Assembly: GCA_027923505.1 (NCBI GenBank)
Contig: BROI01000008.1
Location: 868,001 to 932,000 of the forward strand
DNA length: 64,000 nucleotides
Direction of reading: 5' to 3'
DNA from: Mayamaea pseudoterrestris
Lineage: Eukaryota
The translations under genes and the position numbers were made by a program. The stretch's first letter is position 1. Every line of letters begins with the position of its first letter. The notes beneath the pieces are model-generated. The model was not told the origin of the DNA and ran no database searches. It was given only the letters and a program-made list of their open reading frames with translations. Shown in pieces: positions 1 to 64,000 of this stretch.

Positions 1-1707
1 CAACGAGAATATACTCTGCAAAGCTGCCGGCACCAAAGTGGCCAAATCGTATCCTCTCCAGTCACGCACGACGCCATCAGTTTTGATGTCTTCAGCAATG
101 AATCCCGACAACCCTTTTAAAGCCCAATCAGAACACTTCAAGAAAGCCGGACCAAGGGCCCAGTACTTTTCATCGATACCATTGTGTCCCTGGCGATTGG
201 CCTCGGGATTAGAAATAAAGGTAAGCGAATTCCCCATAGCTCCCAGTAAAACGCAAAGACCCTTAACAAGCGCATAGCTCACAAGAGTGTTTTTGCAGCC
301 ACACCGAGGCGCAAGCCACCTATTAGCTGCCAATGAGCGCGATCCTCCAATTGCTTCAAGTATTGCCATGCGAAATGCATCCTCCTCTAACGGTGTCTCA
401 GTATACGCGCGAGGCATCGAAAGAAATGAGGGCGCAAGTGACTTTGACAACTCCATGCATCGCTTGTGTTCGCGTCGCTCATCGGTCCGCAATGTCTCCT
501 GAATCTCCTTGGTAATATCCATGTCATACACTAAAGCCAGGATGATTGCGTGCATCCGCGTAGAAAACCTTGGCTCAGGGCAAATCTCGTCGATGGCCTG
601 GGCAATGTCAAACGTCGCAAAGAGGCACAATTTTACGTAGCACTCCAAAGCAAAATATACAAGAAATGCGGTACCACAACTGTACAACAATAGCACAATA
701 GATGCTATCGCGATACGCGGCTCCCTATGCGATGTCAGGATAGACCATGCGCCAATTGTTATAAACGGCGGAAGTATCGCTTGGGTCGCAAGTCCCCAAA
801 TGTTGGATTTTTCCAAAGACTGACAGTTCTCGTACCACAATTCGTGAGCAAATAAGAATGGAATCGTACAGGCGACTGTCAAGCCGCAGGCAAGGGCAAT
901 CATCATTGCTGAGTTGCTTTCGTTCGAGGCCGGAACATATACGCGGAGTGTTAAAGATAAATAAGCACCAGCGAGGACCGAAAACAGGAACTGCAAAACG
1001 ATGGAACGCATCGGCGGCCGCATGAACCGTCTTCCATGATAAGGCCGGTACAAAGCTGCAGATGGATCAGCGGAAGGTTCGGTCGGTGCACCGACCGATA
1101 AAGGCCATAAGTACAGTTTTCGGATGCTGGCGTCGAATCGGCTCATTAAAAGCGGCACCGTCGAAAGCCGCACTGAAGGACAGGAAAGACGGATGAGAAC
1201 ATACAAAAGTAGACGCAGTGCATACAACAAACGTGACTTACTGATTGATATCGGACTAACAAACCGCAGTACGACCACTACCTGCAGCAATGCCACACCA
1301 AATGAGAGGCGGAGAGAACTCCAAATGGCCTGCAATGCAGATGGAAAAACCCAAACGTCCATTGCAGCTGATGTACCAAAATATCGATTAACCAAGCAGC
1401 TAAAGGCAAACGAGTACATCGGAACGCGGCTAGCGCTTTCGCGTAGCCATTCATCGAGCGCTTTGTCTGATGAAGACAATTTTATCGCCAGGGAGACAGC
1501 CACAATCGAAAGAAAAGACGTCAATCCGACCGTCTGGAAACCCCTTTGATGAGTCAAGAGATTGATTACAAAAAAGGCTGTTTTCATCGCCATGGGAACA
1601 AGTTGAACGAAAAGAAATGTCTTTCCAATGATCGTCACAAGTCGCTGGTACATGTGATGCTGCGCTGCAGCTTGGAAAAGAGTCGGGCGCCAAGATGTAG
1701 AAGACAT
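1..1707 (-). CDS. Multi-pass membrane protein, 3' end runs off the window (>569 aa); function unknown, architecture loosely Ndc1-like
   Basis: Manually read stop-free minus-strand frame from ATG 1707 (MSSTSWRPTLFQAAAQHHMYQRLV...) to position 1. Several hydrophobic segments are followed by a soluble helical region (...TPLEEDAFRMAILEAIGG...). It is absent from the ORF track because no stop lies in the window. Confidence 0.8.
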   Translation of the reverse strand, partial: MSSTSWRPTLFQAAAQHHMYQRLVTIIGKTFLFVQLVPMAMKTAFFVINLLTHQRGFQTVGLTSFLSIVAVSLAIKLSSSDKALDEWLRESASRVPMYSFAFSCLVNRYFGTSAAMDVWVFPSALQAIWSSLRLSFGVALLQVVVVLRFVSPISISKSRLLYALRLLLYVLIRLSCPSVRLSTVPLLMSRFDASIRKLYLWPLSVGAPTEPSADPSAALYRPYHGRRFMRPPMRSIVLQFLFSVLAGAYLSLTLRVYVPASNESNSAMMIALACGLTVACTIPFLFAHELWYENCQSLEKSNIWGLATQAILPPFITIGAWSILTSHREPRIAIASIVLLLYSCGTAFLVYFALECYVKLCLFATFDIAQAIDEICPEPRFSTRMHAIILALVYDMDITKEIQETLRTDERREHKRCMELSKSLAPSFLSMPRAYTETPLEEDAFRMAILEAIGGSRSLAANRWLAPRCGCKNTLVSYALVKGLCVLLGAMGNSLTFISNPEANRQGHNGIDEKYWALGPAFLKCSDWALKGLSGFIAEDIKTDGVVRDWRGYDLATLVPAALQSIFSL

Positions 1708-1950
1708 GATTATAGATAAAGATCAGGTCGTTTCTGACTAGTCGTTAATCAAATGCGAAGGAGAGATTTAAGTGGTGCATCGTCTCCATCAGGGAAACGA
1801 GGTGCGAGAGTGAGCGATACGAGAGACGAGGGCGAATGCGAATGATACGCATTTTGCAAGTCTTCTTGTCGCAGCATGACCCACACATGTCATAACGGTA
1901 CTCAGTCGCTTGATGCGACCGCGCATTATTTATTTTTTGTCACCATCACC

Positions 1951-4536
1951 ATGGCGCACCCGCCATCGCCGACAACTGCAGCACCTACCGGGGCGAAGTT
2001 GAATCAGGAACAAATAGAATGGGCTTGTCGATTATGGAGTGCCAATAAAAGGGAGATATTGGACGTAATAACGACCCGAGACCGCCGGAAGGGAGCCATT
2101 AGCTGCATTCCGTCAACCTCGCAATCGCACATTGCTCGAGCATACAGCTTCTTTCATGCGCAGCTCTCGCGTGCTCAGCAACAAAACATTGCAGCAGATA
2201 ACGAAAACAACCCAGAGTATCAATATTTACGTGAACCAAATGACTCATGTTTGCGAGACTTCCTTCGGCTCGCCGTCACGCGAAAAACAATCCGACTTTT
2301 AGAAGGGCGACGTGTCATTAATTTGGTGCATGATGCATTTTTATCGGAGATAAATTACTTTGAAAGTAAAGGGCCGCCGACTAAGAATTTTGTGCAAATA
2401 TTTAGCATGGGCGCTGCCTTGTACCACTTGCCTTTGGACACTCTGACGGCTCTCGGTTGCGCAATGCAATTAGCAATGCTAACACTTTGGAAAAAGCAGC
2501 GAGTCGAGCAAGGGCACGATACAGAGGACTTAGTCAAGCTGACGAATATCTTGGATCACTCTCAGGTTGTCTTTCGATTCGCTCACGTCGAGCCGATTTT
2601 ATCGATGATTGATATTAAGACCTCGATTGTTTCCAAATTTGTCACGGTCAAGGGTCACATTGTCCGGGCCCGTCCTAAGCAATTACGCGTTGTGACAGCC
2701 GATTTCGTTTGTTCTCAATGTGGGGGATTCATAACGCATGAATTTGATGGAGGAAATTATTCAATCCCAACTCTGTGCGTGACAGAAGGCTGCAAGTCGC
2801 GGACCTTTACATTGATGCGATCTTCTGCTCGGTACGTGAATATACAGCATTTGAGGTTGCAGGAGGCACAGGAAGAGAGTACAATTCATGCTGGTCGGAC
2901 GCCGCGACAAATGCAGGTGGAGCTTACACATGATTTAGTAGACGTCTGCCGTCCGGGTGATATTGTTATGCTCGCTTGCACCGTCGCGGCTGTCAACACT
3001 GCAGTTTCATCCGGCAAAACGGGACGCCGTGCTCAAGAGTCCAGCACTTATAACCTGTATCTGCAGGCACATTCGGTCACGTGTACGTCTGAGACGAATC
3101 AACGACAATCGTCTAAAAGTGAACAATCAACCTACACGCAGCAGCAACTACATAGCATCATTCAGCTTTGCCACGCGGACCACAAACATTTCGGCCGCAA
3201 GGAACGGCTGGCTTTTCCTTTCGATTTATTAGTTCGGTCTCTATGCCCGTCAATTATCGGGCACAATGCGGTCAAGGCTGGCCTTTTGCTCTGTCTGCTC
3301 GGAGGAACTCCTGCCGATTCGGATACTGCGCTGCAAGAATATTCTGTTCGATCCAACATACATTGTCTGGCAGTGGGAGATCCTTCCATGGGCAAATCTC
3401 AGCTACTTCTAGCAGCGAGCCAATTAGCCGCGCGAAGTGTTTATGTGGGTGGAAACACGAGCACGACCACGGGTCTCACCGTGACATTGACAAAGGAGGA
3501 AGGCGGCGAGACCGGTATCGAGGCCGGCGCGCTTGTCTTGGCCGATCAAGGTGTTTGCTGCATAGATGAGTTTGACAAAATGGCTAAAAACCATCAAGAC
3601 GGCCTACTGGAAGCAATGGAACAGCAGCAGGTATCAATAGCAAAAGCTGGCGTGGTGGCTTCGCTCCCGGCTCGCTGCAGTATCATTGCGGCAGCGAACC
3701 CCAAGCATGGATGCTATAACATGTCTAAGACAGTTGCTGAGAATTTGAACATGGCTAAGCCAATATTGTCTCGCTTCGACCTTGTATTCATTCTCCGGGA
3801 CAGAGCCGACAAAGCCCAAGATCAGCTTGTATCAAGCAACATAATGAATCTATATCGTTCAGGGAACCAACAGCCTAGAGTCACGCAAGAACAGAACACA
3901 AAAATGCTGCACGCCCACGAGGGCAAATCTAAGACCTGCATGTCACTTTGTGATCGCCTAGCCTGGGTGTGCGACTTTCAAAGGGAACCATTGCCCGCTT
4001 CGCTGGTGCGCGACTATATTGCATATGCTCGCGAGTATTGCAAACCAAAGCTAACTGCTGAGGCCGGAGAAGTTCTCAAGGACTACTACATGTCCCTGCG
4101 ATACCCTGCGTATGGTAGTCGGCGCAAGAATGACACTGTCCCCATCACCACCCGACAATTGGAGGCACTCATCCGCCTTTGTCAGGCTCGTGCGAAAGCC
4201 TCTCTTCGTGATTATTGTCTTAAAGAAGATGCCTTGGATGTGGTTGAATTGATGAGTCTTTCCGTTGAACAAGTTCATTCGGACGAGACTGGCCTTGTCG
4301 ATCGAACGCGTGGAGGAGCCGCAGGAGTTTCCAAGCGAAAGATGAAGAAGCTTTTCATAGACGAACTGCAGCGCTTTGTGGGTGGGGAGGCTGATTGTTC
4401 AATGGACGATCTTCGCAAAATTGCAGACAGAGTGCGATGCGATTTGAACGGCTTCCAATCTTTTGTAGAAGAGCTGCGGAACAATGGTATTTTGATGAAG
4501 AAACCAAACGGTCGCTATCAAGTCGTGTCTCAATGA
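1951..4536 (+). CDS. MCM8: MCM8 DNA helicase
   Basis: Zn finger CSQC...CVTEGC, RTPRQMQVELTHDLVDVCRPGD (MCM8-type), Walker A GDPSMGKS, Walker B CIDEFDKM, IIAAANP, Arg finger SRFDL, ITTRQLEALIRL. The start is taken as the second ATG (1951); the ORF opens at 1876. Confidence 0.9.
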   Translation: MAHPPSPTTAAPTGAKLNQEQIEWACRLWSANKREILDVITTRDRRKGAISCIPSTSQSHIARAYSFFHAQLSRAQQQNIAADNENNPEYQYLREPNDSCLRDFLRLAVTRKTIRLLEGRRVINLVHDAFLSEINYFESKGPPTKNFVQIFSMGAALYHLPLDTLTALGCAMQLAMLTLWKKQRVEQGHDTEDLVKLTNILDHSQVVFRFAHVEPILSMIDIKTSIVSKFVTVKGHIVRARPKQLRVVTADFVCSQCGGFITHEFDGGNYSIPTLCVTEGCKSRTFTLMRSSARYVNIQHLRLQEAQEESTIHAGRTPRQMQVELTHDLVDVCRPGDIVMLACTVAAVNTAVSSGKTGRRAQESSTYNLYLQAHSVTCTSETNQRQSSKSEQSTYTQQQLHSIIQLCHADHKHFGRKERLAFPFDLLVRSLCPSIIGHNAVKAGLLLCLLGGTPADSDTALQEYSVRSNIHCLAVGDPSMGKSQLLLAASQLAARSVYVGGNTSTTTGLTVTLTKEEGGETGIEAGALVLADQGVCCIDEFDKMAKNHQDGLLEAMEQQQVSIAKAGVVASLPARCSIIAAANPKHGCYNMSKTVAENLNMAKPILSRFDLVFILRDRADKAQDQLVSSNIMNLYRSGNQQPRVTQEQNTKMLHAHEGKSKTCMSLCDRLAWVCDFQREPLPASLVRDYIAYAREYCKPKLTAEAGEVLKDYYMSLRYPAYGSRRKNDTVPITTRQLEALIRLCQARAKASLRDYCLKEDALDVVELMSLSVEQVHSDETGLVDRTRGGAAGVSKRKMKKLFIDELQRFVGGEADCSMDDLRKIADRVRCDLNGFQSFVEELRNNGILMKKPNGRYQVVSQ

Positions 4537-4767
4537 TTTTATATTAATAGCTTAGACTGTTTGTAATATAATATTTGATTGGTATACCCTTACCTTATGA
4601 GGTTGTTTGGAGGCTGCGAAGTTGTGGCGGCTTGCGCCTTTAGCTTGTGTCGCACCAGTTTTCACCAATACACGATTCATGCGGCTACCGCACGTCGTAT
4701 TCCATTCATGCGATAAGCTCACGGGAACAGGCTTTCTACTAATAAAGAGCTACGGAGCCAAGCAAAT

Positions 4768-5730
4768 ATGTCACAACAACCATGTTTACCTTTACAATTA
4801 GGAAAAACTACAAAAGTATTTAGCGCCTCGACCGCCAAGTGTTTTGACAGCGTTGACATTCAAGCCCTGGACGCATCTGCATATCTTGCGATGGTTGTTC
4901 ACGAGTCCAGACACTTGCCTGATATATTCTTGTCTGATCCTGAACCCGATTTTGCATCCAAATCTAAGACAGTATCTAAGAGCCGAAACATGGCTCCTAT
5001 CGATGGTTCCGCTGCCTCATTGATGTACCTCGTTTCTGACAGAACAACGGTACGAGCACCACCCACGGCGGACCATTTACCAAAGCATACCGATAAGTGG
5101 GTCGATCAGACCACACTAAACTTTTCGGCATTAAGAGACCATTTAGAGACTTGGCATGAACAAGGGATTGGAGGAAAGGACACGGATCGACTTCCATTGC
5201 CAACCATGAATGACCGTCCTGGTTGGCACATATTTTGCGTGGGGATAGACGATGCGCGGGGCAATGAAGGTTCTTACTTTGACGATGATCATGCTACTGG
5301 TAAAACTATGTTAGGATTGGCGGATGATGCCGAGAATATAGCCGCATTGGAAGGAGACGACACACCATATTGGAAACGTCATTTACCGAGCCAAGGCTAC
5401 ACCCCAACAACCAGCCTGCTTCTACAGATGGACCAAGTGCTTGTGCGTCGAGTACTTAGCCATTTAATACACTATGTTCGAGAGGGATGGACAATAACGA
5501 ACTCGCAGCGTTCAACGTGGATATATGCTTTACTCGCTCGCTTGGAACTTCCCATTCATCGCGAAGATGCGGCTCTTTTGTTTGGATTGCTTAAATCTCT
5601 TGCCCAAACTCGCGGGATTATGGATGCTGTCAAGGACAGAGAGAAGTTGGCGAGAGTCAATGTCTTGATTACCGTCGTCGGGATATATTTTGAGCAAGGC
5701 GGAGGAGTCGGGGCACTCATGCGGCATTAG
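4768..5730 (+). CDS. GEMIN2: Gemin2 / SMN-interacting protein 1
   Basis: N-terminal YLAMVVHES..LPD and C-terminal WIYALLARLELPIH...NVLITVVGIYFEQ match the Gemin2 pattern. Confidence 0.75.
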   Translation: MSQQPCLPLQLGKTTKVFSASTAKCFDSVDIQALDASAYLAMVVHESRHLPDIFLSDPEPDFASKSKTVSKSRNMAPIDGSAASLMYLVSDRTTVRAPPTADHLPKHTDKWVDQTTLNFSALRDHLETWHEQGIGGKDTDRLPLPTMNDRPGWHIFCVGIDDARGNEGSYFDDDHATGKTMLGLADDAENIAALEGDDTPYWKRHLPSQGYTPTTSLLLQMDQVLVRRVLSHLIHYVREGWTITNSQRSTWIYALLARLELPIHREDAALLFGLLKSLAQTRGIMDAVKDREKLARVNVLITVVGIYFEQGGGVGALMRH

Positions 5731-5761
5731 TGATGTCGACGATGAACTAGGAGTAAACAGT

Positions 5762-6837
5762 TTAACTTAAACTCTTGTATTTAGTAACGGGTGACGAGGA
5801 TGTAGCAAAAAGAAAATCTCGCATCGGCTCCATAATCTCCGCGCACTGAATGTAGCATAACGGCATGTGCACTAGCTGACTCACGAAAAAGCCAACCACT
5901 ACCTCCAAGCCAGTGTGGAAGTAAAGGGCCGTCTTGTAGACACCCAGACAAGTGATGACGTATAAGTAAATCATCCCTGAGACAAGACTGAACGGAACAA
6001 GTCGTTCGATGGTGACTATGCAAGTTGCTCTGCATTTCACCGGTGGCGCTTGGCCGACGTTCGTCGAAGATGACTTCCAATACGGATACTCCATAGAATG
6101 AAGAAATTCAAAGATGGACATTGGTAAAATTTGTGCGTAGTAAAGAACGATATGATCTGAGAAATCAAAGACTCGGCCAAAACACGGAGGTTGCTCGTTT
6201 TGTAGCCAGTCATGGTACCAGCAGGTTGACGTGTCAACCGGCCGAACCACCATGTCTTCAATTGCGTTAAGGCCGACATATAAAACCCAGCCCCTAAAGT
6301 TCAGCAATATAATATAGTAGCCTAGCCTTCGGAGGGACGCCATGAGTGATGATTGTGGTGTTGTAGATGCGTGATACATATCAGCTCCTCGACAAAAATA
6401 GCATATTTGAAGCGCCGAGACGTAGACAAGTCTGAGAAAGAGAGGAAACAAAGGCAAAATCCAAGCATCTGGCCACCTAGCAAGTCGATTCGCAAGCGGC
6501 AGAAACCGAGAGTTACCGGGGCAAAGACTGGTGACGCTATTTTCGCCAATGCAGCAAGTGATAGCTCCTTCGACTTGGTTGGATGTCGCCAGAACGTTGA
6601 GAAACGCTCTTTCGCAATTATCTCCCGCCTTTTCGGGACCAATTGGAACATATTTGCTGCACAAATAAATGTACATCGGTGAGCATACAGCCGGAAGCGC
6701 ACTTCACAGCATTCTTAATCATCGCGCAATCGCACCTACCTCGTCTTGTTGTCCATTATTCCCAAAGTCATGACACTAATGCTGATTAATAGATGAATGA
6801 TCCATATGCGACGCAGCCACAACCGATTGATCTTCAT
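5762..6837 (-). CDS. FIT/Scs3-family (fat storage-inducing transmembrane) protein, 2 exons
   Basis: Motifs FDFSDHIVLY and TALYFHTGLE resemble the two catalytic-His motifs of FIT2/Scs3; multiple TM segments. Intron 6739-6657 (GTAGGT...GCAG) joins ...DNKT-S-KYVPIG. An upstream ATG at 6933 is possible. Confidence 0.6.
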
Positions 6838-7163
6838 GGAAGTGGCAGTTGAAGTATCGTCATCGAAATGAATAGATTCCAAGGAAGAGTAAGTCTGAGA
6901 ATTGCTGGCCGAACATGTTCGGAGCTTAGGCATTCTTGCTATCTCGTGGGATACAACGACAGCTCAAGCTTAAACCTTTTTGTACTCTGTGCTTTGGACT
7001 GCATTTCCAGATAAACTTTCTCTTACTTAAGACACTCGACAGCGGGTTTGGCTCATTTCAGATAGTGGCCGATGGCTCGCCGACTCGTTCCATGAAGCTT
7101 CAACGTCGTACCGATTTCTACTAATCACCGAATTGACTGTAAAGCGTTAAGTACTCGGGGAAT

Positions 7164-7514
7164 ATTGCCATGTGACGTAATTGACATTGGCACTCGTTTC
7201 ATATTAATGCCTTGCGACGTAATTGACACTGGCACTCGTTTCATACTATTGCCTTAAGACGTAATTGACACTGGCACTCGTTTCATACTATTGCCTTTTG
7301 ACGTAGTTTTCACTGACAAACGTTTCTCACAATTGTCTTCTGACGTAGTTTTCACTGGCACTCGTTTCTCGATATAGCCTTGTGACGTAGTTTTCACTGG
7401 CACTCGTTTCGCACTATAGCCTGATGACGCACGTTTCACTAACACTTGTTTCACACTATTGCCACATGACGTAGTTTTCACTGGCACTCGTTTCATACTA
7501 TTGCCTTTTGACGT
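7164..7514. repeat. 42-bp minisatellite, 8 full units plus partial
   Basis: The GACG(T/C) anchor recurs at 7174, 7216, 7258, 7300, 7342, 7384, 7426, 7468 and 7510. Consensus is approximately GACGTAGTTTTCACTGGCACTCGTTTCATACTATTGCCTTNT. Confidence 0.95.
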
Positions 7515-7673
7515 GCTACAAGCTGGATTCGCGCGCGTGATACCTCACGTGGAGCTTACCAAAGTCGCACCGGTTGAATCGGCTTCGCTTATCATCGTAC
7601 CGGTACTCCGTGTTAATTCACACGATAATTCGACGGAGAGCTGCTCTTGAGTCAACGATGGACCAGTTTGACG

Positions 7674-7752
7674 CGTTAAGGCCACTATTATTGGACCGTA
7701 ACATGCGTTAATATGCCACGGATGAGATTGATGAATAATAGTTGCCTTAACG
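7674..7752. repeat. 79-bp inverted-repeat (hairpin) element, copy 1
   Basis: CGTTAAGGCCACTATTATT ... AATAATAGTTGCCTTAACG: 19-bp arms with 1 mismatch. Confidence 0.9.
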
Positions 7753-8007
7753 ACATAGGGATCATGAGTAATTACCCTCGCAGTGGTGCGTTGCCTCGAG
7801 CCTGATCGGCAAAATTTGGTTCAATCAAACCAAAGACCTCTTTCAGCACCGGCGCAAAGTCGTCCATACACAAACGTGATCATAGAGATGTCACATTTAG
7901 CAATTCGTCAACCAAAGGATCGGCTAGTGCGTCAATATAAAAGTTTTGGGCAAGTGCTCGTTCCATGCCGCCGCCACAAAACTGGACAGACGAAGACAAG
8001 TATCACG

Positions 8008-8086
8008 CGTTAAGGCCACTATTATTGGATGAAAACGAGCATACACATGCCATGGATGCAATTGACGAATTATGGTGGCCTTAACG
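8008..8086. repeat. 79-bp inverted-repeat (hairpin) element, copy 2
   Basis: CGTTAAGGCCACTATTATT ... AATTATGGTGGCCTTAACG: 19-bp arms with 2 mismatches. Same length as copy 1, 334 bp downstream. Confidence 0.9.
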
Positions 8087-8873
8087 GTGTTAGATGGTGA
8101 GTTTATTTGCCTCAGAAGAGCTCATCAAAATGTCGCTTTGGTTGCTGCCTCCATTTACGACCTTTAAAGGGTACAATTTCTGCAAGCTGCTTCCACTATG
8201 TGTTAATTATATGATGAGCAATGAGTCGATAGCTGGATGCCGTGCTTAAATCATTTTCTGAGGCATTGTATTCCATTTGACTCCGGCAAGGGAGCGCGCA
8301 AATGAATACTTCACATTGCAGCGGGTCTCTCATACTCAAACAAGCTCCGATTGACTTAATTTTAGCGTCATATACACTGGATGATTGTATTTTATAAGCT
8401 TGTGTAATCTATATTGCTGCGTTACCTATATAAAACATGACCGGCGGGATCATGACCAGCTTGTCATGGTGATGGTCAGTTTTCGACTGTCTGCCCTTGG
8501 TGCATCATGATCGAGTTATGTGGTGGAGAATCAGTGCCGGAACGACGTTGGTAAGGCCTACGTGAGGTATCGCGCGCGCGAATCCAGCTTGTATATCAGG
8601 AATGGTGTGCTGAGATAAACGTGCTGCATGTCGCGACCACCATGGAGAGTTCCATTTACTGTTAGTCAATCATCATCATGGGCTTGGTTGGAGCGAGTTG
8701 CAATAAACGGCACGTTGCATCAGGGTCTCGAGTATTGTGAGTTATTTTCACTGTCGCTGTGCCAAGCAAGCACCAATTCGTCGCCTGCGAGATCCCATCG
8801 CAAGCAACAAAGCTGCACTGTCGGAAAAGAAAGATATCAGATACTTTAGTACGCGTGTTTATGTTTGAGGAGA

Positions 8874-11633
8874 ATGCAGTTCATGTTTTTTAGAAATGAA
8901 TACCATTCATCCTCCGCCTCTCAACTGGAAAAGCTGCATCAGAACTTGATCCGGCTTCTGACGACAGGTCAGCCTGCGTTGCAACTGCAACTGACCAAGC
9001 CCTTTCGAAAAAACCAACAAAACGCTTCGTTTGAAGAAGATCGACTTTTATCCAGGTCTGCTTTTCGAGAAATCAATGACATGGCTTCATCCTCCTCAGC
9101 GTCAGATGAAGCCAGTCGCAGAATCGACAATGAGACGGAATTGGAACGAGGGCTTTCGTTTATCGATCTGGAAAAGCTTATCGTAGAAACTATTAGCAGT
9201 ATCGGCGAGACTCTCATACAAGCTTCAGAAGCTCATAAAAAGGAATGTTTTGAGTATTTTGTGGAAAACAAGGTTCTTTCAGATCTGATCGAGATTGCAA
9301 AGGCTCAGCCTCCATCAACAGTCCTTGCTCGAAAACATGATCGAAACCCGGCAATCTTTCATCAAGCGACCTGGAGCTCGCTTGTCAAAGCCAGCGTACT
9401 AAGGTCATTGGGATTAATCATCTGTAGAAGCACTGCCGAGGTATTGTTCTTTGTGCTGTCGCAAACTTGTGTCAACGAACTTCTCCTATGCATCCAACCG
9501 CTTCAACAATGGACGGAGCCTGCTTTGGATGTCATTCTACCGGCATACGTCGAATTAATGCGTAATATTGCCAATCAATTGAGAGCCGGCCCATATCTCT
9601 TCCCACTGCTCGAACTGCATCATTCTGATACGAGCCAAAAGTCCCTGCCCATTCTGGACTGTGTTCTGGAAACGATTCTGAGCTCATATGCTAATTCCGA
9701 TTCGTTGGCGCATGTTACATGTCTCAATCTGCTCATAGACTTGTTGCAGCTCGATGAAGTTCACACGTTTGTTGAAATTGACGTGCGGCTAGTGTTGTCC
9801 GATCACCTTTGTCGCATGCTCCTGGATCGATACAATCGCTTCAGATCTCTCATCAGCGGACCAGTCGTGGACGGAGCAAGATCGAATGCATTGAAGCATC
9901 ATATCAGTGGAATGGACGATCAAATTGATTTTCTTAATGACATCTTCGATTGTGGAATCCAAAAGCTGAATGTTCGACCATGCGAGACTTTCCTTCATCG
10001 CGTCGTGATAGTGTTGCTAAACGATTTTGCGTCGCCTGCCAATCGACACTTTTTGAACGTGGGCGTTTTGGATACTGATGTAATTCCTTCTACCGAAGCT
10101 AGCTCGCAAGCGTCTGTCTTCGTCTTCTCTCGATTATTCGACCGCATTGCATACGCTCCACTATTTCGAATGATGACTGTCACATTATTGCATCCTCAAT
10201 CGACACGACTTTGGACTCATACCATGGCAGATTGCACGGACGAATATCCATTAACGACTGAATTGCAAGCTATTGTGGATGGTGCTGGCGAAAGCTGCCC
10301 TAACATATGGCGGACACAACTGGTGGAAACCTTAAAGTGAGACTATGGAGAATGGCGTCTCTTACCTGCAGCAGTCCTTGTTGAAAACGTTCTTCGATCG
10401 TCGTTGGTGAGAGAAAAAACATTGGCGCATCTCTCAATCATTGGTCACTATGAGGAAGGCTGGTGCGGTTCTGACATAGAATTGGCTGTTGCGACCTTTT
10501 TGGGTAGTGAGCATTTGCCCAGGTCCGAAGCTGTCACCATGGCACTGCAGTGCATGTCGACTGTAGCACTTCACATATTCCAAGCGAGCGCAGTGCACGT
10601 ACGAAAGGCCGGCGTCGATGCAAAGACTTGTCACCAGACGTTACATCAGCTTCCAGTTGCAAAGGCTCTTGCAACAGCTCGTGATCATTTTTTCAACCAG
10701 GCAATGCAATCGTCGGAACTCTTGGGCGACGAAATTTTCTTAAACATTGTCGAATGTGCGATCAAGAGTCGATACAAACGTGGTAGCTTTAACGCACGGT
10801 TCGATTCCACAGCTCTTGTGCCGTATACATGCCTTCTGTCCCACTATGGTGCAGAGGCATTTTCCACCAAGCCGGAAATTCTGATTCGCCAACTGCGAGT
10901 GGTCACTTTGAACAACATAGAGCGGTCCCGATTCGTCACGGAAATGGCTGTGCATTTTAGAGCTGCATGTCGCATCCTTGGTCGTTACGAATCGCAAATT
11001 CACAGTTGCTTTGCAGGTAACGTAACGAAAATGGTGAAGTTGGGAGTCATGTCCGATAGCCTGGATGAGCTGGCGGACATCTTTGGAACGCAACGGTATG
11101 ATTTAGTCGGTACCGACGTTGACATCAGAGGAAAAAGGTTTTTTCGGTTTAAGACGCATGACCATCTTGCACCTTCCGTCGAGGCGAAGCACGATGAGCT
11201 AGCGCCATCCATCGAGGAGAAGCACTATCGAGCGCCTGCATATAGCGAGATGACTCCTCAAGGGCAGCTAATCCTTGTGATAGATGCGATTGATTTGCTA
11301 ATTTTAAAGCCCATTGTACGGTGCGACACTCATCGGTGCGCTCTCGTCTGCAATATTCCGCTGTTACGCATTATTGCCGCGGCTTGTGACGGTGCTTGGC
11401 TACATATCGCTGTTCAGCACTACGATGTGAGCCACTTGATTAAGAATGGAAACATGGCATTGCACTTTGATTCCGCCGGCACTTGTCTAACTATCGCACA
11501 GCACTTGAAGCGACACCGGATCGAACTGCGGAGTAAAACGATCAGCAAAATTAAGCGAATCTTCGACGTCGCCATAGATGAAGAAATGTCGGCTGGGTCA
11601 TCCGCTGCAACTATTAACGACGAGAAGAAATAA
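8874..11633 (+). CDS. CLEC16A / TRANSPARENT TESTA 9-like FPL-domain protein, interrupted by one in-frame TGA (10338-10340)
   Basis: ISSIGETLI...ECFEYFVENKVLSDLIEI and YVELMRNIA...PYLFPLL resemble the FPL domain. ORFs 8865-10340 and 10404-11633 are in the same frame, separated only by the TGA. Confidence 0.6.
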
Positions 11634-11670
11634 GAAGTATAATCATATAGAAACCATCTATGTTGTCCAA

Positions 11671-12854
11671 TTAACGTTGCCGGCTCACATTCATGCCCAA
11701 CAACACCCCAATCCCGAACAACCCAGCACCATAAAGCATAAAACGGGAAATTCCTTCCGTCATGACTGCCTTGGAATCGGCGAGCTGAGAGCCTCGTCGC
11801 ACAAGTTTGATTTGCTGGTCAAAGTGAAATTCTTCCGCAGCATCGAGTGGTACGAGAAGCGAAACCTTTTTTAATGGCGGAAGTTTAGAAAGAACTTCCT
11901 TGCGTATCTGAGCAACAATCTTCTTCACAAGTGTTATCATTTGCGCTGATCGCTGTTCCACCGCCTCGAGCACTTCGGCATGCGTCGCAATCGGCGCACC
12001 CTCGTCACCAGCCATGACGACTTGGTTTGTGATCAAACTCAAGCAGAGAGTTTGCAGCGATGCATGGTGAGCAGCAACTATTTCAGGGCTACAGAGTAAA
12101 CGGCAAACATAAAGTGAGCGACGTGGTCGTTGTGGCTTCTTCCGTGTAACATCATTCCATGTACTCACACAGTTGACATGCCAACTGCATCGCCTCCGAG
12201 CAGACGAAGAAATCGGCATTCTGCCTTGCTTTCATACTGTGGTCCAGACACATAGCAATACGTTCCATGCGGAATGAGAAAATCAATACCAAGCTCGTCC
12301 GCTGCGTGCTTGGCCGCTTCACGCAAGCGGTCTGGATACGCGTTACTTGTCGCTGGAAATCGCGGACCAAGCTCTTGGTCGTTTGGCCCAATGAGTGGGT
12401 TTCGTCCAGCTAGCATGGGTAACGCTAGATGGTCACTGATGCACACCACGTCTCCAACCTTGTAGTCCGGATTCAGTGCACCTGCCGCGTTGGTACAGAT
12501 AAACATCTTGACCTGCAGGCAGCGCATAACGTAAACCGGTAGTACGACCGTCTTCATGTCATAGCCTTCGTAGGAATGGAACCGGCCCCGAAAGCACATA
12601 GTCGGTACTCCGCTTAACATTCCAAAAACGACTTCTCCCTTGTGACCTTCGACGCCGCATTCGCCTGGAAATCCTGGAATGTCATGGTAGGGAACTGTCA
12701 TTATGGGGCCATCCAAAGCTGCCGAAAGCCCTGACAGCCCTGATCCGCAAACAATTCCTAAGTCAGGAAGAGGCATGTTGGATGCTTGGAGCAGCTTTTC
12801 CAAATAGCCCGACGCCATGCGATAGGGAACGAACGAGCTCGGCATTTCCTTCAT
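11671..12854 (-). CDS. PNP: Purine nucleoside phosphorylase (PNP-I type) with C-terminal hydrophobic tail, 2 exons
   Basis: GIVCGSGLS, GRFHSYEGY, TNAAG, GPQYESKAE, DAVGMSTV|PEIVAAHH, LSLITN. Intron 12168-12089 (GTGAGT...TAG). Confidence 0.93.
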
Positions 12855-13165
12855 GATGCTTAGCTGTAAGTTTGACGCTGTAAATCTGGTCTACTTCAGC
12901 GAGCTCTCCAAATGACAAATTGAATGTTCGACTCTACTATCTGCCTTGACTGTAAATGTCTTGTCTCGCTATACAACTATAACAGAGGAGTCTCTTTGGA
13001 GAGAAGTGACGGGGTCATCGTCGCGGTCGGATCAAGAAGTTCTTTGCGATGCCGTTCTGTTCGCGATCGAATGACGTCATCGCGCGTCAACTATCCCGAT
13101 CCCTAGTCGCAACGTCATTCGCAGGCGCAACCACGAATCTTGCGGGCTTCACTTTTTGCTCGACA

Positions 13166-14744
13166 ATGAGGATCATCCTTGCCATCCTAGCAGCTCGAGC
13201 AGCATACCCCGTCGTCGCTCATTCGTCGAATGACCCGTCGTCGTCATTCGATAACTCTTTTGCGTACAGTCAATCATTTTCTCTCGATCTTTCGGATGAA
13301 TGGGACGACGTGCAACGGCATGATGATGGATCACCCTCCGATGCTGCACCAGCCGATGAATTATGCATCTCGAGTTGTCTGTTATACGATGAAGGATCTT
13401 TATTTTCATCACTGGCCATTATAGGAGGAGATATCCCAGAAACAACTGCTATATCGCCGCTTGCAGGCGAAGATGAATCTGACAATGATGACGATGACGA
13501 CAATGACGGAAGCTCATCCATGTTAGGCAACAACTCTTTAAGGCGTCCAATGGCAGCTGTAGCAGCTGGAACCGGCAATGATCATCAGGGACTGCCCCAA
13601 GAATTGGATGATGCGCCATTACAATCAACGATGCACCAAAGCACTGGTTCGGTTGCCACCATGTTACAGATTCGAGGCGGTGCAGCCACTATCAAACGAA
13701 GGCTTCCTCCAGTCCCAGACGCTGCTGTCGCGAAACCAACGCATGCCAATGTCCATAGCCATACCGGATCACAAGTTCTGAAGGGTCTTTTTACGACGGC
13801 ATTGGTTACTCTCATATTCGAAGCAATGATTGGACACATTCTCGAGTTTTTAAAGATTCGAATGCAAACAGCGTCTGGTGGCGACGCTTCTTATGCGTCC
13901 GTCATTCGCGATATTACCGCAACCAAAGGAATTATTGGCTTATGGGACGGCTTTTGTCCATAGGCGTCATTCAAGCCGTCTCCAAGGGCGCTATATTTGG
14001 AGTGGCATACTCGCTGGCACTTGGTCTTGTGGCTCCGTGGATCAAGGGCAACGTCTTACCGAAACAATTGGCGTACACGCTTGCTGGAGGCTTCGCCGGC
14101 GGCATGCAAGGATACGTATTGAGTCCGACGCTTTTGTTAAAGACACGAGTCATGACGAATCCCATCTTTCGCGAGAGCATGTCGTTGCTGGAGACGACGC
14201 TACAGAGCGTCAAGATTGGGTCTGACATTGTCGCACACGAAGGACTCGTCGCTTTGATGAAAGGTTCAAATGTTTTCGCATTGAAGCGGGTGCTGGACTG
14301 GTCCAGTAGGTATTACTTTGCAGACATGTTTGAGCGGCTGTTCCGAGCGATGAAGAAGGACAAGAAACTTACGGTTGGCGAGAAGAGTGCTGCTTCACTT
14401 CTCGGTGGCGTCGCCTCGACGTGCTTCACACTTCCATTAGATGTTTTAGTCGCCAAAATACAAGACGCCAAGAAGGCAGGGGTCCGAGTCAGTCCTTTTG
14501 TCATGTTTCATGATGAATTACGAGATTGGGGCTGGTCAGGTTTGCAACGCAATTACATGCGCGGGTTTGAAGCGCGCCTCGTCCACGTTTCTCTGACAAC
14601 GCTTGGTAAGTCGCCGGCTTTGATCATGCCATACAGCAATTGTTGTTCGACAAATCAGTTATGCTAACAACTTCTTATGTTTGTGAATTAGTCATTAAAA
14701 CATGGACTCCCATTGTCTACAACATATTGTTTCCAGCTTCTTGA
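13166..14744 (+). CDS. Mitochondrial-carrier-family (SLC25-like) protein with signal peptide and long N-terminal extension; apparent 1-nt frameshift at ~13961; 1 intron
   Basis: Carrier repeats HILEFLKIRMQ, SPTLLLKTRVM and LPLDVLVAKIQ; GIIGLWDGF and EGLVALMKG. Intron 14606-14691. The frame changes between ...GFCP and GVIQAVSKG. Confidence 0.75.
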
Positions 14745-14771
14745 CGAGCACACGGAGCATAATCTCTTTGC

Positions 14772-16690
14772 TTAAAACCCGCCTCCTTTTCTGTCCTTGA
14801 CCAATGCCCGCTTACTCGGCGGTATAACAGCAGCTGGCAACTCTGAAGGGATCGGCCGATTCTTCTGGAGCACAGCATCGCACAAAAACATGGCGACGAC
14901 ATACTCTTCGTGATCGAATAGCCCGTCCTTGTCAATGTCCGCTAAGTTCCAAATTTGGCGGAGCTGTTCCTTCTCCAAACCAGTCTTTACCAAGACTTCT
15001 CTTGCCTTTTCAGTCGACAAGAAGCCACCACGCGGACCCAAGGCTTCAAAACTCTTCAACAATCTATCGGCGCTGTCTTGTAGTGCCCTGTAGCAGCATC
15101 GCATTCAAATTATAATGTTAGTTGATTTTACAATAAAAACATCCTGCCTGTCACTGTTAGTTCAACTTACCAATACCGATCTTCATCATTTTGGTCAAAC
15201 CCAAACGGGTTTGCATTGTTTGACTCATCCGCCTTCCCAAACTTGCTCGCAGTCGTCGGCATGGGAACTGACGGAATCTCACCTCGACCCATCTTTACGC
15301 GGAGTGTTTCTGGTGAATCCTTCTCGCTTGGCAATTCTTCCATTAGTTTTGGAATATCCACGTTCAGCACCTGGTCGAGAGCATCAATTGTCTTTTGACT
15401 AAATGAGTGGAAGTCTGTAAATTTTGACTCCGCAAGCTTCGCCGAGAATTGCGCCAAATCGGGGAAGTCTCCAGCCGCCAAATTGTGCTTCTTAAGAATG
15501 GTACGGAAGACAGTAGGCAGGTCAGCAATGAGCTTCTTCTGCTTCTTTTCCTTGCCCATCATGGTTGGCATCTCAGACTTCAAATGACCGATAATGTAAG
15601 CCAGCGTTTTGACCTTTCGAATACGCTTGACCAACTCGTTAATCTTTCGGACGGCCGATTGCCGAGGCAGTACAGCCATGTCACGCATGAGATCCTTCTC
15701 CTCCCTTTCAAACAACTCCGCATTGTCAAGATTCTTCAATGGTTCTTGCCAAAACGACCCTACATAAACGCGACAGACTTCAGGCGAGGTCATGGTCTTC
15801 CCCAGCGACCAGAGCAATGCACCATAGACTCGCATGAGCTGCTGACGGTCAATCTGATCAGCTTTGTTAAGGATGCAGCGGATTTTATCCTCGTGCCCTT
15901 TTAAGACATCAATGGCACCCTTGAGCTCGTCGCTAATGTCAAGCTTATGAGCGTCAAAGAGGAGAATAATTCTGACAGGTAAAGGAAAGCAGCAAATAAG
16001 CCTCACGTCAAAGCAAATTACGCATCAAAGCCACAAAGCAACCAATTATACAAGCACGTACAAATCAGCCTTTTCAGCAAACCACGCGACAACCTTGGTA
16101 AAGTCATATCCCCGATTCTGGCGTTGCTTTTCTCCCGACAAGATACCCGGCGTATCCACCAAAGTGATGCTTCGTAAAACCGAACTTGGCAGCTGACTGC
16201 CTTCCAATCGACTCAAAAAGGAGACTCCAAATCGTTCCAATCCACGAAACGGAAGCTCCGGATGCACGGACAAGGCATTTCCCGGAATAGTTCGTTCGTC
16301 GGGTCCATTGAGAAGAACTGTGAAGCGATCGGTCGTTGGCTCGGGTCCAATCCGCTGACCAGGAAAGTCGCGGCCAAGTAGATATCGAATAAATGACTGA
16401 AGAGGCAGAGAAGCATCATTGAGTCAACAGTCTACATGCAGCAGCAAGCTACTGATTCCAACTGTAATACTAACCGTCTTTCCAACACTGTATTGACCGA
16501 TCAACAGGACTTGCGGCTTGGCATCAAATTCAATATCCGACAGTAACGGAGACTCATAGAAGAATGGATAATTATAGCGCTTCTCAGCTGGAAGAATATA
16601 CTTTGAATAAAGTTCCTTCAGCCGCATGCTAATCTTGACGCTCTTGTCCATTGGGTCAGGTTGTTCTTTGTCGTCCGCCCAATCGCTCAT
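14772..16690 (-). CDS. EHD: EH-domain-containing dynamin-like ATPase (EHD/RME-1), 4 exons
   Basis: LLIGQYSVGKT|SFIRYL, GPEPTTDRF, VDTPGILSGEKQR, LNKADQ and a C-terminal EH domain (LRQIWNLADIDKDG). Introns 16474-16397, 16061-15972 and 15170-15088. Confidence 0.95.
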
Positions 16691-17080
16691 GATTCTGTCT
16701 CGTCTTCTTCTTTCTTCCTAAACCACAGTAATGATCTAATGAAGCAATGAAGCAGCCTTGCCATACGATTTGCCACAGACTTAGAGCAGCAATGATATCG
16801 CAACAAAACGGAGTGTGACGACGGCCTTCTGTGACTTTCCGTTCCATGGTGGTTTCAACGGCTCGAACCTCCGCCGAAACTTCATTACCGCTAAGACATT
16901 CATTTGCACGCCTGCCCGTTACGCATCGATTTTTCATCGTGGCACCTCGTAGTCACGCATCCAACATAAAAGGAAAGAAGAGAGGCTTCGAACCCCTTCC
17001 TCTAGTATTGACGTATAAACTGTAAGCGGTTGACGCAGCGAGACTATAGGCAGTCAAAACTATAGAATAAATACGATACA

Positions 17081-18046
17081 ATGTCCATGGCAGCAGCACT
17101 GAGCAACATGGCTTCGACCAACGTCTTCTCCGACGCTCGTCGCCGCATGGCGAGTTCGCGCGTCGCCACAACGGCCGAGGATGACGAGGAGGAGGAGGAA
17201 GCGAATCGCATACGAGTCGCTGAGGAAATTGTGACGAGTGACGATGAAGATGACGACGACGACGACGAAGAACAGCAGCGTCGATCGCCCGAAGATACTG
17301 CAGATTCACTGGAACCTGGAGCTGATATTCGTACCACGACTAGAAGTAATACAGTCACTTTGGCGGAATTGGAGGAGGAGCGAGAGCTACAGCGACGCCG
17401 TTCCAGTGTCTGCGTCATGCTGTCGGCTTTTTTGCTGTTTCGCCTTTGGGTCTTGGCGCTGGAGGAGGGAGACTTTTCGCTGCTGTTGCTTTGCCTTGTT
17501 CTTACGAGCTGGATTGCTCGATGGATTGGCATGAACCGCGAGCGAGAGGAGGAACTGGACCGACGGATTGCTAATTACATGGAAAACCCTAACGGAAGCG
17601 ACCCCGAGTTGAACCTGAATGATTTTCGCATGCTCAGTTTCCAAGCGCAACTGGCGCTTGCGATTATGGAGAGCCAAAGGCAAATGATGCAAGGAGGCTA
17701 TCATCCAGAGGGCGCGCAATCCAATGGTGTCAGCGATGAGTCACGAGCAAAATGGGAGCGACTGGAGTACAAGGTGGAAGATTTAGATGGAGCGCATGAG
17801 GAACTGATTAAGAATAAGGATGGTTATGGCAGCGTGGCACTCAAGGATAAGAAAGAATTTGACGATGATGGCCCACACTGTTCCATTTGCCTCGGCGAGT
17901 ACGAGGACGGCGACACCTTGACAAAGCTACCATGCCAGCACTTGTACCACACTGATTGTATAACCAGTTGGACCGAGTCTCATATCACCTGCCCCTTGTG
18001 CAATTTTGACCTTGCCAGTCATACAGTAATTGACGCTGCCGAGTAG
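17081..18046 (+). CDS. Transmembrane RING-H2 E3 ubiquitin ligase
   Basis: Two TM helices and CSIC...LPCQHLYHTDCITSW...CPLC. Confidence 0.9.
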   Translation: MSMAAALSNMASTNVFSDARRRMASSRVATTAEDDEEEEEANRIRVAEEIVTSDDEDDDDDDEEQQRRSPEDTADSLEPGADIRTTTRSNTVTLAELEEERELQRRRSSVCVMLSAFLLFRLWVLALEEGDFSLLLLCLVLTSWIARWIGMNREREEELDRRIANYMENPNGSDPELNLNDFRMLSFQAQLALAIMESQRQMMQGGYHPEGAQSNGVSDESRAKWERLEYKVEDLDGAHEELIKNKDGYGSVALKDKKEFDDDGPHCSICLGEYEDGDTLTKLPCQHLYHTDCITSWTESHITCPLCNFDLASHTVIDAAE

Positions 18047-18112
18047 ATTATGAGTAATTAATTTCTTAATCGCAGTAATTTATGCAAATACATTACAAGG
18101 CAAAGTATCCAT

Positions 18113-19909
18113 CTATGGATCTAACGGTAGCTCTTTAGCCGCGACATTGTTTATCCACCCTTGATGTCTTCGAGTATTTTGCCGCTGGATTCCCAATCGC
18201 ATTCCCAGGATGAGGCCCGAAACGACAGCCGACGCGACAAAGATTGAATTCAATGCATCCATGCGTATACGGATCGCGTTGTGCGAGTCTCCAAGAGCAG
18301 CAGAAAAGCCAGCGCTATATTGAGCTGGCAACATGCGTTTGGTGAGGACGTTGGCTGCCAAAAAGTAGCAACCCATGCACCCACCTATAACGGGAGACAG
18401 AAATCCTTGAAATTGCTGATTAGCGATAAGCCTCTCGTCACTGCAATGACAGCAAAGTTTCTGGTAAATGCTCTTCAACCACGAAGCAACCGTTGCAGCC
18501 GTACGGAGAAAGTACCGGACTTGCGAGAAACTCAAAAATAAAGTAAGAATTAAAGAAATGGATTGCGACAAGAGCTCTGCATCTTGTGACGACACTTGCG
18601 ACCACAGCAGTAGCTTGGTAATGATATCTATTTGAGAATGTTGGCTATTCACTTCCGACCCAAATTGTGGTAAAATTTGCATTAGTGCCGATAGCAGCCG
18701 CAGAGCCAAAATAAGCGAGAACACCAAACCTAGCCAGGACCGCAGCGCTCCCAAGGGCGTGCGAGACATGGCAGCCATGTATTGAGAATTGCGCATTTCC
18801 GCGAGGTCTACTTTCATTTCTTCAACCAATGACTCCAAGAATGCTGCTTCGTCGGCAAGTATTTTCCGTCGTTCATTGATTTCGTCGCCAAGATCCCCAA
18901 AGCCCTGACGCCGCGTCGGCGAGTCCGCGATGCTGTTAACATCAAGTTTGACTCCATCTGTGCGGTCTCTCTGATTCATCAAACATACCATTGCTTTGTC
19001 CAATTCCTTCTCGGCGTACGTGATAGCCTCGGGGCGTATCGGCTCCAAGAATAGCCCGGCCAAACAAGAGTAAGGCATAGACACGCTTCCGAAACCATTT
19101 AAAATTGAGCTAATAATGATTCCCAAAGCAACCACGAGTGAGACAGCTTTAGCAAGAATTGTATGATCTGGCGAGGAATTACTTGAAAGGATCGGAGAAG
19201 CCATTGAGTGCAGAACAAGAATCGTGCTGCCCGTTCCAACGAGAGTGCCGATAATGATGACTTGCAGCCTGACACATTTTGCCCGAACCCAAGCCAAACG
19301 AGCGGCTCGCAGAGAAAGCACTCCACCATATTTATGATGCATCATTAATATAGAAACATCCCGTTGTCTCGGTAGCACCTTCTTTATTATGGTCCATAGC
19401 CATCCCAGGAGACACCAAGACAGACTTGCAATACATCGAAACAAAAGTCGGAACGCCAACACGACCACTCTGATGGCGAAGGGATAATCTGTTCTAGCAG
19501 AAAATAGTCTTTTCTTCTTGTCTTCATGATCAGGTAAAAAGTTGCCATGCGCAAGCGAATTGGAGATGGCTGGAGGCGAAATCTGTGAACAAAGTTTAAC
19601 GCCGATGATACTTGGTTGAACAACCAAAATGATGAAAACAATGGACCACAATACGACATAGTATGCATATGCGACGCTCCGATAGTTGTTAAAGCTCTCG
19701 TCTTTGATATAGCCATCGCCATCAGCTGATGAAGAATGAGTCAAGAAAAGTAACCATGTCGAGGGGGTCGCATCGATGATGGATAAAGAAAATAGAAGGA
19801 AGGACAGAAACAGAACAGATTTCACGGGTAGTAGTTGCAAGGCAAAGGCTCCTCTTACAGGTATGTAATAGGATAAGGCTACGGATGCTGATATAAGCAA
19901 TCCGTCCAT
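18113..19909 (-). CDS. GPR89 / Golgi pH regulator / GTG-type membrane protein
   Basis: LGIIISSILNGFGSVSMPY, coiled-coil loop ending SRTPLG, IDIITKLL, GCYFLANVL..RMLP..Y. Likely start MDGLLIS at 19909; the longer ORF overlaps the neighbouring gene. Confidence 0.8.
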   Translation of the reverse strand: MDGLLISASVALSYYIPVRGAFALQLLPVKSVLFLSFLLFSLSIIDATPSTWLLFLTHSSSADGDGYIKDESFNNYRSVAYAYYVVLWSIVFIILVVQPSIIGVKLCSQISPPAISNSLAHGNFLPDHEDKKKRLFSARTDYPFAIRVVVLAFRLLFRCIASLSWCLLGWLWTIIKKVLPRQRDVSILMMHHKYGGVLSLRAARLAWVRAKCVRLQVIIIGTLVGTGSTILVLHSMASPILSSNSSPDHTILAKAVSLVVALGIIISSILNGFGSVSMPYSCLAGLFLEPIRPEAITYAEKELDKAMVCLMNQRDRTDGVKLDVNSIADSPTRRQGFGDLGDEINERRKILADEAAFLESLVEEMKVDLAEMRNSQYMAAMSRTPLGALRSWLGLVFSLILALRLLSALMQILPQFGSEVNSQHSQIDIITKLLLWSQVSSQDAELLSQSISLILTLFLSFSQVRYFLRTAATVASWLKSIYQKLCCHCSDERLIANQQFQGFLSPVIGGCMGCYFLAANVLTKRMLPAQYSAGFSAALGDSHNAIRIRMDALNSIFVASAVVSGLILGMRLGIQRQNTRRHQGWINNVAAKELPLDP

Positions 19910-20069
19910 GGTAAATGTGGATGCATTTGCAGTGCACGGAGCATGGTGATGGTAAAAATGGAACGCGCGATGGCGCGGCGCATGTATTAATGCTGAACGT
20001 CCTTTTGTCGGATCGGTACTTGTTGGCCACCCATTTTTGTCGCTGTTCGCGGCATCAAATCCATGATCC

Positions 20070-21792
20070 ATGGCCATCATATCGATGGTTTCACAACAAT
20101 CAACAATCATTATACTGTCGTATCTAGTACTCGTGCAGTCTTTCATGCTTGCTAATCCATCACCAGCCACTTTAATGGGCCTAGCAGCTTCGATACTTCC
20201 CAAAGAGAGCTTGACTCCCAGCAAGGCAACGAGAAACGATGAAGATATTGATGCATGGAAGAATAAAGTGAAAGAATTTCAAGAGCAACTACTCGATGAC
20301 TCTTTTCTTCATCTTCCTGTGCGTGGAAACACCATTGAGGCAGCTAGTCTTTATAAGCAATCATCGCAGACAAATGATGTAGCAGCCGCTACTTTGATGC
20401 CAGGAACGCACAAGCATTTAGGAGGCGCGTATGACCCAACCGATGGGACGATCTATGGAGTACCCGCAAACTCAAAGGCTGTCTTGTTTCTTAAGTATCA
20501 CGAACCATCCAATTCCTATAAAATGGGGACTATTCCGTTGCCCGACAGCGTCAAGGATTACAAAATGAAGTGGCTTCGCGGAATCTTTGCGCATGGGTAT
20601 CTTTGGGCCATTCCTTCCTGGGCGCCCAAGGTGCTGTGCGTTGATGTTGATGCGTTTTGGGGTCGACGAAAAGTAACCGAGGCTGGGATTGTTCAACTAT
20701 TAGACTTGCCTAGCGGACACTCTCAAGAATCTGGCGAGCCCATGCAGTGGCAGTGGCATGGAGCAGGACTCAACCAAGAGAAGACTGCCATTTACTGCAT
20801 TCCATCCAACGCAAAGCAGGTACTGAAGGTGGATCTAATGACGAAGTCGACATCACTCATTCCAATTCAATATGATAAGCAAAAGTACCCAGATTTTACC
20901 TTGCAATCGTCTAATAAGTGGTATGGCGGTATTTTTGGAGTGGATAATTGTGTCTATGGCATACCGTACCGAAGTTGCGCTGTTCTGAGAATTGACTGTA
21001 ACAACGACTCGGCAAGTCTCGTCGGTCCTGATTACGGCGTTGCAAAATTTAATTGGCATGGTGGGTTGTTTGTGGCGGCTGCTGACGCTAATCATGTATC
21101 CACTCACACCCTCGATTATTGTGTTTATCTTTCATAGGCGGCATACAAGTGAATGGTACGTGTATGATATGGCTCCAATTTGTTCTTAATCATTGGCACT
21201 GGCGTCTCATCGCCATAACGCTTTCTGTGACACAGGAAAGATTTACGCTCATCCTTCGCATGCAAACACTGTTCTAGTGATTGATACCCATACAGATGCA
21301 ACAGACGAGAATCGATGCTCCGAAATGCCGATTCGAAGAGCAGAGTATGAAACGGGCGAGCGGAACCAATATAAATGGTTAGGCGGAAATGTTGGCGTTG
21401 ATGGGAACATTTATTGCCCGGCATGCGATACATCGTCTGTTCTTGTAATAGATACCACAAAGAACGAGGCGCATACATTTGGTTTTGCGGGCACGGATAA
21501 AAATAAGTGGCAAGGAGGTGTTCTAGGCCGAGACGGTTGTGTGTACTGTATACCCGCATCCGGGAACCACGTTTTGAGAATTAAAACTGGAGACGAGAAT
21601 GCTGTACAGCTGCTTGGAAACTTGCCGTCGTACAAGGATAAGTGGCAAGGTGGGCATGCTGGGTTGGATGGAAGCCTGTACTTCATTCCGGAGAATGGTT
21701 TTCGTGTGTTGAAAGTAACACCACCGGAAGGTCCTCCTGAACTTGTGAACGGAGAATTACCTGACGGCGACGTGACGATTGAAATGCTCTAA
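20070..21792 (+). CDS. Signal-peptide-bearing beta-propeller-like repeat protein (KWxGGxxxxDGxIYxIP repeats), 3 exons including an 18-nt microexon
   Basis: About 8 repeats, e.g. KWYGGIFGVDNCVYGIP, KWLGGNVGVDGNIYCP, KWQGGVLGRDGCVYCIP. Introns 21061-21137 and 21156-21235. Confidence 0.8.
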
Positions 21793-21892
21793 GTTTGTTA
21801 TTGTCTGTATTGCAAGCATACTCATAGGTGTAACATGCTACGGAGTACTAGCTTCTGCCGATCTATTAGGTGTAACATGCTACTGAGCACAT

Positions 21893-23394
21893 CTACTCGT
21901 TTGGTCCGATAGCCACACCACCGTTTCGTTCCAGCAATTTAATCACCGGATGGTCATCTTCTAGCGATTGTTTCGCCCACCACAGTGCATTTGCGCCCTG
22001 CAATCATAACGCGGGGAAACATTAGCGTAAAGGCAATCACGTGGCGTGGCAGTCGCCAATAGCACTGCTACCTGAACACTTACCCTTCCGCTGTTCGTTC
22101 GATCATTCACGCTGGCTCCCTTACGCAGTAGGAAAGCCACTACTTCAGTGTTGCCTCCCCGTGCCGCTTCATGCAAGGGTTTCCACCCATTAGCATCCGA
22201 TTGGTGCAAAGCGTCAGGGTTTTTCGCCAAGATCTTTTTCATGTCCTCGACGCTACCATTGGCCGCTTTTACATGCGCCGGCGTAACACCCTTGGCCTTG
22301 GATCTCGTAGGAGGACGCTTGTCTTGTTTCGGCTCCTCTCTATAGAATATATAATTTTGTCGCCATCGCTTCGCTTCCTCTGTTCCTTCGTGAATGTAGT
22401 CTGGTAGCGACGCAATTTTGGTGGCGGAGGCATGTTTACGCGGTGGCGAACCTCCTAGCTTACTAAAGGCAAGCTCAAATAGTTCCTTCGCAGTTCGCTT
22501 TTTCGCATCGGGCTGCCGCAATAATAGTAAATGTTCCATCTCTTGCGAGTAATGCAGCGGCTCAAAATGGAAAAAGACATTGGCATAGTATTCCATCGCT
22601 AGCGGTTGCGGCCTGCCATGGATGACAGAATGCGACTCGTAGAGTATCATCTCTCCAGGTTCTAATGTAAGGTTTCGAGCGACACCATCGTGCCCTATGA
22701 CTTCCAGTGGCCAGTCGTGATCTTCGCCATCCACAGCGCCGGCTTGTGCAACATTAACGATTGCACTAATAACAAGCGGAAGGCGATCAACATGCGGTGA
22801 TAAAAGAGCTCCACGATGATAAACACGTATCCCATATGTCGAAGTTGGCACCAAAGTCGTTTGTGTCCATTGCTCGAGGACCGATTTGAGCTGATCCGCA
22901 ACAATGCGCCTGTTCGCCAATGAGAGTGAGTCAAGTGGAACAATGGTGGTTGGAACGTGCCAGTGATTGACATAGACGTTCCCAGCATCCCATAGTTCCA
23001 TTCGAGCTTGAGACACATTGTGATAGTTCCAATATGCACGTAGGATGTTAAAAGCCTGCGTCGGAACCTTCATTTTTGCGTAGCCAGCGCTTGTAAAATT
23101 GGTTTGTTGCATTGGCTGACGTAGATTGTGTGCTATGCGTTCCTCCTCGTTACGAATGCAAAGCTCCTTGGAATAGTGCTCATAGCATCCCTTCATGAAT
23201 CTTTGGTAAGCAATTGGTCGCGGCAGTAGCGAGTCGTCATGAGATAAGGCGTTGGCATGGGCGCCGTGATGCATGGGCCACGAGTAGTCGACTCCGTACC
23301 GGGATTCATCCTCCGCATCGTTTAATACTTCGCTCTCGGCAAACACAAGGACAAAGAAAGTTGACAGGAAAAGAAGAGATGAAGACCGGTACAT
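21893..23394 (-). CDS. Secretory-pathway 2OG-Fe(II) oxygenase-like + ankyrin repeat protein, 2 exons
   Basis: Signal peptide MYRSSSLLFLSTFFVLVFA; YGIRVY...PHVDRLP (HxD), HGRP, ANVFFHF; ankyrin GWKPLHEAARGG. Intron 22083-21998 gives the C-terminus GANALWWAK...GPNE*. Confidence 0.8.
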
Positions 23395-23644
23395 CTTTAT
23401 ACCAGAAGCTGTGATGCTATTGCATTCGATAAAAGTAGTGATGATCGCTGTGCCATTTTTGTTGAAGGCATGCCACAAAGAAAGTCGCTCCGAAATTAAA
23501 TGTCACAGCGCCAATCGAATGTCGCACAGTTACTCATCATCGAAACGCAAAACCAATTGCACCGCACAGCTTTATCTCCTCCTTACATGGGGACCTGTAC
23601 ATGCATGACTATCAGCACAAAGGACTTATCCGATCTTCGAGATA

Positions 23645-24451
23645 ATGAGCGAAGCAAAATCAGTTATTGAAGCGGCGATGGAAGACTCGCTTGATCGTCG
23701 GCGTTTGTCGTTTACCAATCAACACAAGCTGTTGACGACGCAGTCGTCGTCCGAGCCTGCCTTTTTGCCGTTTCATTTAAAACTCCTCCAAGCGCTTTAT
23801 GCCGACAGGAGCAATGAGTTCATTGATGATATGATTTTCGAATCAATTCACCATTTTTTGAACAACCGGCAGCATGTTGTCAAGGCTAAAAAAGAGGCGC
23901 TGCGCCTCAAGGGAATTCACGAGCAAGCGACTAAACTATCAGACACGGAAAGGGAGAAGCAGCTGGTTGCCGACGAGCATTTGTTTGCGAGAAAACGCAA
24001 GAGCACATCACCGCAATATCATGCAAGTCCAATACTCTCCTTGTCCATGCAGTCGCCACATATGATGATGCACATGCATCCTGCCACTCGCAATGAACCC
24101 TTTGGTATGGTGGCGCGGCTTTTGCATTTGCGATATCAACGCAGCCAGCTCGAGTTCGAAAACAAGGCCAACTTATACAAGGAACTGTTAAACGCGGTCC
24201 AATGTGAAATTACAAACCTTGAGGAGCAATTAGCGGAGAGCCGATCAAAGTTCAACGAGCGAATGAGTAAAACATTAGAGCAACTTTTGTCAACTAGCAG
24301 CCACCAGGAAGGAGTCGACACTAATAAATCTCTCCGAAATGATAAAAGCATTTCGGACATGGAGGGGCAATCGCAAGCGGCCGAATTGGCTTTCACAATT
24401 CGACTTTGGCAACAATTGGATCTCGACTTGAAGCAAATGTTGTGTATTTAA
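23645..24451 (+). CDS. Hypothetical coiled-coil protein
   Basis: 268-aa ORF with heptad-rich segments filling the space between two genes; no family recognised. Confidence 0.6.
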   Translation: MSEAKSVIEAAMEDSLDRRRLSFTNQHKLLTTQSSSEPAFLPFHLKLLQALYADRSNEFIDDMIFESIHHFLNNRQHVVKAKKEALRLKGIHEQATKLSDTEREKQLVADEHLFARKRKSTSPQYHASPILSLSMQSPHMMMHMHPATRNEPFGMVARLLHLRYQRSQLEFENKANLYKELLNAVQCEITNLEEQLAESRSKFNERMSKTLEQLLSTSSHQEGVDTNKSLRNDKSISDMEGQSQAAELAFTIRLWQQLDLDLKQMLCI

Positions 24452-24744
24452 ACTAAGCTTGAGTTACATCCACATGCGGATACATTAAAAGGTACCGACA
24501 TGTAATTCCTAGGTGTAACATTTACTATTGACCACCTTTTTTTCGTTCATATCCGTTGAATTTACCATGGATTTCTTAGCTCAAGCCGTCGTCCAGAGAT
24601 TGAAGGGATCTTTGACTACATTGAATTGGCTAGGACGAAACGCCGGCTGAGTCAAACGAATGGTTGTCATATAAAGTACTACGGTGATTAAAGGATCGTA
24701 TCATGCACTAATGTATGCACCATTATAGTCGTACGTACTAGCAA

Positions 24745-27700
24745 TTAAATAAACAGCTCGAGGCTGGTCCGAGCGTAAACATTTTCTCCCTCGTTCTCGA
24801 TCAATGGATATCCAGCCACCAGCGCATCCGAATTGTAAATGTAGAGCGTGTTGAAAATCTTCCAAAACGTTTCACGAACTCGGCGAGCTGGATGGTACAG
24901 GCCTTGCAGAGTATACTGCAAAATGAGGTTCGGACCTAGCGCCACCATAAGGCCAGACACTGCATCCAGGACAGCTTGAATGACATGAGGACTCTCCTCA
25001 AAGATATTGGGCCACACGTAATTAAGCAGGTGAATGAGCGCATCTTCGCATCCGAGCCCAGCCACGCCCAACGACAAGTGCTTTACAATCGCTGCAGCAG
25101 TCTGACGATGTACTGGATCACGCTCCATGAGAGCATCTTCAAGCAGCGGCGTCACGGCGTAAACATAGTCCTTGCCCATAGCACCGATATATTCAAACAT
25201 GAAGCTCATCGCCTTGAGTACCCCATTTTGTATGTTAAGCTCTGGAACACGATACTCATTCATCAAAGCGGGAAGTACAGTAAATGGACCGCATGTTTCA
25301 GCGACAATAGCGATCGCCACTGTGGTGCACACTCGCATTTGGCGGTCCTGCACCTTGAGATTATTCAAAAGTGTGTGCAAGACATCCAGAGGGCCAATGG
25401 CCTTCGCTATGAATCCAAACGTGCTTACAGCCGCTCGTCGGATCGCCTTTTTGTGTGCCTTGAGCATCTCCAGTAACTCGAAACAAATGCGCATCCATTC
25501 CTTCGCCGACACATATTCGGCACCACGGTCGGCAATTCTTCCGACGAGATCAATCACATTCTCTTGCACTTTTTCGTGACGGTTGCGCAAGATGGGCGTC
25601 AGTCGAGGCAATAAGTCGCGAATCGGAGGGTTCATTTTCGTCATGCCGATGACAGTCACTATAGCGCGTAGCGCACCAAGAATGCTTCCGAGAACTTCGG
25701 GGTATTCCTCTCCCAGATATTCGTAGAGGACGACGCCCAAGTGCCCCATCAATTGCTCTTCGTCACATGCCTTCATAACGACAGCGATACGGCTGATCAG
25801 ATCGGCAGCTTGCATTCTGACCGATGCAGACTTGTTATTGAGACGCCACTTTATCGTCCCTGCAATCTGCTTTAGATATGGCTTGCACCGTTCCCCAAGA
25901 GCGCACACGACAATGCCAAAGCCGTCCAGCATGATCTCGCTCTCCTTGCCAATGTTCGTAACACTTGCGTCCACTGCCTGTTCTTGAAATGCATAGAGTA
26001 TTCCGTCAATCAAACGCTCCTCGAGTCGTTCGTCAATATCGCTTGAACCTAGACTTTCAACGACAGTCTTGATCGTCTCCATCACCATTCGACGGTACGG
26101 TTCAGAATCATCCTTCAAGTCATCGACTATGCGGACCACAATCTCCGATACTCCAACCTTGTTAGCCAGTTCGCAGGTAGTCTCGACAACTTGCTTATAA
26201 TTGCGTCGATCCAGCGCCATTCGGCGAATCCAAAAATTCCGAAAGAACTCTGGCAAAATCTCGGTTCGAATGTAATCGGGTTCAACGCCTGCAGTGGCAA
26301 CGCATTGTTGAATCACCTTGAGCACGATGCGCTTCATCTCTTCGTCCGGAGAATGAAATTCCCGCAGAAGTATCGGCATGACAAGTCGCGTGTAATGACT
26401 AGCGTAATTCTCCTCCATGAGCGGAATCACAAAGCCAATCGCCTTGAGAAACGCGGCTAGCGATTTACCCTGCTGCTCTAAAGCACCCTTCCACAGAGGC
26501 CGAATAACAGAGTCAAAGCTTTCAATGCCATATGGATAAGCGGCCTCTGCCAGAGCAGCACAAGTGAGCGCAGTCATGATCTTGACCTTCTGAATATCGT
26601 CAGTAAGTCCATGGCTGACAATCTCAACTAGCTCGCGGAGATAGGGTAAGACGGCGACCCCCATCAATAGAGCAATCTGCTGGACAACTTTAATGCCTGT
26701 ATGTCGAGCTTGCCATGACTTGCGAGACTGACAGACAGCCTTCAAAAATGGAAGCAGGGCGGGAACACCCAGCGCGCTAGCGACAACGGCAAACGCCCGA
26801 GAAGTGACGTTGCGAACGTATTCATCGGGACTATCAATATCCGGACGCATACAAGAAATCATTGTTGCCAGACCAGCAGCCTTTGCCAGATTGCTGATAA
26901 TCTCGCGGCCTTCGATCCGAGCGTAATAGTCTTCATCAATCAGCAATGGTTCAATTACAGCGAGAATTCTATGGACAAATGGGCGAACCAAATCATCGAG
27001 TTTGTACAGGACTCGGTCAATAACCTTTACCAGCAAGTGCCGTTCCTGATCTTCAAGCGTCGGACTCATAAGAAGCGGCAAAATTTGATTAAAAAGAGGT
27101 CCCGCGCCAAAGGATCGAGCCTTGTCAGTCATCTGGCGCAAAGCTGTCTTCCGTTGCGGCGGAGTGCCACTTTTAATTTTTAACAGAAGTGATAGTATCT
27201 GTCGGTCCCTAACCTCTTCCTTCGACAGCTTGGTTTCATCCACATCCTCCGTAAGCCTCCCAAAATATTGCATATCTTCTGGTTTTATATACGGGAGACT
27301 TCCAGCAATACCAGATTCATCTGCCGTTGCGGAAATGGGCACACCATATGCCTCTCTGATCTCTTGAATCGAAGCATCTTGGCGCTGCTCAATGGGCACC
27401 TCCATCTGAAAGCCAGCAGGCGTCATGCCAAGCGGCGTGGGCGTTGCTAAAAGGTTGCGACCCGGCGTTCGCAGCGGTACGTAGCCAGGTGGAGGTGCAA
27501 CAATCGCATAACCTTCCGCAGGAAGAATCGCATCCAACGCTGCAGCCGTCCATGGTCTGTTCCTCGACTCCATTTCCTTTTCCAAAGCCATTGACTTGTT
27601 CAACACCATGGGAGTCTGGCCACCGATACCAACACCAGCGCTAGGCGCCAATGGCGTCGCATCCCATCTACTCGTGCTCTTTCCGGCACCTCCTCCAACC

Positions 27701-28644
27701 AGAGGAGTCGCGGCAACATTCGATCCAGTGGCAAGAGGAGTTGCATCCCATTTCGAAGAAGTTTTCGCAGTAGCCAAAGGCGTGGCAGCAACTTTAAAGT
27801 CAGCTGCAATTGGGGTTTCATCCCATCGCTTTCGCGTCGTTTTGCCAGAAGCAGCTTGTCCAGCATTGCGATCCCACTTGTTCGAAACTACGGACGACTC
27901 TGTATCCGACACTGCAGCAATTATGTCATTTGGTTCATCCGTAGTGTCCCAGCGACGTTTACGACCCTTTGCTTCGTCGTTCTGAATGACAGACTCGTCG
28001 CGCTGATGGTTCTCTTCATCGTCCGTGCGATCCGGCAGCGATTCCTTGGCGAGAGCCTTTAGTAAATCATCCTTCTCCTTCTCCATATTTGCCTGCTGCA
28101 TAGCTTCTTGAAAGGATAGCCCATCCTCGCGAAGGACGCGGTCGTGTCGTCGCTTCTGATAGTCGGATTCTCGATCGCCAACCTTGGTGTTGACGAGGCC
28201 TGTGCCAGACATGGTATTCTTGAATGGATTGTCATGTTCTCCGACATCCTTATCATCCTGATTGAACAAGTAAAAAACAATGATACTGAGTGAGTCATCA
28301 TTAATTATTGAAAGAAACGAGAGCACAGACAGAATCAGACAAAATTTGTTCAAGCAATTCGCATCATTCATTCGCATTCCCTTTCCTCTACACCAACTTA
28401 CCATTCTCGCATGTTTCGTACTCGGATGACTGCTCACGCGGCCTTCATCCAGACCTTCATCATCTTCGTTATCAACATCGTCGTCTACTATCTCCTTGGC
28501 GTATTCTTCGTCAGCGCCGGAGGCAAAGATTCCGTCGTCGAATGCCACATTGGTTCCAAATCGAAGTCCGCCGCGGCCATCAGTGGTTGCTAGCGGCTGC
28601 GACTTGGAATTTTCGTCCGTCTTGTTCATTGTTGGCACGGGCAT
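24745..28644 (-). CDS. SF3B1: Splicing factor 3B subunit 1, 2 exons
   Basis: RWDETP/KWDATP ULM and TP repeats, [37 protein letters not shown] and HEAT repeats. In-frame 144-nt intron 28401-28258 (GTAAGT...CAG). Confidence 0.98.
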
Positions 28645-29289
28645 GACCGTTCACTTTAATATCTACAAGTGTCAGTGAAAGAGCAGAGAGGTGAGTGGCG
28701 GCAGCGGGCCTCTTCTGAGTTTCGTGTGTTGGTCCGTCATGGTGAAGCGTCGCCGCACTTTACAGTATCGTAGCGGTATCCAGCTTCCTTCTTTCGTGCT
28801 CTGCAGACCTTCCGTTTCATGCCCCGTCTGCCCAGCGTCCGTGGAAATGGCGGTTCGATGGGAGGCAGCGAGAGACGACGCTCACAATGGCTGTTGATTC
28901 CCTCACTGCAGGTATGTACGAGGTACTTGGTCGTCTCTTGATGCTTTGACTCCTGACGAGTGCAGGAAAGCTGCTGTATAGATTTATGCTGGATGCAACA
29001 AGTATTAAAGATCAAGAGAAGGGGCGAAAGGCGATGGTTTGATTCTCGAAATATTCTGGTTCCGGACCGCTACTCATCCTTTCAACACGATGTAGACGAG
29101 TCCCCTTCGTTGGCTTTGCCATCTAGAGAATGATTCGATTATGTTGCTTGAAAAGAACATCTTTGGAATATCGAACGTAAAATTTCGGTGTGTTTCTGAG
29201 CTCCATTTTGCAATGTGCAACTCACCATTACTTGCGTTCCATTTCGTTTCAGGTCCGAGCAACCCATTGTATACCAGCGATTTTACACC

Positions 29290-29683
29290 ATGATTCAAGT
29301 TTTCGTCAATACGACTGCTTACACGGTCGACCCTGCCGTCTCGGTTGAGTCCTTCAAGGCTCAGATTGAGAACAAGGAGTTCATCCCGTCCTCGCAGATT
29401 CGCCTCATGTTTGGAGGAAGAGTTCTCGAGGGAGGCTCCCTCGAGGCGTTTGGACTCGAGGAGGATGACGAAATTGTCCTCAGTGCCGAGGCCCCTGCCG
29501 GTATGCGCGGCAAGTGGCGTAAGAAGCGGTACGTGGTCTGGTTTGAATTTGAATTGTCTATTTGGACTGCTTCGTTCGCAGAGTATTATCCTCTCATCTC
29601 ACCCTTTATTACAATTTTGTGTAATTTACAGCATGCGCCGCCTCCGTCGTAAGCGCCGTAAGATGCGTCAACGTGCTCGTTAA
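29290..29683 (+). CDS. RPL41: Ubiquitin-like domain fused to 60S ribosomal protein eL41, 2 exons
   Basis: A 71-aa UBL (MIQVFV...FKAQIENKEFIPSSQIRLMFGGRVLE...PAG) is followed in frame by MRGKWRKKR|MRRLRRKRRKMRQRAR*. Intron 29529-29631 (GTACGT...ACAG). Confidence 0.92.
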
Positions 29684-29811
29684 GCAAACGAGGCGGATGG
29701 ACGTTGCTTCCGAGTGCACACTCGGCTTTTTACTACAAAAGTGTGGGAGTCATTGAGGATTAATATTCTACTTCTAGTTCAAAATGTTTGCTCTACTTAT
29801 TGATTCATGTT

Positions 29812-31062
29812 TCATAGTGGTACGTTATATATAGTTATGTCGTTTGATGTGTCGGCAACAAACAGAGCCGACGGGTAAGCAGCGTCGCGGCCACAGCTGC
29901 TCACCATCCAATTTGGCTTACCACCAACATGTTGCCACGTGAAAAGAGATTTGGGCTGGCCGAGAAAGTCATATTCATCATCTCTTCCATTGCCAGGAGA
30001 TTGTGCCAAGCTTGGAAACAGGTTGGTCGGATTAGTAGCTTCATCGCCGCAAAGCGACGAGCCCAAGTCCCATAGAATGATCTTCCCCTCGTTGCCGATG
30101 GAACAAAAGAGACGATCATGAGCTGATATATCGATATAACCATTGGGTTGCAATGATATTGGGCGTGTCCATTGGGGAAAAAGAACGGAAGCGACAGGTC
30201 CACTATGAATGTCCTCAAGCCGTGCTGCCAACGTCAAAGAATGATTGGCAGTGATTACATAAAGTGCGCAAGAACCATCACCCAGAGCTGCTGCGAGCAG
30301 TTTGCCACTGGGGCTCCAGGCCAAGCTATTTATCATTGGAGGATTGCATACATGGTGAGCTTCCGTCGATAGGGTTTGCACGCAGGCTTGATCCATTGGC
30401 TGTCTGGGTTTCGCTGTGTCCCAGAGTATAATGCGGCAATCAGTACCACCTGACGCAATCTGCAGAGCTCTCTGGTAGTTGGGCCGAAAGACTGCCGATG
30501 TAACAAGTGCCTGCTCATTATGAGTGAGAGTTGTAGTAGATTGAGTGTCACCCTCCTCGGAGACTGTGACGCGGCCTGCATCATCTGCAAATGCAATGCA
30601 GCGGCGATGTCGATCGTGACGGATGCTCGAACGAGAAATGCTATTGACGTCGTCCTCCGCGATGAATATTTGGTCACATTCACTCAATGATATCGTTGGC
30701 GATGTAGCTTTTCGAAGATCGTATTCGTAAACGATGGATCCTGCAGAAACGTAGACGGTGTAATCTCGAATGAATGTGGACGGTGATTCCTCCGTTCGAG
30801 CTGAATCAGGCTGGAATATGCGGCCAAACGATACGGATAGTACTTCGTTTGCTCCACCTTCCAGCAGAGGCATTTTGATGCATGCGGCGGCTCGTAGATG
30901 GTTGCGAAGATCCCAAAGTTGAGCTGTACCATCGGCGGAACCACTCAGCAGACATGCATGCTGCACTGAAATGGCTTCGTTCGCCAGGCTACTCGAGTGG
31001 TCTAGGCACGTCACTTGGCCCTGGTGCCCATGAATCTTTACCAATTGTAAGGCTGGATCCAT
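29812..31062 (-). CDS. WD40 repeat protein (WDR53-like)
   Basis: GHQGQVTCLD, LLSGSADGTAQLWD, ASGGTDCRIILWD, CNPPMINSLAWS. Confidence 0.8.
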   Translation of the reverse strand: MDPALQLVKIHGHQGQVTCLDHSSSLANEAISVQHACLLSGSADGTAQLWDLRNHLRAAACIKMPLLEGGANEVLSVSFGRIFQPDSARTEESPSTFIRDYTVYVSAGSIVYEYDLRKATSPTISLSECDQIFIAEDDVNSISRSSIRHDRHRRCIAFADDAGRVTVSEEGDTQSTTTLTHNEQALVTSAVFRPNYQRALQIASGGTDCRIILWDTAKPRQPMDQACVQTLSTEAHHVCNPPMINSLAWSPSGKLLAAALGDGSCALYVITANHSLTLAARLEDIHSGPVASVLFPQWTRPISLQPNGYIDISAHDRLFCSIGNEGKIILWDLGSSLCGDEATNPTNLFPSLAQSPGNGRDDEYDFLGQPKSLFTWQHVGGKPNWMVSSCGRDAAYPSALFVADTSNDITIYNVPL

Positions 31063-31244
31063 TGTAGCTGCTCCTATCTTTCCAAGCACTTGACATGGTT
31101 TTTGTTTTGCGGCACGCATGGTCGACGACAACAGTGCGACAAAAATGAGTGAGATTTAAAACCGTAGCGACATGAAAGAAGCGCGCCTCCGTCTCGTCCG
31201 CGGCCACGACGGCGCCGTTTTCTGGCATTTTGCAACGCTACAAC

Positions 31245-32078
31245 ATGGACAATATGCTGGTCCAGGCGAGGAAACTAATATCTAAACTACAATCCATTCT
31301 AAACTTTGAAGGATGGTCGTCACATCCGCAGTTCTCTCGCACCAATGGCCTCGGAAGAGTCGCATTTTTGTCAGGTTCATTATGCACGATTCTTGGAATT
31401 CACTTGATGCTCCTCGTGCAAAGCTCCTTGTCATCTGAACATGATCCTCGCAGTATACTCATTTGGCAATGGTGTGGCTACATGGTACTGCTGTGCTGCT
31501 TTCACTTACTCGAATTCTTCACGACAGTCATTTACAATCCAACGCAGGCTTCTGCCGATTCCTTTCTCGTCAATCATTCGACAGCCTACACGGCAGCATT
31601 CATTGGATCTTTGTCTGAATTTTGGCTCCGATACTGGCTTTTACCAACATGGAATGTTGTCAGACAAGTTTACATTAGCGGATATGCTATAACTGTCGCT
31701 TCTCAAGCACTGCGCAGCATGGCCATGAAAACGGCTGGAGAATCCTTCAATCACTACATTCAAACAACCAAAAAGGACAATCATGTTCTCGTGACACATT
31801 CCGTCTACAGGTATCTACGACATCCTTCTTATGTCGGCTTTTTCTACTGGTCTGTTGGGTCACAACTTTTGCTAGGAAATCTACTATTGGCGTCGGTATC
31901 AGCGATTGTTAGTTGGACCTTTTTCAAACGGCGAATTGCTTACGAGGAAGACAGTCTTTGCCGCTTATTTCCGCGCGAGTATCCTCCCTATGTAGCAAAA
32001 TCATACATTGGTATACCTTTTCTGTTTACCAAGGTTCAATACGGCGCTACGAACGTTGAGACTATTGGTAGAGCATAG
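31245..32078 (+). CDS. ICMT: Protein-S-isoprenylcysteine O-methyltransferase
   Basis: FHLLEFFTT, SFLVNHS..Y, AMKTAGESFNHYIQ, HVLVTHSVYRYLRHPSYVGFFYW, RIAYEE. Confidence 0.95.
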   Translation: MDNMLVQARKLISKLQSILNFEGWSSHPQFSRTNGLGRVAFLSGSLCTILGIHLMLLVQSSLSSEHDPRSILIWQWCGYMVLLCCFHLLEFFTTVIYNPTQASADSFLVNHSTAYTAAFIGSLSEFWLRYWLLPTWNVVRQVYISGYAITVASQALRSMAMKTAGESFNHYIQTTKKDNHVLVTHSVYRYLRHPSYVGFFYWSVGSQLLLGNLLLASVSAIVSWTFFKRRIAYEEDSLCRLFPREYPPYVAKSYIGIPFLFTKVQYGATNVETIGRA

Positions 32079-32136
32079 TAAGAGTATTTGTGGTCATTAT
32101 ATAAACATGCATTCAACAGTACACATTAGGCAAGCT

Positions 32137-33054
32137 TTACGAGCGATGACCTGCTCCAATGTCTCCACCTCCGCTTAATCCGCCTCGACTACGCTTCTGG
32201 CGACGCCCTTGCAAGCTCGGTCCCAAGTCCATGACGGCATCGTCGACTCCGGCCATGACCGCCGCCGCTCCGCCACCAGCACTCATCGCACCCCACCCCG
32301 ATCCACGGCGCTGCGCCTGCAAGTTTGGCACCAAGGAAGAAGTGCCGCTACATACATTTTCGGTTCGCCTGACGCGGTCATCCGCCTGCTTGAAGAATTT
32401 TGACTGCGCGTTTTGCTCCTTTTGGATTTGCACGCGCTGCTTGTTCAAGTCAAGCTGGCACTCGGCAATGTTCGACTTGATGGCTCGCAAGGTGGATAGC
32501 ATATCAGCTACACTAGTGACTGGGACATCGCGGGGACAAAGGGGAGGGCCGTATGTCCCAATGAGCTGCAGCTTCTTGTTCTTTTGGTTCAATTTTCCGA
32601 CCAAGACGCGAGAGTAAATGCAGGACACTAAAAGGTGCTCCACTTCGGTCGGAGTTTCAAGATTCAAAGCTTGCTGAATAACATCATAGTATACAGAATT
32701 CTGCTTTGCGCGGCATGCTTGCTCAATGATGGTCAACGCTGTGAGTTGCTTCAACTTGAACACTTGCGACTCGTTAAGAGGAATGAATTTGTCGGGCGAA
32801 CTCATGTAGTCGGAAAACGACCCATACGAGAACAGATCCAAGGTGTTGAGCATCTTGTCTCCGTCTGGTGAACCCTGGAGATGACCCTTTACCAAAGCAT
32901 GGATATTGTTGTAACCGGCGAAGACGTTGGGGTCCGAGAAAACTTTGAGAATTAACGAACGAAGCGTGGAAACGTTAGAGAAGTCCTTTGCTGCCGCCAT
33001 GTATGGTTGCAGGATCTCATCAGTATCGATGAGAGAATGAAGAGGGTCTTCCAT
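32137..33054 (-). CDS. CSN7: COP9 signalosome subunit 7 (PCI domain)
   Basis: LDLFSYGSFSDY...KLKQLTALT...YDVIQQALNL...EVEHLLVSCIY...GKLNQK...RDV. Confidence 0.8.
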   Translation of the reverse strand: MEDPLHSLIDTDEILQPYMAAAKDFSNVSTLRSLILKVFSDPNVFAGYNNIHALVKGHLQGSPDGDKMLNTLDLFSYGSFSDYMSSPDKFIPLNESQVFKLKQLTALTIIEQACRAKQNSVYYDVIQQALNLETPTEVEHLLVSCIYSRVLVGKLNQKNKKLQLIGTYGPPLCPRDVPVTSVADMLSTLRAIKSNIAECQLDLNKQRVQIQKEQNAQSKFFKQADDRVRRTENVCSGTSSLVPNLQAQRRGSGWGAMSAGGGAAAVMAGVDDAVMDLGPSLQGRRQKRSRGGLSGGGDIGAGHRS

Positions 33055-33504
33055 GTTATATACAGCGATAAGTGGTGTTTAGTTAGGCAAAGTCCGAGAC
33101 TCTTTCAGAGGCAAAAGAAGTGTTGAGAGGAGCTGGATGCGCGACACAAAAAAGATCGTCGCAGTTAGTACCGCTACGGCATTAGCTAACGTTGGGTGCA
33201 GTGACGATGTTATCGACATTAATACAATGGCAATTCGCAAGCTCTAACAGTTGCCACAAAGAGGCCAGTCAGTAAAGCAGATTCACATTTATATAGTCCC
33301 AGTGATCCACTGCGAAAACTTTGCTTTTTGGCCGCACATGGTGACACGAATACTCTAAGTGATCCAAGGGGCTGCCAGATAATCGTCAACTGGCATCCAC
33401 AGTCAAGCAAAACCTCTCCTCACCAATTGCTCTATCTTAAGATTGTCATTGGTAAGAGGTCGATGCTTTGTTATACGGTAAGTGACCTTTGCTACTATTT
33501 AAAA

Positions 33505-34572
33505 CTATGAAATATGCTTTGCCCATTGTCCCAAGACACCAGGCGAAATATAAGATGGATACTTCTCTTCTGGCAGCTTGAAGGATGGAGCATAGCCATC
33601 GATAAGGTTCCATGGAGTGGGCACGATATGTGCATGACGGATGGCAAGCTTGGTTTGCTCACATGCTGTGACAACGACACGACGAGCAGGCTCATCCATA
33701 AACGCCAAATCCATCGGAACAATGCCATCCCCAGTACCTCCCAGTCGTCCGAGAAGAGGCAGATACGAGGCAATGGCAATAAGCTCTTCCACGTTGGTGC
33801 TCACTCGTCCACCAAGGCCATCACTGCATACGCAAGTGACATCAATTCCTCGGTCCGCCAGGGCCTGCGGTTGGCAAGATGGCGCTTCGGCAATTGCTCG
33901 AAGCAAACCTCTCGTTTGGTCGACGAAAGCATCAATTGGGGAAATATGGGGCGTTCCAATCGTGATAAGAGAAGTAACTCGTTTGACAGCGAGCTTGTGA
34001 ATAGCAGTAGATGACTGAGAGAGGCCTCCGAGATAGGCTCGAGCTACCCAGCCACCAATGGAGTGCCCTATGATGCATATACGTGTCGAAGATCCTTGTT
34101 CAGCAATAATTTGCGCCATGGCGTTGTCAATTGCGTCGAAATACCAACCCAGCGTTTCCACGACCGGCAAACGAGCTTCCAGAAAAGCTTTTGTAGGGAG
34201 CTGGCGAGCAACTTTGATCCACTCAGTACGAGGCAGAGGGGCAACCTTAAAGCTTCCTATTGGTCGTGTCAATATTCCAGTTGATTCAAGTACCTTCAAA
34301 TTATTAAGCAAGGAAATGTAGTCGGCAGGTACGCAAAACTGTGCTGGGCAGACCAAAACTGATATCTTCTCCTCTGAAGCATTTGCAGTCTCGGTTTCGG
34401 AATCTCCTAACGCAGCAATCTGCTCGACTGAGAGTTGAGGCGTTGAAGATAGACTTGACAATGACGTTGCACTGGACCCAGCTCGTTTAAATGCCATCGG
34501 CGGGTGGAAATGGAATGATAAACTTCCGACGGCCAGGCACGAAACCATCAGTCCTTTCAGAGTCTTCGTCAT
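33505..34572 (-). CDS. Alpha/beta hydrolase (PGAP1/lipase-like), probably plastid-targeted
   Basis: Nucleophile elbow IIGHSIGGW, LITIGTPH, GDGIVP; signal peptide ending SLS-F. Confidence 0.8.
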   Translation of the reverse strand: MTKTLKGLMVSCLAVGSLSFHFHPPMAFKRAGSSATSLSSLSSTPQLSVEQIAALGDSETETANASEEKISVLVCPAQFCVPADYISLLNNLKVLESTGILTRPIGSFKVAPLPRTEWIKVARQLPTKAFLEARLPVVETLGWYFDAIDNAMAQIIAEQGSSTRICIIGHSIGGWVARAYLGGLSQSSTAIHKLAVKRVTSLITIGTPHISPIDAFVDQTRGLLRAIAEAPSCQPQALADRGIDVTCVCSDGLGGRVSTNVEELIAIASYLPLLGRLGGTGDGIVPMDLAFMDEPARRVVVTACEQTKLAIRHAHIVPTPWNLIDGYAPSFKLPEEKYPSYISPGVLGQWAKHIS

Positions 34573-34859
34573 AATATATCGGTTTTAGACTTGAATGTGT
34601 GGATTCTCTAGTATTGTACCATTGCATTGCCTGTCCGGGATCAACCTTCAAGCCCAATGGAACATGAATCGACGAAAAACAAAAACGCGCGCTGACGCGC
34701 CAAAACTGGGAGGCGAAAGCTTTCGCCGACGTCACCTTCATGAACCCGGCCGCGGGACACGACTCGGTCGAATGCTACCGGTAGTCTTTACTTGCATTAA
34801 ATAAAGCCACGCGACAATTCACTTGAACATCTGCGAAAATGTATATCACCATATCCCTT

Positions 34860-36416
34860 TCATAAATATTCCTCGGAAGAGGGCGTCTGGCTAGTACGTC
34901 GTTTGTGCTTCACTTTACTCTTGATGAGCGGAGCTATCTCCTTCATTCTCGCTTGCCGCCGCTCCTCGGCAATAGGAAGTTTCTCTCGGGCCAAAGTTCC
35001 CAATACGGCAAGCTCTGACTCGTCAACGGTCGGCCATACTTTTGGATACCATGGGCCATCCATCGCAGCAACTTCGTCGGTGGTTCTACCAGCATTCTCC
35101 CCGTTTGACAAAACGCTGAGCTCGGTAGAATAGCCTGGCGGAATCACAGCCGAACCAGGTGCGTAGCGAATGCTATACCTTCGGTATATTGGATCATCGC
35201 TACGCGGAACTAGCGTCTGGTTGAAAGCGACTGTGCGATGAAAGAGCCATCGCGTATGAAAGATCACGTCGCCCTGTTTAATGTCGTATACGCGCTTCGT
35301 TTCCTCCATTCGTCGATGCAAGTGTGGAGCAACTTCTTTGAGGTTGCAAGTACCTGCACCACTGCGCTTCTCAAGCATGTCGTTGGCGTCTAGATAGCCT
35401 CCTGGCGGGAGATTGGCCGACGCACCAGTCGCCAAGTAAGCGTCATGCCTCCAGGCTGCTGCGTGTGAACCGATGGCCAAAGCAAAGCCTCCTCCCAACT
35501 CAATTGGCATGTCATTCAAAGCCACCCATGCATTTATGCCATCTGATTCTGGTGTAGCCGGCCAAAATCCAAGATCATCGACATGATAGCCACAGATGTA
35601 CGGGTCCTTGTCTTTGGAAAGAAAAATGTCGCGGAGCATTCGAATGTTGGTTGTATCAGTCCAGGTGGGGTTCGACTTGCGAAGGATATTTGCAGCTAAT
35701 ATAGATACTGAAGAGTTGAGTGCAAGCTGTAGAAAGGAGGCCGTGTCATTGCGAAAAATGGCACCATGCTTGGCTGTAAAGAATTGTGTACTTCCTCGGC
35801 TGCGAGACGGTCTCTGTTCGAGCTGGTCGTTTATAAAAACATCACTCTCCTGCGTAAGCCGTTCCACCATGGTTCCACCAACGAGACCTCGCACTGCAAC
35901 GACTCCATCCTTTCGGTATGCCGCAAGAAGTTGATCCTCGAGCAACGTTTCCACTCGATTGTTCAGTACGTCGTCGCCTCGTATGTCAAAGAAATATGTT
36001 GGATCTATCACTGGAACAGGCCCAAGCTTTTCATATGGAGTTCGTACGGTACGGAATGAAATTGTAAGTGATAATAGAAGGAAAAGCGAAGATAGGCAAA
36101 GAGCAGCTGGCGAGTCGCCAAGCAATGCCAGACGACCAATCCATTGCTCAATGCGTGATGGATTTCGCTCAAGTTTCGATTCAAAGACAGGATCAGCTCC
36201 ACTTTCTGATGATTCAGAATCTTGAGACACTTCATTAGCTTGGTTGGTGTAAACGTGTATTCGCTTCATTTGGTCCTTGGTCCTTTGTTGCATCAAGAGC
36301 TGGCGTCGAAATGATGTTGTGTTGCGATCGCCGCGTGGTTGCTGGGGAAATTTAGCGTGTCTGAAAAGATGGAATGACGTTTTCGATTTCCTGCCAATGC
36401 GCGGCGGGCGGGTCAT
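34860..36416 (-). CDS. PhyH-family Fe(II)/2-oxoglutarate dioxygenase with a single TM anchor
   Basis: YRKDGVVAVRGL, GYHVDD, INAWVAL, GDVIFHTRWLFHRT, RRYSIRY. Start codon uncertain. Confidence 0.75.
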   Translation of the reverse strand: MTRPPRIGRKSKTSFHLFRHAKFPQQPRGDRNTTSFRRQLLMQQRTKDQMKRIHVYTNQANEVSQDSESSESGADPVFESKLERNPSRIEQWIGRLALLGDSPAALCLSSLFLLLSLTISFRTVRTPYEKLGPVPVIDPTYFFDIRGDDVLNNRVETLLEDQLLAAYRKDGVVAVRGLVGGTMVERLTQESDVFINDQLEQRPSRSRGSTQFFTAKHGAIFRNDTASFLQLALNSSVSILAANILRKSNPTWTDTTNIRMLRDIFLSKDKDPYICGYHVDDLGFWPATPESDGINAWVALNDMPIELGGGFALAIGSHAAAWRHDAYLATGASANLPPGGYLDANDMLEKRSGAGTCNLKEVAPHLHRRMEETKRVYDIKQGDVIFHTRWLFHRTVAFNQTLVPRSDDPIYRRYSIRYAPGSAVIPPGYSTELSVLSNGENAGRTTDEVAAMDGPWYPKVWPTVDESELAVLGTLAREKLPIAEERRQARMKEIAPLIKSKVKHKRRTSQTPSSEEYL

Positions 36417-36635
36417 CCGTTCTTCGCCGATGATGGTGATGTCGGCAATGATGAACAACAACCTTTGTTTTGCTGAGACTGACGTTGCGAGGAGCTTTGT
36501 GTTTTGCTTTTGAAAAGAGAAAGGTTACGAGTGCTTCACAGAGTAGTAATTCTGTCTAACTGCATCACTCTCGCATTGGATGGTTGATCTGTTGGCGAGT
36601 CATCAGCCGCAACGCCATAACGATCAATAACCAAC

Positions 36636-37361
36636 ATGAGTACCCGCTCTTCAATAGCCCATCGCGTATGGCAAGGATACAGTCGACGTTTGGACCAATT
36701 TCCTTTGTTTACCAAGACTACGACGGGTGCAGTTATATTTTTTGTATCCGACAGTGCGACGCAGTTCATCTCTAAGACCGCAACGACAGCATCGGAATGG
36801 AACGCTGCTCGAGCAATTTCGGGTGCTGGATTTGGCATTGTTGCAACCACTTGGTTGCATGTCTGGTGGGGATGCTTGGAGTTGATGGTGGCGTCTAGAA
36901 TACCGATTGCGAAACACCGGCTGGCGAATACGCTCGTCAAGGTTGCCATTGACCAAGCATTCGCCGCACCTCTTTACATTTACAGCTACTTTGTCGTGAC
37001 AAACATGGGGCAAAAGATTGTTCAAAGAAGCGATCGAGCTTCTGACCTCTCTTTGCTTTGGAAGGAGACAAACGATAAAGCTGCAGCAATGCTCATGCCA
37101 ACAATGATGGAGCACTGGACTGTCTGGCCAATTGTACACTCCTTCAACTTTTACTTCATGCCCCTCCACCATCGAGTATTAGTTCAAAACACTGTTCTGG
37201 TTGGCTGGAGCGGCTATCTATCTCATCTGAATCACCAACCGGCGACACTCATGACGCCGACTGAGGAGGCGCGCGTAGCAGTCCAACGACAAGAGACGAA
37301 GAGAAGAACAAAGGAAGAGCAAGTGTTGCAAGCAAGACGTAAGCTCTCGGATACAAGATGA
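36636..37361 (+). CDS. Mpv17/PMP22 family membrane protein
   Basis: PLFTKTTTG...SDSATQ, KVAIDQAFAAP, WPIVHSFNFYFMPLHHRVL, WSGYLS. Confidence 0.92.
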   Translation: MSTRSSIAHRVWQGYSRRLDQFPLFTKTTTGAVIFFVSDSATQFISKTATTASEWNAARAISGAGFGIVATTWLHVWWGCLELMVASRIPIAKHRLANTLVKVAIDQAFAAPLYIYSYFVVTNMGQKIVQRSDRASDLSLLWKETNDKAAAMLMPTMMEHWTVWPIVHSFNFYFMPLHHRVLVQNTVLVGWSGYLSHLNHQPATLMTPTEEARVAVQRQETKRRTKEEQVLQARRKLSDTR

Positions 37362-37612
37362 AGGTGATGGGTGATGTGATTGATTGACCGATGACAAATG
37401 TTCATGGTAAGGCAAGTCTCGGAGTAGCCAAGGCCTGGCATTATTGTTATCGCACCAAAAGGTTATGCTACAACGAACAGTCAAAACGAGCTCTACTTAA
37501 AGCTGAGCGTCACACAGCTTTTGATGCTCTAAAATTATCTGCTAGCAAGATGGCAAGCGCACACGCAGGCAATTTGCCACGTCTGCGATTAGCGGCCAAA
37601 CGATTGAATGGT

Positions 37613-38512
37613 TTACGCCTTCTTGTCCTTGTTAAAGAGGTTGCCGAACACCTTTTTCGACAAGTCTCCAAACTTATAGTCTGATTTGCCAGTGTAGTTA
37701 TTGATCATCTTTTTCGTAAGATCACCAAACTGGTATTTCTCGGCTGCCTCATCTCCAAGAAAGCTCTTCACCCAATCCTTTCGTCGATTCTCTACTGCTC
37801 GTGAAACGTCACCAAACTCGTAAGGCTTGCCCAAAAACTCGGTCACACTTTCGTCAACGCGCTTGGCAATCTCTGCCGTCAGCATTCCGAACTGATATTC
37901 GTCAGCACCACAAAACCCAGCCACCGCTTTCTTTATGCGCTTATCAAGCTCAATCGACAAGTCGCCAGTCTCGTAAGGCTTTCCAGTGAGTTGCTCTGTC
38001 AGATTTTTGCTCATTTCGTCCATGGCAAACACCAAGTCGCCCAGCTCATACGATTCCTTGTTTCGCAGGCTGGCCACTTCGCTTTTCACTCGTGTGTCAA
38101 TTTCCTTGCTAAGATCTCCGACTTGGTAATCTTCCTTGCCAAGAAATTCTCGCGCGTTGCTTTTAATGTCCTCGAGAACTGCGCGTCGGATAATTTCAGA
38201 CAGCTCCAAAGAAAGACCTTCCCAAGCATCGTCGGCCACTAGGTTGCCAATGGCAGTAGTCTTTTCCTCGTCCGTTTCAAAGGGAATATCAATAAACTGA
38301 GATTCGTTCTTGTCAAAAACTATTGGTTCTACGCTCAGCGATGCGTCGACCAAAGAGTCTGGTTCTTCCGATGTAGCGAAACGAGGTACGCATGCGACAA
38401 AGGCTCGACGTGGAGGTGGCGATGACGTTCGAGCACGATTTGTTGCTCGCGGTAGCTGCAGGGCTACAGCAGTGTTGCAGCATAGTATCAAAATGATCTG
38501 CAGTGACCACAT
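37613..38512 (-). CDS. Uncharacterised signal-peptide protein with seven (G/K)xxYxFGDL-type repeats, probably plastid-targeted
   Basis: Repeats YQVGDL, YELGDL, YETGDL, YQFGML, YEFGDV, YQFGDL and YKFGDL. Signal peptide ending AVA-L, followed by an R/S/P-rich transit-like segment. Confidence 0.75.
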   Translation of the reverse strand: MWSLQIILILCCNTAVALQLPRATNRARTSSPPPRRAFVACVPRFATSEEPDSLVDASLSVEPIVFDKNESQFIDIPFETDEEKTTAIGNLVADDAWEGLSLELSEIIRRAVLEDIKSNAREFLGKEDYQVGDLSKEIDTRVKSEVASLRNKESYELGDLVFAMDEMSKNLTEQLTGKPYETGDLSIELDKRIKKAVAGFCGADEYQFGMLTAEIAKRVDESVTEFLGKPYEFGDVSRAVENRRKDWVKSFLGDEAAEKYQFGDLTKKMINNYTGKSDYKFGDLSKKVFGNLFNKDKKA

Positions 38513-38753
38513 GATGCAACAATTTGTGGGCTACTTGTGATGTTATGGAGTTTTCGATACGTGGAGGCTGGGCGTTTCGCGCGACTGCGAGGAAGAAAAA
38601 ATGATCTAGAAGTGGTGCGACATGAGTCACACTTACTGTTAATCTACTTGTTGCAGCGCCTCGCATTACGGTAGGCTAACAGGCAGGTTGTTACTTCATT
38701 TCGCCAACAAAGGAATAAGATCATTGTGTATGACATGCGAGTTAATCATCCTA

Positions 38754-40111
38754 TTACTTCGAAACGTCATGGATGGCATTGGCAATGTAATCAACATTGC
38801 CCGACGTGACACCCGCCATACTGACGCGGCCATCCAAGGTGCAATAAATGTGATGCTTGTCGCGAAGCATCACGACTTGATCCTTCGCCAAGCCACTGTA
38901 AGCGAACATGCCAATTTGCTTCGTAATGTGCTCCCACGAGCGTGCTGATCCAGCTTCCTCCAGCTTTGTTCTCAGCACATTTCGCATCGTGTTGATACGG
39001 TCAGCCATGCCAGCACACTGCTCAATGTAGTCCTTTGTCAATTGCGCGTCCGATAAAATCTCCGTCACAATTCTTGCTCCCGAGCGTGGTGGATTAGAAT
39101 ACATGGGCCGAATCACCATCTTCATTTGCGAAAGAACACGTTTGGCTTCGTCTGGGTCGGAGCCAACTGCCGAAAGGGCACCAATACGGTGTCCATATAG
39201 TCCAAAGTTCTTGGAAAAGCTCTGCACCATAGCAAACTTGTGACCATCGTCGACAAACAAGCGAAGCGCAGCTGCATCCTTCTCAGAGCTACCCGATGCG
39301 AATCCTTGGTAGGCGTTATCGAAGAAAGGAGTCAATTTGCACTTTTTCATAGTCTCACTAATCTCTTTCCACTGCTCAAGGGTTGGGTCCATTCCTGTTG
39401 GATTGTGGGCGCAAGCTGTAGGAAAGCGATAGTAGTATGTGAGCTGTTGGACAGTGGTGTCGGTAATATACGGAGCGAAACAATCGTACCGTGCAGCAAA
39501 ACGACGCTCCCTTGTGGCATATCTTTCATGTCTTGAATGAGTCCAGCAAAGTCCAGGTCGGAGCTAGCATCGTCATAGTAGCGATATTGTTTCACTTCAA
39601 GACCTGCTTGTCTAAAGATTGCACCATGATTTCCCCAAGTCGGATTGGGAAGATAAATGGACGTTGCGCCATGCTTCTGGATCATCTTTCCGTACACAGC
39701 AAGGCCCCCGGTACCAGATAGTGATTGAGCACCTTGCACCAACTTTTCTGTAATGACTGAACTATCATCGCCGTACGCAAATTTGAGCGCAAGGTCGACA
39801 AATTTGCCGTCCCCAGCAATCGGTGAATACTCGCAGTCGAGGTTCTTGTCAAAGATGCGACGCTCTGCCTCGCGGACACATGGTAAAACATAAGGTTTTC
39901 CTTGATCGTCACGATAAGCTCCTACACCGACAATGACCTTGTTTGGGTAATCGTCTGCTTGGTATTGCTCGTTCAAGCCAATAATCGGGTCAAGGGGCGC
40001 CATTTCATAGCCTGACCATGGACTCGCAGAAGTGCCAAGGCATCTACTTAGTGTGCCAACTCCCACACTGGATTGACGACTATATGTCCTTCGGAGAATT
40101 TGAGTAAGCAT
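38754..40111 (-). CDS. GOT2: Aspartate aminotransferase, mitochondrial type, 2 exons
   Basis: GVGAYRD, QSLSGTG, PTWGNH, LH|ACAHNPTGMDP, FFDNAYQGFASG, PLP Lys in SFSKNFGLYG. Arg/Ser-rich presequence. Intron 39489-39416. Confidence 0.95.
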
Positions 40112-40352
40112 GGCTTATGAGTGAATGAGTTTCCTGTCCAAATTAATAAGCGATGATCTATTCGTTCGAATGGATCGGCCGAGATTTTGGTGGACAGCTG
40201 CACCTCCAAGAATGTCGTATCGGTAAAACAATGAGTCACAGCGGCACCCGATATTGTAGCCATAGCGTCGCGTTGCAAGCGATAGGATCCATGCATCCTA
40301 ATTTATGAACTCCATGTTGTCACGTCGTAAACAAAAACGCTATACAGTACTG

Positions 40353-42229
40353 TTATACTCTACCTCCACCCAAAACGAAAGGCACGGCAAAATCTATGAG
40401 ATTCATCTGTTCATCGAGCGACCGGCCCAAGCCCTCTAAAACCAAGGTGCTAATGACAACATTCGCCATCGCTGGATCGACTTCCACGCCATATACGCGA
40501 CACAGATCCAAAACGCGGCTCAGCAAAGATCCAATTCGAACGGCTCCAAGAGTAAGGCCATTCTTTCTACGATCATGAAACTCGGACACAATTTCGCCAA
40601 TGCCAGTTGCAAACGCCTCAACACCTCCTTCCATCTGACTGCACCGCTCGTGCTTGGCCCGTTCAACCATCAGTCGTCCAGCCTCCGCGCCATTGTTTGT
40701 AATGACGGCTTTGAACAGATCAAACAAATTCTTGCGGTCATTCTCACCCAATTCCGTCGCAATTCCTGCATCAAGGAACACTATAGTGCGCTTAATTATT
40801 TGCCCTTCGGTCTCGTGAGATGAACTGTCACCAAAAAGACTGTGAAACAACTTCACAAGAATATTGTTTTCCTTCTTCTCCAGTGTCGTCCTAATGAGTA
40901 CGTTGCCGCTAAGATATAAAGCAACGCAAGCGATTGGCTGCGTGAGCAAAAGCATTGATGGTATCAGCACACAACGCCGCCGCGTGTTACTTACGGATGA
41001 ATATCCCCATGAACCCAGTTGTCAATAAAAACCATCTTCAAAAAAGCTCGAAGCAGCGGACCGGCAAGCTCCTTTCGGATCCTTCGACCTTCAACCGAAT
41101 CGTCACGCACATACTCGGCAATCGGGACGCCGTCGCTTACCAAGTCTTCAATGAGAACATTCGGAGTAACCCAACCTTCCATTGGAGAAGGGAAGAAAAT
41201 GGCCGACCTTTTCTCCTCGTGCTTTTTATAAAAGTTCTCGCGAAAGCGTTTCAAGTTGTCTGCTTCGATTCGCAAATCTGCTTGCTTCTCCAAGACGCCT
41301 GCAAACGTCGATGTGGCACCGGGCATGTTCATGACCTTGACAGACTTGAAAGGCAAGGCGTTGATTGCATTGGCAATTGACTGCAAAAACCAAATGTCGC
41401 GATCAATCATTTCATGAAAGTCGGGGTGAAGGATCTTGATGGCAACCTTGCGTTCCACCTTTTCACCGCGTTGATTCGTCGTAGCAAGCGTCCCCGCGTA
41501 CACTTGTGCAGCCGACCCGCACCCGACAATGTCATGGGGCTTGACGGATAGTCCCTTGGCTTCGTAGTCGCCAAATGCATCTCGGAGTGATAGGTCCGTG
41601 TGTACCCACGAATGTGGAAGACCGTCAGCTTGTAGCTTTGATAGTCTGTCGCACATGTGCGGTGGAAAGATATCCCGTCGCGTCGCCGCCCATTGAGAAA
41701 GTTTGACAAAAACTGGCCCGAAGAACTGCACAGCGCTCAAAAGATACGCCCAAGACATGTCCGAGACAGCTGATGTGTGAAGAAACTGGTCGGCAAAGAC
41801 AGCTGCAGGAGTCAGAAGCATCAATGGCGAGAGAATAAAAGCAATTTCCGTGCCCCTCATAAACACCAAGACATAGTCCCAGTATTTCTGTAAAAGTCGC
41901 TTGATCCAGTCGACTGCTCGATGCAGTGGCCGTGGTTTCCCGACGGTGCCGACAAAAGGGCTCCCCGCGAGCATTGACGCTCTCACTGGAGCGCTTTCTG
42001 CATACGTAGGTTTATGAAACAGAGTGTGTTCATAGGAACGAAACGCCGAGTCGAGCAAGGGCACAAAGTATGACCTCGACTCATATCGGTATTTCAACAA
42101 TCCTTGTCTACTTGACTTGTCGATGCGTTCAGCCCAGCTGCTTTGATGCAATGAACGCTTCGATAAGTTCGACCGCAAAACGCGTCCAGAAGTGTTAACA
42201 CGACGTCCTGCGACAAGCAACGGCAACAT
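40353..42229 (-). CDS. ABC1/AarF (ADCK2-like) atypical kinase, 2 exons
   Basis: GPVFVKLSQWAATRRDIFP, VGCGSAAQVY, VAIKILHP, WVHGDIHP|GNVLI, FLDAG, VLEGLGRSLD. Intron 40994-40909. Confidence 0.9.
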
Positions 42230-42485
42230 GGTGGAAGTGTCGGCACCTTGGTAAAATTAATGGTCATGTACTATCGGCGTCCCCGTTGTTCTTTCGGCCC
42301 TCCATCGAGATCATCATCGATGATGCGGCGAAAGATCTATAACCGCTAAGATATTGTCCGGTACTCGATGCTTAGCTCATGACCTTCTCGCAGCCGACCA
42401 AGCACGGTTTCGCTTTCGTCACCATGGCGGCCGACACTAAAGTGAAATTCTGTCGCAGAAATACGTGTGAGGAGCATTTCTCACC

Positions 42486-44845
<2,360 letters not shown>

Positions 44846-45063
44846 ATTTGATTTGCAACTAGTGAACAAGAGTAGGCTTTTGTATCATTGGCCATTCGTA
44901 CAATGAAAAACCGATTAACTAAGGGCTAGGTCTCGGCGGTTTGCGAGTAGCTAAGTTGAGTGCCGCTGCGTCGCATCGTTTTAACCACCAAAGTGCACAA
45001 GTTCGAATGTGAACGCTGCCTTGAGCTTTCTTCACCATATCTTGTCCTCTTTCGAAGGAAACG

Positions 45064-46713
45064 ATGATTGATGTAGAGCGCGTATACATTGGTGGTTTCG
45101 AAGATGCTCGTCTGTCGGGCACTGAGATTGTTGATCGTCTAAAGTCGCAGCTGTCCGACGCGGTTGACGTTCAAGATGACGTGCACCACGGCTCCTGCTT
45201 TTGTCATATAAACGTTGTTTCCAAGAAGGAAGGAGTATCTGGTCTTGACAGTATTATCAAGCTTTACCATAACGTGAAGTGGAAGGGATGTAAATTACGA
45301 GTCGAAAAGGCAAAACCTCATTTGCTCGAGCGATTGGAAGCGGAGCGGCGAGAACGGCAGAACAAAGCTATGCGTCGCACCTTGGACGCGACTCCGACAG
45401 CATCGCTGCCACGTTTCTTGAAGATCAAACAAAGACACGGCCAGGAATGCTGGAAGGTGGACACTCGGCCAATCGAAGTATCTGATTGGAAGCGATTTGA
45501 AAAGCTCCGTGCGAAACTGGCCAAGCAAAGTCAAACGGCTGTAGCGGCAAATGCAACTGCTGGTGGCCGCAAACCCAAACCGGCAATTCACTTTGCATTT
45601 GCTCCAGATGTCGCTGTTGAGACAAGTGGCCGAGTCGATGCCGCAGCAGATGAGGATGACAGTGCTTCAAGCACCTCGTCCGCGTCGTCCGTCATTGACG
45701 AGACCAAAGGAAACTACGCGTGGTCCGATGACGATTCCAGCGGGAGCAGCTGTTCATCGTCACTCGATAGAAAGGCAATACATCAGAACAAGCTACTCAA
45801 GGAACCTAGCATGATTGACGAATTTGTTCAGGCTCTCGATGCATGTTCTGCTGTCTCGGGCGATTCTGCCGACGATGCATCTTCAAACAGCAATGACAGT
45901 GTGACGGGTTTGGAGGATGAAGTTGAACGGGGACTTAACGTCTTGGCAGAATTGTTTCCTGGTGTGAACAAGACTGCGCACACTATTGACAAAAAGGCGG
46001 AAAATAATGTTGCAGCCCTTGGTGCAGCAAGTGCGAACGTCGTGATGGAGCGGTATGATCCATCTCAAAAGTCGGCCGAGAAGTATGTGATCTCCGTCAG
46101 TGCGAACGAGGTCAAGTCACACGAGTCAGATATGTCGTTGATGGAAGAGTCTGAAGCTTTGGAGACAGAGGAAGTTGAACGGATTGACTCAGTGCATGTG
46201 GGAGACGCATCAGATGTGTACGAGGAAAAGAAGCTGGAAGCCGTGTTTCGTCACGCGAGAGAATCTTTCGTGCCGGTGGTCGCTACACCGAACGATACGC
46301 AAGATAGCGCTGCTACGTTCTCGTTTGGCTTTCAAGTTGATGCTCAAGAAAAACAAAATTCGGTGGATGCTACTACTTTCGAGTTCTCAGTCAACGTCAA
46401 GGATCAAAGCGAACCAGCCAACGCACCGGTCGAAGCCGCAGCTGAACTTGATGGCACCAGTAAAGCGTCATCCAATGCTGAGAAACCGACCATGAGACGA
46501 AAGCTGCTTTTTAGTAAAGAGGAGTTGAGTTCATTTGTGGAAGATTTCTTTTTGCTGGGCGATGGCCCAAAAATACGAGACGATTTGGAGCGCTATAGAG
46601 GAGATGAGCAAATTCACGAAGAGTGGCTACAGGAACGAAAGGCGCTTACTCTGGATTGGAAGAGAAAGCGGAAGCATGCCATGTCGAAGCAACGAAATCG
46701 CCATAAGGCATGA
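45064..46713 (+). CDS. NOL8/Nop8-like nucleolar RRM protein
   Basis: N-terminal RRM RVYIGG...YHNVKWKGCKLRVEKAKPHLLERLEAER; acidic low-complexity middle; basic C-terminus W..ERKALTLDWKRKRK. Confidence 0.7.
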   Translation: MIDVERVYIGGFEDARLSGTEIVDRLKSQLSDAVDVQDDVHHGSCFCHINVVSKKEGVSGLDSIIKLYHNVKWKGCKLRVEKAKPHLLERLEAERRERQNKAMRRTLDATPTASLPRFLKIKQRHGQECWKVDTRPIEVSDWKRFEKLRAKLAKQSQTAVAANATAGGRKPKPAIHFAFAPDVAVETSGRVDAAADEDDSASSTSSASSVIDETKGNYAWSDDDSSGSSCSSSLDRKAIHQNKLLKEPSMIDEFVQALDACSAVSGDSADDASSNSNDSVTGLEDEVERGLNVLAELFPGVNKTAHTIDKKAENNVAALGAASANVVMERYDPSQKSAEKYVISVSANEVKSHESDMSLMEESEALETEEVERIDSVHVGDASDVYEEKKLEAVFRHARESFVPVVATPNDTQDSAATFSFGFQVDAQEKQNSVDATTFEFSVNVKDQSEPANAPVEAAAELDGTSKASSNAEKPTMRRKLLFSKEELSSFVEDFFLLGDGPKIRDDLERYRGDEQIHEEWLQERKALTLDWKRKRKHAMSKQRNRHKA

Positions 46714-46758
46714 CAGGTAGTTTATGTTTACAGCTGATCGTTAGCTTTATCGTGTAGG

Positions 46759-47916
46759 CTATGCCTTCGAAAATTCCACAATGTCGCCGATTTTATGTGT
46801 CGCGGAACCTCGTTTTAAAGGCTTGGGTTGGGACTCGTCAGGTTTCCATCCAATTGCGTATATTACTTGGACGGACGCTTCAATCTCGCTGTTGCTGTCG
46901 CCATCATCTGATGGAAGGGAGAAGGAATGATCGTAGATGCATGCCGCCGCAAGTAGCACATCCAATGGCGTCCGATCTCTTTTCTTTGTACATGCGTTGC
47001 TTTCTCCCATTCTTTGCAAATGCTCCATTAAAACGCCAGCATCAGGAAATGAAACACTGACCGTATCAATGTCAATTGTTGGTAGTGCCAATCCTGCTCT
47101 TTGCAATAGCGATCCTACGTCAACCAGCTGCACAAACGGCCCAACGTGGGGTGATACGCCGCCGTCGCGCTCCAACTCTGCCAAGACGAATGACGCTCGG
47201 AGCTCTGGCAGGCTCGTTCCTCCAACAATGGCTAGCAGGAAACATCCGTCTGGTTTCAATACACGCGAGACTTCTGAAAATAAACCAGGCAAGTCATTCA
47301 CCCAGTGCAAGCTGGCGCTACTGATGACTAAATCAAAAGTTCCATCTGGAAACGGCAAAGTCGCCTCCTCATCAGAAACAAGTCTGTATGTATCGCAACG
47401 GTCGCTTCCAGGAAAGTCAACATTATTTTCATCGCGCCGCAACATTTCTTCTGCAGAATCCAGCTGCACCAACTTGACAACGCCACCAATGCCTCCTCGG
47501 CCTTGAACAGCATCATCGGCGCATATTGCTCTGTGGATATATCCTGCTCCAGCTCCAATGTCGAGTGTGAGTGGAAAACCTTCATCGCGTTGAATGTCAT
47601 CCAGTCGATCCACGAGACGAGCGGCAATTTCTTCGCGGAAGTAGTCATAGTGGATAATGTCGTCTTGGTTCTTGACGTTGTTCTTCCAAACGTTTTGAGC
47701 TCGTGCAGCAGCGTTTCTTTGTTTCTGCTTGACGTCGCGATCAAAGGCATGCGTTGCTGCAGTCGTCGTTGACAATGTTCGCATGGGTGACGACCTTGCT
47801 GTGACGTGAATTTCGTGTTGTGCGCGACAATTTGACGCCCCTGCCACGGCTAAAAGTATTCGACGTCTAGGGATGTCAACGCATGTTGCTATAGACTTTT
47901 TCGATGCTCGATACAT
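46759..47916 (-). CDS. NDUFAF5: NDUFAF5 complex I assembly factor (SAM-dependent fold)
   Basis: AFDRDVKQKQR, DYFREEIAARLVDRLDDI, LDIGAGAG, LHWVNDLPG, ERDGGVSPHVGP, LQRMGESNA, IGWKP..SQPKPLKRGS. Confidence 0.93.
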   Translation of the reverse strand: MYRASKKSIATCVDIPRRRILLAVAGASNCRAQHEIHVTARSSPMRTLSTTTAATHAFDRDVKQKQRNAAARAQNVWKNNVKNQDDIIHYDYFREEIAARLVDRLDDIQRDEGFPLTLDIGAGAGYIHRAICADDAVQGRGGIGGVVKLVQLDSAEEMLRRDENNVDFPGSDRCDTYRLVSDEEATLPFPDGTFDLVISSASLHWVNDLPGLFSEVSRVLKPDGCFLLAIVGGTSLPELRASFVLAELERDGGVSPHVGPFVQLVDVGSLLQRAGLALPTIDIDTVSVSFPDAGVLMEHLQRMGESNACTKKRDRTPLDVLLAAACIYDHSFSLPSDDGDSNSEIEASVQVIYAIGWKPDESQPKPLKRGSATHKIGDIVEFSKA

Positions 47917-48320
47917 TGTTGAACCTTGAAAAGCTAGCGTAAAAGCGGTCTTCTTTGCCAGCCAATGGCGACAAAAATGATGCCTAAGAAGCTTTGTCAA
48001 GCCACTCAATCCTTTTCTGTAGCTCTGCTTCCCAGACTTCCCAATTGGATACAGTCAAATCAAATTTGGCTCTTGGCAAGCCTTGTGTGAGACACAAGAA
48101 CAAGATCGGCGTCGAGTAATCCTTTCTCGACCGCGCCGTCGCGCGCTGGTCGAATGTGAAACGGCATGTGTCGCACCAGCAAACGGTCAGACCAGCGAAA
48201 CTGAGTCCCGGAGTGACTTTGATGATGGAGATGGGACAACGACACGTCGGTCGACCATGACGCTTGAAATCTTGGAATAGAGTAGTCTGAAAAGGTTGCA
48301 AAATTCAAATCTCGAGCAAT

Positions 48321-49535
48321 ATGGTGTCCGAACAAGAGGCTCAGGCATTAAATCAAAGTGTTGAAGATATCCTTGATTATGGAGCGGCGTCGGCGGACGA
48401 ACTAGCAGACGAAGATCATGACGGCGACGGCAACGCCAACAACGAAGCTTTGTCTGCGGCTAACGCGGCCGAACAAGAAGATGCAGACGAAGTACCGGTA
48501 GATCCGGAAATGGACGATGCAGGCGAAATTGCCGTGGCGGCGCTTACCAGACGACTCCGATGCATGTTTCATGTCGTGACATGGCCCGTTGTTCCTCTCG
48601 GAACCATTGTCGTGCTTGCACTCGTGTGGATGCTTTGCGCTGCATTTGTCAAGGAAATTCACAATCAATGTGCACAGCCATTGCACTGGTACGCCGGAGC
48701 GTCTTTACTTATATTTCTGTACAGTCCGTTCCATACAACCATGCGAGCAAGGCTGTTTAACTATCAGCGAGACAGGGACGGACCAAATCGACCTCCGAGT
48801 GCACGACGGTGCGATCAAGTATACCACACCATTGCACTCCTTTACGTCTACGCTGGCATTACCATGGTGCAGACTTGTCGAGAGGAATCACTGCCTGATG
48901 GAGAAAATAATGAAGCAGGCACATGCGCGAACACTTGTCCAGCGCTCTTTCGAGCCATGTCAGTCTATGTGGTGTCGCTCGAGGTGTTTACGTTTAGCTT
49001 GATTCTTCCCTTGCTATTTCTGCCGTGCATTTACTTGTGGCTGCTCCGACAAGTGACAGTTGATAGTGAAACCTTGGCAATCCTGCAGGAGCGACTGCGA
49101 GACGAGGAACTGCTATTTCGCAACGGCGGCGTGACAGGCAGTGAAGTCATGGCGCAGTTGGAGCGCGTCAAATTGGTGGAGGATCCGGAGCATGGTCGCA
49201 TCGTCGTCGTGGGAGCGAATGACAAGGATCTTTTGGACGCAAAAGACTCAAATGGTGTGCGAGACTGCTGCATCTGCATGAGCGACTTTCGTATTCATGA
49301 TGCACAAATGGACGTGGAGACTGGAGTTTCTTCTGAGGAAGATGCAGAGGATGACGAGGCGGAAGCGATTGTTCGCACTCCTTGTGGGCATATTATGCAT
49401 CTACAGTGCATGGCCAGTTGGATTGATGGGCGTTGGCAGAGCTCTGGGCCGCAAGCGGCTGTTAATGAAGATGGTTTGACGAGAAGAGCGCGACGGACAA
49501 CTTGCCCGTTGTGCCGGAGTGATCTTCGGTCGTGA
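48321..49535 (+). CDS. Multi-TM RING-H2 E3 ubiquitin ligase
   Basis: About 4 TM helices, CAQPLHW, and RING CCIC...TPCGHIMHLQCMASW...CPLCR with insertions. Confidence 0.88.
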   Translation: MVSEQEAQALNQSVEDILDYGAASADELADEDHDGDGNANNEALSAANAAEQEDADEVPVDPEMDDAGEIAVAALTRRLRCMFHVVTWPVVPLGTIVVLALVWMLCAAFVKEIHNQCAQPLHWYAGASLLIFLYSPFHTTMRARLFNYQRDRDGPNRPPSARRCDQVYHTIALLYVYAGITMVQTCREESLPDGENNEAGTCANTCPALFRAMSVYVVSLEVFTFSLILPLLFLPCIYLWLLRQVTVDSETLAILQERLRDEELLFRNGGVTGSEVMAQLERVKLVEDPEHGRIVVVGANDKDLLDAKDSNGVRDCCICMSDFRIHDAQMDVETGVSSEEDAEDDEAEAIVRTPCGHIMHLQCMASWIDGRWQSSGPQAAVNEDGLTRRARRTTCPLCRSDLRS

Positions 49536-49620
49536 TGGTTGGTCGTGGACCATATAATTTTGTTTATTAACATATCTGATGATGCGCGCACGTGGCTTTT
49601 ATTATCTGCCTACTAATAGC

Positions 49621-51312
49621 TTACATATTAGACTCTAAAGCTATAGCTGCTCGGAGAAGTGTTGCTTCACCAAAACGTGAGCCAATTAGTTGCATGCCTG
49701 GTGCAAATATAAATTCAGCAAAACCTTTGTTTGTAGGGCAAACTGAAATAGATGGAAGCCCAGCCAGACTTGCGGGGACCGTCATGATGTCATTCGCTAG
49801 CATCTCGGTCGAATCGGCGCAGTTATCCAGTGACACAGGAGGGAATATAGCGGTTGGTACGAGTAGCATATCAAAGGACTCCAGTGATGTATGCAGCTGT
49901 CGAATTAAAATGGATCTGAGCTTTGCCGCAGCTTCATAATATGTATGAAAGCGATCGGAGGATAGGACTGCAGTTCCAGAAAGGATTCGTCGGGCGACTT
50001 CACGACCAAAACCATTCGACCGTGTAGCAATATATTGATGCTCCAGAGCAGACAATTGGAGCTCCCGGGCCAATTCATCAGTCACCTCAGCGAGGTTGGC
50101 TGCGACTCCGTACCGAAGACCATCGTAACGGGCAAGATTAGAGCTTGCTTCGGCGCAGGCAAGGACATAGTAGGCCGACAGCGCCTGGCGAACTACATCG
50201 GCAGACATGTCATGGGTGCCAATAACCTCGATTGACGCTCCAAGTGTCTCTAATTGACAAGCTGTCTGGTCCCATGCATCCAGCACTTCTTTTGAACATT
50301 CTTTAATAGAGAAGGCGGCTGGTATGCCAATTGTTACTCCATCTAAAGGCTTCGATTCGTAGGCGGGTGTCAGCGATTCGTGCACAACATGTTCGAGCAT
50401 AGACTTTCTTTTTAATGACCGATCCATTGTTGAATCGCAATCGCTAATAGAGGTCTGCAGCAAGCAATCAAGAACAATCGACGCGCAGTCTGATGATGGA
50501 GTCATAATCCCAGGACAATCCAGCGACGACGCGTAGCTGACCAGTCCATGCCGTGACAAGAGCCCATATGTTGGTTTCAATCCCACAATGTTGCACCAAG
50601 CAGCCGGTAGTCGGACAGATCCTCCAGTGTCCGTTCCGAGGGAAGCAATGCAAGATCCGTGCGCCACAGAGGCGGCACTGCCACATGAAGAACCTCCAGC
50701 AGAGTAAGTTAAACCTACGTTAGTTGCGGCGTCATGTGCATCCAAAATGGCGACTGACTCTAGATGGAGTACCCGAATGACCTCTTCATCTGACATGTCT
50801 CGCTTCCCTATTTTCTGAAGAAACAAAGTCGGGTTTTTGGTTGCTATTTTTCCGTTAACATTGACTACATTCGTCCCGAGACTCCCCATGCCGAATTCAT
50901 CCATTGTCGTGCTTCCCAGACAGACAGCTCCACCAAATCCTAGCAAGCTCTCCACTACATCCGAATTGTAGTTGGCAGCAGGCATTTTATCCACACAATG
51001 AGCTCCTAGTATGCGGCTGCCGGCTGTCAATGGAAGGAACTCAACGGCAATATTCGCCTTGACAGTCACAGGTATTCCATCTAACAAACTTTTTGGTCCT
51101 GATTGATTTCTGCGTGCATCCGAGACTCTGGCTTGTTCAAGCACTTGCTCTTTTGGTAACAAGTGAGAAAAGGCTCCAAGGTTCCAAATCTCGTCACCAG
51201 CAAGAGCCAGAGTGTAGCAGTAAGAACATAATTGTTCGCTCGTCAATGCTCCCGATGCCAGCAGTCGAGCTAGCTGACGGATTTTTAACCGAGGTAGCCC
51301 CTGCAATAGCAT
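49621..51312 (-). CDS. gatA: Glu-tRNA(Gln) amidotransferase subunit A (organellar)
   Basis: LDGIPVTVK, TMDEFGMGS, GGSSCGSAASVA, GTDTGGSVRLPA, EASSNLARYDGLRYG, FGREVARRILSGT. Confidence 0.93.
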   Translation of the reverse strand: MLLQGLPRLKIRQLARLLASGALTSEQLCSYCYTLALAGDEIWNLGAFSHLLPKEQVLEQARVSDARRNQSGPKSLLDGIPVTVKANIAVEFLPLTAGSRILGAHCVDKMPAANYNSDVVESLLGFGGAVCLGSTTMDEFGMGSLGTNVVNVNGKIATKNPTLFLQKIGKRDMSDEEVIRVLHLESVAILDAHDAATNVGLTYSAGGSSCGSAASVAHGSCIASLGTDTGGSVRLPAAWCNIVGLKPTYGLLSRHGLVSYASSLDCPGIMTPSSDCASIVLDCLLQTSISDCDSTMDRSLKRKSMLEHVVHESLTPAYESKPLDGVTIGIPAAFSIKECSKEVLDAWDQTACQLETLGASIEVIGTHDMSADVVRQALSAYYVLACAEASSNLARYDGLRYGVAANLAEVTDELARELQLSALEHQYIATRSNGFGREVARRILSGTAVLSSDRFHTYYEAAAKLRSILIRQLHTSLESFDMLLVPTAIFPPVSLDNCADSTEMLANDIMTVPASLAGLPSISVCPTNKGFAEFIFAPGMQLIGSRFGEATLLRAAIALESNM

Positions 51313-51578
51313 TTATAACTACAAACAAAACAATGTAGCGACCACAACGTGTCTGTACGGTCGGTACATTCAGTTTATCCAGGAGTTGTAACAGATGGAG
51401 GTGCAAAAAAAAATGAATCAGCGCGATGCCGGACTCCGGCACGCAGCTACTTTATACCGCAGCGACAAAGGAAATGGCTGCGAAATTACTTCAGCTTTGA
51501 GACCACAAAAGCTATCGGAACATTAACTGTAAATAAAGCCGTAAGTAATATTTACTTTTAAATGATGTCTGCGTTTAT

Positions 51579-54053
51579 TTACGAAACAACCGATGCGATG
51601 CGATTGAGAGCGCTGAGCTGCTCATGCGAGAGAGCAACGCCAGTGATGCTAGTGTATGTGGCAATAGCTTGGATTTGTTCCTTTAGCTCTCGCAAGCGAG
51701 CTTCAGATACAGACTTTGACGGTGACCAATGCTGCGAACTCCGAGACGTCTGCTTGTATTCTGCATGGAGAATTTCAACAGCAGTCAAAATAACAGCTGG
51801 CATGGCTTTCTTAAGAAGTGCATCACGTTGAGAAAACAGGCTTGCCTTTGACGACATGTCATGTTTGTTTACCGGCAAGAGATCAAGCTGCTCAAGTACT
51901 TTTGCAGCTTCCACTAACTTTCGGTCGCGATGAAGCTGGAAGAAGCGATTGAGATCAATCATCTTTCGGAAAGTGCTTATCGACATTGTCTTGTTTTCCT
52001 TTTCTAAAACGTCGACCACGTGCGTGCGCTTGGAAAGAAAATTGTTGAAAAAGGTTTCGGCATGGGACATCCAGTGACTCCGGAGGGGATCTGGTTCGTC
52101 GGGAGGAGACAAGAGGTTGCCCATCAAAGCCAATGCGTCAGCATATTTTCCTGCAAGGGACAAGCACAGAACCGCGGTCGACATTTTATTCCGATCGCTC
52201 TTGTCACGCAACAGTTGCGACGCCGCTAAACTAAGAATCTCGGTAATCTCTTCCGCTGAAAAGTGCTTGTCGAGCAGAGCGGGTCCAGTGCGAAAACCAT
52301 CCGCATCAAGTGATCCTACAAGCTGATCAGTTCGCCCAGTCTTGGCGATAAGAGCGGCGACCTCTTGACATGCACGAACCTTACTGGGAATCTTTGCGAG
52401 GTACACGAGTGCAGCGGGTACACCAAAGGAGCTGTCCGTGAGCAGCATGTCTGAGTAAGCGACGATCAGTGATGCGTCAAGATCTGTTGGCTTATCAGCG
52501 ACACGTCGATTCGTGTTGCACAAAGGAATTCCACTGCTTGAAAGTATCAGACCCACATGAGCAGCATAACAAAGTCCAACTTCGCCAGATATCTTAGCAA
52601 GATACATAAGAAGAGTTTCGTACTGTTGCGCGACAAAGAATGGCACTAAATTTTCTCCAAAATAGTCCAGTCCGAACTCTGAAATCGTTTCTCCGAACGA
52701 CATTATCTCCTCGTGCGTTCGCGATGAAAAAAGAGCCTTCCACAGCGCACCGCACATGTAATCTTCTACAGAAGAAAAGCCGAATGTATTTTCGGAGGAC
52801 GGCAGAATATCGCTTGCGCAGCACAGCGTCAAAAATCCAACTTGATAAACATCTCGGTGCTCCTGGTTGCGAGCACTATCTAACATGGCAGCAACCCTCT
52901 GTCGATCATTCGCATCAAGTCTCGCCTCCACACCTTCCCACAAACAAGCTCGTTTGCCTTGCGCCGATGCCATGGCATTCACAAGATGCATCACAGCCGG
53001 CTGGTCGCTGTGATGCATGCCCATGACGATGAGGACTTCGGAAGCTGCGACTGCGTCCCCGCATCGAAGGCAAAAGTAGGCCACCGGCCAAAGATTCGAC
53101 GTTGACGATTCTCCAACAACAAGCTTGGCAAAGGCCGCACAGGTACTTGCCATGCTGTTTTGGAAGTGTGAACCTGCAGAGGCTACCAAAGAATTGCCAG
53201 CCAAGCTTGCAGCCCGAACTCGATTAATAATGTAGGCCTGCGTCTGTTTACAAAGGAACGCAAGATATGCGACAGCCTGCTCTACCGGCGACGGCGATTC
53301 AATCTTCATCTTTAATAGTTCCTCCGTGTATTGCCAAATGAGATGGTAGGCGCTTGACAAATCCCCAGGCGGTAGGGTGGTAGTACCCAACTTTGCTGCA
53401 GCAACAGCGAGATCCGAACTGGAAGCAATGATATCCAAATGCTCTCGAACAATGCTACTTTCAAGACGCTTGGTTAAGGCTCCAGGATATGAACGTCGTT
53501 GAAGCACAGGTGTCGATGTATCCAGTTGGTATGGCAGTGCAAGACGTTGCTCACTGGAACGTCCAGGATCTTCCAACAATTGCTGCACACGAAGAGGCGA
53601 CGTGGACGACGAAGATGATGTACCCAAGATGTTCTTAATCCACTTCTCTCGGTCTCGCTTCCAAGCCTTTTGCATCCGCTGCTCAAACCGATCATCGATT
53701 TGTTTCCGCGTCTTGCTTTCCGCTCGTTCAATAATGCGATCCATAATTGCTCGCTCATGCTCGGCAACGCGCTCATCCCAGCTATCACCATGGAGCTGCG
53801 TTGATCCTTCAGTTAATCGAGCGGGTACTTTAAATTGAGAAACATCCAAGAAAGACTGCGACTCTTGTCCGGGCGCTGCCGCGAACTCAGTGGGCAGAGT
53901 GGGGCGAGGTAGTAGTGGTTGTGGTGCTGCGGCAGCAGCGCTTAATGACGCTACACCTTGAGCCGCATGGCCATTCCTTTCAAACCCACTATAACTGATA
54001 AAACTAGGAGGCGCTTGAGAGGCCAAGTCACTCCAGTCCATTGCATCAGTCAT
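51579..54053 (-). CDS. NUP93: Nucleoporin Nup93/Nic96
   Basis: N-terminal coiled coil ...AWKRDREK, WPVAYFCLRCGD, SVEDYM, QYETLL.YL, AAHVGLIL, ALVYL. Confidence 0.8.
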   Translation of the reverse strand: MTDAMDWSDLASQAPPSFISYSGFERNGHAAQGVASLSAAAAAPQPLLPRPTLPTEFAAAPGQESQSFLDVSQFKVPARLTEGSTQLHGDSWDERVAEHERAIMDRIIERAESKTRKQIDDRFEQRMQKAWKRDREKWIKNILGTSSSSSTSPLRVQQLLEDPGRSSEQRLALPYQLDTSTPVLQRRSYPGALTKRLESSIVREHLDIIASSSDLAVAAAKLGTTTLPPGDLSSAYHLIWQYTEELLKMKIESPSPVEQAVAYLAFLCKQTQAYIINRVRAASLAGNSLVASAGSHFQNSMASTCAAFAKLVVGESSTSNLWPVAYFCLRCGDAVAASEVLIVMGMHHSDQPAVMHLVNAMASAQGKRACLWEGVEARLDANDRQRVAAMLDSARNQEHRDVYQVGFLTLCCASDILPSSENTFGFSSVEDYMCGALWKALFSSRTHEEIMSFGETISEFGLDYFGENLVPFFVAQQYETLLMYLAKISGEVGLCYAAHVGLILSSSGIPLCNTNRRVADKPTDLDASLIVAYSDMLLTDSSFGVPAALVYLAKIPSKVRACQEVAALIAKTGRTDQLVGSLDADGFRTGPALLDKHFSAEEITEILSLAASQLLRDKSDRNKMSTAVLCLSLAGKYADALALMGNLLSPPDEPDPLRSHWMSHAETFFNNFLSKRTHVVDVLEKENKTMSISTFRKMIDLNRFFQLHRDRKLVEAAKVLEQLDLLPVNKHDMSSKASLFSQRDALLKKAMPAVILTAVEILHAEYKQTSRSSQHWSPSKSVSEARLRELKEQIQAIATYTSITGVALSHEQLSALNRIASVVS

Positions 54054-54181
54054 GATCAAAATCCAACCAGGCTATCGGGACAGGGACAAGTAGTAGGTAT
54101 AGTGGCTGCGAAAGGTGCGGCAAGAGGAGGTGGAGCTGCTCCCAACCGGTTTTGAAAAGACGTGGCAGAACTTCTTTCAAC

Positions 54182-55079
54182 AACCAGCTCCATGGTGCTA
54201 CAGTGTGTGGCCTTCAAAACTGCCCCCAATAGTCCTGTTTAATAATTTCTGTGTTGGCTATGCTTGGGGACATATTTGCAGTGAGATTGGTGCATAAAAA
54301 TCATTCCCAACTCACGTGTAGCATCAGTTGTTTGGTAGGGCAGACGTACACCACACAGTAACCAACTCCACGGTGCTACAGTGTGTGGCCTTAAAAGACT
54401 ACCCCCGAGAGTCTTCCATAAATTCTGTTCTGGCTATGCTTGGGGACATGTATGCGGTGAGATTGGTGCATAACAATCATTCCGAGCTCACGTGTAGCAT
54501 CAGTTGTTTGGGAGGGAAGGGGTTCATAAACACAGTATCGAGCTCCATGGTGCTACAGTGTGTGGCCATTCAAAAGACTACCCCCAATGGTCTTTTTCCA
54601 TGCATTCTGTTTTCCCTATGCTTGGGGACATAAATGCGGTGAGATTGGTGCATAACAATCATTCCCAGCTCACATGTAGCATCAGTTGTTTGGGAGGGCA
54701 GAGGTCCACACAGTAACCAGCTCCATGGTGCTACAGTGTGTGGCCTTCAAAGACTACCTTGATAGTCTTGTTTTATGAATTCTGTTTTGGCTATGCTTGA
54801 AGACATATATGCGATGAGATTGGTGCATAGCAATCATTCCCAGCTCACGTGTAGCATTGGTTGTCGGGAGGGCAGCAGTTCATAAACACAGTAACCAGCC
54901 CATGGTGCTACAGTGTGTGGCCTTCAAAGACTACCTTGATAGTCTTGTTCCATGAATTTTGTACAATCTATGCTTGGGGACACGTATGCGGTGAGATTGG
55001 TGCATAACAATCATTCCCAGCTCATGTGTAGCATCAGTTGTTTGGGAGGGCAAACGTCCACACAGTAACCAGCTCCATG
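54182..55079. repeat. Tandem satellite A, ~178-bp monomer, 5 units plus partial
   Basis: An AGCTCCATGG-type anchor (some copies variant) recurs at 54186, 54364, 54541, 54719, 54897 and 55071. Confidence 0.97.
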
Positions 55080-55082
55080 CCA

Positions 55083-57370
55083 TGTCATTCATACGCCCCT
55101 ACAGCAAGCCATGTACACCGAAATAACACCAGAATGGTGCCAACATCATTAATAAGGATGTGCTACAAGATGGTAGCCTTGGTTAGTGTCTCAGTAGACT
55201 GCAATGTGATTGGTGACAACTTGTCACCAGTCTCAGCCCAGAGATGCCTTGACATTCAAACACCCCTACAGCAAGCCATGTATACACCCATATCTCACCA
55301 GAATGGTGCCAACATCATTTTTTAGAATGCGCTACAAGATGGTAGCCTTGGTTAGTGTCTCAGTAGACTGCAATGTGATTGGTGACAACTTGTCACCAGT
55401 CTCAGCCTGCAGATGCCTTGACATTCAAACGCCCCTACAGCAAGCCATGTATACACCCAAAACAAATAAGGCTCGTGCCAACATCATTATATAGGATGCG
55501 TTACAAGATGGTAGGCTTGGTTAGTGTCTCAGTAGACTGCAATGTGATTGGTGACAACTTGTCACCAGTCTCAGCCCGCGGATGCTGTGACATTCAAACG
55601 CCCCTACAGCAAGCCATGTATACACCCAAAGCATAGCAGAATTTTGCCAACATCATTTTTGAGGCTGCGCTAGAAGATGGTTTGCTTGGCCGGTTTCTCA
55701 GGGGATGGCGATGTGATTGGTGACAACTTGTCACCAGTCTCAGCCCACAGATGCCTTGACATTCAAACGCCCCTACAGCAAGCCATGTATACACCCAAAA
55801 CACACAAGAATGGTGCCGGCATCATTATTTAGGCTGCGCTACAAGATGGCAGGCTTGGTTAGTGTCTCAGTAGACAGCAATGTGATTGGTGACAACTTGT
55901 CACCAGTCTCAGCCCGCAGATGCCTTGACATTCAAACGCCCCTACAGCAAGCCTTGTATACACCCAAAACACACAAGAATGGTGCCAACATCAGTTTTGA
56001 GCCTGCACTACAAGATAATTTGCTTGGCCGGTTTCTCAGGGGATTGCAATGTGACTGGTGAGAAGTTCTCACCAGTTTCAGCCTGCAGATGGCTTGACAT
56101 GCAGATGCCCCTACAGTACACCATGTATACATCCAAATCATACAAGAATTGTGCCAACATCATTAATAAGAATGCGCTACATGATGGTATGCTTGGCTGG
56201 TGTCTCAGGGGATGGTAATGTGATTGGTGACAACTTGTCACCAGTCTCAGCCCACAGATGCCAAGACATTGAAACACCCGTACAACAAACCATGTATACA
56301 CCCAAATCTCACCAGAATGGTGCCAACATCATTATTTAGGATGCGCTACAAGATGGTAGGCTTGGTGAGTATCTCAGTAGACTGCAATGTGATTGGTGAT
56401 AACTTGTCACCAGTCTCAGCCCACAGATGCCTTGACATTCAAACGCCCCTACAGCAAGCCCTGTAGGTGCCCAAATTACACCAGAATGGTGCCAACATCA
56501 TTATTTAGGCTGAGCTACAAGATGGTAGGCTTGGTTAGTGTCTCAGTAGACTGCAATGTGATTGGTGACAACTTGTCACAAGTCTCAGCCCACAGATGCC
56601 TGGACATTCAAACACCCCTACAGCAAGCCATGTATACACCCAAAGCACAGCAGAATTTGGCCAACATCAGTTTTGAGGCTGCACTACAAAAAGGTAGCCT
56701 TGGTTAGTGTCTCAATGGACGGCAACATGATTGGTGATATCTTGTCACCAGTCTCAGCCTGCAGATGCCTTGACTTTCAAACGCCCCTACAGCAAGCCCT
56801 GTAGGTGCCCAAATTACACCAGAATGGTGCCAACATCATTATTCAGGCTGCGCTACAAGATGGTAGGCTTGGTTAGTGTCTCAGTAGACTGCAATGTGAT
56901 TGGTGACAACTTGTCACGAGTCTCAGCCCACAGAGGCCTTGACATTCAAACACCCCTACAGCAAGCCATGTATACACCCAAAGCACAGCAGAATTTGGCC
57001 AACATCAGTTTTGAGGCTGCACTACAAGAAGGTAGCCTTGGTTAGTGTCTCAATGGATGGCAACATGATTGGTGATATCTTGTCACCAGTCTCAGCCTGC
57101 AGATGCCTTGACTTTCAAACGCCCCTACAGCAAGCCATGTATACACCCAAAAACACAAGAATGGTGCCAACATCATTATTTAGGATGCGCTACAAGATGG
57201 TAGGCCTGGTGGGTGTCCTAGTAGACTGCAATGTGATTGGTGATAACTTGTCAACAGTCTTAGCCAGCAGCTGCCATGCCATTCAAATGCCCATACCTTG
57301 AGCCATGTGTATGCCCAAATCAAGCCAGAAAGGTGCTAGCATCCAATTTCAGGTGCTCTACAAGATAAGT
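55083..57370. repeat. Tandem satellite B, 169-bp monomer, ~13.5 units
   Basis: A CATTCAAACGCCCCTACAG-type anchor recurs at 55086, 55253, 55422, 55591, 55760, 55929, 56098, 56267, 56436, 56605, 56774, 56943, 57112 and 57280. Confidence 0.98.
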
Positions 57371-57573
57371 TTAACTCAATGTGGACTAACTGGCATTCAC
57401 AAAAAATTCTATGCCAAGAAAGTCAGGGCTTGAAGACGTAAAGTCTAAATGCCGGGTTTGGTGGAAGTTCTTCCCTCCATACCTACCTCCTGTACTAGCA
57501 AGGTAAAACATTGGACATGGTTGCACCACAAAACAATGGAGACTTATAAAGTTAACACATCTATTGAAATGCA

Positions 57574-58791
57574 TCAAAGTTCTGCATCGGATGCTATAGA
57601 AGCAAATCTCGGTCGTTCGGTGGCCCATTTGGGTCTTCGCGTCGGCTCAGCTCCTTTGATCCAATCCACAATTTCAGAGACCAGTGCCTTCAGCTCCACC
57701 TCGTTCCCAAAAGCCGCGCTCTCCAATCCTCCCGTAGCATCTCTGGCCATTTTACGTGTCTCTTCTGGAAGATCATCGATGCCAAATTTGAAGTATACAG
57801 GCGTCAAATGCGTCCCTGGCAATCCACTAAGTGATGGCCCTGGACCATTTTGGCAAGCGCTGACAAACTCTTTTGAGTTATCAAGGTTGTCCTCGTCAAA
57901 GGAAAATAGTCGAGTACGTTGCTGTCGCTTGGCATCGAACTTGAGACTAATCAATCGCTCCGTCTCTGCCGTTGTAGGCGTAAAATCCAATCCAATCGCC
58001 GAAACGGCAGTAGATGCAAAGTCGAGCACTTGATTCAAAATATTCTGCGTCGCTGGGTTATTCATAAAGGCGGCAAAGTCATTTCCTTTTGCTGCAGTTC
58101 CGTCAGCAACTGTTTCGGCGAATTGCTTGGCCATGGTAATTGTTTGCGTAAAGGCAAAATTGTTAAAGCTCATAAAAGCAATACCATCGAACTCCTGCTC
58201 CGTTGCAGCTAAGTAGATAGATGCAAGTTTGCAGCCAAGCGAATGCCCAAGACAATATGTAGGAAGGTTGACTGGGTAAAGTAGGTTTGAATCGTCTTCG
58301 CAATGAATCATTGCTTTGCGTGAGAGCTCTCCAACTCGCTTGGCCAAGCTGAAATGATCCAGTCCGACTTGATACGGAGCCGCGATAATGGCCGCATTCA
58401 ATTCGTCGCTGACTCGTAGTAACAACTCATTGTACGCTATTTGTGGATACTGACCGAGACCGGCGCCACCAACAAACACAATGATACATGATGGGACAGA
58501 CATGTTTGGAGGTTTTAACAGGTATACTTGGTCGGTCGCGTCGGCATCATTTTTGAGAGAAATTTCAGTCCATCGTGATTTTACTTTTGCGCTTTGTCGT
58601 ATCTTCCATTGCTGGTCTAGTCGCGCCAGAGCGCCTGTCAAGTCCAAGGTTGGATCATTCGTGTTGTCATTAACAGCGTCGAGTTGTTGAAAACGACGCG
58701 AATACTTGGAAGCTCGGAATGGGCTACTATTCGAAAACGCCGCTGCCAAGCCGCAGCTTGATACGAGTAGCAATGTACTGATATGCTTCAT
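57574..58791 (-). CDS. DUF1350-family alpha/beta hydrolase, plastid-targeted
   Basis: Bipartite presequence ...GLAAA-FSNSSPF; FVGGAGLGQYPQIAYNELL, LGHSLGCKL, SFNN, DFTPT..ET, LPGTHLTP. Confidence 0.85.
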   Translation of the reverse strand: MKHISTLLLVSSCGLAAAFSNSSPFRASKYSRRFQQLDAVNDNTNDPTLDLTGALARLDQQWKIRQSAKVKSRWTEISLKNDADATDQVYLLKPPNMSVPSCIIVFVGGAGLGQYPQIAYNELLLRVSDELNAAIIAAPYQVGLDHFSLAKRVGELSRKAMIHCEDDSNLLYPVNLPTYCLGHSLGCKLASIYLAATEQEFDGIAFMSFNNFAFTQTITMAKQFAETVADGTAAKGNDFAAFMNNPATQNILNQVLDFASTAVSAIGLDFTPTTAETERLISLKFDAKRQQRTRLFSFDEDNLDNSKEFVSACQNGPGPSLSGLPGTHLTPVYFKFGIDDLPEETRKMARDATGGLESAAFGNEVELKALVSEIVDWIKGAEPTRRPKWATERPRFASIASDAEL

Positions 58792-59124
58792 GAAATCTTT
58801 TTCTAGGAGCTTGGGTTCTATGTACAAGCAGCCTTTGCGTCGTCACTGCATCAGATGAGTGAAGAAGATTGAAGAGAAGATGATGAGCAAGTTGACGCGC
58901 GACACAATTGCTAATCGCCTACGGTTTTGAAAAGCCATACTGTGTGTTATAGTGTAGTGCCAAAAACTTAGATTTTTTGTACTGTGCATCACAAAGTTGT
59001 GCCAGAAACTTTGATTTTCGGCCCGAGCAGTTTCAATGATATGATTGGCTGGACAATGTCACACGCACGATCGGCGCGGCGCAGATTTTCGACCAAAGCC
59101 TTCCACTCACTGTCAAACCTCACC

Positions 59125-59658
59125 ATGGGATTTACGAAGGAAGTAATCAAAGCTGGCAATGGCGTCAAGCCTCAGCGCGGTCAGAATGTAACGGTTCATT
59201 GCACAGGCTACGGAAAGAATCGCGATCTGTCACTCAAGTTCTGGTCAACAAAGGATCCTGGACAAAAGCCGTTCACCTTTGCTGTCGGAGAAGGATCAGG
59301 TATCTACCTTTGAAGACACGTGAGACGCGTTTTACTTTATGAATAGTGTTTGCGGCTGACTTACGCAAGATTTTATTGTGCGTTTACAGTCATTAAGGGA
59401 TGGGACGAGTCAGTAATTGACATGAGCATCGGCGAAGTTGCCAAGATTCACTGCACCCCCGACTACGCATACGGTGCTGGTGGTTTTGCGGCTTGGGGTA
59501 TCATGCCAAATGTGAGTGCATATCGGCTATGAATAACTATGAGATGTGTTTCGCAGTGATGATAAAATACTCACAATGCATGCTTCCACCATTATTTGCC
59601 CATTTGCCCAACTTAGTCGGAACTTGTATTTGAAATCGAGGTTTTAAGCTATGCATAA
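59125..59658 (+). CDS. FKBP12: FKBP12 peptidyl-prolyl isomerase, 3 exons
   Basis: [13 protein letters not shown]...[11 protein letters not shown]...[12 protein letters not shown]...VIKGWDE...DYAYGAGGF...[14 protein letters not shown]. Introns 59300-59389 and 59512-59616. Confidence 0.95.
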
Positions 59659-60349
59659 TCCGAGCGAAGCCACTATCTTTTAGAAAAATAAAGTTATACT
59701 AAAGGATTGTTACCGTAGCCAGTATGAGTATGAGAGTAGAATTTGGCTCCAAAGATGATGGTCTTGCTTTTGAGAATCGTAATCCACATCCTGCATCCTG
59801 CATCCGGTAATGGTAAACCTTCCTATCATCCCATCGTCGCGTCACTATAGATAGTATATGCCGAGCGAAGAAAGTGTCGGCATCGATATTAAATCCTAGC
59901 AGATCGTTACATCATGGTGACAAGTCGCACCTCGATCTCGTTTCAATTTCCAGGCTCTTGACGCTCGACGCGCTCACTCTCAATAGATTGGTTGCGCCAA
60001 CGGGTGGCTATCGGCAACGCTATCCACACTGACAGTGATTGAGAGTTCAAAATTGGATGCAATACTTATTACTACCGCAGATCCATAAAGGTTAACCGAA
60101 ATTGACTACTGTACCGGTAAGTTTATACATGTTAAGATACACTAATGGAGGAGGTACTGTATCATGCATACGGTCGCGAGACTGAATCGAGCAACCAGTG
60201 CAATCACTGGGGTCGGTAATTGCTCCAACTTCGACTGCTCGAGAGTTCACGTGCACTTGGGTTGCAAGATCGCTGCAGGTAAAAGTCGCAGCATGTTGTA
60301 ATCCACGGACCCACGTAGTTGATTCTGCTCGCTAGCTCAGCAACCTCGC

Positions 60350-61059
60350 TCAATACTTGGTTTGCAGAGTGACTTTGGGGTAAAGCGCACGTCCAAGCTT
60401 TCTCATAATCTTTTGCTGGATCTCTTCAATTTTTGATAGCTTTGATCGTGACGAAGTGCTTTCTCGTCGCTTGCGAGTACGTTGGGACGACTCCTCCACT
60501 TGCTTCATGTCTTCATCGGAAAACCCAAGGCGTCTGAGTATGCATCTTCTGTTCCACCATCCTAATCGAAGATCCATGGCGGGTTTGCGATGGGCTTGGC
60601 GTTTCGCTTCAAACTCATCCACCGAGTAGCTGGACGCCTTAAAATGATCCCAATCGATGGAAAGCTACGAACAGAATAGGAACAAGATGTTGGCATCTCG
60701 TTTCGCATCAGACAATTAATCGTAATTCGCTTCCAATTACTTACTGGTGGTCCAAGATTACAATCCGGATGAACGCCAGGAATAATGGCATAGCATCGAA
60801 CTTCCACGTCCTTGAACGAGACAGTTCGCCGAGCAGGAAGAGTCTCCGCATGCTCCTCCGACACCCAATCTGTCAAGTCCTCGTCTTTTTGCAATTCATT
60901 GCAAACATCCAACGATAGTTTTGCTTGCGAGTAATCGCTCTGGTAGGTGGACGATGAACAATCCGACGAAGGGCCGAGTTCGGGCACTGCATCCTCACCG
61001 TCGCTGTGGAAACTACTCGCCACTGCGGCGTCTTCCCATGTCACTCGAATTGCGTCCAT
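60350..61059 (-). CDS. Uncharacterised diatom-type protein (VSF..VEVRxY...G.HP.C..GPP|LSIDW...SVDEFE), 2 exons
   Basis: Intron 60744-60665 (GTAAGT...TAG) joins ORFs 60562-61059 and 60350-60622 into one frame. Confidence 0.75.
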
Positions 61060-61530
61060 TGTGATAATAACTGTGGTTGTTGTTGCGTCCTATGCTAATA
61101 GTGACTCAACTTGTTTGTTTGTAGTTGATTCCTCTGGGGTTATGCAGGTAGCTTTTTAGTGGTTACCTTGCTGCCATGGAAGTCCGTGCGTGCAAGTGCG
61201 GAGAAAGGGAGCCTGGGGTGAATCAGGAAGATTCACCCCGCGACGCATGCGAAGCGCGTTGACCACGACCAGATGCGAGTTTGTATTGCCCCGAGTACAC
61301 TTTGCTTCGATAGTGAATCCGTGGTGATTCATGCCAGAAATGTTTTGAAACGTCATCACGTCGCACCGAATCACATGATGACGGCACTTTTGCGCGCTGC
61401 GATGTTGTTCGAAAGACTTCACGTCTACATCGGTGGACGTCTGGGGTCTGAACATTAGTGAGATCTATTGGTAGTGTACATAAGAAAGCCACTTTCAACT
61501 ATCTCACTAATAACGAAGCTAAGGTGGAAA

Positions 61531-64000
61531 ATGTGTGCCGAAACGAATGGCACCAATGAATTTGATGGCCATGAAAAGGCAATCACCAAAATGAACGAGG
61601 CGTCGATTGACGACCGCCTTCCTTGGCCTGAGGAACGTCGAGATCTTTCCTGCATTCGCGGCATGTTTCAGCGATGGACATATTCGTATATGCGTCACGT
61701 ACTGGATGCTGGTGCGAAGCAGACCCTTGATGACGGTACACACTTGTCGAAGGAAAACTTGTTTGCCGTGCCGACCAGCATGGAATCGACGCACCTTTCG
61801 TCGTTGTTTTGGCAGTTTCATAGTAGAGAAAGCACGCAGACGAACAAGAGGCGACTCATGGTGACTTTATGGAAACTAGCTGCTCCGACTTTCATTCCAG
61901 CAGGCTTTTGTCAATTGATGACTGTCTTTTGCCAAGTAGCCATGCCACTCTTGGTACGTCAACTTTTGACAATCCTGGAAGATTATCCTGGTGAACGCGT
62001 CGTCCAACTGGGTTTGCCATATGCTGTTGCAATCTTTCTGGATTTGATTTTAAATGGTTTCTTTAACCATCGACAGCGACACTTAGCCATGAAGACTGGT
62101 GTGGTGTTGAGAGCGTCGCTCATCACTGTGCTGTACGAACGCGTGCTCAAACTGACACCACAAGGTCGTAGCGGCTTGACGAGTGGTCTAGTCAGTACGC
62201 TGGTCTCGGTCGATTCTCAAAAGCTATTTGAAGTAGCGCAGGAGGGCCATTTGTTGTGGAGCTTGCCGTTGAGTGTGTTGATGGTAACCGCCCTGCTGTT
62301 GTGGGTCATGGGCCCGACGACGCTAGTTGGAATTGCTGTGCTGCTCATGTTTGTACCAGTAGTTGGAAAAGTAACTTCAGTGTCCTTGGCGATTCGACAA
62401 AAACGGGTCACAAAGACGGATGAGCGCATTGAAATCATCAATGCAATGCTACAAGGGGTGCGTTAATGTTGAGCTGGGTAATCTACAGAGGATGAAGCAA
62501 TCTAAAAATACTTCTGCTTCTTCATTACAGATAAAGGTAACTAAACTGAATTGCTATGAAGAGAACTATAAGAAACGAATCATGGAGACCAGGGAGCAAG
62601 AAGTAGCACTTTTAAAACGCGAACTGTCGGTTTGGGCATGCACTTTGTTCATGACGGTCCTCTCGCCCGTCTTAGCTACAGCGGCAACGTTCTCAGTATA
62701 TGTACTGGTCGATGAAAATAACATTTTGACTGCAGCCAAAAGTTTTTCTGTGTTGCTCTTGTTCGCCGCTTTGCGATTTCCGATCAACTACGCTGGTCGT
62801 CTTGTCGGCAGGGCAGCTCAAGCTCTCTCGGCCATTCATCGCTTGACACGCTTTTTGGACCGTGACGTGAGGGATGACTTTGCAGAGTCTAAATCAAGAG
62901 ATGCGCAACAGGTGATGGTCAAAGAACCTTTAAACGATACAAAAGGAACTGATCCATTACTGATGCTTTCGAAGGCGGCTTTTACAGTCGGCGTCAACGA
63001 GACTGACATTACCATATCGGAGTTTGACTTGTCGGTCAAAAGGGGTGAAGTTCTCGCCGTATGCGGACCTGTTGGTAGCGGAAAGAGCTCGCTGTGCTTG
63101 GGGATCATTGATGAGCTCTCTAAGGCATCGTCTGACACTTTGGTGGAGCTGAAAGGGAATGTCGCTTTTGTTCCTCAGACTCCCTTCATTATGAATGCAA
63201 CACTTCGTGAAAATATAATGTTTGGTTTGCCTTTCAATGCAAATCTCTATGAAACAGTTCTTGACGCATGTCAGTTGAGGCATGACATTGAGCAGCTGGG
63301 CAAGGCAGGCGACCTCACTGAAATTGGCGAACGAGGAGTGACGTTGAGCGGTAAGCTGTGGCCTGATGGTTTACTGTTTACTTTTACTTGCGCCATGCAG
63401 TCTGACTAATCATTTCATTGTTGTGGTACATTGTCGCCACCCTTACCAGGAGGGCAGCGTCAGCGTGTGAGTCTTGCACGGGCGGCATACTCTCGCCCAG
63501 ATATTGTGCTGCTTGACGACCCATTGTCGGCGTTAGATTCAGGCACAGCGAAGGAAGTTTTTAGACGCTTAATTCGTGGGGAAGCCTCATTGTTCTGCGA
63601 TGCTGCGGTTATACTAGTGACGCATGCTTCTCAGTTTCTTAGTCGGTGCGACCAGATTCTTCTTTTAGTTGACGGGAAGAATAGCTTTCTTGGGTCATGG
63701 AATGATTTGTCTAAGTTTGAGCCTAGCGATACGAAAACAAAAGAAGCCGTGGAGCATTTGCAAAAGTCTTTGCAAGAGGGTCAGAAGCAGTACGATGGTG
63801 GTGATGATCTGGATGCAGATGTTGAGCCAAGTACCAAGAAGACGACGCCTGATGCACTTATGACTATCGAAGAGCGAGAGCATGGACTTTCGAGCCTGAA
63901 TACATGGCTACTTTGGTTCCGTCATGCCGGTGGTATGCAGTTTCTCGGGTTGCTGATCCTGGCGATGATATTTGATCGACTTGCGTATGTTGCTTCGGAA
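61531..64000 (+). CDS. ABCC/MRP-type ABC transporter, runs off the right end
   Basis: TMD1; Walker A GPVGSGKSS; signature LS|GGQRQRVSLARA; Walker B LLDDPLSALD. Introns 62458-62530 and 63351-63449. Confidence 0.95.

Follow-up and report, generated by a model that had tools for sequence, protein, structure and literature searches.

A two-exon gene of the diatom Mayamaea pseudoterrestris encodes a 96-residue protein in which a ubiquitin-like domain (UBL) runs directly into the ribosomal protein eL41. The UBL and eL41 are carried on one abundant spliced transcript. Judged from the sequences of its relatives, the fusion is conserved across the stramenopiles together with a Gly-Met junction between its two parts. 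The product is probably a cleaved precursor of eL41, like Ub-eL40, Ub-eS31 and FUBI-eS30, in which the domain would act as a carrier or chaperone in cis and not as a modifier.

Results

The gene and its product

The gene lies on the forward strand at positions 29290-29683 of the window, by which we mean the whole 64,000-nucleotide stretch of DNA that was analysed. From the ATG at 29290, the frame MIQVFV...EAPAG runs unbroken into MRGKWRKK. This is the first in-frame ATG downstream of the stop at 29197-29199; 29150-29290 contains just one further ATG, at 29213 and in a different frame, and 29214-29289 holds none. Joined by their coordinates, the two exons (Table 1) give 291 nt, or 96 codons plus TAA, with the C-terminal end MRGKWRKKRMRRLRRKRRKMRQRAR. 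The intron splits codon 80, which is codon 9 of eL41, after its second base. Every element of the original prediction, a UBL frame leading into a complete 25-residue eL41 that is divided by an intron, is present in the sequence, and our recount returned the composition it had given: 12 D/E and 4 K/R in the 71-residue domain and 17 K/R in eL41. The product is letter-for-letter equal to an NCBI entry (P0004, 'hypothetical protein MPSEU_000501200 [Mayamaea pseudoterrestris]') whose record carries precomputed Pfam matches to PF00240 and PF05162. The eL41 part, to which PF05162 belongs, is a polybasic helix of 25 residues with the pattern MRxKWRKKR...RKMRQRxx. Mayamaea is a raphid pennate diatom of the class Bacillariophyceae. 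On the opposite strand the gene has a long frame to either side, at 24745-28650 (minus strand, 1301 codons) and 29812-31155 (minus strand, 447 codons).

Table 1. Features of the UBL-eL41 gene, in window coordinates.
Feature	Position	Strand	Evidence
5' leader, minimum extent, without AUG	29253-29289	+	X6 contig 29253-29418, depth 551
Exon 1, 239 nt	29290-29528	+	Sequence
UBL (predicted beta-grasp), 71 codons, acidic, end ...EAPAG	29290-29502	+	Translation, PF00240, AlphaFold, Foldseek, BLASTP
eL41 codons 1-8 (MRGKWRKK) and the first two bases of codon 9, end of exon 1	29503-29528	+	Translation; PF05162 on P0004
Intron, 103 nt, GT..AG, GTACGT...TTACAG	29529-29631	+	Sequence and spliced X6 contigs
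Exon 2, 52 nt: last base of codon 80, eL41 residues 10-25 MRRLRRKRRKMRQRAR, TAA	29632-29683	+	Translation
3' UTR, minimum extent	29684-29747	+	X6 contig 29631-29747

Expression and splicing

Four runs (X4-X7), from one study and one organism, cover the gene. They may derive from the strain whose assembly contains the window and, while they speak directly for this organism, they do not replicate the finding independently; we called them DNA-like or RNA-like from the pattern of cover. Three further runs, X1-X3 (share 0.05), were left out. X4 and X5 were DNA-like, with even depth (about 36-55 and 7-9, respectively) and contigs that span the intron. X6 and X7 were RNA-like, with zero cover in 29529-29602. 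Two X6 contigs joined 29389-29527 to 29631-29653, a skip of 103 bases with GT..AG ends at a depth of 788, and the splice predicted at 29529-29631 is thus observed as an intron of exactly that length. Contig depth over the coding region was 550-1170 in X6 and 120-570 in X7, whereas the neighbouring gene (29899-30000) had about 2. The X6 contig at 29253-29418 shows at least 37 nt of transcript upstream of the ATG and is continuous through the UBL part. RNA-like contigs are unbroken over 29253-29527, and transcripts do not start only at or after the ATG at 29503. The extents given for the leader and the 3' UTR are minima, as the contigs do not fix the true transcript ends.

Codon use agrees with the claim that both parts look like a highly expressed gene. 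The bias is strong in each of them (together Leu 6/6 CTC, Lys 7/7 AAG, Glu 8/9 GAG and Arg 13/14 CGT/CGC), and GC3 is 0.64 in the fusion gene, while the long ORFs on either side have 0.51 and 0.45. Two forms of the gene are expressed, and the five positions at which they differ (29419, 29439, 29442, 29469 and 29493) are all synonymous.

A few contigs depart from the window sequence. One contig each from X4 (DNA-like) and X7 (RNA-like) has the 93 bases at 29141-29233 replaced by a diverged block of the same length. The X7 contig extends through this block back to 28994, and may represent another allele, a longer leader or DNA carry-over. In one low-depth X5 contig, three bases are missing at 29521, in the AAGAAG Lys codons of eL41. 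The diverged block and the deletion are probably allelic variants or assembly noise.

The ubiquitin-like domain

Residues 7-65 match the ubiquitin family (PF00240) at 36.4 bits, above the curated cut-off of 25.4 (E 4.3e-9). In a HMMER search, the best sequence relatives in the PDB were all ubiquitin, with single chains at ~34 bits and E about 1e-7. BLASTP against a polyubiquitin gave 31% identity and a 5-residue gap that falls in the first hairpin, and the correspondence of QIRLMFGGRVLE with QQRLIFAGKQLE on which the domain had originally been recognised recurs in both the HMMER and the BLASTP alignment. In the latter, VLSAEAPAG lies opposite ubiquitin LVLRLRGG, R44 takes the place of K48, and an acidic residue (E/D) that of K63.

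AlphaFold, run on 122 aligned sequences, predicted the structure with a pLDDT of 91 and a pTM of 0.65. The model has strands at 2-6, 9-13, 37-41 and 61-66, a helix at 19-30 and a long helix at 71-95 that corresponds to eL41. The top 50 Foldseek matches in the PDB were all ubiquitin or ubiquitin variants, at about 32% identity, and the target-normalised TM score was 0.77-0.89 for single ubiquitin chains, multi-domain entries and one outlier chain giving other values. The predicted fold thus matches the beta-grasp (beta-beta-alpha-beta-beta-beta) of ubiquitin, as had been expected.

Five residues (E27, P33, L39, G49 and G71) are invariant over the 122 aligned relatives. These, together with the exclusively synonymous differences between the two expressed forms, point to purifying selection on the domain. 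Its acidic character is general: D/E number 7-14 against 1-5 K/R in all 27 named entries, and the domains of named relatives contain 1-4 Lys. The tail reads EAPAG in the window product and L/V-N-V-N-G-G in relatives, whereas ubiquitin ends in LRLRGG. The brown-alga and oomycete domains are 41% identical to ubiquitin, are 73-76 residues long and have GG directly before Met. Ubiquitin proper was ruled out for the window gene by the 31% identity, the hairpin gap, the tail AEAPAG and the replacement of Lys at the K48 and K63 equivalents. By these comparisons the domain is a derivative of ubiquitin from which the tail arginines and the chain-forming lysines have gone.

Distribution of the fusion

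When the translation of exon 1 was used as a query, 11 of 11 candidates matched, at 57-100% identity, and some of them were transcriptome ORFs marked complete. When 3872 candidates were screened with a profile built from seven of these, 903 proteins matched at E ≤ 0.01, and PF05162 was present in all of the best 120 of these 903. With a brown-alga member as the query, 696 of 786 candidates matched at E ≤ 0.001. In a broader profile search polyubiquitins were dominant, and short single-domain fusions made up only 14 of the best 150 matches. The upstream frame is thus kept in hundreds of relatives, and the view that this is a genuine gene for a UBL joined to a ribosomal protein holds: it is conserved, highly expressed and of the same architecture in hundreds of proteins.

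Most matches are unnamed metagenome proteins, and the range given here rests on entries named by their source. Among diatoms, the fusion was found in Seminavis, Nitzschia (two genes), Epithemia, Fragilaria and Cyclophora as well as in Cyclotella, Stephanodiscus, Thalassiosira, Skeletonema, Detonula, Chaetoceros and Stephanopyxis. The brown algae Sphacelaria, Scytosiphon, Discosporangium and Choristocarpus carry it, as do the other ochrophytes Tribonema, Chrysoparadoxa and Heterosigma; a xanthophyte and a raphidophyte are among the named non-diatom ochrophyte carriers. The oomycete carriers are Pythium, Phytophthora infestans (PITG_15069), other Phytophthora, Lagenidium and Thraustotheca. Atlas labels of 'Viruses', Uroviricota and Nucleocytoviricota rest on 3-10 members and were not counted toward the range. 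EukProt entries for the foraminifer Nonionella stella group with diatom-type sequences, one of them in a cluster with Thalassiosira, and a UniRef entry for Heterosigma akashiwo falls into a 90% cluster of Skeletonema, apart from the distinct Heterosigma entry P0358. Both the Nonionella entries and the Heterosigma entry in the Skeletonema cluster are likely to be prey or contaminant transcripts.

Variant loci

We fetched 22 loci (L001 and 21 others). Under the diatom eL41 pattern, 16 of them (L001-L016) read straight through KKRM, and the remaining six also continue through eL41, in one frame, as far as the stop. The family as a whole does not share the intron in eL41. The metagenome scan pattern requires a contiguous KKRM(R) and recovers only loci that lack the window's intron, and the counts give no estimate of its frequency. 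We had considered tblastn matches that end at residue 80 as a sign of the intron and rejected this, since all 22 loci read through. Several database gene calls (P0008, P0010, P0244 and P0265 among those inspected) depart from eL41 right after KKR, and one rejoins it later; they look like calls that ran on into an intron situated as in the window.

Two metagenome loci with 72% and 23% GC (L017:1501-1836 and L018:1489-1815, respectively) have a different arrangement. Their UBL ends in GG and is followed by a linker of 9-12 residues, which shares RYKKS, before an eL41 that starts MRWKW. A cut at GG would leave an N-terminal extension on eL41 in these loci.

L001 is an IMG/VR contig of 19,985 bp and 41% GC with dense intronless ORFs on both strands. 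Its fusion (4938-5261, plus strand) has a 75-residue UBL, 42% identical to the diatom domain, that ends in GG directly before a full eL41 (PF05162, E 2.5e-8). A ubiquitin-conjugating enzyme gene lies immediately downstream, and the other neighbours encode a thioredoxin, two RFC-like AAA proteins, DnaJ, a DUF72 protein and a TBP-like protein. The contig looks like a giant virus with a captured host UBL-eL41 gene. Atlas L41-fusion clusters labelled Nucleocytoviricota agree with this, but have only 8-10 members.

The junction between the domain and eL41

We counted junction residues in a sample of 265 proteins shorter than 200 residues. Of these, 262 carry the motif KW[RK]KK and were counted; two fragments of our own and one KKN variant, itself with GG before Met, were left out. 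The sample was gathered by similarity and contains near-duplicates, with the window product in it twice. All 262 have Gly at -1 and Met, the start of eL41, at +1. Position -2 holds G in 166 proteins, A in 87, S in seven, T in one and V in one. Domain length goes with this residue: domains of 73-77 residues end in GG in 140 of 146 cases, whereas those of 70-71 residues end in AG in 80 of 110, with 21 GG and nine SG, TG or VG.

The window gene has Ala-Gly at the position where precursors of ubiquitin and UBLs have Gly-Gly. Among the 27 named entries, AG was found in all five from raphid pennates (Mayamaea, Seminavis, Epithemia and the two Nitzschia genes), of which we checked the class for two and presume it for the others. 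The other named stramenopile entries have GG without exception (22/22). The araphid Fragilaria combines a short domain with GG, and Cyclophora has a long domain and GG. The non-GG junction of the original prediction is therefore real in the window gene but is not a hallmark of the family. GG appears to be the general state and AG a derived one that, among named taxa, is confined to raphid pennates with a shortened domain. On the simplest reading, which draws on the named taxa and not on a tree, a fusion ending in GG came first, the first hairpin was then shortened within the pennates, and GG changed to AG in the raphids.

Discussion

Comparison with known fusions

In the window gene a UBL lies directly N-terminal to a ribosomal protein, in one ORF and on one mRNA. 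Ub-eL40 (UBA52; UBI1/2 in yeast) and Ub-eS31 (RPS27A; UBI3 in yeast) likewise place a ubiquitin fold directly before a small basic ribosomal protein, and these genes too are highly expressed. Their domain is true ubiquitin ending in LRLRGG, whereas the one described here is 31% identical to it, five residues shorter, acidic, Lys-poor and ends in PAG, and its partner is eL41. For those precursors, a cis-chaperone role and obligatory removal are documented in passages of a 2021 review (PMC8122580).

The window gene would seem closest of all to FUBI-eS30 (FAU), by analogy of a diverged UBL fixed in a clade: in both, the domain joined to the ribosomal protein is a UBL other than ubiquitin itself, and the fusion is kept throughout a large clade. 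The FUBI domain has a GG end and is processed by USP36. In a protein language-model search, FAU/eS30 clusters ranked next after the L41-fusion clusters (scores 0.79-0.89), and we treat these matches only as leads. Membership in the FUBI-eS30 family was ruled out because the partner is eL41 and not eS30, a small-subunit protein (PF04758).

The Ubi3 of Giardia lamblia is likewise a ribosomal-protein fusion and, according to the review passages, is said to stay uncleaved (PMC8122580). Its partner is eS31 on the solvent-accessible small subunit, whereas here the Gly before the partner is invariant. The Emiliania huxleyi protein R1FF22, listed as 'Ub-eL41' in Table S2 of PMC8122580, has the same ubiquitin~Ribosomal_L41 architecture (PF00240 and PF05162), but is a single haptophyte census entry, likened to the window gene by its Pfam architecture.

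A probable cleaved precursor of eL41

We favour the cleaved precursor because the Gly-Met junction is invariant, the ancestral junction appears to be GG, and the features of a modifier have been lost; the cleavage, the protease and the carrier role are what we infer from this. An acidic, almost lysine-free beta-grasp domain would be translated first, followed in the same chain by the +17-charged eL41 helix. In cis, it would turn a 25-codon micro-ORF into an ORF of normal length and may shield, neutralise or solubilise the polybasic peptide before the cut. This would be made after the invariant Gly71 by a deubiquitinase or ULP-type protease, and the released eL41, with its normal Met1, would enter its rRNA socket (bridge eB14). 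After cleavage, the domain would probably not be used as a conjugated modifier.

A protease site under selection fits the junction, since Gly and Met are invariant and only small residues occur at -2. The brown-alga and oomycete forms, with GG before Met, have the layout of known cleaved precursors, so that the family would start out ubiquitin-like. In yeast, passages of PMC8122580 describe ubiquitin as a cis chaperone for eL40 and eS31, very fast processing of the ubiquitin-ribosomal precursors, and obstruction of assembly or function by uncleaved ubiquitin. The eL41 protein itself, with 25 residues of which 17 are basic, forms a single helix (passages of PMC9932298 and PMC13485352). Its place within the ribosome core is between h44 and h45, with bridges B2a-c and B3 alongside (PMC13485352). 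An 8-kDa domain on its N-terminus would have little room there and would be hard to fit.

Other readings of the junction and of the domain

With Ala at -2 the window product differs from all characterised Ub/UBL precursors, which have GG, and mutation of the terminal region of ubiquitin is how cleavage-resistant Ubi1 and Ubi3 are made (passages of PMC8122580). This would suit a domain that stays on, at least in the AG raphid pennates, giving a mature 96-residue protein with an acidic domain at or near the subunit interface. The natural non-cleaved Ubi3 kept in Giardia ribosomes, as the same review passages report, is a precedent, and the linkers of L017 and L018, together with archaeal eL41 proteins annotated as N-terminally extended (part of PMC9932298), suggest that extra N-terminal residues may be tolerated. 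We nevertheless regard a permanent domain as unlikely. All 87 AG forms have an invariant Gly at -1 and Met at +1, which a structural linker would not need, eL41 is buried in the core as described above, and uncleaved ubiquitin impairs the assembly of eL40 and eS31 in yeast (PMC8122580, in the passages cited). That the raphid pennates, with GG changed to AG and a shortened domain, gave up cleavage of the precursor in favour of a permanent domain is distinctly unlikely. If it were true, the eL41 of their ribosomes would bear an acidic domain with the ubiquitin fold at central bridge eB14, next to the decoding centre, where the domain could gate subunit joining or be a regulated, late-removed assembly checkpoint.

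The precursor could also be cleaved and the freed domain serve as a UBL modifier or signalling protein, in a two-product gene like Ub-eL40; a functional freed domain does not exclude cleavage. The GG end is kept in most lineages (166/262), the domain is conserved throughout the stramenopiles, and in L001 the fusion lies directly upstream of a ubiquitin-conjugating enzyme gene. Such a role is quite improbable given that the domain lacks the arginines of LRLRGG, has no Lys at the K48 and K63 equivalents, and shows AG, SG, TG or VG in place of GG in 96 of the 262 proteins, a change expected to impair E1 activation. It is highly improbable that eL41 is translated separately, starting at Met72 (AUG at 29503) through leaky scanning or on a shorter transcript, with the upstream frame separate or regulatory. 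In favour of this, Met72 is invariant (262/262), although old ubiquitin fusions need not retain the initiator Met of the partner. Against this, contigs are continuous at similarly high depth from 29253 through the domain into eL41, although there may be a minor short transcript. The eL41 AUG is unlikely to be reached by scanning, since upstream AUGs are not depleted: the window has two between the start and Met72, and each of 15 related loci has 1-10. The domain also evolves as a protein, with a conserved fold and only synonymous allelic differences. The chance that unrelated frames were joined by accident or by assembly is negligible; nothing beyond the small size of eL41 speaks for such an artefact, which is refuted by the observed splice and by the recurrence of the fusion across hundreds of independent assemblies and among transcriptome ORFs that are flagged as complete.

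Earlier reports and significance

The claim of novelty held only in part. The ubiquitin~Ribosomal_L41 architecture is already in Pfam, UniProt and NCBI records, and the 2021 review by Martin-Villanueva et al. speaks, in the passages concerned, of 'a few cases' of ubiquitin fused to eS8, eS19, uL1 or eL41 and calls them anecdotic (PMC8122580). A 2024 review repeats the mention of the eL41 fusion (PMC11354881). In the literature searched, with subscription journals and preprint supplements outside its reach, we found no paper characterising UBL-eL41, and nothing in print on its clade-wide conservation, its divergence from ubiquitin, its acidic and Lys-poor character or the change from GG to AG. 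Those passages of the 2021 review (PMC8122580) contain neither the stramenopile-wide family nor the divergence or the AG junction. The main text of Sibbald et al. (2019) on algal ubiquitin fusions does not contain L41, eL41 or RPL41, and a Phytophthora ribosomal-protein paper mentions only the L41 promoter.

In the usual view, Ub-eL40, Ub-eS31 and FUBI-eS30 are the conserved fusions and the others are anecdotal. UBL-eL41 is a further one, fixed across diatoms, brown algae, xanthophytes, raphidophytes and oomycetes, that evolved away from ubiquitin as FUBI did. It offers an independent natural experiment on why small ribosomal proteins of high basicity come fused to ubiquitin-fold domains. None of them is smaller or more basic than eL41, and the domain is without modifier features, which favours the idea of a cis carrier or chaperone. 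The raphid shift from GG to AG offers a concrete case in which to probe how specific the processing protease is, and the fusion may be of use as a phylogenetic character.

The family also corrects automatic database labels. UniRef names its members '60S ribosomal protein L41', and the automatic JGI name for many or most of them, 'small subunit ribosomal protein S27Ae', is a mislabel that gives the wrong partner.
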